Shown: positions 1 through 64,000 of the stretch, piece by piece
Layout: the number at the start of each line of letters is the position of its first letter
How positions within the stretch are numbered: the first letter of the stretch is position 1
From: Candidatus Aminicenans sakinawicola JGI OTU-1
GTDB taxonomy: Bacteria; Acidobacteriota; Aminicenantia; Aminicenantales; Aminicenantaceae
Reading direction: 5' to 3'
DNA length: 64,000 nt
Assembly: GCA_000493965.1 (NCBI GenBank)
Contig: AWNV01000007.1
Coordinates: forward strand, 23,351 to 87,350
The notes under the pieces: model-generated
Seen by the model: only the letters and a program-made list of their open reading frames with translations
What the model was told of the DNA's origin: nothing
The model's database searches: none
Program-made: the position numbers and the translations under genes

Positions 1-113
1 CTAAGTGTGGTTCTCCCGAATTAAAAAAAGGGATGTATACAGATTACGATAGAGATGAAAACTATTATATAGTTGAATGCACAAAATGTAATTATATGGA
101 TTGGACGCAATAA
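1..113 (+). CDS. 3' end of a gene running in from outside the window; C-terminal Zn ribbon (KCGS...ECTKCNY)
   Basis: Frame starting at nt 3 reads KCGSPELKKGMYTDYDRDENYYIVECTKCNYMDWTQ* (TAA 111-113). It stops 1 nt before the next ATG. Not in the ORF track. Confidence 0.6.
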   Translation, partial: KCGSPELKKGMYTDYDRDENYYIVECTKCNYMDWTQ

Positions 114-114
114 A

Positions 115-1185
115 ATGTCTTTATCGTCAATTAAAGAAATTGAACAATTTAAAACACTTGTTGAGCAACTCGATGCATGCTGCGAATTTATCGAGCAGGA
201 TACGATAACAAAAAATAGAATAAGCACTATTTTATTAGATAACATTTCAGAGATATTGCTTCAGCGGTGTTGTCAGCCATTATTTGAGTGGGATAATTTT
301 ACTAAATGGATTATCCCGCAGAAATTTACTGTGTCTAAAAAACTAAAGGTTTCAAAATATTTCGATGAAAAGATTAGAGTCATTGAATCCAAGAATGACA
401 TCCCACAGAAGATAAGCCAGATTCTTAGTATAGGTCATAAATACCGAAATGACATATATCATAGAGATAAACATAATGAAAATACAATAGGAGTTATAAC
501 TAAGATCTTTTTTATTTCGGTGTGTGACTTTTTTGCAAAAGTGGGTGGTGGTTTTGCAGGGCTTACAATAGGTGGATACAATAAGTCTGTTGATTGGCTG
601 GAAAATTATGGGCTTAATAAATCACTTATCAATTTTTCCGAGGCCTCATATATTATCGCTAATATGTTCAAAAGTAGGGTTGATTTAAAAATATCAGTCG
701 CGGCAGAAATTTTAACTAAAGATATTCTTAAGCGGATTGACGATATAAAACAGTTAGTAAATAAAGAATTGCCATGGAAGTCCCCTGAGCAAATTAATCC
801 AACAATTAAATGGTTTGAGTTTAAAGAAAAATACCCAGAGATAGAAGATCAATTGTCCGAGAATTATAGAAAATACTGTTATAAAATAAGTAAAGGGGAG
901 GCCATAGATATCACACCTGAAAAATTCAAGGAATTAGAAGAAAAATTTCGTCAAGGATATTATAAAAAGGTTGAAGAATATCAGCCAAAAATAAACTATT
1001 CGTTAATAGCAAGTGTTGCAGAAAACGCGCAGGCATTAAAGGAAAATAAAAAAATTAGTAGCTTGATTTGTAAATATTATAACTTAGATAAAGTGCTATC
1101 TGAGTTAGAGAAGTATTTAGATTTAGCTGAAGCAGAATGGGATAGAGTAGTTCAACAAGAAATAGATATTCGTCGAGGAAAGTAG
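115..1185 (+). CDS. Putative HEPN-domain protein with helical C-terminal extension
   Basis: ORF 73..1185; ATG115 is preferred because it follows the upstream stop. N-terminal helix ILLDNISE and Rx4H motif (HKY-RNDIYH) match the HEPN RNase signature. Confidence 0.65.
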   Translation: MSLSSIKEIEQFKTLVEQLDACCEFIEQDTITKNRISTILLDNISEILLQRCCQPLFEWDNFTKWIIPQKFTVSKKLKVSKYFDEKIRVIESKNDIPQKISQILSIGHKYRNDIYHRDKHNENTIGVITKIFFISVCDFFAKVGGGFAGLTIGGYNKSVDWLENYGLNKSLINFSEASYIIANMFKSRVDLKISVAAEILTKDILKRIDDIKQLVNKELPWKSPEQINPTIKWFEFKEKYPEIEDQLSENYRKYCYKISKGEAIDITPEKFKELEEKFRQGYYKKVEEYQPKINYSLIASVAENAQALKENKKISSLICKYYNLDKVLSELEKYLDLAEAEWDRVVQQEIDIRRGK

Positions 1186-1978
1186 AGGATTTCAGGGGAA
1201 AAGAGGGAAAAAGACAGGAAGAGAAGTGGAGAAGAGAGAGGCAATAGAAAAGAAAAGAAAGGACGATTTGAAAAAAGCGAAAGCGTAAAATTACGCTTAC
1301 GCAGAGCGATCCCATAGGTAAGAGAGAGAAAAAAGAAAGATTTAAAGATGAAAAAGAAAAGAGAGCATAATGGAAGGAATAGTGGTAAATGTAATTTAAA
1401 ATGTAGAGCAAATGGAATACTCCGTAAAGGTAAATGCATTTGGATAATTGTTGCCCACGATTATCCCTGTATTGCATGTTATTGAATGTAAATATGTTAG
1501 CGAAATGTTGCCAATGTCCCCATTGTGAGATTCTCGGGTAGATGCTACAATCTCCGCATCGCTAGGAGACTATTATTCACTCCATAGAGAGCCCGGGAGC
1601 AACAGGGAGAAAGGGAGTATCGTACTAATAGCAGGGCTAGGGGGTGTGGGTAGGTTACAGGCTCTATTGAGATCGGGCTGTGGCAATAGGAAGAGAAGCT
1701 TGCAGGCTGTATTCAATAATATGTTTGAGGGAGGGATGGTACCCGAGAGATTTACGTACACACACATGACCGAATGCTTGGACTGGTAAAAAAATATGCC
1801 GTTACAAATGTTTGAAAGACTCGGGTTCACAGGTGGTGCAATTCACCAGTTATAAAGACAGAGAAACATTACTCAGAATAATGGTACTTACCCGAGAAAG
1901 TCATCGACAAAGAGTTGTTCGGGTAGTAAAAGGATTTTCTTAAAATACAAGATACTGGCTATACGTTATACTTTTAGC

Positions 1979-2007
1979 TTTACTCCAAAAACGCATTAAG
2001 GTATAAT
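1979..2007 (+). promoter_or_regulatory. Sigma70-like promoter
   Basis: TTTACT-17 nt-TATAAT, about 200 nt upstream of ATG2214. Confidence 0.5.
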
Positions 2008-2213
2008 AAATTAATTGACGTTATGGCAAAAGAGTAGCAAATCTTTTATTTAGATGTTGAAGACTGCTAAAGGGAATTCACTTTTAAGCGGATGTTTGAT
2101 ATGTTTATATGGAAGATAGATAGTGCAAGGTAAAGGGGTAAGCTATCATTCACAATTGTGTTTGCTATAGAAGGTCAAATTTTATATATTTATCAACCGT
2201 TAGGTAAATCACT

Positions 2214-3332
2214 ATGAAAAACATAATTCAGTTATTTGAAGCTAAAGTGAGTGACGCTAGAAATTTTGACCAGATGATTGGATTCTTATCGTGGATACCT
2301 TATCTGCACGAGCATAGATATTTTCATATACAATACTTGTACTTTAAGGGCGATATTTATAAATATTTTGTAGAGTTATGCGACTATAAAAGAAATTTAA
2401 AGTTATTAAATGCGGATATAGGTGGATTCAGATTTGAATTTACTAAAAATAGTAGTTCATATAGCTGTGCTTTTTTTATCAAAGAGACTCAGGTTGAGAA
2501 TTTATTTTCTTTAAACTCTATCACTTATCCGTTTATATGGAATACGTTAATTGAAAGGATTGTAAGGAGACGATATCCAGATTTGGTTCTCCTATATTGG
2601 AAACAAAGCGAGCTTAAAGATGCATTATTTTTGTTAGAACAGAGATTAATCAGAAAATATGATTTAGTGGTCAAAGAATTATCAATTAAGGAGAAAAGAG
2701 AGAGTAAATGGGAACGAGAATATTATCCTGTGTATGATTCCGATAGAAAATGGACTAGTAAATCATTAAAACAAGTTTTTGATGAAGCTACAGAAAGAGG
2801 ACAGTGGTTTAAGAAGGTAAGATTTTATTTTTTTAGTAAAGATGAGGAGTCGAAGGTTGTACCAATGGCTAGTTGTACTATTACAAAGTATGGTCACATT
2901 TACTTCAATCATTTGTATCTTGATATCACTTCTAATTTGTTGGCTGACTTAGAAAGTTTCCATAGAAAAAGAATACATCTGTTTCAGAACAAAGGTCTTA
3001 AAGAGAGAAATTATGTTCCTTCGTCACCCTTAAGTATTGAATATGATATTGACATTTTTAAAGACAAGGAAAATCTGAGTGCCTTCTCAACAATACTAAG
3101 GAAGTATCCAAACTCCACAAAGGCTGTATTTCATACTAATCCTTATTTTCATGTCAGTGTAGCAGATTATAAGGACGGTTCTTCCTTTGATATTTGGGTT
3201 CTAAGTTTAAATAGAATTTTAATAATTCCTCAGATTAAAACTTCTGTTGAGGGATTGGAGAGGCTTGTATCTTATATTTTTGATAAATTTGAAGAAGGGC
3301 AAATAAAAGAGTATCAATTAGATGACAAATAA
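2214..3332 (+). CDS. Hypothetical protein (372 aa), partner of downstream nuclease-like gene
   Basis: Long ORF with no family recognised; co-oriented and tightly linked to 3348..4415. Confidence 0.8.
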   Translation: MKNIIQLFEAKVSDARNFDQMIGFLSWIPYLHEHRYFHIQYLYFKGDIYKYFVELCDYKRNLKLLNADIGGFRFEFTKNSSSYSCAFFIKETQVENLFSLNSITYPFIWNTLIERIVRRRYPDLVLLYWKQSELKDALFLLEQRLIRKYDLVVKELSIKEKRESKWEREYYPVYDSDRKWTSKSLKQVFDEATERGQWFKKVRFYFFSKDEESKVVPMASCTITKYGHIYFNHLYLDITSNLLADLESFHRKRIHLFQNKGLKERNYVPSSPLSIEYDIDIFKDKENLSAFSTILRKYPNSTKAVFHTNPYFHVSVADYKDGSSFDIWVLSLNRILIIPQIKTSVEGLERLVSYIFDKFEEGQIKEYQLDDK

Positions 3333-3351
3333 AAGAGTATCAATTAGATGA
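3300..3351 (+). repeat. Perfect 26-bp tandem duplication CAAATAAAAGAGTATCAATTAGATGA x2
   Basis: 3300-3325 and 3326-3351 are identical. Confidence 0.95.
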
Positions 3352-4415
3352 ATAGAATTTCTATAAGAGAAATAAAAGACAGAAATGATGATTATGAAAA
3401 TACTATCAATGCATTATTGTGCTTCATATCTCTAACGACTTGGGAAGGCAATCAGAGAAGACCAAATAGTTATTATTCATTTGGAAGGAGAATGACAACA
3501 AGTGCTTCAAATGTCATCTCTCCAAATCAAGATATAACACCAGATACTGTAATTCAGATTTTAGATGATTTGGGATTTATTGTTGAGGCAAAGATTAGCT
3601 TGCCTGCTGATGAAAATCACTGGGGTGGAATTTTAAACCAAATAAAAAAATATGATGATGATTTAACAGGATGGTGGAAACAAGATGAGCATATAAACAA
3701 TCATAACGTGATTTTATTACTGCATATGTCTAGGAGTGTAAGCTTTAAAAAATATAGGGATGTCCTAATAGAAAATGGCGATTACGAGTCTAGTGATAGT
3801 GTGTGGGGAATCGAATTTGTTTTATCTAGACAAAGGCAAGAATATATTCTTTTCCGAACTTGTTGGGAAGCTAACAATATGTATAACTGTAATCTCTCTA
3901 ACAGACTAGAAATTGGCGTAAATCTCCCTATTGAAGCGGTTAAATTTTCCTACGGGAATATAAAATTCTACGACAGCAAACCTGAACCTGAATATTTATT
4001 GAGTATCATTTGGCAGGATATTTTAACTCCCTGGAAAAGAGAGGTTGAGTTTAATAAGCAATTGAACTGTTATCTAATAGAAACTGATATACAGACTATA
4101 ACTAATGAATTACAGAAGAGTTATGGGTCGATTGCTCTTCAGAGAAGTTGTAATATAGACAGAAATGATGAAAGGGAGATTGAGTATCCAAAAGGTTCTT
4201 GGGTAAAAGAAGCTCTTGAGATTTTAATTAAACTAGGTTTTGCCTCAAAAGATAGTGAAGATAATTACACGATATTTTTCCGTGAGTTGAGATTACGTAG
4301 AGATAAAGATTTGGTAGATTATTTTTCTAAACATCGAGCAAAAAAAGAAGAAGAGGAAGAGGATTTACAAAGAAGGTTATTTGAAGATGATAGAGTGGAT
4401 ACTGAAGCAACCTAG
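3348..4415 (+). CDS. Putative PD-(D/E)xK (restriction-endonuclease-fold) nuclease
   Basis: ITPDTV...FIVEAK...QIKKY gives the PD..ExK..Q..Y arrangement; acidic C-terminal tail. Confidence 0.6.
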   Translation: MNRISIREIKDRNDDYENTINALLCFISLTTWEGNQRRPNSYYSFGRRMTTSASNVISPNQDITPDTVIQILDDLGFIVEAKISLPADENHWGGILNQIKKYDDDLTGWWKQDEHINNHNVILLLHMSRSVSFKKYRDVLIENGDYESSDSVWGIEFVLSRQRQEYILFRTCWEANNMYNCNLSNRLEIGVNLPIEAVKFSYGNIKFYDSKPEPEYLLSIIWQDILTPWKREVEFNKQLNCYLIETDIQTITNELQKSYGSIALQRSCNIDRNDEREIEYPKGSWVKEALEILIKLGFASKDSEDNYTIFFRELRLRRDKDLVDYFSKHRAKKEEEEEDLQRRLFEDDRVDTEAT

Positions 4416-4481
4416 AATCTTGAAAGGACAAAAAAGGCATTTTTCATAATATTTATCAAAGAGCATTTTTGAAGTTCTGCG

Positions 4482-4544
4482 GGGGCGAGTGGAAGCCAAG
4501 CCTGCTTGACTTCCCGGGATTGATATGACAGCCTAGCTGGAAAA
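4482..4544 (+). repeat. Structured intergenic element, copy A
   Basis: GGGGCGAGT-GGAAGCCAAG(4491-4500)/CTTGACTTCC(4505-4514) stem, then a CAGC-CTA-GCTG hairpin; related to copies at 5342, 6112 and 6832. Confidence 0.75.
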
Positions 4545-4703
4545 CTATCAGTATAAACTCTGAGAAAAAGTAGTATTCAGCATATAATGTCTGCTTTCCT
4601 CTATGTGATCACAAGGATAGGAAAAAGAAGAAATAATATTTATTGATCTCTGTCGGAGAAAGTGATAACAATTGTAAATGAGTTTATAAAAAGGGAGGGG
4701 TAA

Positions 4704-5321
4704 ATGGAATTAAAAAAATTTTTAATTTTTTGTATTTTAATCTTTTCTATTATTTTTATTTCAGAAGCCAATGCTGAAAAGAAAACTGTATTAGAGGAGG
4801 ATGGAACTGATTGGATAGCTGGATCTGATTCATGGAAGATAGGTTATGTTGGTGGATTTATTGCTGGAGCAATGATTGTACGGGATGAATTTTATATTTT
4901 TGAGAATAAGCTTAAAAGCGAAAGAGATAAAGCAATTTATAATAAAAGTCTAAATGAAATAGCTCTTGTTAAAATTACTGTTGGTCAAATTATGGATGGA
5001 ATAAGTGGTTTTTACAATGATTTTAGCAATCGTAGAATTAAAATAGTTGATGCTATTTATGTCGTAAAAATGCAGATTGAAGGGGATGACCCCGAATTAA
5101 TTGATTCACAAATCAGATATTTAAAAATGCAACCAATAGATATAGAAATAAAAAAGAAGTGTTGGAAAAAATTTGTATTTACCGAAAAAAAGGGAAACAA
5201 GGTTACATATAAAGAGATAAAAAATGGGGATTTTAGCTTTGAAGATTTACTAAGAGCGGGGATATTTATAGACGCAAGTAATAATTTACACATTTTATTT
5301 TGCTATGGGATATATAAATAA
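4704..5321 (+). CDS. Secreted hypothetical protein (weak Rap1a/immunity-like pattern)
   Basis: Signal peptide ending ANA|EKK; strong RBS AAGGGAGG; GYVGGF..G and TVGQI motifs. Confidence 0.75.
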   Translation: MELKKFLIFCILIFSIIFISEANAEKKTVLEEDGTDWIAGSDSWKIGYVGGFIAGAMIVRDEFYIFENKLKSERDKAIYNKSLNEIALVKITVGQIMDGISGFYNDFSNRRIKIVDAIYVVKMQIEGDDPELIDSQIRYLKMQPIDIEIKKKCWKKFVFTEKKGNKVTYKEIKNGDFSFEDLLRAGIFIDASNNLHILFCYGIYK

Positions 5322-5341
5322 ACCCTAAAAAGATATGTGAA

Positions 5342-5398
5342 TATTTGAGGCAAGTGGAAGCCAGAGACCCTTAAGCCCTGGCTTCTCTTGTTTAAATA
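5342..5398 (+). repeat. Structured intergenic element, copy B
   Basis: GAGGCAAGTGGAAGCCAG...CTGGCTTC; 8-bp perfect stem (5357-5364/5378-5385) extended by G-T pairs to about 20 bp. Confidence 0.75.
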
Positions 5399-5431
5399 GA
5401 ATCAAACAAGATATAAAAAAGGAGGATTTAA

Positions 5432-6100
5432 ATGGCACAATGTATTTGGTGCGGGGGAAAAAGTTTATTTCTTTCTGTTGATAAAAATAAGCTTTGTCGG
5501 AATTGCCAAGGAAAAATTTATTTTGATTTGCAACAGAGAATAAGAATAATTCAAGACAGCCAGAAGCTAATCGAAAAGTCAAAAAACTTTAATACAAGGA
5601 TTGGTCGAATTGATACTCTTTTGGAACATGTCCAGGCATTGAAAAAGTATGAGGATAAAAATATAACAACATTAGAACTACCGCCATCAGAGGTTGAAAA
5701 AGCTTATCTTAGAATTAGAAGTGAGCTTATTTTTGAGGACATAAATGAAGAGATTGATAAGATAATGAACAAAGCCAAACTTGGATTGACTCCCAGAACA
5801 AAAATGAATGAAGCAAATAAAGCTCTTGTTAAAATCAATGAAAGAAGGAGAGAAATTCAAGAAGAAGACAAAATCACTGTGATAGAGAAAAAAGAGAAAG
5901 AAATAAAAACATTTATTCACAAGACCCAGTTAAATGAATATATTGAAGAGGCAAAAAAAGCAGAATTTAAGGGTCAGAAATCTAAGGCATTGGACAAATA
6001 TCAAGAAGCTCTTTATTTTCTTCAGAATGATGAAATTGATGATTCTCTTCAGAAAGAAAATATTGATGAATTAAAAGCCAAAATATCAGAACTTACTTAA
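5432..6100 (+). CDS. Hypothetical protein: N-terminal CxxC/CxxC Zn finger plus helical (TPR-like) body
   Basis: CIWC...CRNC; RBS AAGGAGG. Confidence 0.75.
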   Translation: MAQCIWCGGKSLFLSVDKNKLCRNCQGKIYFDLQQRIRIIQDSQKLIEKSKNFNTRIGRIDTLLEHVQALKKYEDKNITTLELPPSEVEKAYLRIRSELIFEDINEEIDKIMNKAKLGLTPRTKMNEANKALVKINERRREIQEEDKITVIEKKEKEIKTFIHKTQLNEYIEEAKKAEFKGQKSKALDKYQEALYFLQNDEIDDSLQKENIDELKAKISELT

Positions 6101-6111
6101 ATAAGAAGGAA

Positions 6112-6211
6112 AATTGAGGCGACTGGAAGTCAAAGACCTCAAGACCTCGGCTTCCCGATTCTGAAAAACAACAGCATAGCTGAAAATTGCGCCTCATTTA
6201 GAGAGACGGAT
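6112..6211 (+). repeat. Structured intergenic element, copy C (most complete)
   Basis: Outer stem TGAGGCG(6115-6121)/CGCCTCA(6190-6196); inner stem GGAAGTC/GGCTTCC; CAGC-ATA-GCTG hairpin; tail GCGCCTCATTTAGAGAGACGGAT. Confidence 0.8.
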
Positions 6212-6286
6212 TGTATTAACGGTTTTTCTCACAGAGACAAAGTGAAAGAGGTAAAATGAAAAGACAAGATTTAGAAGGGAGGAAAA

Positions 6287-6793
6287 ATGAAAAGAGCAAT
6301 CTCAATATTAGTTGGTTTTTTTCTATTGTTCACAATTTACGCAAGTCTTGGGTTTACGCAAGATAAAAGTATAGAAACATTTGTGGTTTATTATTTCGGT
6401 GCAACAAGTTGTGGATTTTGTAATGTACCAGAAAATATTGAAAAAATTAAAAAGATTAAAACAGAGTTCTCCAAAAAATATAAAGATTCTAATATTAAAT
6501 ATGTTATGGTTTGTATGGATAGAAATATCGAAGAAGGATTAAGATTTATAAAGAAATATGGGTATTGGGACGAAATTTCAATTGGCAAGTTTTATAATAA
6601 TGAATTAGCATTAAATTATTTAAACAAAACAGAAATTCCTGGTGTCCCTCATGTAATTGTTTATAAAGATCTACTTATAAAAAAAGAGAAAGTGTCTGTC
6701 CCCATTATAAAGGAAAGAAAAATATTAGTTGACTTAGTTGGTGGCACACAGATAGGGAATTGGATAAATGACATTTATCCTTTAAAGAACTAA
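6287..6793 (+). CDS. Exported thioredoxin-fold protein
   Basis: Signal peptide; SCGFC (CxxC) after a beta strand; cis-Pro-like GVPH; RBS AAGGGAGG. Confidence 0.75.
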   Translation: MKRAISILVGFFLLFTIYASLGFTQDKSIETFVVYYFGATSCGFCNVPENIEKIKKIKTEFSKKYKDSNIKYVMVCMDRNIEEGLRFIKKYGYWDEISIGKFYNNELALNYLNKTEIPGVPHVIVYKDLLIKKEKVSVPIIKERKILVDLVGGTQIGNWINDIYPLKN

Positions 6794-6831
6794 TAAAAAC
6801 CGTTGGAAAATAGAGTTGTTCTAAAGGCCTT

Positions 6832-6894
6832 CTGGCTTCCCTAAGACTGAAAAAGACAGAAGACTGAATTAGCGCCTCATTTAGAGAGATGGAT
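6832..6894 (+). repeat. Structured intergenic element, copy D (3' half only)
   Basis: CTGGCTTCC...GCGCCTCATTTAGAGAGATGGAT; 18 bp (6872-6889) identical to 6189-6206. Confidence 0.8.
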
Positions 6895-6933
6895 GAGGGA
6901 AAATATCGATAATATAATATTTTTAGAATAAAA

Positions 6934-7146
6934 ATGTCTAGAAGTAGTCATAGTAATAAGAAATTACCAAAGCCAGAATATTTTTCTTGGTTGATTGAGT
7001 ATAAAATAGAAAATTTAAAAGAAATGGTGTCGCCATTAGAATTGGATTTGAATGGAGTAAGAAACAGCATAAAAACCGAGATAGAAAAGGCTAGTCCTGA
7101 ACAGTATGATTCAGAACATGACTATCTTGAGGCTATTTTTCCGTAA
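6934..7146 (+). pseudogene. Short or truncated ORF (70 aa) at the island's right edge
   Basis: AT-rich ORF ending 4 nt before rlmB; likely a 5' fragment (inference). Confidence 0.4.
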
Positions 7147-7150
7147 GACA

Positions 7151-7888
7151 ATGTCTAGAGAAATAATCAGTCGTCTCAACCCCATATTGGAGGCTTTGAA
7201 ATCTTCTCCATGCCGTGTGAATAAAATATTCGTTCAAAACGGGACGGGAAAAGGTAAGATTCAAGAAATCATTAATTTCGCCAGAGATAGGAAAATTCCT
7301 CTTTTTTTTGTACCGAGAAAAAAGCTCGAGGTGCTGGATAAAAATCATCAGGGGGCAGTTGCTTTATTATCTCCAAAAGAGTTTTCCTCCTTGGGATCCA
7401 TCTTAGAAGGTTCGAGGCTTCCTTTTCTTGTTTTACTGGATGGAGTCGAAGACCCTCAGAATTTAGGTGCAATTATCCGGACTGCTGAAGGAGCAGGAGT
7501 GGACGGAATCATACTGCCCGAAAGGAGGTCTGCAGGGTTAACACATGTTGTTTCTTCTGTTTCAGCAGGAGCGCTTGAACATATCAAAGTTGCAAAGGTC
7601 ACTAATTTAGCGCGTGCTATAGATGATTTGAAAAAAAAGGGGATTTGGATAGTTGGGGCAGAAAGTGGAAGCAGGCAGTACTGGTATGAATTTGATTATA
7701 CAGTTCCTCTCGGGCTGGTTTTGGGCTCGGAAGGCAGAGGTCTTCGGCCCATTATCAGAAGAAGTTGTGACAAAATTCTCTCAATACCGCTTCTTGGGAA
7801 ATTGACTTCTCTTAATGTTGCTGCTGCGGCGTCTGTTTTCCTTTATGAAGCTGCACGCCAGAGGATGGGACTATCCCAGGATTCATAG
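7151..7888 (+). CDS. rlmB: 23S rRNA (guanosine-2'-O)-methyltransferase RlmB (TrmH/SpoU family)
   Basis: HQGAVA, LDGVEDPQNLGAIIRTA, GSEGRG and SLNVAAA motifs; start placed at ATG7151. Confidence 0.92.
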   Translation: MSREIISRLNPILEALKSSPCRVNKIFVQNGTGKGKIQEIINFARDRKIPLFFVPRKKLEVLDKNHQGAVALLSPKEFSSLGSILEGSRLPFLVLLDGVEDPQNLGAIIRTAEGAGVDGIILPERRSAGLTHVVSSVSAGALEHIKVAKVTNLARAIDDLKKKGIWIVGAESGSRQYWYEFDYTVPLGLVLGSEGRGLRPIIRRSCDKILSIPLLGKLTSLNVAAAASVFLYEAARQRMGLSQDS

Positions 7889-7906
7889 CACCTTACTCGT
7901 GAAGAT

Positions 7907-8920
7907 TTGCTTTATATCTTGCAATTGCAAAAGTATTATGATACGAGTATCGGGATTTTTATTGAGGAGGTGAGCGCCATTCCTTTCATATGGAAACCTT
8001 TAAACAAAAGGCTGGAGACAGGCATAGGTAATGACAGCCGTATATTTGTCATTTGCAATCCCCATTCGAACCGGGACCGGCACCGGAGGTTGATTCCACG
8101 CGAGATTAAAATCCTTAAGAAAGAAGGGCTCGACTTCATATATGCGATTACAGATAACCCGATGGATGAATATATCATCGCTAAGGATGCGGTCGAAGAT
8201 GGATTTAAAACAATTGTTGCTTCTGGCGGTGACAGCACCATAAGTAATATTGCTGATGCAATATTGACAACTAATCCGAAGATTAACTTTGGGATAATCC
8301 CTAACGGAACAGGCAATGATTATGCTACAGGGAACAGCATCCCTCGGTCTTTGCATGAAGCAGTAAAAACCATTAAACAGGGCAGGGTTGAGAAACGGGA
8401 TGTTATAAAAATCGGAAATCGCTATGCTGTGAGCCTCGTGGGATTCGGCTTTGATATTACAATGAGCGAGGTGCACCTTAAAAATAAAATACTAAAGGGG
8501 TCGGCGCTTTATTTTTATGCCATTATTGTTGCGATTTTTCGGCATAAAGGGTTTGAGATAACAGTAGAAATGGATGAAGGAAAGGAATTTAAAGGGAAAG
8601 CAATGATGCTTAATCTTGGTAATAATAAAATCTCGGGCGGAGGTTATATGACTTGTCCGGAGGCTGATATGAATGATGGTAAAATGGATGTAATGTTTAT
8701 TGAGGATTGTCCGCCCATGACCCGCCTGAAGCTGTTACAAATGGTTAAAAGCGCCACTCACCTTCGCCACCCGCTTGTCCATTATCAACAAACACGGAAA
8801 GTAGTTGTTAAAAGTGAGCTCCCGATAGCCTTTCATACAGAAGGGGAAATGTTTTATACAGAGCAAAACAGCATCGGTGCAGAAGTAATTCCAGATAAAC
8901 TCAACCTTATAGTTAGATAA
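7907..8920 (+). CDS. Diacylglycerol/lipid kinase family protein (YegS/BmrU-like)
   Basis: ICNPHS, SGGDST, IPNGTGNDYA and GFGFD motifs; true start uncertain, probably downstream of 7907. Confidence 0.85.
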   Translation: MLYILQLQKYYDTSIGIFIEEVSAIPFIWKPLNKRLETGIGNDSRIFVICNPHSNRDRHRRLIPREIKILKKEGLDFIYAITDNPMDEYIIAKDAVEDGFKTIVASGGDSTISNIADAILTTNPKINFGIIPNGTGNDYATGNSIPRSLHEAVKTIKQGRVEKRDVIKIGNRYAVSLVGFGFDITMSEVHLKNKILKGSALYFYAIIVAIFRHKGFEITVEMDEGKEFKGKAMMLNLGNNKISGGGYMTCPEADMNDGKMDVMFIEDCPPMTRLKLLQMVKSATHLRHPLVHYQQTRKVVVKSELPIAFHTEGEMFYTEQNSIGAEVIPDKLNLIVR

Positions 8921-8937
8921 TAGAAAATGACTGGAGC

Positions 8938-9699
8938 TTAAGCTTGGCTCTTACCCTCCAGTTGAGCAATGCGAGTTTTGTGAATTCTGTTGTATTCCTT
9001 CCGGACCCGGCATTCTATTTTTTCGCGCAGCTCGTTCCAGTCATCTCTTTTAAATTCTTTTGTAGCTAACGGGGGAAGAATGGTGATTTTTACTCGTCCG
9101 GAATGGTACCAAAAATTGTCCTTTCTTTTTATTTCTGCAGTACCGTCAATGACTATTGGCAGGATGGGTTTTTGTGCGTTGGTTGCAATATGCAGAAAAC
9201 CCTTTTTAAAACGCCCGATTTCGGGTTTTGCATAACGAGTCCCTTCAGGAAAAATCAGGATGCTGGCTTTTTCTTGTTTGAGGACATCGATGCTTTTATC
9301 CAGTGATTTGTATGCTTCCTCTGCGTTGGAACGGTTTATCGGTAGATATCCTGCCATTGACATGCACCACCCGAAGAACGGAAATGAGAATAAGAAACTG
9401 GATGCAAGAAATTTAAAATGGGTAGGAAGTATCCGTGCGAGAATAATTATGTCGACAGAACTTTTGTGATTGGATATTATTAGATATGACTTTTTGCGGT
9501 TAAGATGTTCCTTTCCTTCAATGGAGATTCTTATCCCGAGAATAAGAGATAACATTGTAAAGTACCATTTAATCATATAATGGGCCGTTTTTCCCGACCG
9601 GTCTATGATATGGATTATTGCCATTACAGGAGTTCCTATAATCATTATAGCCACACCTATAAAGAGGAAGCCGAATGTTGAAATGCCGGATATAATCAT
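8938..9699 (-). CDS. plsC: 1-acyl-sn-glycerol-3-phosphate acyltransferase
   Basis: SNHKSSVD (HxxxxD) and IFPEGTR motifs. Confidence 0.85.
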   Translation of the reverse strand: MIISGISTFGFLFIGVAIMIIGTPVMAIIHIIDRSGKTAHYMIKWYFTMLSLILGIRISIEGKEHLNRKKSYLIISNHKSSVDIIILARILPTHFKFLASSFLFSFPFFGWCMSMAGYLPINRSNAEEAYKSLDKSIDVLKQEKASILIFPEGTRYAKPEIGRFKKGFLHIATNAQKPILPIVIDGTAEIKRKDNFWYHSGRVKITILPPLATKEFKRDDWNELREKIECRVRKEYNRIHKTRIAQLEGKSQA

Positions 9700-9940
9700 A
9701 GCAGTATTTTAGCCGAACAGGATGTATCCTGCAAATTTGATATGGATTTTGCAAATGATTTCAGTTATTCTTTATGTATCTGTTGCATGATTTACAGGCC
9801 ATAATTTGAAGGAGCAGTAGTCATAGAAAGCATCTGGTGGCAAAATTTGAGGAACGATGAGTAAAATGAGGCCAAAAAAACCTAGAGAAGAGGGATGGAA
9901 ATTTTATTCAGCTTCTGTGTATAACAGTCTGGAAAGAAGG

Positions 9941-10606
9941 ATGTGCAAGAAGATATTGCTCTTGATTATTGTTATTGTTTTATTTTCTCTGTTCTTCTTT
10001 GTTTATTCTGCACCCTTTAAAGAAAAAATTGAGAGCGGGACGATTTCCATTTTTTTTATGGATGAAAAAGTCGGCTACGAGGAATATACATGGCAGTCAG
10101 ATGAGTTAGGTTATATTCTCACTGTAAAAGGCCGGATGACAAAACCGGTTGCCATGGAGATTGAACACCTTACAATTCGTCTGGATGAAAGTTTTATCCC
10201 TGCCAAATTTGTTTTAAAGGGCTCAGTAAATGGGGTAATACAGGAAGTGTCGAGCTCCATTATAGAGGGGTATGTAGAGAACAGGATTCTTGTTGCAGGC
10301 CAGGAACAAAAGAGTTCTGTAAATGTCAAGCGCAATGCTTTTCTTTTGCCAAACCCGATTTTTTCTCCATATATGGTCCTGACTAAAAAATTCCGATGCA
10401 CCCTTAAAGAAAAAGTTGATCTGTCTGCCTATATTATTCCACAGCTTGAGACTCCGTTTACTCTTGAGCCTAAAGAAGATGATTTCTGTTTCCTTATCAT
10501 GCAAATAAACGGCACACAAATTAACATTGAAACAGATGGTAACGGGAATCTGAAAAGCCTTCATATCCCATTCCAAAACTTGAGAGTGATTCAAGACAAT
10601 CTTTAG
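9941..10606 (+). CDS. Exported hypothetical beta-rich protein
   Basis: ORF 9857..10606; ATG9941 gives a signal-peptide-like N-terminus (MCKKILLLIIVIVLF). Confidence 0.7.
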   Translation: MCKKILLLIIVIVLFSLFFFVYSAPFKEKIESGTISIFFMDEKVGYEEYTWQSDELGYILTVKGRMTKPVAMEIEHLTIRLDESFIPAKFVLKGSVNGVIQEVSSSIIEGYVENRILVAGQEQKSSVNVKRNAFLLPNPIFSPYMVLTKKFRCTLKEKVDLSAYIIPQLETPFTLEPKEDDFCFLIMQINGTQINIETDGNGNLKSLHIPFQNLRVIQDNL

Positions 10607-10624
10607 AAATACAATCAAAAACTC

Positions 10625-10653
10625 TTGACATTGGAGGGAGAACAATATACAAT
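10625..10653 (+). promoter_or_regulatory. Sigma70-like promoter
   Basis: TTGACA-17 nt-TACAAT upstream of the MerR gene. Confidence 0.65.
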
Positions 10654-10702
10654 CATGCGTACACTGTCATTTGTAATATGAAAGTATGCGTAGAGAGATA
10701 AG

Positions 10703-11419
10703 ATGAAAAAAGTCGTATATTCAAAGGATGAGCTTATAGTTAAGGCAAAGATAACAGAAAAAACTCTTAGTGAGTGGGAAAAGATAAAACTGTTAAAGCC
10801 GGATGGTATGACAAATGGTAAAATTCCTTTCTACAAGGAACATACATTTGAAAAGGTTCTTCATATCAAGAAGCTGCTGGATATAGGGTATGAATTGGGT
10901 GATATAAATAAGATCATAAGAAAAGTCGGGATGCCCCAGATAGAAAAAACAAGCAGAACTCAGGCAAAGTCGAATGAGTTCCTGACCGTTGGAGGCCTTG
11001 CGGAACGTGTTGGTGTTAGCCCTCGTGCGATTAAACACTGGGAAACTAAAGGCATCATAGAACCTGACATGAGAAGCGAGGGAGGTTTTAGACTGTATTC
11101 GGAAATATACATCTATTTGTGTAATCTCATTAAAGACCTCCAGCTTTTCGGATATTCACTTGAAGAGATAAAAACTATTTCGGATTTATTCAGAGATTTT
11201 CTGGAAATCAGGACTAACCTGTCAATATACTCCAAGAAGGAAAACGAAGTAAAATTTAATGAAATGCTTCAGGGGATTCAGGCTCTTTTTAGTAAAATAA
11301 GGCTCTTGAAAGAAGGAATGGAACGATGGGAGGATTTATTAAAAAAGAAGAAAAAAGAAGTAATGAGTCTCAAAAATCAGAATAAGAAGCGCAGTGATTT
11401 GATAAGGAGAAAAAAATGA
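10703..11419 (+). CDS. MerR-family regulator with two tandem MerR HTH domains
   Basis: HTH1 ITEKTLSEWEK..LLKP; HTH2 LTVGGLAERVGVSPRAIKHWETKGII..RSEGGFRLY; coiled-coil tail. Confidence 0.85.
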   Translation: MKKVVYSKDELIVKAKITEKTLSEWEKIKLLKPDGMTNGKIPFYKEHTFEKVLHIKKLLDIGYELGDINKIIRKVGMPQIEKTSRTQAKSNEFLTVGGLAERVGVSPRAIKHWETKGIIEPDMRSEGGFRLYSEIYIYLCNLIKDLQLFGYSLEEIKTISDLFRDFLEIRTNLSIYSKKENEVKFNEMLQGIQALFSKIRLLKEGMERWEDLLKKKKKEVMSLKNQNKKRSDLIRRKK

Positions 11420-12852
11420 GTAAGATGATTTTTATTGAACCAAAAGCTCCCAATTTACATATATTTTCACAGTTTCCGCTGCCCAGATTAGGAAGCTATA
11501 TTTTGGGAACTTTAATGAAACAGCGAGGATGGGATGTTGAAGTGATCTATGAGGAAGTAAGAAAGATAGATTTTGATGACGTTAAATCTGCGGATATTGT
11601 AGGCATCTCGACGATTACTTCAACTGCACCGAGGGCATACATGATAGCAGATAAAATCAGGCAGATGGGGATTCCGGTTATCATGGGAGGCCCGCATGTC
11701 ACATTTTTGACCGAGGAGGCACTTGAGCATGCTGACTATGTTGTGCGTGGAGAGGGAGAAAAGCCTCTCATGGCGTTTATTGATGCATGGGAAAAAGGGA
11801 CTGATGATTATTCTTCTGTCCCGAGTTTGTCCTACAAGATAAATGGGGGAGTTGCACATAATCCTCTCGAACCATTTCTGGATGATTTAGATCAAATTCC
11901 ATTCCCTGATTTTTCGAAGTTTAAAGAAGCAGATAAACATGTTGCCGGCCACAGGACTATTCCAATCCAGACTTCCAGGGGCTGTCCGTATAACTGTTCT
12001 TTCTGTTCTGTGACTGGGATGTTCGGGAGGAAATACAGGTTTCGTTCGGTACAAAGTGTTATCGAAGAACTACGCCAGTACAATGATAAGAAAAATATTA
12101 TATTTTTTTACGATGATAATTTTGCGGCTAACCCCAAGCACACAAAAGAATTGTTGAAGGCTATGATACAAGAAAAATTTGAATTCAAGTGGTCGACTCA
12201 AGTGAGAGTAGATGCAGCCAGAGATGAAGAAGTAATCAGGCTCATGAAAAAGGCAGGCTGCCATACCCTGTATATTGGATTTGAATCGGTAAACCCTCGA
12301 AGTTTAAAAGAGATGAAGAAAAAACAGACAGTCAAGGAAATAACTCAGGCGATAAAGGTAATCAGGCGCCATCGGATCCATATTCATGGAATGTTTGTAT
12401 ACGGTTTTGACGAAGATGATTGGAAAACAATTAAAAAGACAGTGAGATTTTCCATAAGAATGAAATTAACATCCACACAATTCCTTATTTTAACACCTTT
12501 GCCAGGGTCTGAATTTTATAACAGGATGAAAGCTGAAAACAGAATTTTATTTAATGATTGGGCATTATATGATGCCCATCATGTTGTTTTTTGGCCTTCA
12601 CGCCTTTCCCTTTTTCGTTTGCAGTGGGCTCAAATTTTCAGCCACAAAAAATTTTATTCCTGGAGAGAGACGGTAAAAAAGTTTTTTAAGTTAAGATGGT
12701 TTGACCTGGCCATTGCTCACTATGCACGAAAATTAAACCGGATGTGGAAGAGAAAAAATAAAACATTTCTCAAAGTTGTAGATTTGTTGACAAACAAGAA
12801 AAATGCGAGGATTGAAATCGATTATAGACAAGATATTGCCCTGGACAAGTAA
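11416..12852 (+). CDS. B12-binding-domain radical SAM protein
   Basis: VGISTIT..APRAY and MGGPHVT cobalamin domain; TSRGCPYNCSFC (CxxxCxxC); DDNF; overlaps the MerR stop (ATGA). Confidence 0.9.
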   Translation: MSKMIFIEPKAPNLHIFSQFPLPRLGSYILGTLMKQRGWDVEVIYEEVRKIDFDDVKSADIVGISTITSTAPRAYMIADKIRQMGIPVIMGGPHVTFLTEEALEHADYVVRGEGEKPLMAFIDAWEKGTDDYSSVPSLSYKINGGVAHNPLEPFLDDLDQIPFPDFSKFKEADKHVAGHRTIPIQTSRGCPYNCSFCSVTGMFGRKYRFRSVQSVIEELRQYNDKKNIIFFYDDNFAANPKHTKELLKAMIQEKFEFKWSTQVRVDAARDEEVIRLMKKAGCHTLYIGFESVNPRSLKEMKKKQTVKEITQAIKVIRRHRIHIHGMFVYGFDEDDWKTIKKTVRFSIRMKLTSTQFLILTPLPGSEFYNRMKAENRILFNDWALYDAHHVVFWPSRLSLFRLQWAQIFSHKKFYSWRETVKKFFKLRWFDLAIAHYARKLNRMWKRKNKTFLKVVDLLTNKKNARIEIDYRQDIALDK

Positions 12853-13143
12853 ATTGTCAAGGCAGCCGTAGAAAGAGGTTTCCAAATCGGGACAAAGTTT
12901 TAGATCAAATCAAAACACTATATTTAACTTCAGGTTATAAATAAGTACAAATCGGTTGACTTTTATAACTTACAGTGGATTTTTTCTATTGCAAAAGATA
13001 TGTCCAGGCACGAAAAATCTAACCGGAATGCATCTTAACTGCAGTATCTTAATGCTAAAAAAGGATGGAATACTTATCTTGACATTGATTCAGGCAAATC
13101 TATAGAATAGACGAGTAAAATCGATAATTTGTTAAGAAAAACA

Positions 13144-14100
13144 ATGGCTGCAAGAAAAGATTTTTATCAGTTAGAAAAAAACATTATCCTTTTAAAGGAG
13201 AAGATAGACGATCTCGAAGAAAAAGAGGAAGCTGGATGGGGAGAAAAGGTTAAACTGTTAAGAAAGAAAATCGAACAGCAGTGGGCTGAGATCAAACCGC
13301 AGCTGACACCGTTCAACATTGTCCAGATTGCACGGCATCCTAAAAGACCGTATACACTGGATTATATAGAATATCTGACTGAAGATTTTATGGAATTCCA
13401 CGGGGACCGCCGTTCTGGAGACGACCCTGCGATAATAGCAGGCTTTGGCTGTTATAAAGGCCAGACAGCAGCTTTCATCGGCCATCAAAAGGGCAGGACA
13501 ACCCGATTAAGAATTGCCAGAAATTTTGGTCAGCCTAATCCTGAAGGCTATCGTAAAGCACTGAGGATTATGAGACTTGCTGAAAAATTCGGGTTTCCTG
13601 TTATTACACTGATCGATACACCAGGGGCTTATCCTGGAATCCATGCTGAGGAAAAAGGCCAGGCTGAGGCGATTGCATATAATTTAAAGGAGATTTCAAA
13701 GCTTAGGGTTCCTGTGGTTAATGTAGTTATTGGGGAAGGAGGAAGCGGTGGGGCTTTGGGTATCGGTGTTGGCGATGTACTTTTGATTTTGGAGTATTCA
13801 TTTTACTCTGTTATTTCTCCTGAAGGATGTGCGGCAATCCTCTGGAAAGACCAGAGTGCTGTTAATCAGGCTGCAGAAAACTTGAAGTTTTTGGCCAAAG
13901 ATTTGCTGGAGCTGGGAATTGTTGACAAGATTATCCCGGAACCTCCGGGAGGTGCACATATAGATTATAAACAGGTATTCAAGAATGTAGATGAACAGAT
14001 AAACATGTCTATGAAAAAAATAAAGCAGAAGTCAATAGAAAACATGCTGGAAGATAGATACCAAAAATTCAGGAAGATAGGAGTTTTCGTCGAGAAATGA
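13144..14100 (+). CDS. accA: Acetyl-CoA carboxylase carboxyltransferase alpha subunit
   Basis: ARHPKRPYTLDY, FGQPNPEGYRKA, IDTPGAYPG and GEGGSGGALG motifs. Confidence 0.95.
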   Translation: MAARKDFYQLEKNIILLKEKIDDLEEKEEAGWGEKVKLLRKKIEQQWAEIKPQLTPFNIVQIARHPKRPYTLDYIEYLTEDFMEFHGDRRSGDDPAIIAGFGCYKGQTAAFIGHQKGRTTRLRIARNFGQPNPEGYRKALRIMRLAEKFGFPVITLIDTPGAYPGIHAEEKGQAEAIAYNLKEISKLRVPVVNVVIGEGGSGGALGIGVGDVLLILEYSFYSVISPEGCAAILWKDQSAVNQAAENLKFLAKDLLELGIVDKIIPEPPGGAHIDYKQVFKNVDEQINMSMKKIKQKSIENMLEDRYQKFRKIGVFVEK

Positions 14101-15356
14101 CACCAAAGACAAAGAATAAGAAAATTTTTGCCATAAAGGGTACGAAAGACATCCTTCCTCAAGAAGCGAGGAAGTGGCAAAAAGTGGAATCAGTTGCCAA
14201 GCGAATTTTTGAAGTCTATGGTTATCGGGAAATACGGACACCCATATTTGAAGCTACAGAACTTTTCGAGAAAGGTACTGGACAGACAACGGATATTGTT
14301 ATCAAGGAAATGTATACTTTTACTGATAAAGGGGGACGTTCTCTGACGCTGCGGCCGGAGTATACCCCTTCGGTAGTGCGTGCCATCATTGAAAACAGGT
14401 TGTATCTTCAACCTCAACCACAGAGGTTTTATTTCATGGGCCCTATGTTCCGGTATGATAAACCTCAAAAAGGGCGTTACCGCCAGTTTCATCAGATAGA
14501 CATTGAAGTTTTCGGTGAGAAGGATCCGGCTATTGATGCTGAAATAGTAGAGATGGCAGCTCGTCTCTTTAAAGAGTTAAATGTTGTTGACGTGGAAATC
14601 CTGGTAAATTCCGTTGGCTGCAGGAACTGTCGGCCTCCCTATCTTGAAGAATTAAGACGGAAGGCTGGTGAATACATAGGCCAGCTTTGTGCGGACTGTC
14701 AGAGGAAAGTTGTAACAAATCCTTTAAGAATTTTTGACTGCAAAGTTGAACTCTGTAATGAAATTTCACGCAGCTTTCCTAATATCATTGATTATCTCTG
14801 TCCGGAGTGTGAGGAACATTTCAGCAGGTTTTGTTCCTGCCTGGATCTTTACGGAATAAAATATACTGTAGAGCCCCGCCTGGTTCGCGGGCTGGATTAT
14901 TACACAAAAACTGCATTTGAATTTGTTTCATCGAAATTAGGGGCCCAGGATGCTGTTCTTGGCGGAGGCAGATATGATGATATGATGAAAGCATTTGGGG
15001 GTCCAGAAATATGTGGCATCGGTTTTGCCATGGGACTGGAAAGATTTATTTCGGTTGTCCCTTTCGAAGAAAAGAAGGAGGATTTCCTTTATTTAGCCCA
15101 CATGGGTGATAGGGCAAAAAAAGCGGGAATGGAATTAGCCAGATTCTTGAGGCAGAAGGGGATAGAATGCCTTATTGAGTACAAAGAGCGGAGCCTTAAG
15201 AATCAAATAAGCCGTGCCAATAAGCTGGGAGCAAAATGGGTCTTGATTGTGGGAGAGGAAGAAGTGAAAAAAGGCCGTTATCAGCTTAAAAATATGGCTA
15301 CTGGCTTACAGGAAGAGATTACTAAGGAAGAAATGCCTAGCATTCTTTTAGCTTAG
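14097..15356 (+). CDS. hisS: Histidine--tRNA ligase
   Basis: [29 protein letters not shown] and GGGRYD motifs. Confidence 0.97.
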
Positions 15357-15372
15357 TAAAAGGATAGAACAA

Positions 15373-17139
15373 ATGGGGTGCGACACATTGTCAGATTGGA
15401 GGCGAACAGTCTATTGTGGTGCTCTGCGAAGGAAAGATGCCGGCAGGGAAGTGACCCTTCTCGGTTGGGTCAACAGACAGAGAGACATAGGGAATTTAGT
15501 TTTTCTCGACCTTAGGGATAGAGAGGGGTTGGCCCAGATTGTTGTGACTTCTGAGAACACAGGGCTTTTGGAGAAAGCAAAGACAATCAGGATGGAATAT
15601 GTGATTGGAATAAAGGGAGTTGTGAGGAAGCGGGAGGAGTGTTCCATAAATCCCAATCTTCCAACAGGAGAGATAGAAGTTGAGGCAAAAGAGCTTAAAG
15701 TTCTGAGCGTGTCTAGAGTCCCTCCTTTTGTGATTTCTGACCCTCCTAATGCGACTGAAGAGCTCCGTTTTAAGTACAGATACCTGGATTTGAGAAGACC
15801 CTCCATGCAGCGCAGTATAAAGCTGAGGCATCAGGCAGTACTCTGCATCCGCAATTTCCTGAGCAGCGAAGGTTTTTACGAGGTTGAGACTCCATTTCTT
15901 ACTAAATCGACTCCAGAAGGAGCCAGGGATTACCTTGTGCCTAGCCGGGTGTATAAGGGGAAGTTTTTTGCTTTGCCTCAATCTCCCCAGATTTTTAAGC
16001 AGATCCTTATGATTTCGGGGCTTGACCGTTATTTCCAAATTGTGCGCTGTTTCCGGGATGAAGATTTAAGAGCAGACCGCCAGCCCGAGTTTACTCAGAT
16101 CGACCTGGAAATGAGTTTCATAGACAGGGAAGAGATTTTTCAAATAGTAGAAGCCATGATGGCTTCGGTTTTTAAAATTATCGGTATAAAGGTTGATGTG
16201 CCATTTGCCAGACTCACCTATAAAGAGAGTATGGAAGCATACGGGACTGACAAGCCTGATCTGCGTTCTGGGATGAAGATAGAGGACTTAACGGAAATTG
16301 CTGCCAGAGTCGATTCAGATGTTATAAAAAGCTCGCTCTCTGCAGGCGGTGTATTAATGGGAATAGCCGTGGAAAAAGGAGAAAGTTTTTCCAGAAGCCG
16401 GCTTGAAAAGCTCAATCAGAATGCAAAAGTCCCTGGAGGAAAAGGTATTATCTGGATAAAAAAGCCAGAAGGGTTTAAGTCTTCCTTGAGAATGGCAGAA
16501 AAAGATATCGATTTGATCTGGCAAAAAATGAATGTGGGAAAGGAAGATTTAGTTTTGCTGATTGCTGATAAGAAAAAGACCGTATTAAAGATATTGGGGG
16601 AAATCCGCCGGTCTCTTATTTCTGAGCAGTACAAAGAACCAGAATTATTTAAGTTCGCATGGGTGACAGACTTCCCGCTTTTTGAATGGAGCGAAGATGA
16701 AAATCGTCTTGTCTCAATGCATCATCCTTTCACTTCTCCTTGGGAGAAGGATACGGAGTTATTGGAGAAAGAACCTCTTCGTGTGAGAGCGAAATCATAT
16801 GACCTTATTCTTAATGGGATAGAAATAGGAGGGGGATCGATCCGCATTCATAACTTTGACCTTCAAGAAAAGGTGTTCAGGACTCTCGGCCTAGATGAAA
16901 GGGAGGTCCAGGAAAAATTCGGGTTTTTCCTGGAAGCTCTTTCTTATGGGACACCTCCTCACGGTGGAATTGCTCTTGGAGTGGATCGTATTGTCATGTT
17001 ACTTGCAGGCCAGGATTCTATCCGCGACGTCATTCCTTTTCCCAAGACAACGAGCTCGTTGTGTCTGCTCACAAATTCTCCTTCAGAGGTTGATCCAAAG
17101 CAGCTCAAGGATCTCGGATTGAAGAAATCTGACAGATAA
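15373..17139 (+). CDS. aspS: Aspartate--tRNA ligase (bacterial type)
   Basis: [33 protein letters not shown] and PPHGGIALG motifs. Confidence 0.97.
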
Positions 17140-17160
17140 GAAGAAGAGGAAAAGATGAAT

Positions 17161-17226
17161 TTGAGAGTATGGCTGTGCTCCACTCAGATTTTTTAACGCC
17201 ATCTCCTCAAATTCATCCACTCTCAG
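17161..17226. repeat. Imperfect inverted-repeat element between convergent genes
   Basis: TGAGAGT(17162-17168)...ACTCTCA(17219-17225), with internal CCACTCAG/CCACTCTCAG. Confidence 0.4.
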
Positions 17227-17291
17227 ATGTTCTATCTAAGTCCTGATTATTGTGATAAGCCGATCAGGGCTAATTATTCAGGAGTGGTTTA

Positions 17292-19802
17292 CTACGTTGT
17301 CTTCAGGCGCCTTGTTTCAGTTATGAACGTCCCGATCAAGGCAGCAAATGTGAATAAAAAGACTCTCCATAGAGCTGTGACTGCAGTATTGCCCAGAAGG
17401 GCTGTAAGCAGCTCACCTTCTCCTGTGAATACAATCAACAGCACTGTGCTTACTACGGCATGAAAGAGACCTGTTAGGGCTCCGCTGATTGCCCCCATTG
17501 TCATTCGTTTTGAGAAGGCAGCACCTCCTGCCCATACAGAAGTCCCAGCAGCCGTGAAAATAGGGAACCAGAGAGCAATCCACCAGATATTGCCGAATTT
17601 GGGTAGATGACCTGTACATTGAAGGTATACTACTTCGGTTAAAGCTAGAAATACAGTTCCTGTAAGCACACAGAGAGGTAAGTGCCAGGTTCTAGGTTTT
17701 AGGCCGGATCGAAGCTTGCTGCGTTGGCGGATGCGCCGGCCTATAGTCAGGGGATAATTGTAGAATAAGTCAAAGAAGGTATGTTCCAGAAGAGCCCCTC
17801 TCTCCCCAAAGACAGGCACGATATGTGCGGCTCCGGTTGCCCAATGTCCAGCCATGAATCGGGCGAGGTCTGGATAGCGGTATGCCATCTGTATCGGAAA
17901 AGCAAGATAACCGATATATTTGAGGAAACTTAAATAAAATGCGATGTTGTAATCTTTGAAATTGCGTTCGTGTAAAACAAGAAAAGACACATAAAAACCT
18001 CGAACAAGCGAGCCGGGCGATATCGGAATAACTTGAAAAAGACCCAGAATAATGCCTGCGTGTACAGAAGCCGCCTGCCACGAGAGTTCCGGGTGCAGAT
18101 TTACATAAGTAAAGGCAACGATAATTGAGACTATTTGTGTTATAGGTACTGTGCAGATATGAACAGCTAGGCTTTTAAGGTATTTCTGGATAAAAGGCTC
18201 CTTTATCTGGGAATTGATTCTTGCTGCCTCTTCAGTGCTCAGGATTCCGTTGTTATGTCCTGTAGAGACCAATTCACGCAGCCATCGTTCTCGGGCATGG
18301 GCTTTGAAATAGAGCCGTAAAGGTCTTGCAAATATGTAATCAAGTGACTGTAATGCAAAGCGGCGGTCTGAAAAAAATCGGTGCATCTTTGCAGGTAATA
18401 TTGAAAGCGGCAGGTGTCCAAGAAATCTCGCAGGATGTCCGGCCAGCTTTTTTGCCCGTTTGGCATCGACACGTCCTGTCCTGTGCCAGCGGATTAGAAT
18501 CTCAGCAATGCGGCTTCTTCCGGCGCGCCGGAAATAGTCGAGGCTGGTAAACAAGCGTGCTAAGTGATGTCTGTAATTTTCTTTCCCCCACAGCCTGCGC
18601 ACAAAATATCCAAGAATTGGAATAAGACCGAGGAAGTAGAAGATCAGGGTTAGAAACTTATTATGAACTAATCTGTTTAAGGTTTTTTTATCGATTATGT
18701 TCCGGATCTTCCAGCTTTTTATACTGCTGTCCATGATGGATGCCCACAGTTTCCTGCTGTAGATCAGTTTAAAATGATGATGTGTGATATCGGGTAGTGA
18801 GCTGCGGTAAGACTTGTCTGCCTCTTTAAGCTCCTCCATGGCATCTTGCATTCCTGTAAAAGTTTCTGGATTGTTATTCACAAAATTCTGCAGTTTGTCT
18901 ATGCTTCCGCGGTCAAACTGAACTAAACTGCCCCGGCCGATGCCTTTGAAGATGAGTTTAAAGTCAGCAGGGCACATAGGAAGAAAAGGAAGAATGGCAA
19001 GGCCGGCACGGAAATCCACTGCCACTAGCCCAGCTTCAGGAGCAGGATCGCTCTCAGTTTGCTTAAGTACATTAGGCTGGCTTTTGAGTGTCCACCATTC
19101 ATACTGGCGGGCCAGTTCTACAGCGCCCATTTCATGTAACAAATCAACAAGCTGGGCCATAAAAATCCGTTTTGAGCGGTACTCTGGGGAACCAGCCCCT
19201 TCCCCGGAATCTCCTGCTTTCCATTTCCGCCTGGCATCCAGGTTGTCGTCTACCTCGAGATGCCACACGCGGCCGTCGATCCACTCGCTGATTTCTCCAC
19301 AGCTCCCGAGAACAGGGTCAATGAAGGTTGCCAGAATATTGACTACAACCTTTTCTGAACCAAAGTATGTTTTCGCTCCCTGCCGGATAAGTTTCTGCCA
19401 AAGAGCACCTGCACGGGCAGCGTCAGGATTGACCTGGAGGGAAAATGGGCCCTGAAAGCCAAGGGCATAAATCACGTTTCGGTATAATTTTGAGAACCCA
19501 GTCGGAGGAATGAGAATTTTCATAGCATAGGTATGGCCCGGATGAATGCCTTCAAGCTGGCCGTCAGCAGATTCAATACTCAGGATTTTTGCCTTGTAAA
19601 CCTGGCCTGCATAGCCCCCGCCTATAAATTTTTCTACTTCTAATTTTAAATGTCCTGTGTTTGCGGGAACGATTCCTTTGACTTCATAAGAGAACTGTGT
19701 CCCTGGTTCATATCGCTGGATGCGCATGGGGCGCAGGATTTTCTGTTCCTGGAAAGTCTCTGTTAATTCCCTTATAGTCTGAATCGAATATTCTATTTCC
19801 AT
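17292..19802 (-). CDS. Large hypothetical protein: N-terminal protein-kinase-like domain plus multi-TM C-terminus
   Basis: IGGGYAGQVYKA (Gly loop), YAMKIL (beta3 Lys), QPNVL and VAVDF; several hydrophobic segments in the C-terminal half. Confidence 0.7.
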   Translation of the reverse strand: MEIEYSIQTIRELTETFQEQKILRPMRIQRYEPGTQFSYEVKGIVPANTGHLKLEVEKFIGGGYAGQVYKAKILSIESADGQLEGIHPGHTYAMKILIPPTGFSKLYRNVIYALGFQGPFSLQVNPDAARAGALWQKLIRQGAKTYFGSEKVVVNILATFIDPVLGSCGEISEWIDGRVWHLEVDDNLDARRKWKAGDSGEGAGSPEYRSKRIFMAQLVDLLHEMGAVELARQYEWWTLKSQPNVLKQTESDPAPEAGLVAVDFRAGLAILPFLPMCPADFKLIFKGIGRGSLVQFDRGSIDKLQNFVNNNPETFTGMQDAMEELKEADKSYRSSLPDITHHHFKLIYSRKLWASIMDSSIKSWKIRNIIDKKTLNRLVHNKFLTLIFYFLGLIPILGYFVRRLWGKENYRHHLARLFTSLDYFRRAGRSRIAEILIRWHRTGRVDAKRAKKLAGHPARFLGHLPLSILPAKMHRFFSDRRFALQSLDYIFARPLRLYFKAHARERWLRELVSTGHNNGILSTEEAARINSQIKEPFIQKYLKSLAVHICTVPITQIVSIIVAFTYVNLHPELSWQAASVHAGIILGLFQVIPISPGSLVRGFYVSFLVLHERNFKDYNIAFYLSFLKYIGYLAFPIQMAYRYPDLARFMAGHWATGAAHIVPVFGERGALLEHTFFDLFYNYPLTIGRRIRQRSKLRSGLKPRTWHLPLCVLTGTVFLALTEVVYLQCTGHLPKFGNIWWIALWFPIFTAAGTSVWAGGAAFSKRMTMGAISGALTGLFHAVVSTVLLIVFTGEGELLTALLGNTAVTALWRVFLFTFAALIGTFITETRRLKTT

Positions 19803-20048
19803 GATGTTTTCAATCGTGCAAGCTCATTTTCGTTTTTTTCGTTTGTGAGTTGGGGTAAAAACAAGGTAATTTTCCATTCAATATTAGACTTTTTTTCCAT
19901 ATTGTCTCCTGCAATATTTAAACATTCAATTGAGTATAAATCAAATTGTTTAAGGAAGTAACATAATAAGCACTCGTTATGTTTGCAGGCAGAGATACAT
20001 ATTTTGTTTTGTCTTGAATTTGAATCTTGTATTAAGTATAAGTATTGT

Positions 20049-20513
20049 ATGAGCCGTAAAGAAGATAGGTATAAATGGGCAGCGAGCCAGGTGCGCTCCA
20101 AGGTTAAACACCATGTGGATACTGTGTCTACACTCGCTAATACAGCAGCAATTCTTAAGGAGAAGTGTACTAACTTTTTCTGGGTTGGCTTCTACTTTTT
20201 CCTTGAAGACTGTCTTGTATTAGGCCCTTTTCAGGGGCCGCCGGCCTGTGCAAAGTTGGGGCTGGATAAAGGGGTCTGTGCTGCTGCCGCCTCGAAGAAA
20301 AGCACAATCATTGTGCCTAATGTACGTCAGTTCCCCGGTCATGTGGCCTGTGACAGCCGATCTAAATCGGAAATCGTTGTCCCTGTATTTGATAAAAATG
20401 GGGCTTTAAGAGCACTCCTTGATGTGGACAGTGAGAAGCCGGGTGATTTTGACCAGACGGATAGGCAGGGATTAGAAACTATTGCCTCCTTACTGTCATC
20501 AATATGGACTTAA
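20049..20513 (+). CDS. msrC: GAF-domain free methionine-R-sulfoxide reductase-like protein
   Basis: WVGFY, LGPFQG, GVC, PGHVACD..SKSEIVVP and LDVDS motifs; start placed at ATG20049. Confidence 0.8.
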   Translation: MSRKEDRYKWAASQVRSKVKHHVDTVSTLANTAAILKEKCTNFFWVGFYFFLEDCLVLGPFQGPPACAKLGLDKGVCAAAASKKSTIIVPNVRQFPGHVACDSRSKSEIVVPVFDKNGALRALLDVDSEKPGDFDQTDRQGLETIASLLSSIWT

Positions 20514-20585
20514 TATGAAATTGCAGTGCTTCCTTTGGCCGTTTAAAATGAGATATAATTGGAAAATGCTGGAAAAGGCCTCGTG

Positions 20586-22721
20586 ATGAAAAGAAAAATA
20601 ACTCCAGTTTGTGTGTTAATTTGTATTTTGATCTGGGGAAATTTTTCGTTTAGCCAGGAGGATTCTATTTCTGGAGAAATTAAATTAATAGCACATTATA
20701 AAGAGAGGCTTAAAGAGTGGATTATTGCGACAGGCAATGTTGAGATTTATTACAAGAGCGTTAAATTATTTGCCGACAGCGTTAAATTGAATACAGAAAC
20801 TAAAGATGTAACGGCTGAAGGCAATGTAGTGATTCAATTGCCCAATGAGAACATTAGTGGTGAAAAGGCCAGCTTTAATTTAGATTCTTCAATAGGAGAA
20901 ATTAAAAAAGTCCATGGTATGATACAGCCCACCATATTTTACGAAGCAGAATCTCTCGAAAGGAAAAGTGAAAGTGTCTATCATTTTCAGAAAGCATGGA
21001 TAACATCTTGCACTCAGCCTGTCCCGCGATGGAAATTTTCCTGTTCTAAGGCAGATTTCAAGAAAAATGATTACATGAAAATGTGGAGTTCTGTGTTATT
21101 TATAAAGAAAGTTCCGGTTTTTTATTTTCCTTATATGAGATATCCTCTCAATGAGGAAAGGGCAACCGGTTTTTTGATGCCTCAATTGGGATATTCGGGT
21201 ATAAAGGGACTTACTTATTCGCAGAGCTTCTACTGGGCGATAAGAAGAAACATGGATGCTACCTTAAATTTAAATTATTACTCGGAAAAAGGTTTGGGAG
21301 GAGGACTCGAATACCGTTATCTATTTCCTGAGGGAACAGGCGGCCAGTTAAACCTGTATTATTTCAATTTTAAAAACACTCTCGATCAGGAAGAGCAACC
21401 TAGTGCTTATATTTTTCGCTTCAAACATAACCAATCTCTTCCTCTCAACTTTAAGCTTGTGGCCGATGTTGACTATCAAAGTTCTTTTGATTTTTTAAGA
21501 CAGTTCGACGACAACTTCGTGCGGGCCGTCGTTTCAAATAGGAGTTCCCAAGTATATCTATCCAGGTCCTGGTCTTATTTTAATATGAGTGCCAGGGCTT
21601 CAAGGTTTGAAACATATTTTATGAACCAGGATAATTCAATAATCAGATACTATCTGCCGCAGATAGGTTTCAGTTCTTCCCAAATAAAGATCTTTTCCCC
21701 ATTATATTTTTCTTTTTCTTCGTCTTTTACGCGATGGGAATATGGATGGGAGTCTGATTATGAAAATAACATCCAGAAAAGCTCACAGAGTTTTGCAATT
21801 AATCCTGAGTTCACATTCCCTTTTACAGCAGTTCCCTGGTTTACGCTGAATTCTTCGATTTCTTCCAATATTAATTATTATTTTAATAGCTATGCACTCA
21901 ACACTAAAACAGTAGTTGATGAACCGATTTTAAGCCACAAGCATGCTCTCAACTTTGAATTTAGTGGGCCTGTCTTTTATAAAATATTTTTTGGGGCTGA
22001 TAAAATGCCAAGGCTGAAGCATATTATTGAGCCCTTTGTGACATATCGCTACGAAACCCCGGTTGCTTCTTCTGACAGGATTATTACTCCAAGCGGTTAC
22101 TATTTTCGATATCATGAAGTCACTTACGGGTTAACAAACCGTTTTTTGCTCAAGCAGGATGAGATGACAAAGGAAATTTTTGTTCTGGGGATATCACAAA
22201 CGTATTATCTGCTTCCAGAAGAAAGCCCTTTAAGCCGTTTCCTGGTTAACAATGAAATACCGCGGTTTACAGATATAAGCAGTTATTTAAGATATTACCC
22301 CAAGGAAAAATACAGTATTGATGTCTCTGCTGGCTTCAACCCCTATTATAAGACTCTTTCCAGCGTTCGAATGGGAGCCAACTTTGGAGTGCCAGAGGAT
22401 CCTTTATTTCTAAGTGTAAATTGGTACAAAAGCATCAACTCCTATTACAAGGATATATGGTATGACCGTCACCAGATAAGCTGTTTTGGTGGGGCAAAGA
22501 TTACCCCCCTTTCCATGGAAGCTATGGCTGAAGTGGATTTTAATATTCAGGAGAAAAAGCTTCTTTATTCTGCTTTTTCTCTGATTTACCATTATCAATG
22601 CCTTGATTTTTCTGCAGATGTTAAAGTATTTTATTTTCGTGAAAAACCAGAGATGTACTTCAGAATCTCTATAGGATTAGGCAACATCGGAAAGTCAACA
22701 GATTTTCTTGGAGGCTTGTGA
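20586..22721 (+). CDS. lptD: LPS-assembly protein LptD
   Basis: Signal peptide, OstA-like N-domain (ATGNVEI, AEGNVVI), TSC, R.TGFLMP, beta-barrel, C-terminal YHYQC. Confidence 0.8.
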   Translation: MKRKITPVCVLICILIWGNFSFSQEDSISGEIKLIAHYKERLKEWIIATGNVEIYYKSVKLFADSVKLNTETKDVTAEGNVVIQLPNENISGEKASFNLDSSIGEIKKVHGMIQPTIFYEAESLERKSESVYHFQKAWITSCTQPVPRWKFSCSKADFKKNDYMKMWSSVLFIKKVPVFYFPYMRYPLNEERATGFLMPQLGYSGIKGLTYSQSFYWAIRRNMDATLNLNYYSEKGLGGGLEYRYLFPEGTGGQLNLYYFNFKNTLDQEEQPSAYIFRFKHNQSLPLNFKLVADVDYQSSFDFLRQFDDNFVRAVVSNRSSQVYLSRSWSYFNMSARASRFETYFMNQDNSIIRYYLPQIGFSSSQIKIFSPLYFSFSSSFTRWEYGWESDYENNIQKSSQSFAINPEFTFPFTAVPWFTLNSSISSNINYYFNSYALNTKTVVDEPILSHKHALNFEFSGPVFYKIFFGADKMPRLKHIIEPFVTYRYETPVASSDRIITPSGYYFRYHEVTYGLTNRFLLKQDEMTKEIFVLGISQTYYLLPEESPLSRFLVNNEIPRFTDISSYLRYYPKEKYSIDVSAGFNPYYKTLSSVRMGANFGVPEDPLFLSVNWYKSINSYYKDIWYDRHQISCFGGAKITPLSMEAMAEVDFNIQEKKLLYSAFSLIYHYQCLDFSADVKVFYFREKPEMYFRISIGLGNIGKSTDFLGGL

Positions 22722-22764
22722 TTCTGAAGAACCGGGAGCGATCCCCATTTTTCAAGGAGGATAA

Positions 22765-23721
22765 ATGAGAGTATTAATCACTGGGATTACAGGATTTGCA
22801 GGAAGCCATCTTGCTGATTACATTCTTGAAAATCATCCTGATGTTAAAGTTTTCGGGATGGTGCGCTGGAGAAGCCGTATGGAAAACATAATCCATATTA
22901 AGGACAGAATAACGCTTTCTGAGGCAGATTTGAAAGACTTTGTTTCTTTAAAAAAGTGTCTGGCCGGAATTAAACCTGACCTCATTTTTCATCTTGCGGC
23001 TCAGAGCTTTGTTCCCTCCTCCTGGAGATTGCCGGCTGAGACGTTTTCTATCAATGCAGTTGGTCAGATCAATCTTTTCGAGGCAGTCCTCAGCCTTGAC
23101 TTTTCGCCCAAGATTCAGATTGCTGGTTCAAGCGAGGAATATGGATTAGTCAACTCGGATGAGGTTCCAATGAAGGAAACGAACACATTACGTCCTCTGA
23201 GTCCTTATGCTGTAAGCAAAGTTGCACAGGACTTGTTGGCATACCAGTATTTTAAGAGTTATGGTTTGAGAGTGGTGAGGACAAGGGGATTTAACCATAC
23301 AGGCCCTCGAAGAGGCGAGGTTTTTATCTGCTCCAATTTTGCAAAGCAGATTGCTGAGATCGAACACGGCAAGAGGGATCCAGTTCTTTATGTAGGCAAT
23401 CTAGAAGCAAAAAGGGATTTTACGGACGTCAGGGATATCGTGCGGGCTTACTGGCTGTCTCTCGAGAAAGGAAAGGAAGGTGACGTTTATAATATCGGTT
23501 CAGGAAAAACTTATGCAATGAAAGAAGTTCTAGACACCCTTATTTCTTTAAGCACTGCCGAGTTTAAGATAGAAATCGACCCTGAAAGATTAAGGCCTTC
23601 TGATGTACCTATCCTTTTATCTGACAGCACGAAATTTAGAAAGATTACAGGATGGAAGCCGAAGATTCCTTTTCAGAAGTCACTTCAAGATTTGCTTGAC
23701 TACTGGAGGGAAAGGGTTTGA
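22765..23721 (+). CDS. GDP-mannose 4,6-dehydratase / Rmd-like extended SDR
   Basis: GITGFAGSH, HLAAQSFV, SSEEYG, YAVSK and FNHTGP motifs. Confidence 0.85.
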   Translation: MRVLITGITGFAGSHLADYILENHPDVKVFGMVRWRSRMENIIHIKDRITLSEADLKDFVSLKKCLAGIKPDLIFHLAAQSFVPSSWRLPAETFSINAVGQINLFEAVLSLDFSPKIQIAGSSEEYGLVNSDEVPMKETNTLRPLSPYAVSKVAQDLLAYQYFKSYGLRVVRTRGFNHTGPRRGEVFICSNFAKQIAEIEHGKRDPVLYVGNLEAKRDFTDVRDIVRAYWLSLEKGKEGDVYNIGSGKTYAMKEVLDTLISLSTAEFKIEIDPERLRPSDVPILLSDSTKFRKITGWKPKIPFQKSLQDLLDYWRERV

Positions 23722-24677
23722 GTTTAAAAGTTTTTATCAGCGGGGCTACAGGGTTTGTGGGACGCCATCTTATCTGCCGGCTGAATTTCCCTCAGTACAC
23801 TATTTACGGCAGCTCTTTTCCCGAGAGACCGGAAGTTTTTAAAGGCCTTGGAGGAGGGAAAATTTTTCACCTGGATATAAGAGCCGAAGAAGAGATCTCG
23901 GAGGTCATAAGAAAAGTCCAGCCTGACTGGGTTTTTCATCTTGCGGCTGTATCTAACGTTAAGCATTCCTGGGAGGAACGCAGAGAAACTCTCGAGACAA
24001 ACATCCTGGGAACTCTTAACCTGTTCGAAGCGGTAAGAAAACATGCTCGGAAAGCGATAGTTCTTTTTGTCAGCTCTTCTGACGTTTACGGGATTATATC
24101 ACCGGGAGAAAGAGTTTTGAAAGAGGAAGATGACACCCGGGCTGTAAATCCTTATGCATTAACGAAGATTGGCGGAGAAATATTGAGCAAGTTCTATTGG
24201 GAAATTGAAAAACTTGATGTCTTAATAGCAAGGTCTTTTCCACATACAGGTCCTGGCCAGGGGCCTGATTTTGCATGTGCTGATTGGGCATGTCAGATTG
24301 CGCGGATTGAAAAAGGATTAGCCGAGCCTGTAATAAGAGTAGGGAACATCGATATCCAAAGGGATTTTACAGACGTAAGGGATGTTGTCAAAGCATATGT
24401 TTCTCTTATGGAAAGAGGAAAAAAAGGGCAGATATATAACATATGTTCAGGAAAAGCTGTCGCTCTTCGGAAAATACTTGAATTTCTTTGTTCTTTGTCT
24501 TCTGAGAGTGTTAGGATTAAGGTTGATTCACGAAAATTGAGGAAGACAGATATTCCATTTCTAATTGGCAACAATCAGAAAGTAAGAAGAGAAACATCCT
24601 GGGAGCCGAAGATACCGCTGGAGCAGACCTTGAGGGATTTGCTTGAATACTGGAGGAAACGAGAGGGCAGCACTTGA
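23718..24677 (+). CDS. Second GMD/Rmd-like extended SDR
   Basis: GATGFVG, HLAA, SSSDVYG, YALTK and FPHTGPGQ motifs. Confidence 0.85.
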   Translation: MSLKVFISGATGFVGRHLICRLNFPQYTIYGSSFPERPEVFKGLGGGKIFHLDIRAEEEISEVIRKVQPDWVFHLAAVSNVKHSWEERRETLETNILGTLNLFEAVRKHARKAIVLFVSSSDVYGIISPGERVLKEEDDTRAVNPYALTKIGGEILSKFYWEIEKLDVLIARSFPHTGPGQGPDFACADWACQIARIEKGLAEPVIRVGNIDIQRDFTDVRDVVKAYVSLMERGKKGQIYNICSGKAVALRKILEFLCSLSSESVRIKVDSRKLRKTDIPFLIGNNQKVRRETSWEPKIPLEQTLRDLLEYWRKREGST

Positions 24678-24726
24678 GGCAGTCGTAAGATTCTCTAAAG
24701 TTCAGGATTGAGAATATTTTCAAATT

Positions 24727-25701
24727 CTACTTCTGGGAAGATAAAGCTTCGATGAGTTCTCCGGTTGTAACTGTGGCCGTCCCGATTTTTCCTACCGCGA
24801 TGCCAGCAGCAGTATTGGCAATTACTGCGGCTTCCAGAATCGAAGCACCTGAGAGAAGCGCAAGGCAAGCAGAAGCAATCACTGTATCCCCTGCTCCAGT
24901 GACGTCATAGACTTGCCTGGCTATCGTCGGAATGTGGAATGGCATTTTTCCCCTTTCAAATACACTCAGCCCAAGTTCGCCCCTTTTGAGTATGAGATAT
25001 TTTGCTTCAATTTGGGAGAGTATTTTCTGACCTGCCTTTTCAACCTGAGCATCAGTAATGCATGGATGATGGACAATTTTTTCTGCTTCAATGTGATTGG
25101 GATTGATGAGTGTTACAGGTGAAAAGGAGAAGAAATTTTCGACTTTTGGGTCTACAAAGACAGGAATTTCTTTTTTCCGGGCGTAAGGCAGGATTTTGTC
25201 CATGAGGGATTTTGAAAGAATTCCTTTATTGTAGTCTGAGATAAGAATTCCATCGTATTTTTCTTGCTGGATGAAGTTAAATATTTGTTTTTCAATTTGG
25301 GAAGAGATTGGATTCTTTTTTTCCTGGTCTACTCTGACAACTTGTTGCTGGTGAGCAATGATTCGTGTTTTTACAGTAGTAGGCCTGGTAGAGTCGGTAA
25401 ATATGCCATGATTATTGGAAGTTGCGTTTCTAACCCATTCTCCATCCTGATCTTTTCCAACTACTCCCACAAGAATAGAAAGGGCTCCGAGGCTTTCCAG
25501 GTTGCGGCTTACATTGCCTGCACCTCCAAGGCAGTATGTCTCTTTTTTTACCTCAACAACAGGCACGGGAGCTTCGGGAGAGATGCGAACAACATGACCC
25601 CATAAGTATTTGTCAAGCATAAGGTCTCCCAAGACAAGAACTCTTTTATCGTTAAAATTGTCGGTAATAGCTTTTATCTTTTTAAGGTCGACTCCTTTCA
25701 T
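24727..25701 (-). CDS. rfaE1: D-glycero-beta-D-manno-heptose-7-phosphate kinase (HldE kinase domain)
   Basis: GDLMLDKY..G.V.RISPEAPVPV, SDYNKG and DVTGAGDTV motifs; start placed at ATG25701. Confidence 0.9.
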   Translation of the reverse strand: MKGVDLKKIKAITDNFNDKRVLVLGDLMLDKYLWGHVVRISPEAPVPVVEVKKETYCLGGAGNVSRNLESLGALSILVGVVGKDQDGEWVRNATSNNHGIFTDSTRPTTVKTRIIAHQQQVVRVDQEKKNPISSQIEKQIFNFIQQEKYDGILISDYNKGILSKSLMDKILPYARKKEIPVFVDPKVENFFSFSPVTLINPNHIEAEKIVHHPCITDAQVEKAGQKILSQIEAKYLILKRGELGLSVFERGKMPFHIPTIARQVYDVTGAGDTVIASACLALLSGASILEAAVIANTAAGIAVGKIGTATVTTGELIEALSSQK

Positions 25702-26864
25702 TGTTTTCCCTCCGTTAGAAAAATAGGATTGGAAACAATCCACGGGACTTTTTTATTCATTGGTGTTCTTTCCTTGAGGTAGACTTCGACCCTGTAAACG
25801 CCTGGCTGTGTCGGCTTATATGACAGCATTTCTTCCCGCGAATGATGAATTGTATTTCCGTTGTGAATAAGAAAAGCTTCCTTAGCAAAAGGAAATGGAG
25901 TTTTAATATAGAGAGTGGTGACGGAATCAAGCGAAGTTATTCCTCCCATTGGGATCTTTTTTTTGCCTTTTTCAGCCCAAAACCGAAATCCATCTGCTTG
26001 AGCAGCAGAGTCCACAGCATTATAAAAATTTCCGTGTTTCAAAAGGTCATAAATCTGGCGTTTGGCAGTTTCAAAGTCCGCTGAAAGAGGTTTTTTGAGA
26101 GGGAGATGAAGCCTGAGTAGGAAGAACAGAGGTCTGTAAAGAAGATGAGCATCCACGCTAAAATAGCCGTAAATCGGATGCAGCTTGTTGAGCGCATCCC
26201 ATTTTTTTATATTTTTTTCCGGTCGGACCAGTATTTTTAGAAGAGCATATTGGGGTTTTATGAATAAGGCTGGCATATGAGGCAGGGAACGGATAAAGTC
26301 CTTTTTCAGCATACTGTCTGCATTTATTATTTCAATTCCTGAATAGTCGATAAACTTGCCCCACGACCAGCTAACTTTTGAGTAAGGATGAGCTATTATG
26401 GTAAATCCATGTAAAGCTTTTATTTGATAAACAGATTCCTCTGCATTTTGAGAAAAAGAATGCGAAGGAGTCTTGAAATCCAGTGCAACAAGATGGCCTC
26501 TGCTTATAGAAAGCTCGGATCCGGAAAGCACAAGTACTCCTTTTTTCCAGCCCTGGCAGGCAAGTGCCTCGAAATTTGGTTCTCCATGGTCCGTAAGAAT
26601 AATGAAATCGAGTGAGGCTGATGAGGCAAGTGCTGCGATTTCTTCGATATTTTTTCTCCCGTCTGAAAAGGTAGAGTGCATATGATAAGCCCCTTCTACT
26701 TCCCGGAGAGATACATCTTGAGAGGATGGTTTGTATGTTTTAAACCTGAAGAGGTTAAAGCTCAGCCACAGGGAATAAATCAGAAATATACCCAGCAGGA
26801 TGTACAGGGATGATAGAACTAAACGTTGTGCTTTTGAACGAGGTGCCTTTTTATTTCTCTTCAT
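25698..26864 (-). CDS. Membrane-anchored PHP-family metallohydrolase
   Basis: N-terminal TM; HMHSTFSDG, LTDH, AHPY and DAH metal ligands. Confidence 0.8.
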   Translation of the reverse strand: MKRNKKAPRSKAQRLVLSSLYILLGIFLIYSLWLSFNLFRFKTYKPSSQDVSLREVEGAYHMHSTFSDGRKNIEEIAALASSASLDFIILTDHGEPNFEALACQGWKKGVLVLSGSELSISRGHLVALDFKTPSHSFSQNAEESVYQIKALHGFTIIAHPYSKVSWSWGKFIDYSGIEIINADSMLKKDFIRSLPHMPALFIKPQYALLKILVRPEKNIKKWDALNKLHPIYGYFSVDAHLLYRPLFFLLRLHLPLKKPLSADFETAKRQIYDLLKHGNFYNAVDSAAQADGFRFWAEKGKKKIPMGGITSLDSVTTLYIKTPFPFAKEAFLIHNGNTIHHSREEMLSYKPTQPGVYRVEVYLKERTPMNKKVPWIVSNPIFLTEGKQ

Positions 26865-28038
26865 TAATCTGAGTTTTATCTTTAAGGATACGTTCCAGAG
26901 TGAAAGGAACAGCCATCATATAGAGAAAAAGCGAAGTAATTTCTGAGTCTCCGAAATTGTATTCAAATATGCCTGCTGTTATGAGTGCTAAGAGTGCGGC
27001 CAGAGAAGCCGCGGCAAAGGGGAAGACAGAGGAATCTTTGGTTTTGATAAGCTTGATAAGTGAAATAAATATCCAGATCATGAATACAAGCCAGGCAAGC
27101 AGTGTTGGAATCCCCCTTTCTGCTGCGATTTGTGTGAAGTTGTTGTGAAGATGAACATTTCTCTTCGCCTCTTCGGAAAGGCCGTATTTAGGATTTTGGA
27201 ATACCATGTCCACTGTGTCGGGGCCTGTACCAAAGAGAGGGAAATCCTTTATTATTTTAATTCCGGTATGTAAATATTCGATTCTCTGCGTGTTGGAGTA
27301 GCCATTCAAGCTGAAGGTGCTGAGAGCTCTCTTTTTTACATTCTTGGGGCTTAGAAGAAAAATTAGTCCCACAGCAAGGGGAATGATGATTAAAGCTTTA
27401 GGTTTGTAAAGAAAAAGGAGCACGAGTGAAGCGACAATGATTCCAATCCAGGCACATCTTGTTAGAGTAAATATTAGTGCGATAGTGGAAAGGAGAAATC
27501 CCAATCCCCAGAGGAACCTTACCCTGTTGCGGTAAAACAGAAACATGCTCAAAGCCATGGTGCTGAAGAGAAGCAGAAGGCCGGCCTGTGTCATGTAATG
27601 TCCCATAAATCCTGCCACTCTTTCCCCCGGCGAGGCCTTAAATATGAAATAGAAAATAGAACAGAGAATAGAAATATATCCTGAAGCCAGAAGAGCCAGG
27701 CTGGCATTTTTAATCTCTTTTTCCCTGCTAAATCCAGTATAGACCATTGGGATTATAAGGAAAAGGAGGAGCTCCCTGCAGTCTTTTAAACTGACCTCAG
27801 GATTAACCGATAAAAAGGAAGAAATAAGTGAAAGGATGCAGTAAACGGCCATGGCCCAGAAGAAAGGGGGCACAAGAAATTTTTGTTTTTTAGTTAGGAG
27901 CAGAATAAGCCAGCAAAGAAGAGAGATGGAAAGGAGAACCTGACTTATGCTTATGGATATCATCGAAAAAAGCAGATAGAATATAAGGGTTACCGGGAGA
28001 ACGGCTAAAATTTTTATTTGATGGCTTTTTATGCTCAT
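26851..28038 (-). CDS. O-antigen ligase (WaaL-like) family protein
   Basis: Multi-TM; TLTRCAW; HLHNNFTQIAAERG. Confidence 0.85.
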   Translation of the reverse strand: MSIKSHQIKILAVLPVTLIFYLLFSMISISISQVLLSISLLCWLILLLTKKQKFLVPPFFWAMAVYCILSLISSFLSVNPEVSLKDCRELLLFLIIPMVYTGFSREKEIKNASLALLASGYISILCSIFYFIFKASPGERVAGFMGHYMTQAGLLLLFSTMALSMFLFYRNRVRFLWGLGFLLSTIALIFTLTRCAWIGIIVASLVLLFLYKPKALIIIPLAVGLIFLLSPKNVKKRALSTFSLNGYSNTQRIEYLHTGIKIIKDFPLFGTGPDTVDMVFQNPKYGLSEEAKRNVHLHNNFTQIAAERGIPTLLAWLVFMIWIFISLIKLIKTKDSSVFPFAAASLAALLALITAGIFEYNFGDSEITSLFLYMMAVPFTLERILKDKTQINEEK

Positions 28039-28124
28039 TATGAATAATAGGATAATATAATAGAAGGTCAAAAAGTTCAAATAGCAAATAATCAGGATGG
28101 ATTCAACTTGTATTCCAATTTAAC

Positions 28125-29174
28125 TTATTGCAGAAAAGTAAGGCAGGCTTGATAAACTTCTTCAGGAGTGATGTTTCTTAGGCACCTGAAATCTCCGTAA
28201 ATACAGTGTCTTTGTTTGCAGGGGCGGCATTCAAACTCCTTTTCAATTATAAATGCATTTGCCTGCCATGGGGCGAAATTGGCAGGGAGAGTAGGTCCAA
28301 AATAAGCCACTATAGGAGTAGAAGTAGATGCGGCAATGTGCATAGGGCCGGAGTCAGGGCCTACAAACAGGGATGAACGGGATATGAGCTCTTTTAATTC
28401 CCTTAGATTAATCCTGTCGACAAGAGAGAAAAGAGGCACAGTGCTTTTTTTCAATATTTTTTCTTCAGCACTTTTATCTTCACAGGCACCTACCAGGACA
28501 ATTTTTACATTTGGAAATTCAGACAAGAGATGAACTAATTTGGTTATATTATCTGTTCCCCAGTCGCGAAATTTATTTCCGGCGCTGATGTGCAGTATTA
28601 TGACTCTGGAGTTATTGAGATTGTTTTTAGATAAGAATGTTTTTACCTTTTTCATTTCTGCTTCTTGAGTTTTTGGGAGGAATAACGGTGCAGAATATGT
28701 GGTGGTAATCCCCAGGGCTTTGACAAGGTTGATGTGGTTTTCAACGCTGTGAAAAGTGCCTTTTTTTGGTTCACGGGGGAGCTTGATGTCATATATAAAA
28801 TTCTTGTATTTTATCCTGTATCCGATTTTTAACTTTGCTTTGGAAAATAAAGCAATAAGAGATGCTGTGGGCCCTCCGTGAAAATCGATAGCCACATCAT
28901 ACTTTTCTTGTCGGACCTTACGGATATGTTTTATGAATTCTTTTGTGCTTAAATTCTTTGGTAATATGATGACTTTGGATAGAGCCGGATTTCCCTCGAC
29001 GAGTTCCTTGTAAGGCTCTTCTATGATGTATGAAATAGCAGCCTGGGGAAAGCTTTCTTTTAGTACAGAGACTGCAGGGGTTGTCATGACGACGTCTCCG
29101 ATTCGTCTCAGCCGTATAAGAAGAACTCTTTTTATTGAGGACGGATCAATCCTTAGTTGCCCTGTCTGGTTCAA
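28125..29174 (-). CDS. GT9 lipopolysaccharide heptosyltransferase family
   Basis: IRLRRIGDVVMTTP; DSGPMHIAA; YFGPT. Confidence 0.9.
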   Translation of the reverse strand: MNQTGQLRIDPSSIKRVLLIRLRRIGDVVMTTPAVSVLKESFPQAAISYIIEEPYKELVEGNPALSKVIILPKNLSTKEFIKHIRKVRQEKYDVAIDFHGGPTASLIALFSKAKLKIGYRIKYKNFIYDIKLPREPKKGTFHSVENHINLVKALGITTTYSAPLFLPKTQEAEMKKVKTFLSKNNLNNSRVIILHISAGNKFRDWGTDNITKLVHLLSEFPNVKIVLVGACEDKSAEEKILKKSTVPLFSLVDRINLRELKELISRSSLFVGPDSGPMHIAASTSTPIVAYFGPTLPANFAPWQANAFIIEKEFECRPCKQRHCIYGDFRCLRNITPEEVYQACLTFLQ

Positions 29175-29334
29175 TGGTTGCCTCGTCGATTAGCATGACC
29201 GGGATGTCGTCTTTTATAGGGTACACACGAGAGCATTTTACACACTTAAGACCTTTCTCGTCGGATGTAAGCTTGACATCTGCCTTGCATTTTGGGCAGG
29301 CAAGGATTGCAAGAAGCTGGGGGTCTATTGTCAT
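29146..29334 (-). CDS. Trm112-family protein (YcaR-like)
   Basis: LLAILACPKCK...CVKC.RVYPIKDDIPVML. Confidence 0.9.
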   Translation of the reverse strand: MTIDPQLLAILACPKCKADVKLTSDEKGLKCVKCSRVYPIKDDIPVMLIDEATIEPDRATKD

Positions 29335-29472
29335 CTTTTTTCTCCTCCTCGATATCATATAAATTATTTGTTAGCCAGTCAATATTTTGCTATGTTAGGA
29401 GATGGCAGACGTTTCGTTGACATCAAATGATGTCTGTGGTATTAATTTTTAGGTAAGGGAAAAATAAATCCG

Positions 29473-30171
29473 ATGAAAAATCAAGATAATAAAGTTCCCC
29501 TTCCTAAGACCCGTATCAACAAGATTATGCTTGGGTCTCTTGAACGCCCGGCACTACACTGGATGGCAAAACATTTACCCTCATGGGTGCTTCCTGACCA
29601 TCTTTCGCTTGTAGCCATCATTTCTGCCGTGGTTATTTTCATATCCTACTGGTTAGCGCGTTTTAGCCTGGATTGGCTTTGGCTGGTCAATTTTGCCCTT
29701 ATAGTGCACTGGGCAGGCGATAGTCTGGATGGAACCCTTGCCAGAGTCCGTCATATTGAACGCGAACGCTATGGTCTTTTTGTTGACCATAATTGCGATA
29801 CAATCGCCATGTTCTTAATCTGTGTGGGAATGGGTGTATCCCCCTTAATGGACTTAAGAATTTCGCTTTTGGTTCTTATCGCCTATTATTCTATGTCCAT
29901 ATTAGTTTATCTCGTCTCAATGGCGCGTGGGGTTTTTAAAATTTCCTTTGCTGGATTAGGTCCTACCGAAGTAAGACTTGCAATTATTATTGCTAATATT
30001 ATTATTTGGTGTCTTAAAAACCCTGTAGTTGGTATCGGCAAAATTAACTTGACTATTTTTAGCTGGATTGGACTGATTGCGGCGATAATTCTGTTGGTAA
30101 TTTACTTAGTTTCTTTTGAAATCGAACGGAGAAAACTGGCGCGTTTGGATCCGATGCCAAAGAGAAAATAA
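29473..30171 (+). CDS. CDP-alcohol phosphatidyltransferase family protein
   Basis: DSLDGTLAR...RYGLFVDHNCD (DxxDGxxAR..G..D..D). Confidence 0.88.
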   Translation: MKNQDNKVPLPKTRINKIMLGSLERPALHWMAKHLPSWVLPDHLSLVAIISAVVIFISYWLARFSLDWLWLVNFALIVHWAGDSLDGTLARVRHIERERYGLFVDHNCDTIAMFLICVGMGVSPLMDLRISLLVLIAYYSMSILVYLVSMARGVFKISFAGLGPTEVRLAIIIANIIIWCLKNPVVGIGKINLTIFSWIGLIAAIILLVIYLVSFEIERRKLARLDPMPKRK

Positions 30172-30227
30172 GTCTTGGGAGTTAAATCTGTATAACAATT
30201 TTATAATTATTATTAAATCTGGATCAT

Positions 30228-31232
30228 TCAGGCCAGTATCTCCACTTCTCTTTTTCCTTCAACAATCTCACCTATAACCCATGCTTTCTGACCAAGTTCT
30301 TCAAATAAGGTGACTGCTTTCTCAGCACTTCGTGTGCTTGAGACAAGAACCATCCCAATACCCATGTTAAACGTCCTGAACATTTCCTTTTCTTCTATTG
30401 TTCCTTTTTTCTGAATCTTTTTAAAAATTGGAGGAATATGCCAGGACCCTTTCTTTATCCTAGCTGCAAGGCCTTCCGGGAGGACTCTTGGGATATTTCC
30501 ATAAAAACCTCCTCCGGTAATATGTGCCATGGATTTAATACGGATTCTCTTCATGACTTTTAGTATTGATCTTGTATAAATCCTGGTTGGTTTAAGCAGT
30601 TCTTTTCCTATCTTTCCACTCATTTCTTCATGGCTGAAGATTTTTCGAACAAGCGAAAAACCGTTGCTGTGAATACCACTTGAGGCAAGCCCCAGGATTT
30701 TATCTTCTTTTCTGCAGAGATGGCCATCGATTATTTTCTCCCGGCTCACGATACCGGTGCAAAAACCGGCAAGGTCGAATTTATCTTGTGAATACATTCC
30801 TGGAAGCTCTGCAGTTTCCCCTCCAACAAGAGCGCAGCCTGCTTTCTGACACCCTCTGGCAATACCTTTCATGAGAGAATAGAGTTTTTTCTTGTTAAGC
30901 TTTCCGCATGCTATGTAATCCAAAAAGAGCAGCGGTTCCGCACCTGCCACTACGACATCATCCGCACACATTGCTACAAGATCGATTCCTATAGTGTCAT
31001 ATTTATTTAAAGCGTCTGCCAGCAGTAATTTAGTGCCTACGCCGTCCGTGGAAGAGACTATGACGGGATCTTTTATTCCTTTGAGACGTGGCATGAAAAG
31101 TCCACTGAACCCCCCAATTTTTCCCAGGACTTCTGGACGCCGTGTTTTTTCTATGAGGTGTTCGATTTCCTTAATAAACACTTCAGCCCCATCGATATCA
31201 ACGCCGGCTTTTTTATAGGTTAGAGCTGACAT
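30228..31232 (-). CDS. purM: Phosphoribosylformylglycinamidine cyclo-ligase
   Basis: YKKAGVDI, TDGVGTK, GGETAELPG, SSGIHSNG and TFNMGIG motifs. Confidence 0.96.
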   Translation of the reverse strand: MSALTYKKAGVDIDGAEVFIKEIEHLIEKTRRPEVLGKIGGFSGLFMPRLKGIKDPVIVSSTDGVGTKLLLADALNKYDTIGIDLVAMCADDVVVAGAEPLLFLDYIACGKLNKKKLYSLMKGIARGCQKAGCALVGGETAELPGMYSQDKFDLAGFCTGIVSREKIIDGHLCRKEDKILGLASSGIHSNGFSLVRKIFSHEEMSGKIGKELLKPTRIYTRSILKVMKRIRIKSMAHITGGGFYGNIPRVLPEGLAARIKKGSWHIPPIFKKIQKKGTIEEKEMFRTFNMGIGMVLVSSTRSAEKAVTLFEELGQKAWVIGEIVEGKREVEILA

Positions 31233-31299
31233 AATAATTTCTCCTTTTGTTAAGGGACTTTAAGCTTTGTCCAAGTTATATCATCCTAATATGATTGAG

Positions 31300-32415
31300 T
31301 CAGACCTTGACAATATTGATGCCTTTTTTCCAGGCTAGTGTATCATACACGTTGATGATTTTGTCGGCCATGGACTCGGCCGAAAATTTCTGATGGACAA
31401 CCTCGTATCCTCTTTCTCCCAGGCGTGATGCAAGTGTTCTGTCGTTGTAGAGCTTAAGGATGGACTTGGCTAAAGCTGAAGGCCTGCGTGGGGGAACTAA
31501 CAGGCCTGTTTCTCCTTGAATTACAACTTCAGGGATCCCTCCGACTTTAGTAGCCACAACGGGCAGCCGGCAGGCCATGGCATCCATAAGGATGCTTCCC
31601 ATTCCTTCCATATGAGAAGAGAGTACAAACAAATCAAGAGATGCGAGGATTTGAGGAACATCTTTTCTGAATCCGAGAAAGAACACCATGTCTTCTACAT
31701 CGATCTCTTTTACCTGCCTGTTTAATTCCATCTTTAAAGGCCCCTCACCTACTATTATAACTTTAATCTTAGGTGCGACTTCTTTGAGGAGTTTTGTAGC
31801 CTGGATTAAATATTTATGACCTTTATGGTCTGCAAGATGCGCCACTATCCCTACAAGAAAATCATCTGGAGAACAGGATATCTCACGACGCAGATAGTCG
31901 CTTGAAACAGCCCTATTGTATGGAGTAAAGTCAATCCCATCAGGAACAACTCTGATTATTCCTGGATTTATTCCTCCATCAACAAGGACATTTTTTACTC
32001 CTTCAGAGACAGCAATGATGGCATCGATATGTTTCATATATTTAGCACGGGATAAATAATTGCTTTTTAGCTGGAAATCTACCCGCCTTGAAATGATTCT
32101 CAGAGGAACTTTGGCCAGGGATGCAGCTGCGGATCCAACCGTTATGGAATGTGCGTCGTGAAAATGGACCAGACGGCATTTCCTGCGCTTCATGGCACTT
32201 GCGAGCCGGAGCACGGCTGCAATGTCAAGTTCATTTCCGATTTTAATAGGTATGACAGGAAGGTTTGCCTCTAAGGCTTTGCGGTGAAGTGGGCTGCTGG
32301 GCTGGACACAATAATGAAAGAGTAACCCTTTTCGTTTCAGCTCTTTTGCCAGGAAGAAAGACTGTCTCTGTCCGCCTCTCCATTCCTTGCCCGCATCAAT
32401 TTGGAAAAGGCTCAA
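31300..32415 (-). CDS. GT4 glycosyltransferase
   Basis: WRGGQRQ; HKGH; EGMGSILMDAMA; VGGIPE. Confidence 0.9.
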   Translation of the reverse strand: MSLFQIDAGKEWRGGQRQSFFLAKELKRKGLLFHYCVQPSSPLHRKALEANLPVIPIKIGNELDIAAVLRLASAMKRRKCRLVHFHDAHSITVGSAAASLAKVPLRIISRRVDFQLKSNYLSRAKYMKHIDAIIAVSEGVKNVLVDGGINPGIIRVVPDGIDFTPYNRAVSSDYLRREISCSPDDFLVGIVAHLADHKGHKYLIQATKLLKEVAPKIKVIIVGEGPLKMELNRQVKEIDVEDMVFFLGFRKDVPQILASLDLFVLSSHMEGMGSILMDAMACRLPVVATKVGGIPEVVIQGETGLLVPPRRPSALAKSILKLYNDRTLASRLGERGYEVVHQKFSAESMADKIINVYDTLAWKKGINIVKV

Positions 32416-33193
32416 TCTTCTCTCCTTTCTTCCATATCTCTCTGAGCTTTACGTATCTGGCGAAGACAGAGTAGCTGTGAAGGGCAGAAATTACAAAACC
32501 GGCATATCCATCCAAAAACCCGGCTTTCAGAAAAAAAGATTTTATGAAATGAAAAAAAGGAAGGATTGCCAGATTGTACCAGTGACATTTCTTATTCTGT
32601 GCATATATCTTTTGTGCAGCGAGATCGGAAAACTTGTTGATCCGTTTAAGGTGGTCATGTATATCACGGTATGTAAAGTGATAAATAACACCTTTTAATT
32701 TTTGTATTTTCCCTTCAATATTCAGATTTTCATGGATATACTTACCTTCCCAGGTGGCCTTATCTTTGCGGAATAAACGGATTTTCCTGTCGGGATACCA
32801 GCCGGAATGGCGTATCCATTTCCCCAAGTAATAGACTTTCCGTGGGATGGAGAAACCAGAACAATCCGGCTGCTCCTCCTTCATCTGGAGTATTTCCTCG
32901 CGCAGTCCTGTCGAAAGCCGTTCATCTGCATCTAGGGAAAAAATCCACGGATAGGAAGCTTTACTATTAGCGAAATTTTTTTGATCAGCATAATTGGTCC
33001 ATTTCCGCTGGAAAACGTGCTTTGAATGGTTTTTAGCAATTTTGAGAGTATCATCCGTGCTGAAACTGTCCACAATGATGATTTCAGAGGCAATGTCGGA
33101 AATGCTCTCTAGGGCAGCTTCGAGGTTTTTCTCTTCATTGTAAGTAATGATTACGGCTGAAATTTTCATTTCTTCCATATTAGCATAATTCAA
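32396..33193 (-). CDS. GT2 glycosyltransferase (WaaE/KdtX-like)
   Basis: ITYNEE, VDSFSTD, LDADE, WYPD..IRLF and HE motifs. Confidence 0.9.
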   Translation of the reverse strand: MNYANMEEMKISAVIITYNEEKNLEAALESISDIASEIIIVDSFSTDDTLKIAKNHSKHVFQRKWTNYADQKNFANSKASYPWIFSLDADERLSTGLREEILQMKEEQPDCSGFSIPRKVYYLGKWIRHSGWYPDRKIRLFRKDKATWEGKYIHENLNIEGKIQKLKGVIYHFTYRDIHDHLKRINKFSDLAAQKIYAQNKKCHWYNLAILPFFHFIKSFFLKAGFLDGYAGFVISALHSYSVFARYVKLREIWKKGEKIEPFPN

Positions 33194-33222
33194 GTCATTT
33201 GTGGATTATTCATAATTCTAAT

Positions 33223-33336
33223 GGTACCTGGTACCTTTTAACAAAAAAGCTGCTGATTACTCAAAAGGTACCTGGTACCGAGGATAAATTACAGTAAAAA
33301 ATTGGAAAAAACAAGAAAGGTACCAGGTACCTTTTT
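33223..33336. repeat. REP-like cluster of three GGTACCWGGTACC palindromes
   Basis: Copies at 33223-33235, 33267-33279 and 33319-33331; AAAAGGTACCTGGTACC and its exact reverse complement form a 17-bp inverted pair. Confidence 0.85.
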
Positions 33337-33415
33337 GCTGGGGTTAAAAACCTTAGTGGAGCGCAAACATGCCCTAAAATTCATCTTATCCAAATTTAGC
33401 GTCCCCTTTAACAGC

Positions 33416-34969
33416 TTAGTGAAATTGGGATATTTTTATATTTCTTGTATCGAGACTTGTCCCTATAACCTGTTCTAACTTGGCCAGAGCAATGCTGTAA
33501 TCAACCAGGGCTTTAATCTCCATGGATCTTGCATTAGCTAATTTTTCTTGGTACTCGAGGACGAAATAGTTGGTTGTAAGGCCTACGCTAAGTTTTTTCT
33601 CTTCTGCTATCATTCTTTTCTCAGCAAGTTCCCTTGCAAGCCCGTAGGCTTCAACTCTCTTTGCGTTTGTGTCAATCTGTCTGACTGCATCCCTTACTTC
33701 CAGAAGGATTTGTTTTTCGCTGTTTTTAAGCTCCAGGAGGCTCTGTTCCAATCCCATTCTGGCCCTGACAAACTCGGTTCTTGTCAAAACATTACTAAGA
33801 GGTACGGAAAGAGTGACTCCTACTGTCCAGTTCTTGTAAAGGAATTGAAAAGCATCGCGAACTGAGTCTCTGGCGCTGCCCTGTTCCTTGCCGATAACAG
33901 TTCCATAAAAGACATCGTCGCCTTCATAAATGAGCCTGTCTCCTGATATGCCTGGGCTCCAGTAAGAAAAACTTAAGTCGAGCCCTGGCAGCATCTGATT
34001 TTTTGCTACACTCAGGTCTAAATTTTTGGATTCCACATTTGTCTGATTCACCTTTAAATCTGGCCTGTTTATAATCGCCTGTTTTAAAGCATTGTCAAGA
34101 GAGATCTTTTTTTTCACAAAACGGGGTTCATCAAGTGGGACAATTTTTTTGATTGTGACCTCTTCTTCTGGCAAATTAAGAATGTTTTTTAGAATATCTT
34201 CACTGCCTCTGATCAGAGCTTCTGCTGCAAGAATATCAGCTTCACGTTGGGCTACGACCGACTCTGCATTGAGGATTTCTATTGGTGCTAATTTACCGAA
34301 CTCGACTTCCTTTTTATTCTTTGCCAGTAAGTCCTTGGCAAGCTGGAGAGATTGTTCTTTTACTTTATAGCCTTCAATAGCATAGACAAGGTTCCAGTAG
34401 GTTTCCTGGACTTTATAGATTGTATCTTGAAGAATTCGTTTGAATTGATTACGCGAAATATCCAGGTTATTCTGGGCAATAATGATTTCTTTTCGGCTTA
34501 TTTTGTAACCGAAGTTTTTTAAGAGAGGCTGTGTAAAATCAAACTGGATGGTGCTGCCATAACGCGGATTGATTAGCTGGAAGCCCTCATTTGTTTCGGA
34601 TCTATAATTGGTCATGGATAAAGAAAAATTACCTCCGGTAGGAATCTGCTGAACCAGAGCTATAGAGTAATTGGAATACTTGCTTTCAACTGTGCCTGCA
34701 CCCTGGATCCACCAGTATGAAGGGTTTTCATTTTGGCGGTTGCTGTAGCCTATGTCAAAACGCGGCATAAAAAGTCCTTTGGCTTGTGTAACAGATACGT
34801 CAGCCATCTCAGGATTATAGACCTCAACAGCTACTTTAAGGTTATTCTCCATTGCCTTGACAATACAGTCTTCGAGAGATAAAGAAAGGATTTCTTCTCC
34901 TGTACAGGGTGAAATGATGCTAAAGTAAAACAGAATAATGATTGGAATACCAAGAATTTTAAATTTCAT
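33416..34969 (-). CDS. TolC-family outer-membrane efflux protein
   Basis: Signal peptide; LSLEDC...AMENN; VQETYWNL; two-repeat OEP architecture. Confidence 0.9.
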   Translation of the reverse strand: MKFKILGIPIIILFYFSIISPCTGEEILSLSLEDCIVKAMENNLKVAVEVYNPEMADVSVTQAKGLFMPRFDIGYSNRQNENPSYWWIQGAGTVESKYSNYSIALVQQIPTGGNFSLSMTNYRSETNEGFQLINPRYGSTIQFDFTQPLLKNFGYKISRKEIIIAQNNLDISRNQFKRILQDTIYKVQETYWNLVYAIEGYKVKEQSLQLAKDLLAKNKKEVEFGKLAPIEILNAESVVAQREADILAAEALIRGSEDILKNILNLPEEEVTIKKIVPLDEPRFVKKKISLDNALKQAIINRPDLKVNQTNVESKNLDLSVAKNQMLPGLDLSFSYWSPGISGDRLIYEGDDVFYGTVIGKEQGSARDSVRDAFQFLYKNWTVGVTLSVPLSNVLTRTEFVRARMGLEQSLLELKNSEKQILLEVRDAVRQIDTNAKRVEAYGLARELAEKRMIAEEKKLSVGLTTNYFVLEYQEKLANARSMEIKALVDYSIALAKLEQVIGTSLDTRNIKISQFH

Positions 34970-35161
34970 ATTTATCCTCCTCTTTGCATAATTCTTTTTT
35001 AACTTTTCATTCTAGCAAATAATGTTAATAAAACCTAAAAATTCTAATTATGATTTTAAACTCTAAATCTTTATACGTTATATCCACTAAATTAGTTCAG
35101 CATTATGGGTGCTTTTCTTACTTGACAATTTATTGTATTTTAATATCAGCAAAAAAATAAG

Positions 35162-37540
35162 ATGAAAAGAAGGCGGTTCATTTTCTTTCTGCTTCCTTTC
35201 CTACTATACTCTTTTCTTCTCGGGATGGTTTTTCTTTTTATTGGTCAGATAGGTGAATTTTCTATTAAAAACCATTCCTTTCGTCCGAGTGCTTTTCCTG
35301 TAATATTACTTTGCCTTCTTTTTTTTCTCCTTCTCCTCGGAATCTGGATGCTCTATTCAAAGATAATATCTAAGATCTTCCTCGTCGATTATAATGAAGT
35401 TCTTGCAAAGGATTTCCTGAGTTATATCCCTGTTGTCTTTTTTCTCTTTCTTCCTTTTGCAAATACTAATTACTTGTCGTCGGAGGACCTCCTGAAACGC
35501 TGTAAACTTCTCATCATAGCAGTCATTTTTTCTTTTCTCTACTTGAAAATAGCTCACATCTATCGACTGTTAAAGGAGAAACCGTCATTGTTTAAGAATT
35601 GGGCAGAGCGGTTTTCATCGATATCACTCAAAAGAAAGTTAGCACTTCTTTTCATTGCTGCTGTTGTTCTTTACAATGCAGGAGCAGCGTTGATGGTTTC
35701 CGAAGGGGCTGCTTTTTCAGGAGATGAACCTCACTATCTTCTTATTTCCCACAGTCTTACTGCGGACGGCGATTTCGACCTTGCAAATAATTATTCCAAT
35801 AGAGACTATACAAAATTTTTACTGAAACGGGTCAGAATCAAATCACATGTCGCTCCGGGCACAGAGGGCCGATATTCTTTTCATTCACCCGGAACATCTC
35901 TTGTTATTCTTCCCTTCTGTTATTGTGGGTCTTTATTCGGTGGAAAGCTTCTGGTCATTATTGTGCGTTTCGGCATGAGTATCTTCGGAGCCCTGCTGGG
36001 GCTTCAGATTTTTCTTTATGCCCGCCAGGAGTGGGAAAATGAGAAGCTTGCATTTGCCCTCTGGTTTTTATACGCTTTTTCATCACCTGTATTTTTTTAT
36101 TCTATCCACATCTACCCGGAAATCATAATTGCTCTTTTTTCTCTTACCGTCTTTCGGATTTTTCGTTTCTCAGACTCTTTCTCAAAGTTTTCGCTGCTGT
36201 TTTGTGGTTTTCTTCTCTCAACATTTATCTGGTTTCATACACAGAAATACATATTCATAATGGTGCCTTTGTTTATTTACGGGCTCTGGGTTCTGATAAA
36301 AAAACACAGGATAGGATGGAATCTTATATATTTTCTTGTTTTTCCATTTGGACTTACTATATTCTATTTTATCTTTCAATACAGCCTGTACGGCTCTTTT
36401 TCCCTCTCTGCAGTATCCCCAGGCGGAGCTTTGTCGGCCCCGGAATCCCTTGCCTATTTAAAGGCTTTAATCCTGGATATTCCTTTCCATTACAGATGGG
36501 AAAGCCTTGCCGGCTATTTTTTTGACCAGAGAGATGGACTTCTACTCTATGCACCTATCTATTTTTTCTCCTTTCTGGGAATGATAGAAATGGCAAAAAG
36601 AAAATCCAGAGATTTTATCCTTCTACTTTTTCTTACAGTTCCTTATGTGATTAACTATGCTTTCCTGACTCAGAGAACCGGATATGCCCCTCAAGCCAGG
36701 CCGTTAGTTTCTGTTTCCTGGGCACTTGCGATTTTTGTTGGCTTTTTCCTTGCCTATAATACAAAAAAGATATTTTCCACTTTTTTTTCCTGTGCTGTCT
36801 TTTTAAGCTGCCTCGCAGTTTTTCTCCTGTTGAAAAATCCTCTGGCACTATATCAGCTTACAACTAGGGGAGAGACAGAACGGGCTGGAAAGTTATTTCT
36901 TTTATTGAGTAATCTTCACTTTTCTCTTCCCAAGTTTCTGCCTTCATACTTGAAGATAGATAATTCCAAATGGATTCCAAATTACGTCTGGGTAGGGGCT
37001 GTTCTCCTGTTTGCAGCCGCGTATCTGGTTGTAAAAAGACGCAGGGTTTTCTCCAAATTTTCCTTCCATGTTGTTTTCTCGTTTATCGGCGTAACCATTT
37101 TTTTCATCTGGTTTGTTCTTTATCCAAGAACAATCATCAGTCATCCCGAAAAGGCAGCCTTCACTTCCGGGGAGAAGATAAATTTTTATTCTATAGGGCG
37201 AGTGGCCAGGATGATAGAACCCGGGAAATTTCATTTGCCGGAAGATGATAGAGCTTATATTTTCAGTTTCACATCCTGGCGCAGGATAGAAAAAATCCGG
37301 CTCGATTTTGGCTCTCTAAAAGAGGACTATTATTTAAAAATAAAATATTTTGATTCAGAGGTTTTTCAAGGGTATACGAAAAAAGAAATAAAGACTCTTT
37401 ATTTTTCTCCTTCTCCATCTTATCGCCTAAAAAGATCGAACATGTATCGAATCAGTATCTACCTGGAAAAAAAGCCGGGACCTGTGACCTATGAGGACCC
37501 TTATGTTTTTTCTATCTTACCTAGCAGCACAGACTCTTAG
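35162..37540 (+). CDS. GT-C-fold-like polytopic membrane protein, paralog 1
   Basis: FSGDEPHYLLISHSL..DGDFDLANNY; DQRDGLLLYAP; many TM helices. Confidence 0.75.
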   Translation: MKRRRFIFFLLPFLLYSFLLGMVFLFIGQIGEFSIKNHSFRPSAFPVILLCLLFFLLLLGIWMLYSKIISKIFLVDYNEVLAKDFLSYIPVVFFLFLPFANTNYLSSEDLLKRCKLLIIAVIFSFLYLKIAHIYRLLKEKPSLFKNWAERFSSISLKRKLALLFIAAVVLYNAGAALMVSEGAAFSGDEPHYLLISHSLTADGDFDLANNYSNRDYTKFLLKRVRIKSHVAPGTEGRYSFHSPGTSLVILPFCYCGSLFGGKLLVIIVRFGMSIFGALLGLQIFLYARQEWENEKLAFALWFLYAFSSPVFFYSIHIYPEIIIALFSLTVFRIFRFSDSFSKFSLLFCGFLLSTFIWFHTQKYIFIMVPLFIYGLWVLIKKHRIGWNLIYFLVFPFGLTIFYFIFQYSLYGSFSLSAVSPGGALSAPESLAYLKALILDIPFHYRWESLAGYFFDQRDGLLLYAPIYFFSFLGMIEMAKRKSRDFILLLFLTVPYVINYAFLTQRTGYAPQARPLVSVSWALAIFVGFFLAYNTKKIFSTFFSCAVFLSCLAVFLLLKNPLALYQLTTRGETERAGKLFLLLSNLHFSLPKFLPSYLKIDNSKWIPNYVWVGAVLLFAAAYLVVKRRRVFSKFSFHVVFSFIGVTIFFIWFVLYPRTIISHPEKAAFTSGEKINFYSIGRVARMIEPGKFHLPEDDRAYIFSFTSWRRIEKIRLDFGSLKEDYYLKIKYFDSEVFQGYTKKEIKTLYFSPSPSYRLKRSNMYRISIYLEKKPGPVTYEDPYVFSILPSSTDS

Positions 37541-37586
37541 GATATTTTCTTGACATCTGTCACTAATTTTACTATCTCTCAATAGA

Positions 37587-39965
37587 ATGAAAAAATCCCA
37601 AGGGTATCTTTCATTAAGCTTATTCTTATTACTTTCCATTGCTATTGCTTTATACTTATCTCTCTATTTCCAGTCATCTTCTTTTACAATTGTCAATCAT
37701 TCCTATGTTTTCTCGCCTTTGCTCTTTGTGATTCTTATGGCAGGGGCGTTTTCCATACTGGTTTTAATCCGGCTTTCATTGAAACGTTTTGATAAAAAAT
37801 ATTTCAATATAGATCAATCTTCCCATGGCATAGGAAATCTTCTTCCTTATCTTCCTCTTTGCTTTTTCTTTCTTGCCCCCATTCTTCTTGAATATTATCT
37901 GAATAAGAATGACCTGAAAGTTCGATTGAATCTTTTGGCTTTCTCTTTGCTTTGCTGTTTTGTCTATTTGATACTGGTTCGATCGAATCGATATTTGATA
38001 GTCAAATATTTTCTTGAGAAGACAGTAAAAAAATTTAGCGGTTTATCCATCAAAAAAAGGCTTTTAGTGCTTTTTTGCCTGGCTTTTGTCATTTACAACG
38101 GCTGTACTTTTATCCTTGTATCAAAAGGAATTTCTTTTTCCGGAGATGAACCTTACTATCTCCTGACAACCCACAGCCTGCTTAAAGATAAAGATATTAA
38201 TGTTGCCAACAATTATGCTAACCGCGATTATTACTCTTTTTATTCCAAGGAAGAAATTCCACGCTTCAGATTAGGGATGTATGCACGGGCTGGCAGAAAA
38301 GGTGGGGAATATATATATCCCATTAATTTGCCCGGGGTTTCATTCCTGATGCTTCCGTTTTACTGGTTAAGCCAGTTTTTTAGTGGAAAGGTTCTTACGT
38401 TTATATTGAAAGGAAGCCTCTCTATATGGGCAGCTTTGCTGGGTGTACAGCTCTATCTTCTCTCAAAAGAACTGTGGCAGAAGGAAAAGGTTTCTCTTAT
38501 TCTTTGGTTCTTCTATTCCTTTTCTTCCCCAGTGCTTTTTTATGCAATTCATCTCTATCCTGAAATTCCTATTGCTCTTTTCTCGATTATCATTTACCGC
38601 AAAATCCGTTCAGAAAAGCATCTTTCCATTTTCAACTATTTTTTTCTTGGCTTTCTCCTGTCATCGTTTTTCTGGTTTGGCTTGAAGTACAACATGATAT
38701 TCTGGCCTCTTCTTATTGTGTCTGTGTATTTTCTTTTAAAAAACCATAAAGCCAGGCTGAAAATCCTCTGTTTTCTGGCCTTCCCTCTGTTGTCCCTGGC
38801 TCTTTTTTATTTATATCTGTACGAGATTTACGGCAGTTTTTATCCTTTTGCTATCTACGAGGGTGTTATGACCCCTGAAAAGATGCATGCATTCAAGCAG
38901 ACAGCCATGAATGTTCCGATATCGATGAGGATTGACACCCTATTCGACTATTTCCTTGATCAGAGAGATGGGATTCTCCTTTATGCCCCGTTTTATTTTT
39001 TCTTATTTCTCGGGTTAGTTGAATCCTTCCGCAGGGCGAAAAAGGACTTATTTATCCTGCTTTTTATCACACTGCCTTTTATCCTGAGCTACGCCTTTTT
39101 CACACATCGGCAGGGGTATTGTCCTCAGGGACGGATATTGGCCTCGATCTCCTGGGTTGGAGCTGTTTTTATCGGCTATTTTATCTTTCATAATAAGAGA
39201 AAAATTTATTCTTTCATTTTCTGGGTTTTTTGCCTAATAAGTCTTGGCACTGTTGTCATTCTCCTCGGGCACCCGGACTTTCTTTACCAGCCCACGACTC
39301 ACGAGTTTACTTCCAGGCCCGGAGGGATGTTTGCCTTCCTCAGTAATATCAATATTTTCCTTCCTAATTTTCTTCCATCTTTCATTAAGGTTAAAAACAC
39401 AGGATATTTACCAAATTATTTATGGGTCCTGGCTGTTATTGCCTTTGTTATAGTTTATGTTTTTATCAAAAGGAAAATTCACCTTAATTCTTACTTCCAT
39501 TTTTCTTTTTCGATTGTTCTGCTTGCCGTTTTTTTCTTTCTCTGGGTCCTTTACCCTCGACCTGTTCTTTATCCCCACCGCACTTTTCATTATTCAGTGC
39601 TGGAGTCTCTGGGTTTTTACTTTTTTCCAATGGGGAAAGGAGTAGTGGCAAATGATAGGGGAGAATTATACCTTCACAGGGAGGGTGCCTATAGAATCCT
39701 TTTCACTTCCAGGAGAAGGCTGGAAAAGGTCAAGCTGGTATTTGGTTCAGAGAGTGGCGGCTATGATGTCAAAATGTCTTGTTTTGATATCTCCTTTTTT
39801 AATGAAAAAACAACTTATGAGAAGAAAGAAATAACGCTGGAACTTCCTGCATACTATCCGTTTAAAAAACTCTATCTTTATGAGGTCAATCTTAACCTGA
39901 AAAAGCTCTCTTCTGAATCAATGCTCAAGACTCCTTACTTTTTCAAGCTTTTCCCCAGTAGATAA
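37587..39965 (+). CDS. GT-C-fold-like polytopic membrane protein, paralog 2
   Basis: FSGDEPYYLLTTHSL..DKDINVANNY; DQRDGILLYAP; same length as paralog 1 (792 aa). Confidence 0.75.
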   Translation: MKKSQGYLSLSLFLLLSIAIALYLSLYFQSSSFTIVNHSYVFSPLLFVILMAGAFSILVLIRLSLKRFDKKYFNIDQSSHGIGNLLPYLPLCFFFLAPILLEYYLNKNDLKVRLNLLAFSLLCCFVYLILVRSNRYLIVKYFLEKTVKKFSGLSIKKRLLVLFCLAFVIYNGCTFILVSKGISFSGDEPYYLLTTHSLLKDKDINVANNYANRDYYSFYSKEEIPRFRLGMYARAGRKGGEYIYPINLPGVSFLMLPFYWLSQFFSGKVLTFILKGSLSIWAALLGVQLYLLSKELWQKEKVSLILWFFYSFSSPVLFYAIHLYPEIPIALFSIIIYRKIRSEKHLSIFNYFFLGFLLSSFFWFGLKYNMIFWPLLIVSVYFLLKNHKARLKILCFLAFPLLSLALFYLYLYEIYGSFYPFAIYEGVMTPEKMHAFKQTAMNVPISMRIDTLFDYFLDQRDGILLYAPFYFFLFLGLVESFRRAKKDLFILLFITLPFILSYAFFTHRQGYCPQGRILASISWVGAVFIGYFIFHNKRKIYSFIFWVFCLISLGTVVILLGHPDFLYQPTTHEFTSRPGGMFAFLSNINIFLPNFLPSFIKVKNTGYLPNYLWVLAVIAFVIVYVFIKRKIHLNSYFHFSFSIVLLAVFFFLWVLYPRPVLYPHRTFHYSVLESLGFYFFPMGKGVVANDRGELYLHREGAYRILFTSRRRLEKVKLVFGSESGGYDVKMSCFDISFFNEKTTYEKKEITLELPAYYPFKKLYLYEVNLNLKKLSSESMLKTPYFFKLFPSR

Positions 39966-40002
39966 TGGGGATAATACGGTGGTCCTCATTTTCCCAGCCC
40001 GC

Positions 40003-40030
40003 TTGACAACATGAAATAAAATTCTATAAT
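40003..40030 (+). promoter_or_regulatory. Sigma70 consensus promoter of the asnA leader
   Basis: TTGACA(40003-40008)-16 nt-TATAAT(40025-40030); predicted +1 about 40037. Confidence 0.75.
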
Positions 40031-40036
40031 TGTTTC

Positions 40037-40141
40037 ATGCTTAACCGCAATGAACTTTGTAGTGTTGAAATAAGCACTCTTTTAATCAATAAAAACCATA
40101 ATAATAATTGGGCGGTTTCCTCCGCCCAAAAGTCCATTTAA
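40037..40141 (+). CDS. Asn-rich leader peptide (34 aa), probably leaderless
   Basis: MLNRNELCSVEISTLLINKNHNNNWAVSSAQKSI*; 7 Asn; ATG at the predicted TSS; directly upstream of asnA. Confidence 0.6.
   Translation: MLNRNELCSVEISTLLINKNHNNNWAVSSAQKSI
40108..40129 (+). promoter_or_regulatory. GC-rich hairpin in the asnA leader
   Basis: TTGGGCGG-TTTCCT-CCGCCCAA, a perfect 8-bp stem; no U-tract on the + strand. Confidence 0.6.
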
Positions 40142-40181
40142 TCCCCACTTCAATTTCTAATAAAAATATTAATGGAGAAAA

Positions 40182-41222
40182 ATGATGAAGAAGAATTGCA
40201 TAATTCCAAAAAATTACCAGCCTCTTCTGGATATTCAGGAAACAGAGAAAGCGATAAAGATAATTAAAGACTTTTTTCAGGTGAGCTTAGCAGAGGCATT
40301 AGATTTGAGGCGTGTCACAGCTCCTTTGTTTGTTAAAGCAGGGACAGGAATAAATGATGACCTTAACGGTGTGGAAAGGCCTATTTCTTTCCATATAAAA
40401 AACATAAATAACTCAAAGGCTGAAATCGTACAGTCATTGGCTAAATGGAAAAGGCTAACCCTTGCCAGTTTAAATATCAATATGGGCAAAGGTATATATA
40501 CGGATATGAATGCCATCCGACCAGATGAAATCCTTGACAATTTACATTCTCTTTATGTTGACCAGTGGGACTGGGAAAGAGTGATCTCAAAAGAAGAAAG
40601 AAATTTGAATTTTTTAAAAAACATTGTGAGAAAGACATACAATGTATTGAAAAAGACAGAATATTTTGTATGTAAGAGCTATCCCAAAATCAAACCTGTT
40701 CTCCCTGATAATATTTTATTTATTCATTCAAAGGAGCTGGAAAAAAGATATCCGAAAATGTCCCCAGAAAAAAGAGAAGATGCCATATGTCATGAATTTG
40801 GAGCAGTTTTTATCATTGGAATCGGTGCGCCTCTAAAAAACGGCAAACCTCATGATGGCAGAGCACCTGACTATGATGATTGGACAACCCCTACAGAAGA
40901 GGGGCCGGGTCTCAATGGAGATATAATTGTCTGGTATCCGGCTCTAGAAAAGGCCTTTGAAATATCTTCAATGGGGATTCGGGTAGATGAACAAACATTG
41001 GAAAAACAGCTTGAAATGACCGGAACAACTGAAAGAAGAAAATTATTTTTCCATAAAAAATTACTGAAAGGAGAATTGCCTCTTTCCATTGGCGGTGGTA
41101 TTGGACAATCAAGGCTCTGTATGTTTTTTCTGAGAAAAGCTCACATCGGAGAGATCCAGGTGAGCATATGGAAAGAAGAGATAATAGAAGAATGCCAGAA
41201 GAATAATATTTTTCTCTTATAG
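40182..41222 (+). CDS. asnA: Aspartate--ammonia ligase (asparagine synthetase A)
   Basis: GINDDLNG.E, VQSLAKWKR, HSLYVDQWDWE, HDGRAPDYDDW and SIGGGIGQSRL motifs. Confidence 0.96.
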   Translation: MMKKNCIIPKNYQPLLDIQETEKAIKIIKDFFQVSLAEALDLRRVTAPLFVKAGTGINDDLNGVERPISFHIKNINNSKAEIVQSLAKWKRLTLASLNINMGKGIYTDMNAIRPDEILDNLHSLYVDQWDWERVISKEERNLNFLKNIVRKTYNVLKKTEYFVCKSYPKIKPVLPDNILFIHSKELEKRYPKMSPEKREDAICHEFGAVFIIGIGAPLKNGKPHDGRAPDYDDWTTPTEEGPGLNGDIIVWYPALEKAFEISSMGIRVDEQTLEKQLEMTGTTERRKLFFHKKLLKGELPLSIGGGIGQSRLCMFFLRKAHIGEIQVSIWKEEIIEECQKNNIFLL

Positions 41223-41258
41223 GAATTCTCCCGAAAGTCGTGAAGAATGGTTGAATAG

Positions 41259-41285
41259 ATCAATTATTTCTGATGGCCCGTCCCC
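41259..41285 (+). repeat. REP-like motif family GGCCCGTCCCC, copy 1
   Basis: ATCAATTATTTCTGATGGCCCGTCCCC; 26/27 identical to 46290-46316. Confidence 0.8.
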
Positions 41286-41292
41286 ATTTTCC

Positions 41293-42297
41293 TTAGATAA
41301 ATCGGGGATAGGCATTTAAATCCAGCACGAAACAGCTTTTTTCGCCGCTTTTTATTTTTTCTAAAGCAAGAGCCGCAACCATAGCCGCATTGTCAGTACA
41401 GAATTGAGGGGATGGGACATATGATTTGAGCCTGTGCTTTTGAGCAAGTTCTGCAAGATGTTTCCTTAACTTTTTGTTGCTGGCAACTCCTCCGCAGAGC
41501 AATAGTGATTCAGGGCTGTAATCCTGGATAGCCTTAGACATGTTTGAGAGTAAAGCACGTATGACGGCTCTTTCAAAGCTGGCCAGGAAGTCAATGAAAA
41601 GGGGGTGGTTTTTCGTAATATTATGCTCTTTGATTTTTCTAAGGGCTGCTGTTTTGAGCCCGCTAAAACTGAAGTCGAGGCTTTTGTCTGTCATATGTGG
41701 TATGGCAAAGCTGAATTTTCCCGGGTCCCCACTTTCTGCCAGCCTGTCGACAATTTGCCCGCCTGGATAGCCAAGATCAAGAAACTTCGCAATTTTGTCC
41801 AAAGCTTCTCCTGCGGCATCATCCCGAGTCCTTCCGATGACCTTGTAATCCAGTTTTTTCTTCAAAAAGTAAAGGGACGTATGGCCTCCTGAGACCAAAA
41901 GGGCCAGAGCAGGGAATGGAATGTTACTGTGTTCCAGGAAAACAGATTGGATATGAGCTTCAAGGTGATCGATGGGCACAAGGGGTTTTTCGAAATAATA
42001 GGATAGGCCCTTTGCAAAAGAGAGCCCTACCAGAAGGGATCCGATCAAGCCCGGCCCCTGTGTTACGGCAAAAGCATCAATGTCCTCAAGCTTAAGATTG
42101 GCGCGTCTCAAGCTCTCGTCAACAACGTATGTGATGGACGTGATATGCTGTCGTGATGCAAGCTCAGGCACGACACCACCGTAGGGTGCATGAATTTTAT
42201 CCTGGGACAAGACAACCGAACTCAGGATTTTAAATCCATCTGTTACAGCAGAGGCTGAGGTCTCATCGCAGGATGTTTCAATACCTAATATTATCAT
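41293..42297 (-). CDS. tsaD: tRNA N6-adenosine threonylcarbamoyltransferase TsaD
   Basis: GIETSCDET, HAPYGGVVPELASRQH, HLEAH, SGGHT, DDAAGEALDK and TDNAAM motifs. Confidence 0.96.
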   Translation of the reverse strand: MIILGIETSCDETSASAVTDGFKILSSVVLSQDKIHAPYGGVVPELASRQHITSITYVVDESLRRANLKLEDIDAFAVTQGPGLIGSLLVGLSFAKGLSYYFEKPLVPIDHLEAHIQSVFLEHSNIPFPALALLVSGGHTSLYFLKKKLDYKVIGRTRDDAAGEALDKIAKFLDLGYPGGQIVDRLAESGDPGKFSFAIPHMTDKSLDFSFSGLKTAALRKIKEHNITKNHPLFIDFLASFERAVIRALLSNMSKAIQDYSPESLLLCGGVASNKKLRKHLAELAQKHRLKSYVPSPQFCTDNAAMVAALALEKIKSGEKSCFVLDLNAYPRFI

Positions 42298-42312
42298 TAT
42301 ATTATCATTGCC

Positions 42313-43347
42313 CTAAATCTTTTTTCGTATTTCTTCCAGGCTTTTTTCAAAAGGAGGCCGGGCAATTCCTTTCTCTGTTATTATAGCTGAAATGAGCTTT
42401 GCTGGCGTTACATCAAAGGCAGGATTGCGCACCTCTATATGAGGCAGTGAAATAAGGCAGCCCCTGATATTCCTTACTTCACTGGGATTTCTTTCTTCGA
42501 TAGGAATCTCACTTCCATTTAAGAGATCAAAGTCAACAGTGTTTAAAGGAGCAGCAATGTAGAAAGGAAGACCGTGCTCTTTGGCTAACACAGCCAGAGA
42601 ATATGTCCCAATCTTATTTGCTGTATCCCCATTACGGGCAATCCTGTCTGCCCCTGTTATAACTAATGAAATCGTCCCTTTTTGCATGAAGTAACCGGCC
42701 ATGTTATCGGTTATTAAAATCACAGGAATATTATCTTTATCGAGCTCCCAGCATGTTAGTCTTGCCCCTTGAAGAAGGGGCCTGGTTTCATCTGCATAGA
42801 CAGTTATGTCTTTCCCATCATGAAAGGCTGCACGGATAACCCCGAGCGCAGTCCCGTAGCCCGCAGTCGCCAGGGCTCCGGCATTGCAGTGCGTAAGGAC
42901 AGATTGACCGTCTTTTATCAACTCTTTCCCCAAAAAACCGATCCTCTTATTGATTTTGATATCGTCATCTTCGATTGATAGGGCTTTTTTCAGCATAATT
43001 TCTTTAAGTTCAGAGAGACTAAGATTACGGTTTTTTAAAAATGTCTCTTTCATACGTTCGAGGGCCCAGAAAAGGTTGCGTGCAGTTGGCCGTGTTTTCT
43101 CGAGGCGCTGATAAATTCGGTTGAATTCTTCATCAAGGTTGGTCTTCTCATCAATGTTCATTACACCGATAGCCACTCCAAAGGCAGCAGCCACTCCTAT
43201 AGCTGGAGCCCCTCGGATAACCATGTTTTCTATAGCCTCGGCAACCTGATTAAAGTCCGTACATTTTACATAGACTTCTTCATCAGGAAGTTTTCTCTGG
43301 TCTATCATAATGACTTTATCTTTTTCCCATTGAATCGTTGGCAGCAT
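42313..43347 (-). CDS. mtnA: S-methyl-5-thioribose-1-phosphate isomerase
   Basis: IRGAPAIG, TRPTARNL, THCNAGALAT, ETRP.LQG.RLT and NPAFDVTP motifs. Confidence 0.95.
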   Translation of the reverse strand: MLPTIQWEKDKVIMIDQRKLPDEEVYVKCTDFNQVAEAIENMVIRGAPAIGVAAAFGVAIGVMNIDEKTNLDEEFNRIYQRLEKTRPTARNLFWALERMKETFLKNRNLSLSELKEIMLKKALSIEDDDIKINKRIGFLGKELIKDGQSVLTHCNAGALATAGYGTALGVIRAAFHDGKDITVYADETRPLLQGARLTCWELDKDNIPVILITDNMAGYFMQKGTISLVITGADRIARNGDTANKIGTYSLAVLAKEHGLPFYIAAPLNTVDFDLLNGSEIPIEERNPSEVRNIRGCLISLPHIEVRNPAFDVTPAKLISAIITEKGIARPPFEKSLEEIRKKI

Positions 43348-43350
43348 TCT

Positions 43351-44196
43351 CTACCTCTTTTTCCAGCTAGGAGTCTCAGGTCCTTCCCAGTTCCACTTTT
43401 CCATCCATTTAAGATAGAGGGAATTAAAGTATTCCCAATCTTTGGGGGATAATTCTTCTTTCAATTTGCGATGGCAAAAGATGATCTGATTATCATTATC
43501 CCTCAGTGTCTTTTCTGTTGGAAGCCCGAGTTCTTTCGCCATAACGGCCTCTTCAAAGCTCTTCCTATAGTCTTCAATATGGCTGTATACTTGAGATTGG
43601 ATATAATGATAGAAACCGCAGCTTAGGTCCTTGTTTGTAAGCTTTTCAGCAGTCTTGAGGAGATCTGCCAGTATTTTCTCCCTTTCTTTGCCTTTTTTCG
43701 GAAGCGCTTTTTTTAACATGATATCTGAATATCTCTGGGCGGCTAAGAGGCAGACTTGTTTAAAATTTGACTTGTTTAATAGATAAACATAGATCTTTAA
43801 ACAGGAGTCTTCAAGGCCGGTTTCCTGAAGCGAGACCCCCAGCCCATAAAGTGAAAGCTGTTTAGCCCAGTCTTCTCCCTTTTCAAAACCGTATGAGAAG
43901 GCTTGCAAAAAACTTTCCTCGGCTTCCTCTCTTAACTCCAGGTTGAGTTCCGCCATTCCTTTTAACATATAGGCCTGGGAAGACGGATGTTTTGCCACTT
44001 CGAGTTTCGCTTCAATCAGTGCTCTTTTAAAAGAAGCCAGAGATTTCTCTTCCTTATAGACGCGGGAGAGTTTTTCTCCCTGGGTATAATAAAACTTGGC
44101 TTCCTTAAGATGGGAAACACAGGAAGAAAGAAAAAAAGAGCATATCAGAATATACAGGAATGCGGCAGTCTTTGCTGGACAAAAGCGTCTGTTCAT
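43351..44196 (-). CDS. Hypothetical TPR-like lipoprotein
   Basis: Lipobox FLSS-C; helical TPR-like repeats. Confidence 0.7.
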   Translation of the reverse strand: MNRRFCPAKTAAFLYILICSFFLSSCVSHLKEAKFYYTQGEKLSRVYKEEKSLASFKRALIEAKLEVAKHPSSQAYMLKGMAELNLELREEAEESFLQAFSYGFEKGEDWAKQLSLYGLGVSLQETGLEDSCLKIYVYLLNKSNFKQVCLLAAQRYSDIMLKKALPKKGKEREKILADLLKTAEKLTNKDLSCGFYHYIQSQVYSHIEDYRKSFEEAVMAKELGLPTEKTLRDNDNQIIFCHRKLKEELSPKDWEYFNSLYLKWMEKWNWEGPETPSWKKR

Positions 44197-44774
44197 TTTT
44201 CTTGATTATTTTTTTTAACAAGTTCTTTTATAGCTTTCTGGACATCTGTGCGGGAAAATAAGTCAGAACCAATTGACACCATCTCATCGGCAAATGTCTT
44301 CAAGCCTTCAAGAAGCCGTGTCTTTGCTTGGATTGTTTCAACGTCTTCTCTGGCTTGACTGACTTTTGCATCGAATTCTTTAACGATTTTTCTAAATTCT
44401 CCGGTTTTCAGCTCTTGATGGAAAAAGGCCGAAAGGAAGGGGTCTTCAAGACCAATAACAGGGTAAAGGCGGCTGAAAGCCTGCCTTAACGTACTAAAAT
44501 CCCTTCTTTTAATCTCATCTCTGTATGCCTTATACAAAGCAGGATTATTTTTAAAAAAACTATAAATAAATTCCTCAGACTTTACCTCTATAATTCCCGG
44601 GTCTGGCCAGACTTTCCATGAAAAAATATTCTCTTTCCACTCTTTTGTTCTTTTTATTGCCCAGCTCAAAGAAGAAGAAAGAAGAGGAAAATATAGATAG
44701 CTTTTATGAGGCAGTAATTCTGAGAGCAGCTCAACGGCATTGCTGAGAATTGTTTCGGCACGGGATTTTATCAT
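44193..44774 (-). CDS. Hypothetical protein (193 aa)
   Basis: ORF overlapping the next gene by 4 nt; no family recognised. Confidence 0.65.
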   Translation of the reverse strand: MIKSRAETILSNAVELLSELLPHKSYLYFPLLSSSLSWAIKRTKEWKENIFSWKVWPDPGIIEVKSEEFIYSFFKNNPALYKAYRDEIKRRDFSTLRQAFSRLYPVIGLEDPFLSAFFHQELKTGEFRKIVKEFDAKVSQAREDVETIQAKTRLLEGLKTFADEMVSIGSDLFSRTDVQKAIKELVKKNNQEK

Positions 44775-44981
44775 TTTTCTATAATATAATCATTAACTTA
44801 AAAAGAGTAAAGTTTAATATGATTTAAATTGTTTCAAAGCAGACAATCTGATGTTTTGACTGTGTGATTAGCAAGAGGATGAACAAGCAGAGCAGTGTTT
44901 GCGGCTTGACTTTTAGGCTGGACTGAAGTAATTTTTAGGATAGAGAGATACAAGAAATAATAAGTCCTCAAGGAGATTTAA

Positions 44982-45182
44982 ATGTTTTTATTTGGACCGG
45001 TTGGACCGACGGAACTTATTCTCATTGTCCTGATTATTGTAATTATTTTTGGTGCTCGGAAACTGCCAGAATTGGGAAAATCCATGGGAGAGGGCATAAA
45101 GAATTTTAAGAAATCTATAAGCTCGAAGGAAAAGGATGAAGAACTCCCTCCCGATAAGCCAAAACCTCCTGATAAGGAATGA
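44982..45182 (+). CDS. tatA: Twin-arginine translocase TatA/E
   Basis: GPTELILIVLIIVIIFGARKLPELGKSMGEGIKNFK; RBS AAGGAG. Confidence 0.93.
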   Translation: MFLFGPVGPTELILIVLIIVIIFGARKLPELGKSMGEGIKNFKKSISSKEKDEELPPDKPKPPDKE

Positions 45183-46279
45183 TGAAACGCATCATTGAGA
45201 AACTTACTCTGCAGAGAAAAGAGAAAGAAGGGGATTTTGAGAAAAAGCTAGAAAGTGTCAAAAAAGAGTTTGATGATTTTTACGATGTAAAAAACGTTCT
45301 CAAACTCCAGGATATTATCTCCCGCCTCGAAGAAATTATTCTTTCACTATTTGACCTTATCCAGATTCAGGCTGAACTTGTCGATGCAAAGGATCGAGAG
45401 TGGGATGCTCTTGGAAGCAACCATGTGGGTATGATTTTTAAAAGCATGGAATGGCGGGTGGATAAATTGGCCGCCGAGTACAAGGATGCAAACCTCCTGA
45501 TGAAAAAGTTCATTCTTCTTAAAGAAAAATTGAATCGACTGCTTGTCGCCTTGGGAAAAAATGAGGTTCCTACACAGGATCAAGTCAAAGATGTTCTTGT
45601 TCCACTGGAAGAATGGCGGTATGCAGGGTTTGAAAATCGTTATAGAGGTTCAGAAGAAGAGGTTAAAAAACAGCAGAGAGATTATGTCCAGTTTTTTGAA
45701 GGAAAGGGGAAAGTGCTGGATTTGGGCTGCGGCCGCGGCGAGTTTATAGAGCTTCTTGAAGAAAACGGTATAGAATGTGAAGGCATCGATGTCAACGACC
45801 AGATGATTAGCATTTGCCGTGATAAAGGCTTTAACTGTAATAAATCCGACATCTTGGAAAAGCTAACTTCCTGTCCTGATAATTCACTCGCAGGTATATT
45901 TTCATCCCAGGTCATAGAGCATTTAGCCCCCTCATATTTGAGAAGAATGATAGAGATTACTTATTTCAAGATCGCTTCGCCAGGTTACATCGTCCTTGAA
46001 ACAATAAATCCGACCTCTGTTTTTGCCCTTGTTCAGATATATTTTTTGGACATAACACATCAGAAACCGATCCATCCGCAGGCGCTTAAGTTTTTACTCG
46101 AAAGCGCCGGGTTTGAAGATGTTGAGATTAAATATTCCGCCCCACTGGAACAGGAGAAGCTGCAAATACTGCCCGGTGCGGATGAGATCACATCTGTTCA
46201 GAATAAAAACATCGACAATTTAAATAAGTTACTCTATTCTCCACCAAACTATGCAGCCATTGGGTGTAAAAAAAACTAA
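45179..46279 (+). CDS. Class I SAM methyltransferase with N-terminal coiled coil (glycan-capping type)
   Basis: VLDLGCGRGEF; QVIEHL; ETINP; DITH.KP.HP. Confidence 0.85.
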   Translation: MMKRIIEKLTLQRKEKEGDFEKKLESVKKEFDDFYDVKNVLKLQDIISRLEEIILSLFDLIQIQAELVDAKDREWDALGSNHVGMIFKSMEWRVDKLAAEYKDANLLMKKFILLKEKLNRLLVALGKNEVPTQDQVKDVLVPLEEWRYAGFENRYRGSEEEVKKQQRDYVQFFEGKGKVLDLGCGRGEFIELLEENGIECEGIDVNDQMISICRDKGFNCNKSDILEKLTSCPDNSLAGIFSSQVIEHLAPSYLRRMIEITYFKIASPGYIVLETINPTSVFALVQIYFLDITHQKPIHPQALKFLLESAGFEDVEIKYSAPLEQEKLQILPGADEITSVQNKNIDNLNKLLYSPPNYAAIGCKKN

Positions 46280-46289
46280 ATTATTATTT

Positions 46290-46338
46290 ATCAATCATTT
46301 CTGATGGCCCGTCCCCGTTATCAAAGGTACCTGGTACC
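46290..46338 (+). repeat. Adjacent copies of both REP-like families
   Basis: ATCAATCATTTCTGATGGCCCGTCCCC (46290-46316) followed by GGTACCTGGTACC (46326-46338). Confidence 0.8.
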
Positions 46339-46478
46339 ATTTTTCAGCAGGCAGCTTGTAAAAAATTTGTATTATTGCTAGTATTATTAGCCAGATAGCG
46401 CAACTGAAAAGAGTAATAAGCTCAATATAAGATAATAATCTCAATATAAATAAGAAAGGTGAGAAAAGGAGACACGAA

Positions 46479-49400
46479 GTGATGAAAAAATTAATCAGGA
46501 GTTTTTTTCTTATATATCTTCTAATCTTCTTGAGCTCAATGGCTGCTGCACAAAGACAAACTGGATGCATAAAAGGAAAAATTACTGATGTTGAAGGATT
46601 TCCTTTACCTGGTGCTTCTGTTTATGTTGATTCGCCAAGCTTGTTAAGCATTCAGACTTACACGACATCAGCTTCAGGAAAAATCAATTTTCATGCCCTA
46701 CTCCCAGGCCGGTATAAAATCACTGTTGATATGCCTGGATTTAAGACAGTCAATATAGAGAACATCATAATTCGAGTAGGGATGACAGTTTATATTGATG
46801 TTGCTATGGAAATGACAATAATCGAGGAAGAAATTCCTTTTAAAATTCCATCTCCTACATTGGATTCAGAGTCCGCAAAAATAGCTGTAGTTATTGAAGA
46901 GGATCTTTTAGAAAAAATTCCCTTTAGAAGAGACTTGCACGATATTATCAACTCTGCTGCTGGTGTAATATCGGATTACACATCCTATCCTCAAGTCCAT
47001 ATTATTCACGGCTCAACTGCAAGAGGGAACATCTATGCTCTGGATGGTACGAAGATGAATGATCCGGTAGGAATGAGTCTTCTCACAAACATCAATTTTG
47101 ATGCTATTGGGGAAGTGGAATTGGAAACAGGAGCTCATCCTGCAGATGTTGGCAATATAGATGGCGGATTTATCAATGTTGTCACAAAATCGGGGGGCAA
47201 TGGATTTAGCGGAGGAGCTACTATTTACCATACTAATGATAAAATTGCCAAACAATTATATTCTGAAGATGAAATAGCTAATCTGGGAACCTCTCCTGCT
47301 CCAATGGATAAAAACCTGTGGGATGTTTCATTTTCCTTGGGAGGTTCGATATTAGAAGATATGCTTTGGTTTTTTACCAATGTCCGAATGATAAACCAGT
47401 CCAGCACGACTTCCTTTATTCCATGGACAGATCCCCAAGGTAATAATCAGAAGGAATATTATTGGGATAATAAGGATAAATTGGGATTTTTCAAGTTGAC
47501 ATTCCAGTTTCTTTCGAAATTTAGAGTAACAGGCTTATTTAACTTTGCTGATTACTATCGACCTGCACACGCATTTCATCTTGACTGGAACCTCCCTGAA
47601 GAGGCAACGCGCATCCTGGATCATGCAAGGAATTACAGTACCATTGGAATTTTAAATTATTCACTTGATCAAGATACATTTCTTGACCTGAAGGGAGGAT
47701 ACATAGTCGACAACTTCCCTTTACTCTTAAATGAAGATACAAGTAATAATCCGCGGTATTATGATGAAAGCTCCGGCTACATTTGGGGGAGCGGAATGTT
47801 CAATGAGGTTCAACGCCGAACAAGGTTGCAGGCTAATATGTCCATAACTCGAGTCCAAGATGACTTATTTGGAGTTGGCCACGAGTTCAAAGCAGGTGGA
47901 GAGTATGAATATTGCTTTGGAGAATGGAACGTGTGGAAGGAAGACAATTTAATGATCCACTACAACAATGGAAATCCCTACTTCTTTAGTATGGCCGAAT
48001 CCCCTGTGACCGGAAGCACAGTTGGTAAAGGGAAGGTCTCTTTTTTTACTGTAGGAAAACTTGAAAGCGAATTGAAGCCAAGAAATGAGCTTAGAAGAAT
48101 TGCTTTTTTTGTCCAGGATTCGATGTGTTTTGGGAGGAGGTTGACTCTGAATCTTGGGCTTAGATTTGACAGAAGTTTAGCAAATCAACTTCCTAGTATT
48201 ACAAAAGAAAGTGGTAATCCGGTCTCTCTAAAAATTGGAGAAGAATTAATTGAACCAACAGCAGGGATAAACCCTTTTACTGAACACACGATTCTAGCAT
48301 GGGATGACTTAATAGCTTGGAATGCATGGTCTCCACGCATAAGCTTAATATTTGACGTTTTTGGAAAAGGAAAAACACTTCTTAAGGCTTCCTTTTCTCG
48401 TTATAAAGAATTTCTGATGCTCCAGTATGCATATGATTTATATCCATTTTATAGCGGCCGCTCTCACCAATTCTTCTGGTATGATGAAAACATGGATGGG
48501 AATGTCGATGTTGATGATACCTACGTCTCGTATGCTGAAAACTATCGTCTGTATGCAGAGGGTAATTATCAGAAAAGGATAGACCCTGAAATCGATTGTC
48601 CATATACTGACGAATATATAATCGGACTTCAGAATGAGCTGTTTAATGATTTTTCTATTAAAATAAATTATATATACAGAAACAAAAAGGGCATTTTTGA
48701 GAATGTTCCTTATGATCCTGACCTGGATATGGAATGGTATGAAATCAACGAGGATACTGAATCATATTGGGTGCCATTTCATACTTTTGTTCCGGAGGTC
48801 GATGATTTTCCGGACACGAGTGTTTCCCTCTATTTTCCGTCTAAAGATTCTCCTCTTTTCTTCGATCGTTTTAAAAATGTTACTGAGTTAAATAGAAAAT
48901 ACCGGGCATTCGAGTTTGTTTTTAAGAAACGGATGTCAAATAACTGGCAGATGAATGGCTCCTTGGGCCTAAGTAAATCAACGGGCAATATTAATTCGGG
49001 TTATTACGCGAGTTCGGGAAATACTAATGCAGCAAACAGCCCAAATTACTTCGTCAACAACCCGGGAACTTCGCGCCTGGACTATGACAGGCCTCTGGCC
49101 ATAAAGTTGATGGGAACATACGAGTTCCCTTATGATTTTTTCCTAAGCTTCTACTTCACTCATATGAGCGGTACTCCATGGACAAGAAGCGTAACAGTCA
49201 TTCCTCCTTCGTCGTGGGCCGAAGAAAACAATACTTATGGCTATTATGTTAATGTTCTTCTTGAGGAACCAGGCCTCAGGAGAAACCAAGCCTTTAACAA
49301 TCTTGATATCAGGGTTGAGAAGAAACTCAGATTTGCCGGATTTAAAAGCATAAATGCTTATCTGGATGTTTCCAATCTTCTTGGAAACAAATACAAGACT

Positions 49401-49544
49401 ACAATCCGGAACGATGGCGGTTATTGGTTTCCTGAAAAGGAAAATTCTAAAGAGGGGACATATATATTGAGTCCCAATTATGATAAAGTCACCTCTCTTT
49501 ATGGAGTAAGGGTGTTCAGATTTAGCCTTCGTTTCAGTTTCTAA
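46479..49544 (+). CDS. TonB-dependent receptor with carboxypeptidase-regulatory-like N-domain (Oar-like)
   Basis: GCIKGKITD..GFPLPGA.V; GGFINVVTKSGGN; LNLGLRFD; C-terminal FSLRFSF. Confidence 0.88.
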   Translation: MMKKLIRSFFLIYLLIFLSSMAAAQRQTGCIKGKITDVEGFPLPGASVYVDSPSLLSIQTYTTSASGKINFHALLPGRYKITVDMPGFKTVNIENIIIRVGMTVYIDVAMEMTIIEEEIPFKIPSPTLDSESAKIAVVIEEDLLEKIPFRRDLHDIINSAAGVISDYTSYPQVHIIHGSTARGNIYALDGTKMNDPVGMSLLTNINFDAIGEVELETGAHPADVGNIDGGFINVVTKSGGNGFSGGATIYHTNDKIAKQLYSEDEIANLGTSPAPMDKNLWDVSFSLGGSILEDMLWFFTNVRMINQSSTTSFIPWTDPQGNNQKEYYWDNKDKLGFFKLTFQFLSKFRVTGLFNFADYYRPAHAFHLDWNLPEEATRILDHARNYSTIGILNYSLDQDTFLDLKGGYIVDNFPLLLNEDTSNNPRYYDESSGYIWGSGMFNEVQRRTRLQANMSITRVQDDLFGVGHEFKAGGEYEYCFGEWNVWKEDNLMIHYNNGNPYFFSMAESPVTGSTVGKGKVSFFTVGKLESELKPRNELRRIAFFVQDSMCFGRRLTLNLGLRFDRSLANQLPSITKESGNPVSLKIGEELIEPTAGINPFTEHTILAWDDLIAWNAWSPRISLIFDVFGKGKTLLKASFSRYKEFLMLQYAYDLYPFYSGRSHQFFWYDENMDGNVDVDDTYVSYAENYRLYAEGNYQKRIDPEIDCPYTDEYIIGLQNELFNDFSIKINYIYRNKKGIFENVPYDPDLDMEWYEINEDTESYWVPFHTFVPEVDDFPDTSVSLYFPSKDSPLFFDRFKNVTELNRKYRAFEFVFKKRMSNNWQMNGSLGLSKSTGNINSGYYASSGNTNAANSPNYFVNNPGTSRLDYDRPLAIKLMGTYEFPYDFFLSFYFTHMSGTPWTRSVTVIPPSSWAEENNTYGYYVNVLLEEPGLRRNQAFNNLDIRVEKKLRFAGFKSINAYLDVSNLLGNKYKTTIRNDGGYWFPEKENSKEGTYILSPNYDKVTSLYGVRVFRFSLRFSF

Positions 49545-50583
49545 TTTTAAAGGTTAAACCCAAAACTTTTTTCTGTTCATCTCCTCCTGTCTTGTTTGTA
49601 AGGGTTGCAAAAAGTTTGTTTTGTCCCTTAAAAAGCTTATCCACATCCTTTTCTAACATAAAAGGAACTTCAATCTTGAAATTATTTTCTTTGTTTGCTT
49701 CAAGGTCGGTTTCGTCTATTTCGACTTTATAGGAATCTTCATATTCCCACACCAGGTAATCTCCGGCATCGATTAATTTAAGATAAAGTTCCAGTGTTGT
49801 CTCCAGTTTGTTTTCTTTCTCCTTAAGCCAGATATTTGTAAAAGGAACCTCAATGAATATGATGCCCTCAATTCTTTCTGCATTGACTAAAGTGCTTTTA
49901 ACATGCCAGGTGAAATTGAAAAACATTTTTTCTCCTTGTATTGTATCCTGCGAACTGGCCTGGGCTGCGTTAATGCCCTGCATATATGCAATGTTAAGAG
50001 AACTAATAGTACTTAGATTGTATGTGACTAACCGGTAAGTCCCTGTGCAGCTAGGATCAACAAAAACAACGGGAAAGCTTCCGTAATACCAGATCTCCGA
50101 ACAACGTCCATAATAGCTGTAACCCAGTGGGTGGACTATTCTATCCATAGGTGGTCCGAAAAGAACATATATACGTCCACGGTCTGTCCAATATCCATCT
50201 TTCCCCTCACCGAAAAAAAGTTCGTTTGCTCTTTCTATCCGGTTAAAATATTCCGTCTTGAACTCATTTTCTTCTGTATATGGATCGGGATCCCGGCGTT
50301 TCCAGAATTCTTCTTTAAATTTTTCCTTTTCAGAATCCGGGAGATCGAGAAAAATTCTTTCCTCTTCCTTCGTAATAATGTATCTGACTTTGGCAAAGAA
50401 CTCGGCATCTTCGGGGTTGAGTTCTTGTGCTAACTTGTAATAATGATAAGAGCAGGAAAAAAACGAGAGTGCAAGGCATGAAGTCAATATAAATAGAGCA
50501 AACAGCCGAAATAAATATTTCTCAGTCTTTTTTTTATTTAATATAAATGTGCCAGACATTTTATTTCTCCTTTTTTTCAACAA
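49534..50583 (-). CDS. GWxTD-domain lipoprotein
   Basis: FWKRRDPDP.T.ENE..RIERAN; GYWTDRGRIYVLFGPP; lipobox FFS-C; start may be about 50559. Confidence 0.85.
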   Translation of the reverse strand: MLKKRRNKMSGTFILNKKKTEKYLFRLFALFILTSCLALSFFSCSYHYYKLAQELNPEDAEFFAKVRYIITKEEERIFLDLPDSEKEKFKEEFWKRRDPDPYTEENEFKTEYFNRIERANELFFGEGKDGYWTDRGRIYVLFGPPMDRIVHPLGYSYYGRCSEIWYYGSFPVVFVDPSCTGTYRLVTYNLSTISSLNIAYMQGINAAQASSQDTIQGEKMFFNFTWHVKSTLVNAERIEGIIFIEVPFTNIWLKEKENKLETTLELYLKLIDAGDYLVWEYEDSYKVEIDETDLEANKENNFKIEVPFMLEKDVDKLFKGQNKLFATLTNKTGGDEQKKVLGLTFKIRN

Positions 50584-50646
50584 ATAACTCCTTACTTACA
50601 AATCTATAGTGCGATGAAGATAAATTCAAGTTTTAGGAGTATGAAA

Positions 50647-50731
50647 TGCGGAAGGTGGGACTCGAACCCACACGGCTTTTAAGGCCATAAACTCCTGAGG
50701 CTTACGCGTCTACCAATTCCGCCACTTCCGC
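50647..50731 (-). tRNA. tRNA-Leu(CAG)
   Basis: GCGGAAG acceptor stem, TGGCGGAATTGGTAGAC D-arm, TAAGC-CTCAGGA-GTTTA anticodon arm, long variable arm, GGTTCGAGTCC T-loop; CCA not encoded. Confidence 0.96.
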
Positions 50732-50766
50732 ACTCGCATTATCCGCGCCTTTCTTCCGGAGTAGGT

Positions 50767-50795
50767 ATTATAATCTTACTCAAAAAAAGAGTAAA
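50767..50795 (-). promoter_or_regulatory. tRNA promoter
   Basis: Minus strand TTTACT-17 nt-TATAAT; back-to-back with TTGACA at 50799-50804 on the + strand. Confidence 0.55.
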
Positions 50796-50918
50796 GTCTT
50801 GACAAATCGAAATTCGGTTCTTATCTTAATGATAAGTGGCAAAATTTTTCTATCTTCAATATCTCATCAAAGGTCTTTTTTATCCTGAATTATTTACTTT
50901 ATTTAAAAGGGGGATTAA

Positions 50919-52064
50919 ATGAAACTTTTGAACCGGCCGCAAATTGAGAGTCTGGCTAAATTTAAAAGCAGGGACTTTCTGACGACTTCATTCTATCTCG
51001 ACACTAACAAAAGCAGGATGACGAAGAAAGAAGTCAAATTATCTTTGAAAAATCTTGTCAGCAGCGGCAAAACACGGCTGTCTCAGATGAGTTTAGACAA
51101 GGCGAAAAAGGAATCACTATTCAAGGATTTGGAAAGCATCTATCGATTTTGCTCCCACGAGCTTCCCTCTTATAATTTTGCTGGTATCGGGGTTTTTTCA
51201 TGCAGCAGTCAAGATTTCTGGCAGGTTTTTAACCTGTGCAATTCACCCAGAAACAGGATTATTTTCGACCAGAACCCGTATGTTCGTCCACTCTCTGCAA
51301 TTCTTGACGAACACCACAGGATATGTGTTCTAACTCTCGATAGGAAAGAAGCCAAGTGGTATGACATCTTTATGGGAGACATCACCCTTATTAAAAGCAT
51401 AATCGGAGATGTTCCGAGTAAAATCAAGGAAGGAGGCTGGGAAGGTTACGAATCCAAGCGTATCGAAAGACACATATCCGGCCGTCTTCGTAAACATCTT
51501 AAGACGGCAGCTAAAGTAACATTCGAACTGTTCAAAGAAACTAGTTTTGACAGGTTCTTCATTGGCTGTCAAGATGAATATTATACGGAGTTAGAATCCC
51601 TTTTTCATTCATATTGTAAGGATAGATTGAAAGGTCGGCTCAGAATAAAACCAGCCGATCCTCCTGATAAGATTCTTAAAGAAGCACTGGAATTGAAAAA
51701 TGAACTGAAGATACAGGAGAAAAAGGATCTCGTATTAAGCTTTATTTCCGAGCTGGAGAAGGGAAGATTGGCTGTCTCAGGATTAAAAAACACACTTAGA
51801 AAGCTTAATAATGGAGAAGCTCAGATACTGCTTATCACCCGGAATTTCTCCAAGCCCGGGAAAATCTGTCCTAAGTGCGGCTTTTTGTTTGTAGATGAGA
51901 CACAATGTCCGACCTGCCAGAGCAAAACAGAACCTCTCGTTGATGTCATCGATGAAGCCATTGAACTGGCCATGGATAAAAGATGTAGAGTGAAACATAT
52001 CAATCCGCCTTCCAAGCTGAGCAGGTACGGAAATATAGGTGCATTCTTGCGCTACAAAACTTGA
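50919..52064 (+). CDS. Bacterial aRF1/eRF1-like (baeRF) family protein
   Basis: Three-domain eRF1-like layout; KEGGWEGYESKRIER at the GGQ-loop position; C-terminal L7Ae-like domain with CPKC/CPTC Zn ribbon; GNIGAFLRY end. Confidence 0.8.
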   Translation: MKLLNRPQIESLAKFKSRDFLTTSFYLDTNKSRMTKKEVKLSLKNLVSSGKTRLSQMSLDKAKKESLFKDLESIYRFCSHELPSYNFAGIGVFSCSSQDFWQVFNLCNSPRNRIIFDQNPYVRPLSAILDEHHRICVLTLDRKEAKWYDIFMGDITLIKSIIGDVPSKIKEGGWEGYESKRIERHISGRLRKHLKTAAKVTFELFKETSFDRFFIGCQDEYYTELESLFHSYCKDRLKGRLRIKPADPPDKILKEALELKNELKIQEKKDLVLSFISELEKGRLAVSGLKNTLRKLNNGEAQILLITRNFSKPGKICPKCGFLFVDETQCPTCQSKTEPLVDVIDEAIELAMDKRCRVKHINPPSKLSRYGNIGAFLRYKT

Positions 52065-52149
52065 AGCGCAAGCAGAAAAACTTCAGCCGCCATAAATCTG
52101 TTCATAAGTCCACCACCAAGGCGGTATGGCCTGTGATACGGGCTGATTT

Positions 52150-52265
52150 TAGATACCCAAGATGAGCTTTTGCAATTGTGAAGTAAATAAGCAAGCCAGT
52201 GACATCCACGATAGTCGTTAGTGCTGGGATGGGGCAACTACAGCAGGGTCGAGCTTCATTTTTGC
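52150..52265 (-). pseudogene. mgtE: 3'-terminal relic of magnesium transporter mgtE
   Basis: Minus strand reads AKMKLDPAVVA/(frameshift)/PALTTIVDVTGLLIYFTIAKAHLG, matching the MgtE last-TM motif DPA...P..TT..D..G..IYF. Confidence 0.75.
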
Positions 52266-52339
52266 GGAAGAGTTAATTTTTTCTTGACGCAAAGGTTTAA
52301 GCTGTGCTATATGCAGATTGAAGATAAAAAAAATAAACT

Positions 52340-52447
52340 TGGATTATTCACGAGTCGAGGCTGCTGTAGATACGAGGGGTAAAGGATGAAGCTGTGGTAT
52401 TTCACCGCAACTCCTTTGCAGCGAAGCAGATACAGTAAGATCGGCTC
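52340..52447 (+). repeat. MITE/REP-like structured element, copy 1
   Basis: First 83 bp are 74/83 identical to 54674-54756; nested stems TAAAGGA/TCCTTTG, TGTGGT/ACCGCA and GAGTCGA/TCGGCTC. Confidence 0.85.
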
Positions 52448-52604
52448 TCCTGGGAGGTAACAAATGTCGATTATGATTAAAAGAAAATTCAGCCAAAAAA
52501 GTGATTCCCTTGATCTTCCTGAAAAGTCAAGTCAAAATCTTGATATGAATATTGTTATTCTAAGTATCTACATTTTTTATGAATAGTTAAAATAGAGAAA
52601 GACC

Positions 52605-54581
52605 ATGAATAAAAAAACAGAGGGAAACAAACTATTCAAAAATAATAAAAGAGACAAATTCCAAATGAAAGTATTAGGACCTGTTCAGGATCTTGAAGAG
52701 CATGTGGATCCAAATTGGTGGTGGCATATTTTCAATTCCCTATATCTAAAAACCGATGGAGATGTAGTGGAAGACAAAAACATTACGATTGGGGAAGTAG
52801 ACATGCTTTTATCCATTCTAAACCTCTCTTCTGAAGATGGAATTCTTGATCTGTGTTGTGGACAAGGAAGGCATTCTTTAGAATTGGCGAAAAGAGGTTT
52901 CAAATATATTGAAGGATTGGACAGGTCACATTATTTAATTCAAAAGGCTAAAACTAAGGCGAAAAAGGAGGGATTAGGCGTTCGATTCAGAGAAGGTGAT
53001 GCCCGGAAACTCCAATATCCCCACGATGCATTTAATGTGGTTATGATATTAGGGAACAGTTTCGGCTACTTTGAGACGATTGAGGATGACATGAGAGTTT
53101 TAAGAGAAGTGCTCAGAGTATTAAAACCATGGGGGAAACTTTATATCGATGTCGCAGATGGTGAATATTTAAAAAAGAATTTCCATCCTCGTTCTTGGGA
53201 ATGGATAAATAAAAAACTCTTTGTTTGTAGAGAGCGCTCCCTTTCCATCGATGAGCAGCGTCTGATATCAAGAGAAGTCGTTACTCACGTAGGAAAAGGA
53301 GTGATTGCAGATCAATTCTACGCAGAAAGACTTTACTCCAGCGAATCCATTACTCAGATTTTAATAAAAGCTGGATTTAGTGATGTTGTTTTTCACGGCC
53401 AATTTTCAACGGATTCCCAACGAAATCAGGATTTAGGCATGATGGAAAGGCGCTTAATTATCACATCGGTTGTAAAAAAAGAATGGACAGCTATTAAAAG
53501 AAAGCCAAAACAAGGAGTAACAAATGTGGCGGTAATTTTGGGAGACCCGAATAAACCCGACCCATTAAAGCCGTACTTAATCTTTGATGAGAATGATTTA
53601 TATACAGTTGATAAGTTAAAATCCGCATTAAGGGAACTTGAAGGCAACCATTTTTTTTACTTTAACAATCATGATACTTTAATCCAGGATTTGATGAAAG
53701 AGAGGGGAAAAATCGACATCATTTTTAACCTCTGTGATGAAGGTCACTACAACGAGGGCAAGAGAGAGCTTCACATACCTGCTTTGCTCGAAATTCTTGG
53801 CCTTTCTTACACAGGTTCTGGACCTCAGTGTCTTGCTTTCTGTTATGATAAATCTCTAGTGCGCGGAATTGCAAAGGAAATGGAAATACCTGTTCCTGAA
53901 GCTTTCTTTTTAAAACCTGAAGATACTACTTTTGAGCTTCCCTTCAGTTTTCCTGCAATTGTAAAACCTAACTTTGGTGATGGCAGCTTTGGGATAACTC
54001 AAAAAAGTGTAGCATACAATGCAGAAGAAATTATTAATGCTGTTTCAGAAATTAGGGAGAAATTTGGCTATAACAAATTCGTTATCGTAGAAGAATTTCT
54101 CCCAGGGAAAGACCTGAGCGTTGGCATAATAGGAAATCCTCCTGAATCTTATCAGGTTCTCCCTATCATTGAAGAAGACTATTCAATGCTTCCGGATACC
54201 CTTCCCAGAGTATGCGGTTACGAGGCCAAGTGGCTTCCGGATTCGCCTTACTGGAACATAAAATCCATTCCCGCTGAACTTCCGGAAAACACAGAGAGGC
54301 TTATCATAGAATGGTGTTTGAAATTATTTGAGAGGTTGGATTGCAAGGATTACTGTCGGTTTGACTGGAGGTTGGATGCATTGGGGAATCCGAGACTCCT
54401 TGAAGTCAATCCAAATCCAGGTTGGTGCTGGGATGGCCATCTTGCCAAGATGGCAAAAGTGGGAGATATTTCCTACTCTGAAATGCTGCGATTGATTTTA
54501 AATGCAGCCGGAAAACGGGTGGGAGTTCAGACAATGAATGCAGCAGGCAAGAAAGAAGCGCACGACAGTAATCTTATTTGA
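52605..54581 (+). CDS. Fusion: class I SAM methyltransferase + D-Ala-D-Ala-ligase-like ATP-grasp
   Basis: ILDLCCGQGRH and NSFGYF (MTase); FNLCDEG, YTGSG, IVKP..GDGSFGI, VEEFLPG, YEAKW and LEVNPNPG (Ddl-like); start may be ATG52665. Confidence 0.85.
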   Translation: MNKKTEGNKLFKNNKRDKFQMKVLGPVQDLEEHVDPNWWWHIFNSLYLKTDGDVVEDKNITIGEVDMLLSILNLSSEDGILDLCCGQGRHSLELAKRGFKYIEGLDRSHYLIQKAKTKAKKEGLGVRFREGDARKLQYPHDAFNVVMILGNSFGYFETIEDDMRVLREVLRVLKPWGKLYIDVADGEYLKKNFHPRSWEWINKKLFVCRERSLSIDEQRLISREVVTHVGKGVIADQFYAERLYSSESITQILIKAGFSDVVFHGQFSTDSQRNQDLGMMERRLIITSVVKKEWTAIKRKPKQGVTNVAVILGDPNKPDPLKPYLIFDENDLYTVDKLKSALRELEGNHFFYFNNHDTLIQDLMKERGKIDIIFNLCDEGHYNEGKRELHIPALLEILGLSYTGSGPQCLAFCYDKSLVRGIAKEMEIPVPEAFFLKPEDTTFELPFSFPAIVKPNFGDGSFGITQKSVAYNAEEIINAVSEIREKFGYNKFVIVEEFLPGKDLSVGIIGNPPESYQVLPIIEEDYSMLPDTLPRVCGYEAKWLPDSPYWNIKSIPAELPENTERLIIEWCLKLFERLDCKDYCRFDWRLDALGNPRLLEVNPNPGWCWDGHLAKMAKVGDISYSEMLRLILNAAGKRVGVQTMNAAGKKEAHDSNLI

Positions 54582-54673
54582 TGATAAGAAAAAACGTAAG
54601 ACCATAATATAGTAAGATTCATAAAAAAGATTGATAAAAATCCTATTGATATTTATAAAAAAAACATGTAGTC

Positions 54674-54756
54674 TGGATTATTCACGAATCGAGGCTGCCG
54701 CAGATGCAAGGCGTAAAGGATGAGACTGTTGTATTTCACCGCAACTCCTTTGCAGC
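54674..54756 (+). repeat. MITE/REP-like structured element, copy 2 (3'-truncated)
   Basis: TGGATTATTCACGAATCGAGGCTG...CTCCTTTGCAGC, a direct repeat of 52340-52422. Confidence 0.85.
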
Positions 54757-54814
54757 TTAAATGTATTATTATAGAGCCTGAGCAAAGGAACATAAATCTA
54801 AAGGTGGATACATA

Positions 54815-55451
54815 ATGAAAATTGCGAAGGAGGGCTTACTTTTTATTCTCCCTTCTTTTGCTGCAGCTGTTCTGTTTTTTATATATGGCCTGTGGCTTCC
54901 TTTTGCAATCTTTCTAATCACAGCTTGCTGCTTTTGCTTTTTCTTTCGTGACCCGAAGCGTGAAATTGCCCAAAATAAAAATCTGCTTCTTTCCCCTGCC
55001 GATGGTAAAATCGTGAAAATTCAGACTGTCGAATCCCATCCTTTTTTTTCCTTCCTCAGTCACAATTGTCAGCATTTTTTTGTCTCTTTTTGATGTTCAT
55101 ATCACTCGAGCTCCCATTTCTGGAACTGTCAGAGAAGTTGAATACAAGCCTGGAAAATTCTTTTCTGCCTATAAGGATAAAGCCAGCTTTAAAAATGAAT
55201 CCAATTCAATATTGATAAACGGTGATGAGACAAATATTCTCGTTAAGCAGATTGCAGGATTTGCGGCCCGCCGAATAAAATGTTTTGTTAAAAAGAATGA
55301 AATGATAACGGGGGGACAAAAAATTGGTCTGATTTATTTTGGATCCAGGATTGATATTTTCATCCCCAAAGGAATACAATTAAAAGTCAATTTAAACCAA
55401 AAAGTTAAGGCGGGATGTACAGAAATAGGTGAGAAAAAACATGGAAAATGA
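54815..55451 (+). pseudogene. psd: Phosphatidylserine decarboxylase proenzyme, split by a +1 frameshift
   Basis: ORF1 has FFRDP.R and SPADG; ORF2 has SLFDVH, PG.F, KNE.N, QIAG..ARRI and YFGSR; removing one T from T8 (55042-55049) rejoins the frames. Confidence 0.9.
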
Positions 55452-56196
55452 AAAGAGGTATCAAGAATTCTATCTGTTACCTAGTCTTATAACAATGACT
55501 AACATTTTTTTTGGCTATCTCAGCATATTTGCTACCCACCATGAAAAATACTTATTGGCGGCTTTCTTTATAATTAGTGCGGCTGTTATGGATGCCCTTG
55601 ACGGATTCACTGCCCGTTTAACCACAACCCAATCAGACTTTGGTGTTCAGCTCGATTCCCTTGCTGATGTTGTTTCCTTTGGATTAGCTCCCTCTTTTCT
55701 ACTCTATTCCTGGGGGTTTAGGCTGACTTTTCCGTCTGGCGCTGCCGTCTTTTTTAGTTTTATCTTTCTGATAGCAGGTATCCTGCGGCTGGCTCGCTAT
55801 AATATTCTTCAGAAAGGTAATAAAGGAGACAGGAAATTTTATACAGGATTAACTATTCCGTCAGCCTCCCTGCTTTTTGCAGCTATTGTTTTATACCATC
55901 CCCAACCTGTCGGAGTAAGACTGTATGCGTTTTCCCTTGCCCTTCTTGCTGTTATCCTTTCCCTTTGCATGATCAGTACTATTAAATACAGGAATTATTT
56001 AAATTTCAATTTCCACCAGAGAATTGACCTTAGAACAGCTCTGTTCATAGCAGTCATCTTTAGCAGCCTCGTCATTTTTCCCAGGATTTTCCTTCTTTTT
56101 TATATTTCTCTTAACGTTTTATCTGGTCCCGCAATATATGCCTTCAATTTTTTAAATAAAGGACTCCAAAAAAAATTAAGCCGAAAAAGAGCTTAA
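55441..56196 (+). CDS. pssA: CDP-diacylglycerol--serine O-phosphatidyltransferase
   Basis: LPSLIT..N; DALDG..AR..FG.QLDSLAD..SFG.AP; RLARYN. Confidence 0.92.
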   Translation: MENEKRYQEFYLLPSLITMTNIFFGYLSIFATHHEKYLLAAFFIISAAVMDALDGFTARLTTTQSDFGVQLDSLADVVSFGLAPSFLLYSWGFRLTFPSGAAVFFSFIFLIAGILRLARYNILQKGNKGDRKFYTGLTIPSASLLFAAIVLYHPQPVGVRLYAFSLALLAVILSLCMISTIKYRNYLNFNFHQRIDLRTALFIAVIFSSLVIFPRIFLLFYISLNVLSGPAIYAFNFLNKGLQKKLSRKRA

Positions 56197-56297
56197 CTCT
56201 CCTAGAATTATTGACCCGAAACACTTAATGTCTTTTTTCAGCCTTTTTATTTATTCCTTTTCATCGTGAATTAGCCTGGACTTCCAGTATAGAAAAA

Positions 56298-56921
56298 TTA
56301 ATAGAAAAGTGTGGCTAAGCTGTATAATGCAAATCCGATAAGGATAACTGCTAATCCTACAATAATCTTTCTAAAGGTTTTTGGCTTGATTTTGTGATTG
56401 TGTTTTAAAACGTATTTTATAAGCATTATATACCACATGATGCTTCCAGCACCGCAGGATAGGGCAAACACAAAAGGATGCCAGCCAACATTAGTCACCC
56501 ATTGATGAGCTATAAGCATACCTGCAGCTGCCAGCCAAAAGGCATAAAGAGTTGGATTAGAAACATAAAGAAAAAATGCAGTAAGAATGGGGCGAGAATA
56601 AGTATTGTTGGGGCTTCTCCGGACAAATGTTTTCTCATCAGGAATCTTAGATTGCTTGATAAGCTGGATGCTGATAGCAGTAAAAAGCACAGCTCCGATA
56701 AATTTCATTAAGGAACCAAACCTGGTTAAAGTAACACTTGCATAGGAAATCCCTTTAATAGCAGCGAAACAATAAATAACATCCAAAAACGAGGCTGTCA
56801 GGCCAGGTAAAAAGCTGTGCAAAAAATCATGCTTTAGTGCTTGCGAAATAACAAAAATATTAAGCGGACCAATGGGGACTGCCGCAATAAAACCAACCAA
56901 CAAACCAAGGAATATAATCAT
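56298..56921 (-). CDS. LysE-family translocator
   Basis: AAVPIGPLN; SNP..W motif; 6 TM. Confidence 0.85.
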   Translation of the reverse strand: MIIFLGLLVGFIAAVPIGPLNIFVISQALKHDFLHSFLPGLTASFLDVIYCFAAIKGISYASVTLTRFGSLMKFIGAVLFTAISIQLIKQSKIPDEKTFVRRSPNNTYSRPILTAFFLYVSNPTLYAFWLAAAGMLIAHQWVTNVGWHPFVFALSCGAGSIMWYIMLIKYVLKHNHKIKPKTFRKIIVGLAVILIGFALYSLATLFY

Positions 56922-57074
56922 CAGCGTAATCGATATTCTTCCATTTTAGAGAACTATTTTTATAGCAGAATAAACCCATCGGAGTCAATCTAAAGAAATA
57001 TATTTTAGTTTTTTCATCCTTTAAATTGACCTTATTCTCTGCCTGTGGTATCAGATATTTAGGGAGAGATAACC

Positions 57075-58373
57075 ATGAAACAGAAAACAATATTCAGAGA
57101 ATATAAAACAATGTCTGTTTTTCCGAAAAAATCTTCTCTGGTTCTGCTGGCCGTGTTAGTACTCTGCCTGTTTCTTGTCATGAGCTGCCGGCCTATAAAA
57201 GAAAAGCAAGCCTTTGACTGCAGTTTGGTTGAGCTAAGAGAAAACCCTGACTACGGATACTATGATGCTCTTGTCAAAGTAGAGCGCATCATGCTGGATG
57301 ATACCCTGAAAATGAGCTTTGCCGTTTTTACTCCGACCAGCTCTTACGAGATTGCGGACCTCTCTTTTGTGGAAGATGGCCAGGATTCGGACTGCCTGGA
57401 AGCAGGGGATGTTTTTACTGTCCCACTGCACAAACCCGATTGGAAATTTTATATCAGCAGGCAAAGCGATATCTACTGCTCCTTAAATTTTTGGGAGATG
57501 CTGCCTGTCAATGACCAATGGCATCCCACGAAATCAGAGGCGATGGAAGCAGCCTGGAACATTGAAGTGGATTTAGTCGGAGGCCTTCCGAAACCTGTAA
57601 TAAAAAATCTTCCTGAAGAGTGGTGGATGGTCGATGAGAAACTTCCAGATATGGATGACTCCTGTGGATATGTGATCTATCAAAAGGTGCGGGCAGAAGA
57701 AGTCAAAGAAGAAGTATATATCCAGTACTGCTTTTTAGACGAGTCTAAAATTCAAAGACTTTCTTCAGTCCCAGAGACTGAATTTCTCACCGGTTGGACA
57801 GATTGGACAAAGAAATATGGAAGACCTGAAATAATCGCCGGGCATAATGCTGTATATTGGGACATGCAGGAGACGGATAAACTTAGCTGGGCTTTCAGGT
57901 ATGCTTACATCGATTCAGAGATGGTTATTGAAGTTGACATCGATGCTGATCCCCTGGAATGGGTCAAGACCGAACAGGAAAAGATTCTGGAAGGAAAGGA
58001 AAAAAAAGTGTTCCTCCGCTATGGCTATGGTCCGGTAGGAGACACTGAATCACAGGTCATGATCGAGATAGGGATGAATGGGCAAGGAACCTTTCATAAA
58101 AGGTCAAAGGGAGGAATCATCGTAAATAAAGCATTTCGCCTGGAGAATAGAGAGCTTGAGGAGATACAAATATCTATTAACAGCAGCCGATTTAGGGAGC
58201 TGCGTTCCCAGTCCGGCATTCCCGGAGGAACCACATCCTTCCTCTCTGTGAGATATGAGGATCAATTCCATACAGTGGAACTGAAGAATGTTACAATTCC
58301 ACTATTCCAAAAGATAGAGCAGACCATAAAAGACATCGTACTGCCTAAAGTGGATGAAAAAGAAATAAATTAA
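57075..58373 (+). CDS. Hypothetical lipoprotein (432 aa)
   Basis: RBS AGGGAG; lipobox LVMS-C; acidic multi-domain body. Confidence 0.75.
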   Translation: MKQKTIFREYKTMSVFPKKSSLVLLAVLVLCLFLVMSCRPIKEKQAFDCSLVELRENPDYGYYDALVKVERIMLDDTLKMSFAVFTPTSSYEIADLSFVEDGQDSDCLEAGDVFTVPLHKPDWKFYISRQSDIYCSLNFWEMLPVNDQWHPTKSEAMEAAWNIEVDLVGGLPKPVIKNLPEEWWMVDEKLPDMDDSCGYVIYQKVRAEEVKEEVYIQYCFLDESKIQRLSSVPETEFLTGWTDWTKKYGRPEIIAGHNAVYWDMQETDKLSWAFRYAYIDSEMVIEVDIDADPLEWVKTEQEKILEGKEKKVFLRYGYGPVGDTESQVMIEIGMNGQGTFHKRSKGGIIVNKAFRLENRELEEIQISINSSRFRELRSQSGIPGGTTSFLSVRYEDQFHTVELKNVTIPLFQKIEQTIKDIVLPKVDEKEIN

Positions 58374-58611
58374 ATCCTTTTAAAGCTGCCCGATCTTGCA
58401 TTTGGTCATTTGCTGCTTGGCTGTAGCATTTGCCTTATTCCATTGAAGATAGGTTAAAAAAGCCCGGCAATATTAATCTTAGAACAATGATTTATCTAGG
58501 GGAAATATTAATCTAAGGAATATTCATGTGTGGAATTGACAGCTGTAAGTTAGGAGACTATTAGTAAAATATACTTGACAAATAGTTCTACTAAATGGTA
58601 AACATTAATTT

Positions 58612-59784
58612 ATGATAAAGCCAAGGATCATTCTTGAGAAAATAAAGCCTTACTATGATTCTCCTGAAGCGATCATTATTACTGGCATGAGACGAACAGG
58701 CAAAACAACTCTTCTTAATTTTCTCTATGACCAAATTGACTCTAAGAATAGACTCGTTTTAGACCTTGAGAATCCATTAAATAGAAGATACTTCGAGGAA
58801 GATAATTATGAGCTAATCAAGAGTTCACTGGAGGTCTTGGGAATTGATTTTACAAAAAAACCCTTCATCTTTCTTGATGAGATACAATTTGTAAAAAATC
58901 TGCCGTCGGTTGTGAAATACTTCATAGATCATTATCAGGTTAAGTTTTACCTGACAGGCTCGGCCAGTTTCTATTTAAAAAATCTTTTCAACGAGTCTCT
59001 AGCAGGAAGGAAGTATATCTTCGAGCTTTTCCCTTTAACTTTTACAGAGTTTCTTAAGTTTAAAGGAGTTTCACTGAAAATTCCTGAAAATTCACATGAT
59101 GTCAGCCGTCCAATCTTTGATACATTTGCTCCTTTATATGAAGAGTATATTCTGTTTGGAGGATTCCCTGGAGTAGTTCTAAAAAGTAATGTTGAAGAGA
59201 AGAAGAAAGCTCTGGAAGAGATTTTCTCTTCATTTTTTCTGCTCGAGATTATCCAGTTAGGAGATTTTAGGCGAAATGAAGTCATTCGTGATCTAATGCT
59301 CCTTCTAATGCAGCGGGTTGGTGCCAAACTGGATATTCAAAAAACATCAAAAGAATTAGCTATTTCTCGTCCCACATTGAACGAATATATTTCTTTCCTT
59401 GAAGGAACCTATTTTATAAAGAGGATAAGACCATTCACGAAGGGAAAAGATACAGAGATTAGAAAAATGCCCAAGGTTTATCTATGCGATACAGGTCTTG
59501 CCAGTCATCTTGCTCGGTTGGATATAGGCAGTCTCTTTGAAAACAGCGTCTTTCAAAATCTCAGGCTAAGGGGTGAACTAAATTACTATCAGAGAAAAGG
59601 CGGATCTGAGATTGATTTTATTCTGGATAAAGAAGAAGCGTATGAAGTGAAGATTAACCCTCAAGAATCTGACATGAGAAGATTGAAAGTAATCGCAGTA
59701 GACTTGGATTTAAAGGCATATAAAATAGTATCAAAAAATTATTGCCGGGGTTCGGGGAATGTCATTTATGGCTTCATGGTTTGA
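58612..59784 (+). CDS. AAA_14 ATPase with DUF4143-type C-terminal domain
   Basis: GMRRTGKT (Walker A), FLDEIQ (Walker B), TGS, GGFP, PKVYLCDTG, FEN, EIDF and EVK motifs. Confidence 0.9.
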   Translation: MIKPRIILEKIKPYYDSPEAIIITGMRRTGKTTLLNFLYDQIDSKNRLVLDLENPLNRRYFEEDNYELIKSSLEVLGIDFTKKPFIFLDEIQFVKNLPSVVKYFIDHYQVKFYLTGSASFYLKNLFNESLAGRKYIFELFPLTFTEFLKFKGVSLKIPENSHDVSRPIFDTFAPLYEEYILFGGFPGVVLKSNVEEKKKALEEIFSSFFLLEIIQLGDFRRNEVIRDLMLLLMQRVGAKLDIQKTSKELAISRPTLNEYISFLEGTYFIKRIRPFTKGKDTEIRKMPKVYLCDTGLASHLARLDIGSLFENSVFQNLRLRGELNYYQRKGGSEIDFILDKEEAYEVKINPQESDMRRLKVIAVDLDLKAYKIVSKNYCRGSGNVIYGFMV

Positions 59785-59801
59785 ATTTAGATTTGAGATT
59801 T

Positions 59802-59814
59802 GGGGACGGGCCAT
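59802..59814 (-). repeat. REP-like GGCCCGTCCCC family copy (inverted)
   Basis: GGGGACGGGCCAT on + = ATGGCCCGTCCCC on -. Confidence 0.7.
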
Positions 59815-59917
59815 GACAGCTTATTGAAAATAAAACAGATAGCTTGATGAAGCTGTTGAATTAGCCATGGATAAAAGATATAGAGTGCGAACGATCGATT
59901 ATGTTTTATTGCCAAGC

Positions 59918-59971
59918 TTGACAGATGGTATTCTCTAAGTTATACTCTGGTATGAATCTACCATACCATAC
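59918..59971 (+). promoter_or_regulatory. TA promoter with probable antitoxin operator repeats
   Basis: TTGACA(59918)-17 nt-TATACT(59941); GGTAT/ATACC half-sites at 59927, 59949, 59963 and nearby. Confidence 0.7.
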
Positions 59972-59983
59972 TAAGGAGGAAAT

Positions 59984-60238
59984 ATGAGCAGATCTGTTAA
60001 ATTCGCAATAAGTATTCCTGATAAGGAATTTAAAGGATTGGAGGCTTTCAGAAAGAGAAAGGGTGTAAGTAGAAGTAAACTTATCCTCGAAGCTATTAAG
60101 TTCTGGAGGGAAGCCAGAGAAAAGGAAAAACTTGTAAAGATTTATGAGGAAGGGTATAAAAGGCTCCCGGAGAATCTTACAAATATAGAGGCGTGGGAAA
60201 AGGCTTCTCTAAATGTTTTTTCTCAAGAGGAATGGTAA
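59984..60238 (+). CDS. Ribbon-helix-helix (CopG-type) antitoxin
   Basis: KFAISIPD...SRSKLILEAI; RBS AAGGAGG; abuts the toxin gene. Confidence 0.85.
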   Translation: MSRSVKFAISIPDKEFKGLEAFRKRKGVSRSKLILEAIKFWREAREKEKLVKIYEEGYKRLPENLTNIEAWEKASLNVFSQEEW

Positions 60239-60553
60239 ATGCGAAGAGGCGAAGTGTGGTGGGCAGATTTACCCTTGCCCCTCGGTCGTCGGCCAGTTGT
60301 ACTCCTTTCCCGTGATGAGGCTTACGCTGTAAGAAACGCTGTAACTGTAGCAGAAGTGACCTCAACTATTAGAAGTATTCCTGTAGAGGCAAATCTCGGT
60401 CCTGGAGATGGGTTGCCGAAAGAGTGTGTTGTAAATTTAGATACCATTGTGACTATACGGAAGGAATTATTGATTGAAAGAATTAGCATCCTTCGGAATG
60501 AGAAGATCGAGCAAATTAACGCTGCCATAAAATTCGCTCTATCCATCCCATAA
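60239..60553 (+). CDS. mazF: PemK/MazF-family endoribonuclease toxin
   Basis: RRGEVWWADL...RRPVVLLS...T.AEVTST...VNLD.I.T. Confidence 0.9.
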   Translation: MRRGEVWWADLPLPLGRRPVVLLSRDEAYAVRNAVTVAEVTSTIRSIPVEANLGPGDGLPKECVVNLDTIVTIRKELLIERISILRNEKIEQINAAIKFALSIP

Positions 60554-60711
60554 AAGACCCTCAAGTATGCCGCCACCAAACTCTATTTATACTGAATGGT
60601 GAAAAATTATCGAGAAGGTTATAACTTATTTGCCTCCAAGCAAAAATATTAGCTAATAAATTTGCTTGCAAGCAAAAATATCTTGCTTTTTTAGTCACGG
60701 TCAATGAAACC

Positions 60712-60785
60712 TGCATAATCCGGCTCAAAGCGGCCGGTGATTCCGATTCATTACGGCCACTGCTTCCGGTCGAAAGCGGCCACCA
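60712..60785 (+). mobile_element. Solo IS21-family-type terminal region (three 23-bp repeats, no transposase)
   Basis: TGCAT followed by AATCCGGCTCAAAGCGGCCGGTG / ATTCCGATTCATTACGGCCACTG / CTTCCGGTCGAAAGCGGCCACCA (60717, 60740, 60763). Confidence 0.7.
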
Positions 60786-60885
60786 AATGCTTAGGTGCGT
60801 GTTTTTGGGGTTGAAAACGCTGTTTTAAGGGTAAAAAATACCTCTATTTAGAGGCTATCTTATTTATTATGAATAAGATAGCGTG

Positions 60886-60896
60886 GGCCCGTCCCC
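60886..60896 (+). repeat. REP-like GGCCCGTCCCC family copy
   Basis: GGCCCGTCCCC followed by T6, just past the RND gene stop. Confidence 0.65.
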
Positions 60897-60901
60897 TTTT
60901 T

Positions 60902-63900
60902 TCACTGCTTGATTGGTTTGACTTTGACGCGCTCGACCAGACTGTAAATTGTGGGAATAATAAACAGAGTAAGGAGCGTGGTGGCAACCAACCCTCCTAC
61001 TACAGTAATAGCCATGGGAGCTCTCATCTCTGATCCTTCCGAAACACTCAGGGCCATGGGCAGCATTCCCAAGATAGTAGTCAAGGCCGTTATCAGCACA
61101 GGACGCAGCCTGACAGCACACGCTTGAAGAATCGCTTCTAGCTTTTCCATGCCTTTTCTTCTCAACTGGTTGGTATAGTCTACCATCACGATACCGTTAT
61201 TAACCGCAATTCCCGACAGCATGATAACACCTATAAGCACGGCGAGGCTAACAGTCTTTCCTGTTATGAGTAGAGCAATCAATACTCCAATGAGCGCGAG
61301 CGGAATGGTGAACATGATGACAAATGGGTGGCGCAGGGACTCAAATTGTGATGCCATGATCATATAAACCAGAAGCATTGCCAGGACTAATGCACCGGCC
61401 ATAATCATGAAAGCTTCCTGCATATTTTCATATGCGCCGCCTATTTCGATGAAATATCCGGGTGGAAGTCCTTTTTCGACACTTGCGATTCTCGTTTTAA
61501 TGTCCTTAGCAATACTGCCGAGGTCTCTGCCGGCGATGTTTGCTGTCACAGTAACAAGCCGGGCCTGATTTTCTCTTGTTATTTTGATGGGGCCTTCTTC
61601 TTTTGAGACAGAAGCAACCTGACCCAGGCTGACCATAGTATTTAAAGGAGTCATAATGGGAATACTCTTTATATCATCCAGGGTGTCTCTAAACTCTTCC
61701 TTAAGACGGATGCGTATGTCGATTTCATCGTTTCCTTCTCTAAAACGTGTAGCGACTCTCCCCAGTGATGCTGTTTGGACCGTGTTAGCCACCTGACTGA
61801 CCATCAATCCCATCCGGGAAGCCTCTTCCCTGTTTATTGCAATGTGGTATTCTGGTTTTCCCTCGGAGAATGTATGAGTAATATCCCTTAATCCTTCCAC
61901 ATCCTGGATCTTTTCGACAATCGTATCAGCGAGAACCTTAAGATTGTTAAGGTCACTTCCGAATATCTTTATCTCAACAGGAGCCGCCGCTCCACCTAAC
62001 ATCATCTGGCTCATATCAAGAGCCTCAACTTTAACACCTTTCAATTTGGGGAGTTTTTTTCTGAGTTTTTCTAGAATCTCAGAGTCACTGAGTGTCCGTT
62101 TGTTCCTCTCTGCCAATCCTATCCAGAGAGATCCCTCATGAGTGCCTGTAGCACCAAATCCTGATGCAGAGTCAGCAGGGTCATCTTCTGCTTGCGAGCC
62201 GACCTGGGCAGTGACTAAATCCACATCAGGTTCTTGAGCCAGTAAATCTTCTACCATCTTGACAACGCGGTCCGTTTCCTCAAGAGAAGTGCCGACAGGC
62301 ATCTTAACCGAAAGCATCAACATATCTCTGTCCATTGAGGGCATGAATTCTGTTCCCAGGAAAGGAATGAGAGCCAGGGAGAGCAAGAATAGTACCAGAG
62401 TTCCTCCTAATATCCATCCTCTATGCTGAAGAGTGCGTTTAAGAATTTTTTTATAAAAATTTCTGGCTTTCCCGAACTGTTTTGTCCTTTTATCGTAGAG
62501 TTCAATATTTTCCTTTGTTCTTACCTTGAATAAACTAGACGAAACCATAGGAACGACTGTAAGAGCAACAAATAACGATGCTAGCAGAGAAAATCCAATG
62601 GCCAGAGCCAGCGCACGAGTCATCTGGCCTGTTATTCCGGATGCAAAGGCCATAGGGAAGAAAACTGCAATTGTTGTTAATGTGGATGCTGTAATAGCCA
62701 TTCCTACTTCAGAGGTGCCGTCTTTTGCAGCCTCGTTCCTGCTTTTTCCCTCTTCTATATGACGATAGATGTTTTCGATAACAACAACGGCATTATCAAC
62801 CAGCATCCCGACACCGAGAGCCAATCCCCCGAGTGTAAGCATATTAATGGTATAGCCTGCGATGTAAAAAGCAATAAAAGTTGTGATAATCGAGAGGGGG
62901 ATGGCCAATGCGATTGTAAGTGTGGGCCGCCAGTTGCGGAGAAATATGAAAATAAAAAGGATAGCAAGAAGACCTCCGATCAGGGCATTGTTTCCGGTCT
63001 TTTTGACTACTTTCTGAATCATATCCGATTGGTCCATAGCAGTATAAAAATTTATGTCGGGAGGGATGGTTTTGCGTATTCTTTCGAGTTCTTTTTTTAC
63101 TGCTTCAGTTGTTATAACAGTATTTGCTCCTGATTGTTTGCTTATGATCATGAAGACGGATTTTTCCCCCTGTACCCGTGCTAAATAGCGGGATTCTTTC
63201 ATGGTGTCTCTGACATCTGCAATATCCTTCAGGTATATTGGCTCTCCTGTTTGTGTAGTGCCAATGACAGTGCTGCGGATATCATCAAGATTTTTGAATT
63301 CTCCCAGAGTTCTCAAAAGGATTTCGGAATGTCTCTCAACGATTCGTCCCGCAGGGAGATTAAGATTTTCCATCCTTAGTGCAAGTAGAATGTTGTCCAT
63401 AGAAAAGCTGTGAGATTCAAGGGCGGCTTTGTTGATTTCAACCAGTATCTCTCTCTCCTCGGTTGAAAACACCATGGCTGATGCTACTCCTTCTATCCTT
63501 TCAAGCCTGGTTGCTACTTCATCTTCTATGATCTCTTTTAGCTCGAAAGTCGGCATTGTTTTAGAGTTAATCCCCCAGAAAATTATAGGGATCTGGGACA
63601 TATTGAATTTAACTACCAGAGGGTCGGATGCTTCTTCTGGGAGGTAGGATTTGTAAAGCCCGATTTGCTCTCTGAGGTCCTGGGCGGCAAAATCAAGGTT
63701 AGTCCCCCACTCAAATTCTACCATGATCAAAGAAACCCCCTCAGACGTTGTCGAGTTTACTTTTTTGACACCGCTGACAGTATTAACAACTTGCTCTATG
63801 GGTCGTGTAATAGTGTTTTCAATGTCTTCCGGAGAAGCTCCGGCGTAAGCAGTCACTACAGATATTGTGGGGAACTCCATCTCAGGGAAAAAGTCCAGCC

Positions 63901-63997
63901 CAAGCCTTGTTAGCGCAAGCCCTCCTAATACGACCAGGATCAGGGCCAGCATTGCTATGGTAACTTTTCTATTGACAGAAAATTCTGCTATTTTCAT
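60902..63997 (-). CDS. RND efflux transporter permease subunit (AcrB-like)
   Basis: GASPEDIE..ITRP.E; G.LVDNAVVV.ENI; TTIAVF.P; NNGIVMVD; RLRPVL.T. Confidence 0.95.
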   Translation of the reverse strand: MKIAEFSVNRKVTIAMLALILVVLGGLALTRLGLDFFPEMEFPTISVVTAYAGASPEDIENTITRPIEQVVNTVSGVKKVNSTTSEGVSLIMVEFEWGTNLDFAAQDLREQIGLYKSYLPEEASDPLVVKFNMSQIPIIFWGINSKTMPTFELKEIIEDEVATRLERIEGVASAMVFSTEEREILVEINKAALESHSFSMDNILLALRMENLNLPAGRIVERHSEILLRTLGEFKNLDDIRSTVIGTTQTGEPIYLKDIADVRDTMKESRYLARVQGEKSVFMIISKQSGANTVITTEAVKKELERIRKTIPPDINFYTAMDQSDMIQKVVKKTGNNALIGGLLAILFIFIFLRNWRPTLTIALAIPLSIITTFIAFYIAGYTINMLTLGGLALGVGMLVDNAVVVIENIYRHIEEGKSRNEAAKDGTSEVGMAITASTLTTIAVFFPMAFASGITGQMTRALALAIGFSLLASLFVALTVVPMVSSSLFKVRTKENIELYDKRTKQFGKARNFYKKILKRTLQHRGWILGGTLVLFLLSLALIPFLGTEFMPSMDRDMLMLSVKMPVGTSLEETDRVVKMVEDLLAQEPDVDLVTAQVGSQAEDDPADSASGFGATGTHEGSLWIGLAERNKRTLSDSEILEKLRKKLPKLKGVKVEALDMSQMMLGGAAAPVEIKIFGSDLNNLKVLADTIVEKIQDVEGLRDITHTFSEGKPEYHIAINREEASRMGLMVSQVANTVQTASLGRVATRFREGNDEIDIRIRLKEEFRDTLDDIKSIPIMTPLNTMVSLGQVASVSKEEGPIKITRENQARLVTVTANIAGRDLGSIAKDIKTRIASVEKGLPPGYFIEIGGAYENMQEAFMIMAGALVLAMLLVYMIMASQFESLRHPFVIMFTIPLALIGVLIALLITGKTVSLAVLIGVIMLSGIAVNNGIVMVDYTNQLRRKGMEKLEAILQACAVRLRPVLITALTTILGMLPMALSVSEGSEMRAPMAITVVGGLVATTLLTLFIIPTIYSLVERVKVKPIKQ

Positions 63998-64000
63998 TTG

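Follow-up and report, generated by a model that had tools for sequence, protein, structure and literature searches.

Structured repeats bordering mostly single-gene, integron-like arrays in Candidatus Aminicenantes

The array ahead of rlmB

The window (the whole 64-kb stretch of DNA that was analysed) carries four related repeats, A to D, between positions 4482 and 6894, and the rest of it is free of copies. The repeats, the genes between them and the features that follow are, in order:

4484..4544, + strand: repeat A, degenerate (family profile, nhmmer E=0.0017)
4704..5321, + strand: cassette gene 1, an ORF of 205 aa with a signal-peptide-like N-terminus
5345..5399, + strand: repeat B, the 5' module alone, TTGAGGCAAGTGGAAGCCAG-loop-CTGGCTTC (nhmmer E=1.9e-15)
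5432..6100, + strand: cassette gene 2, encoding 222 aa; zinc ribbon (CxxC...CxxC) at the N-terminus
6114..6211, + strand: repeat C, a full-length copy (nhmmer E=3.9e-13)
6287..6793, + strand: cassette gene 3, 168 aa, secreted, thioredoxin-like
6821..6894, + strand: repeat D, a decayed copy (alignment and nhmmer family profile)
6895..7126, + strand: terminal cassette segment with a doubtful 70-aa ORF at 6934-7146
7127..7133, + strand: TTGAGGC, matching the repeat's initial 7 nt, at the distal end of the array
7151..7888, + strand: rlmB, a SpoU-type 23S rRNA methyltransferase (Pfam matches)

The preliminary description had regarded A to D as related elements, and motif counts, alignment and nhmmer agree that they are real, more alike than chance allows and members of one family. 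The motif GGCRASTGGAAGYCA occurs three times in the window, always within the array region (0.4 expected), the tail GCGCCTCATTTAGAGAGAYGGAT twice against an expectation of 0, and the hairpin pattern GGAAGNNA-N6-22-GGCTTC four times against 0.17, three of these four lying within the array. Repeat C displays the full set of parts, with outer inverted boxes (TGAGGCG 6115-6121 and CGCCTCA 6190-6196) at the fixed spacing of the family, arms GGAAGTCA (6125-6132) and GGCTTCC (6149-6155), the small hairpin CAGCATAGCTG at 6172-6182 and the tail TTTAGAGAGACGGAT. Repeat A, 67 nt past the stop codon of a 355-aa gene, begins its core with GGGGGCGAG where the family has TTGAGGCGAG, and contains the arms GGAAGCCAAG and CTTGACTTCC as well as the small hairpin CAGCCTAGCTG. 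Repeat B begins 23 nt past the stop codon of the 205-aa gene. Repeat D is without a 5' arm and retains a loop remnant, the 3' arm GGCTTCC (6834-6840), the 3' box CGCCTCA (6873-6879) and the tail. Single-sequence folding energies of A, C and D are ordinary (z from -0.2 to -2.2), and DNA folding gives weak z values on either strand. Nothing in Rfam overlaps the repeats even at E<=10, the sole gathering-score match of the window being a tRNA-Leu; a 450-nt non-coding stretch at 1490-1935, considered as a structured RNA, likewise found no support.

Cassette gene 1 matches neither Pfam nor PADLOC, and its exact 205-aa protein was found in the context of this array alone, while cassette gene 3 gives a weak match to Pfam Thioredoxin_8 (E=1.1e-4) that falls under the cut-off. 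The terminal segment has a different, shorter counterpart in the close relative L026 and unrelated sequence in the same-species relative L172. The TTGAGGC at 7127-7133, which the preliminary description had overlooked, sits 17 nt ahead of the rlmB start codon (7151); a solitary TTGAGGC is not a general mark of array ends (4/48 vs 1/48). rlmB, whose homologues are annotated as RlmB of Candidatus Aminicenantes, forms the conserved flank of the site, and it lies next to glnS in the distant complete genome CP070825.1. The ribosome-binding-site regions of two of the cassettes had also been described as alike, a likeness that is no feature of the family: there is an indel between the two sites, and the motif is absent from all other loci.

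A lineage-specific repeat family and its arrays

The repeats of the window belong to a family of at least 232 copies in at least 135 loci, recovered with an nhmmer family profile from Aminicenantes genomes and sediment metagenomes; the genome search gave ca. 22 true matches in ca. 15 genomes and the metagenome scan at least 118 stretches carrying the repeat. Searches of plasmids, phages and viral contigs left the family unmatched, and literature searches combining Aminicenantes with integrons or attC brought up nothing of relevance. The family is specific to the Candidatus Aminicenantes lineage. At least two copies are present in 73 of the 135 loci, and the copies of one locus are nearly always on the same strand.

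The core of ca. 57 nt is composed of TTGAGGCGAGT-GGAAGCCA-(15-nt conserved loop)-TGGCTTCC-CTGGATTGAAAAAGA. Between a quarter and a third of copies are longer, at ca. 90 nt, and possess in addition a small hairpin of variable sequence and a box, CGCCTCA, that is complementary to the TGAGGCG at the start; the outer inverted boxes stand at fixed spacing in 16-39% of copies, and most copies are missing the 3' end. Decayed or truncated copies are numerous. Many copies remain conserved past the 3' box, in the direction of the following gene's Shine-Dalgarno region. The arms show 94-99% invariance over the whole family, and loop and junction are likewise conserved as sequence. The preliminary description had the stem being maintained through G-T pairs, a claim that fails at family level: the almost invariant arms show no compensatory changes, and deviations of the G.T type (31) are as common as those of the A.C type (35), so that neither strand stands out. 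For the variable small hairpin, which has many different stem sequences, four or more Watson-Crick pairs are formed in 33 of 64 copies compared with 15 of 64 shuffles, with G.T:A.C at 10:1 on the sense strand. Formal covariation is weak (score 0.057 vs 0.048 on the MAFFT alignment, reached by 13 of 500 shuffles), and the invariant hairpin is the sole structure predicted by RNAalifold.

Several familiar functions were considered for the repeat and rejected. A hammerhead or other three-way-junction ribozyme is contradicted by the junction, (U/A)AAA(A/U)GA rather than CUGANGA, and by the lack of an Rfam match; tRNA-like punctuation by a negative ARAGORN result at the array and by a small hairpin that stands 5-8 nt apart from the outer stem. 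No T-run follows the hairpin, and scans for a sigma-70 promoter or an intrinsic terminator within the repeat are at background; the spacing of a sigma-54-type promoter, judged by eye, does not fit.

Around 95% of copies are co-oriented with their flanking genes (upstream ORF 154/163, downstream ORF 146/154). The median distance from stop codon to repeat is 26 nt, and in 15 cases the repeat's own TGA serves as the stop. The 92 intervals between repeats have a median length of 980 nt (ca. 1 kb); 56 of them (61%) hold one ORF, and 141 of the 147 ORFs are co-oriented. The resulting layout, co-oriented and mostly single-ORF cassettes each ending in a repeat, is that of an integron. The array of single-gene units bounded by a structured repeat, as it had been described for this locus, is thus recovered as mostly single-gene across the family. 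The placement of each element just before one gene was only half right: the units are indeed mostly single-gene, but the elements lie much nearer the upstream stop than the next start and are boundary elements.

The cargo of the family includes DRT reverse transcriptases, OLD, Mrr, AbiU2, Abi_C, Schlafen, TIR and methylase genes together with secreted proteins, outer-membrane proteins and propellers, and the majority of ORFs are unmatched. Known defence genes are in this way part of the family's cargo, although the defence island proposed for the window itself amounts locally to just a TIR gene upstream. Nor is the repeat scattered in the window irrespective of such genes, all its copies sitting in the accessory array and none after the core genes of the 64 kb. 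Repeats are no more alike within one array (76.3% identity) than between arrays (76.6%), which indicates that the sites come from diverse sources and not from local duplication or conversion; duplication of the repeat on insertion, whether CRISPR-like or as a target duplication, and conversion within arrays were rejected on this equality.

Cassette exchange and the search for a recombinase

The 222-aa gene is found again in another array, this one on an island integrated at a tRNA (L002/L008), as a unit of 98.2% identity over 797 nt (window 5338-6134, L002 9907-10703) in which homology stops within the flanking repeats; repeat B and repeat R3 of L002 differ in their loops and are identical from the 3' arm on. 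A 304-aa gene is also shared between different arrays, and 11 more junction pairs were found. At the chromosomal site, L172 matches the window at 97.5-98.2% nucleotide identity from 7127 onward (the megablast boundary), and upstream of this point is unrelated to it, with five repeats and other genes; the last repeat of that array is 85% identical to repeat C over 137 nt. In a three-way alignment, three array haplotypes join the conserved chromosome exactly at TTGAGGC 7127-7133, the stretch in which L026 departs from the window being precisely that from the 3' arm of repeat D to this motif. Gene order is consequently not invariant in relatives, given a 222-aa cassette found elsewhere and a 98%-identical relative with different cassettes. 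As judged from these sequence comparisons, the cassettes are individually mobile, being shared between arrays and differing in content among close relatives. Within its population the array is stable, with one and the same order in more than 15 contigs.

Units that are swapped measure just 0.3-1 kb and have a repeat on both sides. Homology upstream mostly stops at the 5' edge of the repeat, and downstream homology begins at various places from the loop to the 3' box, giving breakpoints at the 5' edge, in the loop or just past the 3' arm of the inner hairpin, and at ca. +85 in some diverged pairs only. These breakpoints do not fix one crossover point; near-invariant arms confer low power, and faster drift of non-coding sequence may explain part of the pattern. 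Nor do they match the integron crossover, whose fixed point is the G|TT of R' at the site's 3' end.

attC cores were searched for by regular expression, as R'' RYYYAAC and R' GTTRRRY 50-140 nt apart. None was found in window 4400-7200 on either strand (0.47 in shuffles), in agreement with the original description of the array as non-canonical, and only one of 215 family copies contained the pair (-30 to +170); the family consensus is without conserved AAC/GTT triplets. No tyrosine recombinase is encoded in the 64-kb window, and the 1.16 Mb around some 230 copies (135 loci) contains no integron integrase and, by way of tyrosine recombinases, generic integrases only; the linked recombinase proposed as a check was not found in these sequences. 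There are six of the generic integrases, and the five that were scanned score 25-85 bits against the TIGR02249 cut-off of 265. An IntI1 probe of limited sensitivity gave weak matches, all skipping residues ca. 185-257, the IntI-specific segment. The same 1.16 Mb yielded no serine recombinase (probes of limited sensitivity) and no match to a low-sensitivity IS608 TnpA probe for IS200-type transposases, and no RAYT-like gene was seen among the loci. The integrase of L002, a candidate cassette recombinase, was rejected: 69-nt repeats of a tRNA 3' end flank the island, the integrase is located at attR, and it serves that tRNA-integrated island. With attC cores absent and no integron integrase in the 1.16 Mb of flanking DNA, the arrays are not integrons by definition.

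Interpretation and relation to known systems

We favour, tentatively and at slightly less than an even chance, the reading that the repeat is a lineage-specific element at cassette boundaries and serves as the place of cassette exchange, with the help of a putative unlinked enzyme. Cassettes would be exchanged by recombination at the repeat, whose near-invariant inverted arms most likely represent the predicted binding site of a recombinase, placed elsewhere in the genome because none is linked to the arrays. The repeat would be co-transcribed with the genes and would probably also form an intercistronic mRNA structure, a role that would explain its strict orientation and its position past stop codons. 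In layout and cargo such an array would work as do sedentary integron arrays that lack an integrase nearby (CALINs), yet stand outside the integron family. A more specific proposal, that a dedicated unlinked recombinase acts on a site of ca. 45-90 nt (arms GGAAGCCA/TGGCTTCC and conserved loop) and excises and inserts single-gene cassettes into several small defence and surface-gene arrays per genome, independently of integrons, we consider rather unlikely; homology-driven exchange at a conserved intercistronic element fits about as well as such a dedicated capture system. Of the cassette-capture or recombination system envisaged in the preliminary description, homology that ends within the repeats is seen, but a linked enzyme and a single crossover point are not.

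The likeness to integron and CALIN arrays extends to the co-oriented, mostly single-gene and mostly unannotated units, to an imperfectly palindromic site of 60-130 nt directly past each ORF that differs between array-mates, and to cassettes that are shared among arrays, vary in close relatives and are rich in anti-phage and secreted proteins. Sedentary integrons are known as stores of defence cassettes, which the defence cargo matches (bioRxiv 10.1101/2024.07.02.601686). We regard it as highly improbable, even so, that these are highly divergent true integron arrays whose repeats are an Aminicenantes-type attC served by an integrase elsewhere in the genome. The single co-oriented ORFs, the post-ORF site, the variable defence-rich content and a full-length form that is an imperfect hairpin of ca. 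85 nt, with an outer 7-bp stem and a size within the attC range, all agree with that proposal. Against it, however, the Aminicenantes repeat has no RYYYAAC/GTTRRRY cores in the region, a single instance among 215 copies and no AAC/GTT in its consensus; no integrase reaches the integron-integrase cut-off in 135 loci, and the matches omit the IntI-specific segment. Conservation is best in the inner hairpin and loop rather than in outer R/L boxes, the outer stem is present in a minority of copies (16-39%), homology breaks at the 5' edge or around the inner hairpin and not at the 3' end as in attC, and there is no clear sign of a bottom-strand hairpin with extrahelical bases, the sole strand-informative signal favouring the sense strand. 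The Aminicenantes arrays are furthermore several and short in each genome, some of them in tRNA-integrated islands, unlike those of integrons.

A serious rival to the cassette-boundary reading is a REP-like intercistronic RNA or DNA element selected in transcripts, with genes reshuffled merely via homologous recombination between dispersed copies and no dedicated recombinase; we attach an appreciable probability to it, clearly below even. Such an element could act as a stabiliser of mRNA 3' ends, a terminator without a U-tract, a processing site or a translational insulator. REP and BIME sequences are extragenic, lie just past stop codons, form hairpins and are co-transcribed; they can affect mRNA stability, termination or translation, and their copies can mediate rearrangements. 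The Aminicenantes repeat shares with them, and with REPIN-RAYT, its extragenic, post-stop and hairpin-forming character. Its strict co-orientation directly past stop codons, conservation reaching in many copies toward the next Shine-Dalgarno region, a covarying small hairpin with a G.U bias on the sense strand, arrays without a linked recombinase, breakpoints scattered along the repeat and an array stable in its population all suit an element of this kind. Its difficulties are the missing T-run with terminator and promoter scans at background, a loop and junctions kept as sequence beyond what a mere hairpin needs, copies seen in variable accessory arrays only and not after the core genes of the 64-kb window, a meeting point of three haplotypes that, at 7 nt, is too short a motif for homologous recombination, and swapped units of 0.3-1 kb bounded by repeats at both ends. 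REPs are 20-40 nt long, with hundreds of copies genome-wide, often as inverted pairs, whereas the Aminicenantes unit, 57-90 nt long, has a loop and junction that are conserved, and its copies form clusters of direct repeats in accessory arrays (four in the 64-kb window, all in one array). A MITE of ca. 85-90 bp with TIRs TGAGGCG/CGCCTCA, inserting into accessory intergenic DNA so that arrays reflect target preference and later recombination between copies, we hold to be quite improbable. It is consistent with terminal inverted boxes at fixed spacing in a subset of copies, with numerous decayed or truncated copies and with array-mates as unlike each other as copies elsewhere, but 95% co-orientation with genes is unexpected for a near-symmetrical element, the 3' end is missing from most copies, conservation persists past the 3' box, the alignments show no evident target-site duplication and the loci no transposase, and it is parts of the element, rather than whole elements, that bound the swaps.

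Two further systems are comparable in some respects. The pdif sites of Acinetobacter plasmids are dif-like, 28 bp long (11-6-11), alternate in orientation and are acted on by host XerC/XerD. Their modules resemble those described here as small repeat-bounded gene units in varied contexts, the recombinase of pdif being an unlinked host enzyme, but the site in Aminicenantes is not related to theirs in sequence, has a greater length and 8-bp arms separated by 15 nt, and shows no dif similarity by inspection; its copies are all direct repeats and its arrays are chromosomal. In Neisseria, intergenic mosaic and Correia elements are abundant genome-wide and have no strict orientation, and gene replacement in minimal mobile elements is ascribed to homologous recombination in conserved flanking genes. 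These too are lineage-specific intergenic repeats with inverted ends, co-transcribed and found at sites of strain-variable genes between conserved flanks; in Aminicenantes, by contrast, the repeat itself borders each unit.

The integron is, to our knowledge, alone among well-understood systems in stockpiling individual genes that lack promoters behind a structured site of recombination, and it is the integron site and integrase that define how such arrays are detected in genomes. Having a different site and no integron integrase, the arrays of Aminicenantes would probably be missed by standard integron finders. This uncultivated lineage combines an integron-like architecture and cargo (DRT, OLD, Abi, TIR and restriction genes) with a different site. 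If no enzyme exists, a conserved intercistronic element alone can make an operon a shuffling platform; if a dedicated enzyme exists, it would amount to a novel system of recombination and offer a new way to mine sediment metagenomes for defence genes. In both cases the profile of the repeat provides a practical means of marking variable regions in Aminicenantes genomes. Should a cassette-capture system prove true, it would be a second, independently evolved answer to the problem that integrons solve.

The repeat in the window and its family

On the + strand between window positions 3600 and 8000, the listed ORFs comprise a pair of genes encoding 372 and 355 aa, which ends at 4415, followed by small genes and then rlmB. 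The small genes after 4415, all on the + strand, encode 205, 222 and 168 aa, with a doubtful fourth of 70 aa; the 168-aa product bears a weak likeness to thioredoxin. The four related elements that the preliminary description had claimed here were recovered by repeat search and MAFFT alignment:

4484–4544, + strand: repeat A, with a degenerate start
5345–5399, + strand: repeat B, the 5' half only
6114–6211, + strand: repeat C, the complete form
6821–6894, + strand: repeat D, with the 5' arm lost

The 15-nt start motif has three matches in the 64 kb, all in the array region (0.4 expected), the 23-nt tail two (0 expected) and the hairpin pattern four (0.17 expected). Folding of the single window elements was unimpressive, and Rfam gave no match at these repeats, either at gathering score or at E ≤ 10. 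Further upstream, a 1-kb gap without a convincing ORF (1186–2213) separates the 372- and 355-aa genes from the pair formed by a TIR gene and a 356-aa gene. A GC-richer stretch of ~450 nt inside it (1490–1935) gave no Rfam match (best E = 0.12, a vertebrate lncRNA), and neither of its strands folds more stably than shuffled sequence (z +0.6 and +0.8); this may be the remains of a gene.

The initial observation is confirmed, and the family to which the elements belong is large and specific to the lineage. When one genome per species was scanned with a pattern, 45 stretches came up with ~22 clear members, 10 of them on contigs labelled Aminicenantes and others on differently labelled MAG contigs; metagenomes, mostly of deep sediments, gave at least 118 stretches; the viral contigs, plasmids and phages searched gave no match. 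A search with a profile HMM built on the 57-nt core located, among the matches listed, 232 copies spread over 135 loci; 73 of these loci carry two to five copies, nearly always on one strand. RlmB homologues that bear a name belong to Candidatus Aminicenantes. Some repeat-bearing contigs are labelled Saccharibacteria, WOR-3, Thermoplasmata or Eubacteriales (L026, which is CAYUSS010000025.1, L044, L032 and several 'Eubacteriales' MAG contigs); since L026 is 98% identical to the window and to Aminicenantes single-cell assemblies, its label, at least, is a binning or naming error. No description of the repeat was found in the searchable literature, which leaves out many papers and is thus weak evidence that the repeat is new.

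Anatomy of the repeat

The family consensus reads TTGAGGCGAGT GGAAGCCA AAGACCCTAAAGCCC TGGCTTCC CTGGATTGAAAAAGA. Its inner 8-bp inverted arms are 94–99% invariant across the family; the loop is conserved too and comes in two main forms, with GA or TC at positions 22–23. Where the arms deviate, the changes are transitions, which would pair G.T on the top strand in 31 cases and on the bottom strand in 35, and no compensatory double changes were seen; the arms therefore behave as conserved sequence, and count neither for nor against a folded strand.

Outside the core, an octamer complementary to positions 2–9 lies downstream in 16% of 187 copies at 7/8 or better, and in 39% at 6/8 or better, against 14% in a shuffled control. 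The 7/8 boxes are nearly all at +70 to +79, and one copy shows a compensatory change (GAGCC paired with GGCTC). The stretch from the core to this 3' box contains a short hairpin of variable sequence, with stems such as CAGC/GCTG, ACGC/GCGT, CGTG/CACG, CGGC/GCCG, TCGG/CCGA and CAGCG/CGCTG. At least four Watson-Crick pairs form in 33 of 64 copies (15 of 64 shuffles), and its wobbles favour sense-strand G.T by 10:1 (7:8 in shuffles). Formal covariation, on a plain MAFFT alignment, is weak (score 0.057 vs 0.048, reached by 13 of 500 shuffles) and RNAalifold predicts the invariant hairpin and nothing else, so a three-helix fold of the full-length form is suggestive rather than shown. In many copies the conserved sequence goes on beyond the 3' box (TAnGATAGACG..GAGGGGA..AATTCTCA), in the direction of the following gene's ribosome-binding site. 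A variant hairpin, GGAAGCCAGGAT-loop-ATCCTGGCTTCC, with a perfect 12-bp stem and flanks unlike those of the repeat, occurs at L014:6748-6789 and L049:7614-7656, kept together with both its flanks in the two genomes; the inner hairpin of the repeat may be related to it or descend from it.

Gene arrangement, cargo and exchange

In a set of 196 strong copies, the repeat runs in the same direction as the upstream ORF in 154 of 163 cases and as the downstream ORF in 146 of 154. The median distance from stop codon to repeat is 26 nt, the commonest arrangement (15 cases) being a stop codon supplied by the repeat's own TGA, and a median of ~96 nt separates the core from the next start codon. The cassette layout proposed from the window holds across the family: 56 of 92 inter-repeat intervals (median length 980 nt) contain a single ORF (50 aa or longer), and 141 of the 147 interval ORFs are co-oriented. 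Roughly a quarter of the ORFs are signal- or membrane-like at the N-terminus. The smaller part of the cargo is recognised by Pfam and PADLOC, and the recognised genes include:

DRT reverse transcriptases (UG20), OLD, Mrr, AbiU2, Abi_C, Schlafen/AlbA, TIR
AAA_15/21, DNA methylase, pentapeptide proteins, outer-membrane barrels, propellers, M4 peptidase

A mini-cassette of ~280–300 nt between two repeats (L018:6917-7250, also L020, L082 and L146) codes for a hydrophobic peptide of ~59 aa that ends on the TGA supplied by the next repeat; the four loci have this mini-cassette in common at ~77–80% identity, with a different gene after each. As to the suggested link of the window array to a defence island, the sole recognisable defence gene in the window is an upstream TIR gene. 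Its 199-aa product, truncated where the window begins, fits TIR defence models, Thoeris ThsB-like ones among them, and the gene overlaps by one base a 356-aa gene whose family is not recognised. The two genes, at window 1–1185 and L001:4083-5754, probably make up a defence system at the proximal edge of the insertion.

One line of evidence for exchange at the repeat is the 222-aa gene. Its protein is identical, in the same context, in several single-cell assemblies (GCA_000405725.1 and others), and is also present in the quite different context of L002/L008. Gene and leader are 98% identical between the window and L002, with different neighbours; at the left junction the loop differs and identity is complete from the 3' arm on, while on the right it drops past the stop codon and is gone after GGAAGyCAAA. 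Similarly, a 304-aa gene shared by L002 and L091 begins its left-side identity at the 3' arm, and on the right the first mismatches fall at positions 6–8 of the next repeat, with identity gone just after the 3' arm. In 11 more junction pairs homology is one-sided and ends inside the repeat.

Gene order in relatives is not invariant, as L172 (same species) and L026 (a close relative) differ from the window at the rlmB site. From window 7127 exactly, the window and L172 run at 97.5–98.2% identity for more than 9 kb; upstream of this point they have repeat copies alone in common, L172 having five repeats and other genes. Window, L172 and L026 present three different sequences joining the conserved chromosome at TTGAGGC, the repeat's first 7 nt, 17 nt before the rlmB start codon; L026, otherwise 98% identical to the window, departs from it exactly in the segment from the 3' arm of D to this TTGAGGC. 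A solitary TTGAGGC is not a general feature of array ends. The ~7 kb between glnS and rlmB in the window mark an insertion hot spot, because the two genes are 70 nt apart in the complete genome CP070825.1. Within its own population the window array is stable, with the same order in more than 15 contigs. The 98% identical genomes of the window and L172 also differ at a second site, window 9773–9931 vs L172:12647-14125, which has no repeat copy; an ECF sigma factor, a zf-HC2 anti-sigma factor and a YbjQ gene (~1.3 kb) are found there in L172 and also in the distant genome L175, not in the window. At L180:5584-7761 and L181:4508-6685, the 168-aa cassette gene is shortened to 128 aa and fused to glnS-gltX in inverted orientation, either a true inversion across the island or a single-cell amplification chimera.

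Search for an enzyme and comparison with known systems

Clustering of 698 ORFs from the loci gave a single recombinase family, tyrosine integrases of 225–517 aa as called, in 6 loci, 0.6–6 kb from arrays. Three carry an N-terminal excisionase-type helix-turn-helix (two confirmed), and five that were scanned scored far under integron-integrase cut-offs. The L002 member (18133–19629) was rejected as a cassette recombinase: it serves a 15-kb island, since it lies at the end of this island, which is flanked by 69-nt direct repeats (4556–4624 and 19649–19717; 94% identical) corresponding to a tRNA gene 3' end. The L002 cassette array is cargo of this island, and a second repeat set (4612–4817 vs 6191–6398) points to tandem integration of two elements. 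The 64-kb window encodes no protein related to these integrases, and approximate probes for IntI1, Hin, gamma-delta resolvase and IS608 TnpA, which have little sensitivity for distant relatives, picked up nothing further in 1.16 Mb.

The breakpoints are spread over several positions. On the upstream side, homology tends to stop right where the repeat starts. On the downstream side, the two best pairs show homology from the loop or 3' arm onward, D/L026 from just past the 3' arm, and more diverged pairs only from close to the 3' box. A crossover fixed close to the inner hairpin with faster drift of non-coding positions, two preferred crossover points, or homology-driven exchange would each account for this, and the three are not separable because the arms are near-invariant and only a handful of pairs reach 97% identity.

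Repeats within one array resemble each other no more than they resemble repeats elsewhere, which excludes local duplication and gene conversion and fits cassettes arriving with their own sites. Recombination at the element by an enzyme not linked to the arrays is the leading reading, at somewhat under even chances; Xer/dif modules offer the same idea of an unlinked host enzyme, although their site is unlike. A REP-like intercistronic element, its genes shuffled by homologous recombination, is a less likely but serious rival: REP/REPINs share the position after a stop codon but differ in size, copy number and arrangement. That the repeat is a MITE is very improbable, the likeness being limited to copies with inverted boxes and the orientation bias being unlike. 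Sedentary integron arrays and CALINs are alike in layout, cargo and variability, and integron cassettes store defence systems (bioRxiv 10.1101/2024.07.02.601686). The arrays are nevertheless not an integron, as was suspected from the window, because R''/R' cores, an IntI in the window and loci searched, and crossover at the 3' end of the site are all missing; a divergent integron is very improbable. The cassette interpretation finds partial support: this is a real cassette-like system, distinct from integrons, with demonstrated turnover.

Follow-up and report, generated by a model that had tools for sequence, protein, structure and literature searches.

A putatively leaderless asparagine-rich leader ORF and a conserved hairpin upstream of asnA in Aminicenantes: a candidate attenuator sensing charged tRNA-Asn

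Attenuation by leader peptides is a textbook mechanism, known for a handful of amino acids. Its hallmark is a run of cognate codons in the leader peptide, as in trpL, hisL, pheL, thrL and leuL, and also ilvL, in Proteobacteria. In E. coli pyrBI, UTP is sensed through pausing of the polymerase, and a slow ribosome leads to termination at a true U-tract terminator. In tnaC and speFL, a free ligand causes the ribosome to halt on or close to the stop codon, where it masks a rut site. The gene asnA is controlled by the activator AsnC in E. coli and by Asn T-box leaders in Firmicutes. Leader-peptide attenuators have also been described for the uORFs of ilvB1 in M. tuberculosis (PMC13236596) and ilvB-II in Corynebacterium (PMC10272879). 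In the mycobacterial sORF Ms5788A, studied by Canestrari et al., the Cys tract pairs with the Shine-Dalgarno (SD) region in one long stable duplex (10.1101/834739).

In the present study, the region upstream of an asnA gene was analysed in a 64-kb stretch of DNA from a Candidatus Aminicenantes-like genome, referred to below as the window, together with related loci. The asnA product was assigned to aspartate-ammonia ligase with a TIGR00669 score of 406 bits against a cut-off of 293. The following features were recognised, all on the plus strand:

40003..40008, +, -35 hexamer TTGACA, one half of a promoter matching the consensus at 12 of 12 positions
40025..40030, +, -10 hexamer TATAAT, 16 nt after TTGACA
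40037..40141, +, leader-peptide ORF of 34 codons and a stop, predicted to be leaderless, MLNRNELCSVEISTLLINKNHNNNWAVSSAQKSI*, with an open orthologue in 16 of 17 relatives
40088..40108, +, Asn-rich segment AAT AAA AAC CAT AAT AAT AAT (NKNHNNN), candidate sensor
40107..40130, +, conserved hairpin with the 5' arm TTGGGCGG at 40108-40115, the loop at 40116-40121 and the 3' arm CCGCCCAA at 40122-40129
40130..40170, +, C-rich, G-poor spacer with the C block TCCCCAC at 40142-40148 and the pyrimidine motif ATTTCT at 40153-40158, which is able to pair with the SD
40139..40141, +, stop codon TAA of the leader ORF
40174..40177, +, SD of asnA, GGAG (GGAGG in most relatives), placed from the alignments
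40182..41222, +, asnA, aspartate-ammonia ligase, the putative regulated gene (PF03590, E = 3.6e-106; TIGR00669 equivalog)

A preliminary description of this DNA had proposed the promoter TTGACA-16-TATAAT with an ATG at 40037, the ORF at 40037-40141 with its Asn stretch at 40088-40108, an 8-bp GC hairpin at 40108-40129 starting at the last Asn codon, and an ORF running through the hairpin with no U-tract behind it. All these elements were recovered at the same coordinates, and the hairpin turned out to be kept among relatives with compensatory and G-U changes.

The sigma-70 promoter ahead of asnA is the sole 12/12 match found by the promoter scan in the 64-kb window. The TTGAC of the -35 box is unchanged in all 14 aligned relatives, the box reads TGGACA in the relative L186, and the -10 box keeps the pattern TAnAnT. 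The A of the leader ATG is the seventh nucleotide past the -10 box, and exactly 6 nt separate the -10 box from the start codon in 17/17 loci, the start codon being ATG in all of them. This invariant spacing fits a leaderless start with the A of the ATG as the predicted transcription start site. Since the ATG would coincide with position +1, no SD is possible for the leader ORF.

The layout of promoter, ATG, ORF and hairpin was found in 17 of 17 distinct related loci, whose asnA genes are 74-82% identical and some of whose proteins are named Candidatus Aminicenantes. The bacteria with this leader are uncultured and common in sediments. The element moves with asnA across at least 12 different gene neighbourhoods, in which the upstream neighbours vary in identity and orientation, and it occurs nowhere else in the approximately 394 kb searched. 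Over the same sequence, the covariance model R1 (72 positions) matched only the 17 training leaders, which precede the Aminicenantes-type asnA. Neither a conserved regulator gene nor a conserved asnC-like neighbour was detected near asnA in these loci.

The leader peptide is 26-38 codons long among the relatives, and an open ORF is present in 16/17 loci compared with about 18% of base-shuffled versions; the frame is broken in the relative L081. The distance from the ATG to the hairpin takes six values (57, 69, 72, 78, 81 and 90 nt), every one a multiple of 3. In the 30 nt before the hairpin, AAY triplets occur 72 times in frame as against 1 and 10 times in the other two frames, and synonymous changes between AAT and AAC are present. 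The Asn run pointed out earlier is thus in frame with the ATG across relatives. Asn codons are clustered in the last 8 codons before the hairpin, and the final one adjoins the hairpin base; the last 10 codons contain 2-6 of them, and in two relatives (L163 and L184) just N-I-N is left. Met1 and the last Asn are the only invariant residues of the peptide. Selection on the Asn codons themselves is indicated by the in-frame placement of AAY, by the synonymous AAC codons and by a last Asn that never varies; with the recurring layout and the open frames, this is far more than chance would give. In the window, Trp (W) directly follows NKNHNNN, and the stop codon lies 3 codons beyond the position directly behind the stem (CAA-TAG/TAA) that it takes in 13/17 relatives. 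As predicted from the sequence, this is a short leader ORF upstream of an amino-acid biosynthesis gene, enriched in codons for the amino acid (Asn) which that gene, asnA, provides. A frameshift bypassing the leader stop was also considered and rejected, as the ends of the +1 and -1 frames that follow the Asn run are inconsistently placed among relatives.

A search of Rfam with the whole window at the gathering score returned tRNA only, and the region 39900-40300 gave chance matches only at E <= 10 (RAGATH-9, 17.6 bits with 75 needed); no T-box or leader family was matched in either search. An Asn leader peptide or an asnA attenuator was found neither in Rfam nor in the literature searched, which agrees with the preliminary description, where no such peptide was known. 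Upstream of asnA there is no general enrichment of Asn uORFs: in 137 loci outside Aminicenantes, the sense strand and the control strand each gave 2 Asn-rich uORFs. Among these 137, one locus of Anaerolineales, L005 (MAG DATDAG010000524.1), was the sole case convincing on its own. Here an SD-led uORF before asnA contains 7 consecutive Asn codons, a hairpin abuts the last of them, and a strong U-tract terminator and a candidate antiterminator strand precede asnA. L005 shares with the Aminicenantes leader the gene, the Asn codon run and the hairpin at the last Asn, and differs from it in the SD-led start, the unrelated peptide and the U-tract terminator with its candidate antiterminator. Judging by its sequence, L005 is a separate classical attenuator and an independent analogue.

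Alternatively, the uORF could serve to enhance translation constitutively or act as a reinitiation 'antenna', the Asn codons being a by-product of A-rich sequence. The leader is indeed AT-rich, its stop codon lies near pyrimidine blocks that pair with the SD, and the idea of reinitiation between a leader and its gene has been put forward (PMC4833913). However, about 45 nt separate the stop from the asnA start, compared with a reported reinitiation peak at 10-15 nt (PMC4833913), and such an explanation fits poorly with strictly in-frame AAY codons, AAC synonyms and an invariant last Asn, or with the coupling of an Asn run to the same gene in L005. It is considered improbable.

In the window, the stem has 8 bp, including 6 G-C pairs, and adjoins the last Asn codon; the MFE and the centroid fold both contain it. 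In relatives, one extra A-U pair is found at the stem base, and the conserved helix has 10 bp. This hairpin is the sole consensus helix according to RNAalifold. Across the 17 sequences, the stem is paired in 95.3% of cells, versus 38-58% in slid controls. Three pairs have changed on both sides and G-U variants occur in addition: one pair varies between CG, UA and UG, and three others show G-U. The stem sequence GGG...CCC is nearly invariant beyond the need for pairing and the flanks AAUU/AAUA are kept, with no conservation of the loop. A second helix near the 5' end, between the purine-rich codons 3-5 and the pyrimidine-rich codons 7-9, was paired in 65% of cells and was rejected as not robust.

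The peptide sequence follows this structure. The third base of the Ala/Val codon in the stem is always G, which matches the pairing need, and the conserved C-terminal residues track the covarying stem, A/V changes being coupled to A/T; the N-terminal two thirds of the peptide are weakly conserved, with a mean column identity of 44%. A small protein acting in trans, suggested by the conservation of the ORF in 16/17 loci, is hard to believe in, because the peptide has no invariant residues besides Met1 and the last Asn, its conserved C-terminal residues obey the stem, the rest of it drifts as just described, and the element is always linked to asnA.

The hairpin itself might be the functional unit, either a protein or factor binding site or a small structured RNA switch, with the ORF incidental. 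Such a role would account for the GGG...CCC stem and the flanks AAUU/AAUA being conserved beyond the requirements of pairing. It would leave the conservation of the frame, the ATG and the stop unexplained, and a single 10-bp helix with a variable loop, without a ligand pocket, an Rfam family or a regulator gene conserved nearby, makes it improbable as well. Much the same region was called as a terminator-like site on the minus strand (40129-40108, tail TTATTATTAT), so that the feature could instead be one of the opposite strand or of the DNA itself, as a minus-strand intrinsic terminator consisting of the hairpin followed by TTATTATTAT, or as a palindromic operator. But nothing converges here on the minus strand, and from one relative to another the upstream genes change, as does their orientation. 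The G-U and U-G variants keep the plus-strand RNA paired while breaking the DNA dyad, and would give A-C mismatches in a minus-strand RNA. The ORF evidence would also be left without an explanation, and this possibility is very slight.

On the plus strand, the terminator scan revealed no terminator-like site in 40037-40182. The 10 nt downstream of the stem hold just 2-5 U in the 17 sequences, so there is no U-tract, and RNAalifold found the single conserved helix and no antiterminator/terminator helix pair of the classical trp type. No conserved partner in the leader was found for the freed 3' arm. Partners inside asnA were also examined and rejected: the best duplexes, at +115 to +127, involve G-rich codons that specify a conserved protein motif, and were judged to be a coding by-product. 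In the 64-kb window, counts of canonical terminators never exceed those in shuffles, and hairpins located at the ends of genes do not share a tail. The lack of enrichment of canonical terminators makes factor-dependent termination plausible.

The spacer before the SD is 36-52 nt long and contains 27% C and 5% G in 14 relatives. Its 45 nt in the window hold 12 C and 2 G; the means for 29 other upstream regions are 6.5 C and 7.1 G, and its excess of C over G is the most extreme among the 29 upstream regions of the window. The RNA beside the leader stop is C-rich and G-poor, as in leaders of the tnaC type, and its composition is conserved.

Some of the spacer pyrimidines can pair with the SD. The preliminary description had noted that TCCATT (40133-40138) is complementary to AATGGA (40171-40176). 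This pairing is present in the window and is specific to it; in relatives, the predicted partners of the SD are different pyrimidine blocks within the spacer. The same sensor could have a purely translational output, in which the pyrimidine-rich spacer pairs with the SD and the position of the ribosome on the leader ORF governs its exposure. The core of the SD is predicted to be mostly paired, its unpaired probability being about 0.15 compared with 0.23 for shuffled spacers (Wilcoxon p = 0.03, for related sequences); the conserved UUCC pairs with GGAG in 82% of cells, and the leaderless poly-Cys sORFs of mycobacteria offer a precedent (10.1101/834739). In those sORFs, however, the codon tract itself pairs with the SD, whereas the Asn tract AAUAAUAAU, with its AAUAAU, shows no complementarity to the SD region AAUGGAGG.

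The effect of ribosome position was modelled by partition-function folding of 14 leaders, with the ribosome footprint forced single-stranded at the Asn codons or at the stop. The mean unpaired probability from the SD to the AUG was 0.41 for the free leader, 0.42, 0.41 and 0.40 with the footprint at the last, second-last and third-last Asn codon, respectively, and 0.44 with the footprint at the stop. Predicted SD accessibility is thus unchanged by a ribosome at the Asn codons, and switchable sequestration of the SD was rejected as a candidate. With a ribosome at the stop, the spacer would be opened, but AsnA would then rise under plentiful Asn, a response of the wrong sign. A purely translational output is, on the whole, unlikely.

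The leader is probably a cis-acting, ribosome-mediated attenuator of asnA that senses the supply of charged tRNA-Asn. Support for this reading comes from the joint conservation of the ORF, its in-frame Asn codons, the RNA hairpin, the linkage to asnA and the spacer, and from the analogue in L005. When Asn-tRNA is scarce, the ribosome would wait on the last Asn codons, its mRNA channel, which extends about 12-15 nt ahead of the P site, would hold the 5' arm, and formation of the hairpin would be blocked; other ribosomes, queued behind it, could occupy all of the leaderless 5' region. With Asn in good supply, the ribosome would run through and be released at the stop, and the hairpin would refold on a naked leader. 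The folded hairpin with the naked leader would correspond to low expression of asnA and the held-open state to high expression.

If this sensor operates as proposed, the leading candidate for its output, at somewhat less than even odds, is that transcription pauses or terminates prematurely, whether through Rho acting on the C-rich leader or through the hairpin in the absence of a U-tract. Control of translation through pairing of the SD with the spacer pyrimidines is then a doubtful output, and an effect on mRNA stability, by protection of the 5' end by the stalled ribosome or by hairpin-dependent cleavage, an unlikely one. Simple kinetic considerations raise a difficulty if RNA polymerase is the target of the folded hairpin: ribosomes delayed at the earlier Asn codons would promote hairpin formation, the reverse of what is needed. 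Geometrically, a ribosome sitting on the Asn codons would extend no further than the hairpin loop, and this speaks against a direct masking of the C-rich spacer. It is tentatively suggested that the locus represents the first Asn-sensing leader peptide and a new effector design, that is, a leaderless ORF and a single ribosome-gated hairpin, with neither an alternative helix nor an intrinsic terminator, working by an undescribed route. A queue of ribosomes burying the whole 5' end could gate the access of Rho or an RNase, or a factor for termination or cleavage could recognise the hairpin in its folded form.

Asn would extend the list of amino acids known from attenuation, given that no example was found in Rfam or the literature searched. 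If the proposal is true, the uncultured phylum Aminicenantes regulates a biosynthetic gene by attenuation. The architecture is strongly conserved, yet has no second helix and no U-tract of the kind found in classical attenuators. Knowledge of its output step could show how bacteria apparently devoid of canonical terminators read the position of a ribosome, and the leader is a compact, portable candidate sensor of Asn-tRNA charging.

Like the mycobacterial poly-Cys sORFs, the asnA leader, which is predicted to be leaderless, has a run of cognate codons near the 3' end, a biosynthesis gene downstream and no intrinsic terminator. Differences are that its Asn tract is unable to pair with the SD, that its conserved structure is a local hairpin located 45 nt before the SD, and that the predicted accessibility of the SD is independent of ribosome position. 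As in pyrBI, the leader ORF would be translated through the hairpin, and a ribosome close behind the polymerase would block it; pyrBI, however, senses no amino acid, and its termination behind a slow ribosome is opposite to what the control of asnA needs. A short ORF followed by C-rich, G-poor RNA, a possible Rho loading site, with no intrinsic terminator, is shared with tnaC and speFL. In contrast to them, the hungry codons of the asnA leader are located about 24 nt upstream of the stop, and a stalled ribosome would stay off the C-rich spacer.

With regard to the other controls of asnA, the leader of 145 nt is too short for a T-box, of which there was no match at E <= 10, and, unlike with AsnC, no conserved asnC-like neighbour stands beside asnA in these loci. 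The purpose is the same as that of AsnC and the T-box, namely to make AsnA when Asn or charged tRNA-Asn is low. Unlike classical attenuators, the asnA leader concerns Asn, for which none was found described, probably starts leaderless, runs its ORF through the whole hairpin and has one conserved helix, without an antiterminator/terminator alternative or a U-tract. Like them, it has a short ORF before an amino-acid biosynthesis gene, enriched in codons for that amino acid, with the regulatory codons at the 5' base of a hairpin resembling trp 1:2 and a stop codon that lets the terminating ribosome cover the 3' arm.

All the sequence features that the preliminary description listed were found in place. 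The features of the asnA locus are as follows:
40003-40008, + strand: -35 hexamer TTGACA (consensus scan)
40025-40030, + strand: -10 hexamer TATAAT, 16 nt from the -35 hexamer, with a promoter score of 12/12 (consensus scan)
40037, + strand: ATG start codon of the leader ORF, its A being the 7th nt after the -10 hexamer (6 nt between)
from 40037, + strand: leader ORF of 34 codons, translated as MLNRNELCSVEISTLLINKNHNNNWAVSSAQKSI followed by a stop codon
40108-40115 and 40122-40129, + strand: hairpin stem TTGGGCGG/CCGCCCAA, whose first base is also the final base of the last Asn codon (MFE and centroid folds)
40182-41222, + strand: asnA (PF03590; TIGR00669 equivalog, 406 bits versus a cut-off of 293)

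The consensus scan found no other 12/12 promoter within the 64-kb window. The closest AsnA relatives are 74-82% identical, and some carry the name Candidatus Aminicenantes, which makes this uncultured group the most probable source of the window. The asnA loci collected from genomes and metagenomes, together with exact-protein look-ups, gave 17 distinct Aminicenantes-type leaders, the window counted. The flanking genes vary among these loci (catalase, accA, sulfatase, TrkA, peptidase M14, TonB-dependent receptor; asd-lysC downstream), and at least 12 distinct gene neighbourhoods were recognised. This indicates that the leader travels with asnA. The promoter layout is TTGAC(A) (TGGACA in L186, one of the related loci), then 17-19 nt, TAnAnT, exactly 6 nt and ATG, which is the start codon in 17/17 leaders. 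The mRNA is predicted to be leaderless, with the A of the ATG as +1, and the invariant geometry agrees with this.

In one lineage (L186:1201-3438), asd and an aspartate kinase gene lie downstream of asnA and its leader in the same orientation, so the Asn leader may control an aspartate-family operon there. The locus L189:1501-3261 has a 586-aa ORF (protein P0001) that matches AsnA (PF03590) twice and may therefore stem from an internal duplication or a fusion of asnA; a phage-type integrase gene lies beside it. In the window, two tandem paralogous genes (35162-37540 and 37587-39965) encode multi-pass membrane proteins of exactly 792 aa each with no Pfam match, and adjoin an LPS/O-antigen gene cluster (Wzy_C, GT9, GT1, GT2). 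The second, the only one scanned against NCBIfam, weakly matches the LA_3751/LA_3752 putative glycosyltransferase family. On the minus strand, a tRNA gene (50647-50731) adjoins a gene of baeRF_family10, a bacterial archaeo-eukaryotic release-factor-like family (PF18854; 50919-52064). At 59918-60553, an 84-aa ORF (59984-60238) with no Pfam match occupies the antitoxin position behind an 11/12 sigma-70 promoter, and the ATG of a 104-aa PemK/MazF toxin gene (PF02452; 60239-60553) immediately follows its stop (TAA-ATG); the two are a type II toxin-antitoxin pair.

The distance from the leader ATG to the codon opening the stem is 57, 69, 72, 78, 81 or 90 nt, always a multiple of three, in 16/17 leaders. 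The exception, L081 (L081:2854-2950), has 74 nt instead of 72, and its ATG frame therefore ends after 16 codons, either because a homopolymer run was misassembled or because the leader is naturally broken. The frame is open in 16/17 leaders, versus about 18% of trials with base-shuffled versions, and the 30 nt ahead of the stem hold 72 AAY triplets in frame versus 1 and 10 in the other frames. The case of mere AT-rich AAT repeats with no conserved frame, which had been named beforehand as one that would refute the Asn reading, is rejected; the Asn run is conserved in frame with the ATG. AAT and AAC are exchanged among the leaders. The N-terminal two thirds of the peptide are weakly conserved, the only invariant residues being Met1 and the hairpin-touching Asn. 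In the last eight codons, the non-Asn residues (His, Tyr, Lys, Ile, Thr) are mostly one base from AAU and look like turnover inside an Asn run. Judged by sequence comparison, the leader ORF is under coding constraint.

The hairpin, which the preliminary description had placed directly at the last Asn codon, is the sole consensus helix over the whole leader (RNAalifold), and no second conserved helix was found. Pairing is kept in 95.3% of cells (17 sequences; 38-58% in slid controls), with both-sided changes at three stem pairs, one of which reads CG 7, UA 6 and UG 4. Several stem pairs have G-U variants, which keep the RNA pairing, would break a DNA palindrome and give A-C mismatches on the other strand. 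The hairpin is evidently an RNA-level feature. The Ala/Val codon of the 5′ arm ends in G in all sequences, as pairing demands, the residue covaries with Ala/Thr on the opposite arm, and a Trp to Arg swap (UGG to CGG) is compensated on the other side; what looks like "conservation" at the C-terminus of the peptide therefore reflects the stem. When 394 kb, comprising among others the window in full and 45 asnA loci from outside Aminicenantes, were searched with a covariance model of the Asn run and hairpin, nothing but the 17 leaders matched. No Rfam family or T-box match was obtained for the leader.

A survey of 137 asnA loci outside Aminicenantes gave no excess of Asn-rich uORFs (2 versus 2 on the control strand). 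One locus is convincing by itself. In L005:2750-3000 (Anaerolineales MAG DATDAG010000524.1), an SD-led uORF, MSIIFFANNNNNNNVLCEDVGRSVSDLTM and a stop, with seven consecutive Asn codons, precedes asnA. Its last Asn codon borders directly on a hairpin. A 15-bp terminator, which has the U-tract UUUUUAUUUU behind it and lies 30 nt upstream of the asnA SD, can base-pair through its 5′ half with a GUUGGGCG strand. This looks like a classical attenuator design for Asn ahead of the same gene, and so strengthens the case that the Asn run of Aminicenantes acts as a sensor; no description of such an Asn attenuator was found. In L090 (~2760-2995), upstream of a 65%-identical asnA, the leader ORF MTIICFTNLPKYLNYHPLIFGRSLQG (then a stop) resembles the L005 peptide at its N-terminus and has a terminator with a U-tract but lacks an Asn run; this leader may be related to the L005 attenuator and either have decayed or be tuned differently. 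The uORF MNNNLIFACNGQNRINNN (then a stop) of L098 (~2370-2430), also ahead of a 65%-identical asnA, has an Asn richness compatible with chance at the control-strand rate.

Sequence comparison shows a conserved Asn-rich ORF that is in frame and whose first base is the predicted +1, a spacer of unusual composition and, at the 3′ end of the ORF, a covarying hairpin. On this comparative evidence, the sensor interpretation is well supported. By what is established for attenuation, a ribosome short of Asn-tRNA would wait on the last Asn codons with the 5′ arm in its mRNA channel, keeping the hairpin open; with ample Asn, it would reach the stop codon and depart, and the hairpin would refold. The stop codon directly follows the stem in 13/17 leaders and lies three codons later in the window. 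Given the predicted leaderless start and some 72 nt between ATG and hairpin, about three queued ribosomes, judging by ribosome spacing, would be enough to bury the whole 5′ part. If the sensor reading is right, asnA output through mRNA stability, by protection from 5′-end-dependent decay or by loss of a hairpin-dependent cleavage signal, ranks third and seems rather improbable.

The hairpin-to-SD spacer (36-52 nt; 27% C, 5% G) holds a C block and a UUCC motif. In the window it has 12 C versus 2 G, the most extreme C excess among 29 upstream regions (means 6.5 C and 7.1 G). According to the folding predictions, spacer pyrimidines keep the SD core largely paired (unpaired probability 0.15 versus 0.23 for shuffled spacers), with UUCC:GGAG pairing in 82% of cells; the TCCATT:AATGGA pairing proposed earlier is present in the window but not conserved as such among relatives. 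Constrained folding revealed no ribosome-dependent shift in SD accessibility, and no partner for the freed 3′ arm was found within the leader. Hence a translational switch of the mycobacterial Cys type is not reproduced. On the same premise about the sensor, translational control ranks second and is unlikely.

Termination, dependent on Rho or on the hairpin, is tentatively put first, again provided that the sensor reading holds. As anticipated, the hairpin has no U-tract (2-5 U in the 10 nt 3′ of the stem, 17 leaders). If it acted directly on polymerase, by pausing or U-less termination, its folding would be promoted by ribosomes that are slow at the earlier Asn codons, which is the wrong sign unless the last three codons dominate stalling. 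Rho loading on the C-rich leader would suit both its composition and the fact that intrinsic terminators are lacking. In tnaC, the ribosome covers the spacer next to the leader ORF, whereas here a ribosome on the Asn codons would leave the spacer uncovered, and shielding from Rho would require ribosomes over the 5′ end and the uORF part. Nowhere in the window is there an excess of canonical terminators, which leaves room for factor-dependent termination, and the genome may mainly rely on it. Hairpin-plus-U-tract sites (window 1-64000) are never commoner than in shuffled sequence, and gene ends share no terminator style.

The element probably works like a leader-peptide attenuator. Both sequence-level marks of that broad class, a short ORF (predicted to be translated) and enrichment in cognate codons, are present. 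Unlike trp-type attenuators, it has neither alternative helices nor a U-tract terminator, and it lacks the pairing that defines the mycobacterial leaderless Cys class, a translational switch (10.1101/834739). Searches of the literature and of Rfam 15 yielded no Asn leader peptide or asnA attenuator, the former in line with the initial statement that none was known; lineage-specific uORF attenuators are still being newly reported as additions to the known kind (PMC10272879; PMC13236596). The asnA leader is genuine and strongly conserved, with a probable regulatory role. Were its output to follow an as yet undescribed mechanism, the finding would be of greater interest. Within the known kind, it is new in its amino acid (Asn), in its predicted leaderless start and in having one hairpin only, with no terminator.
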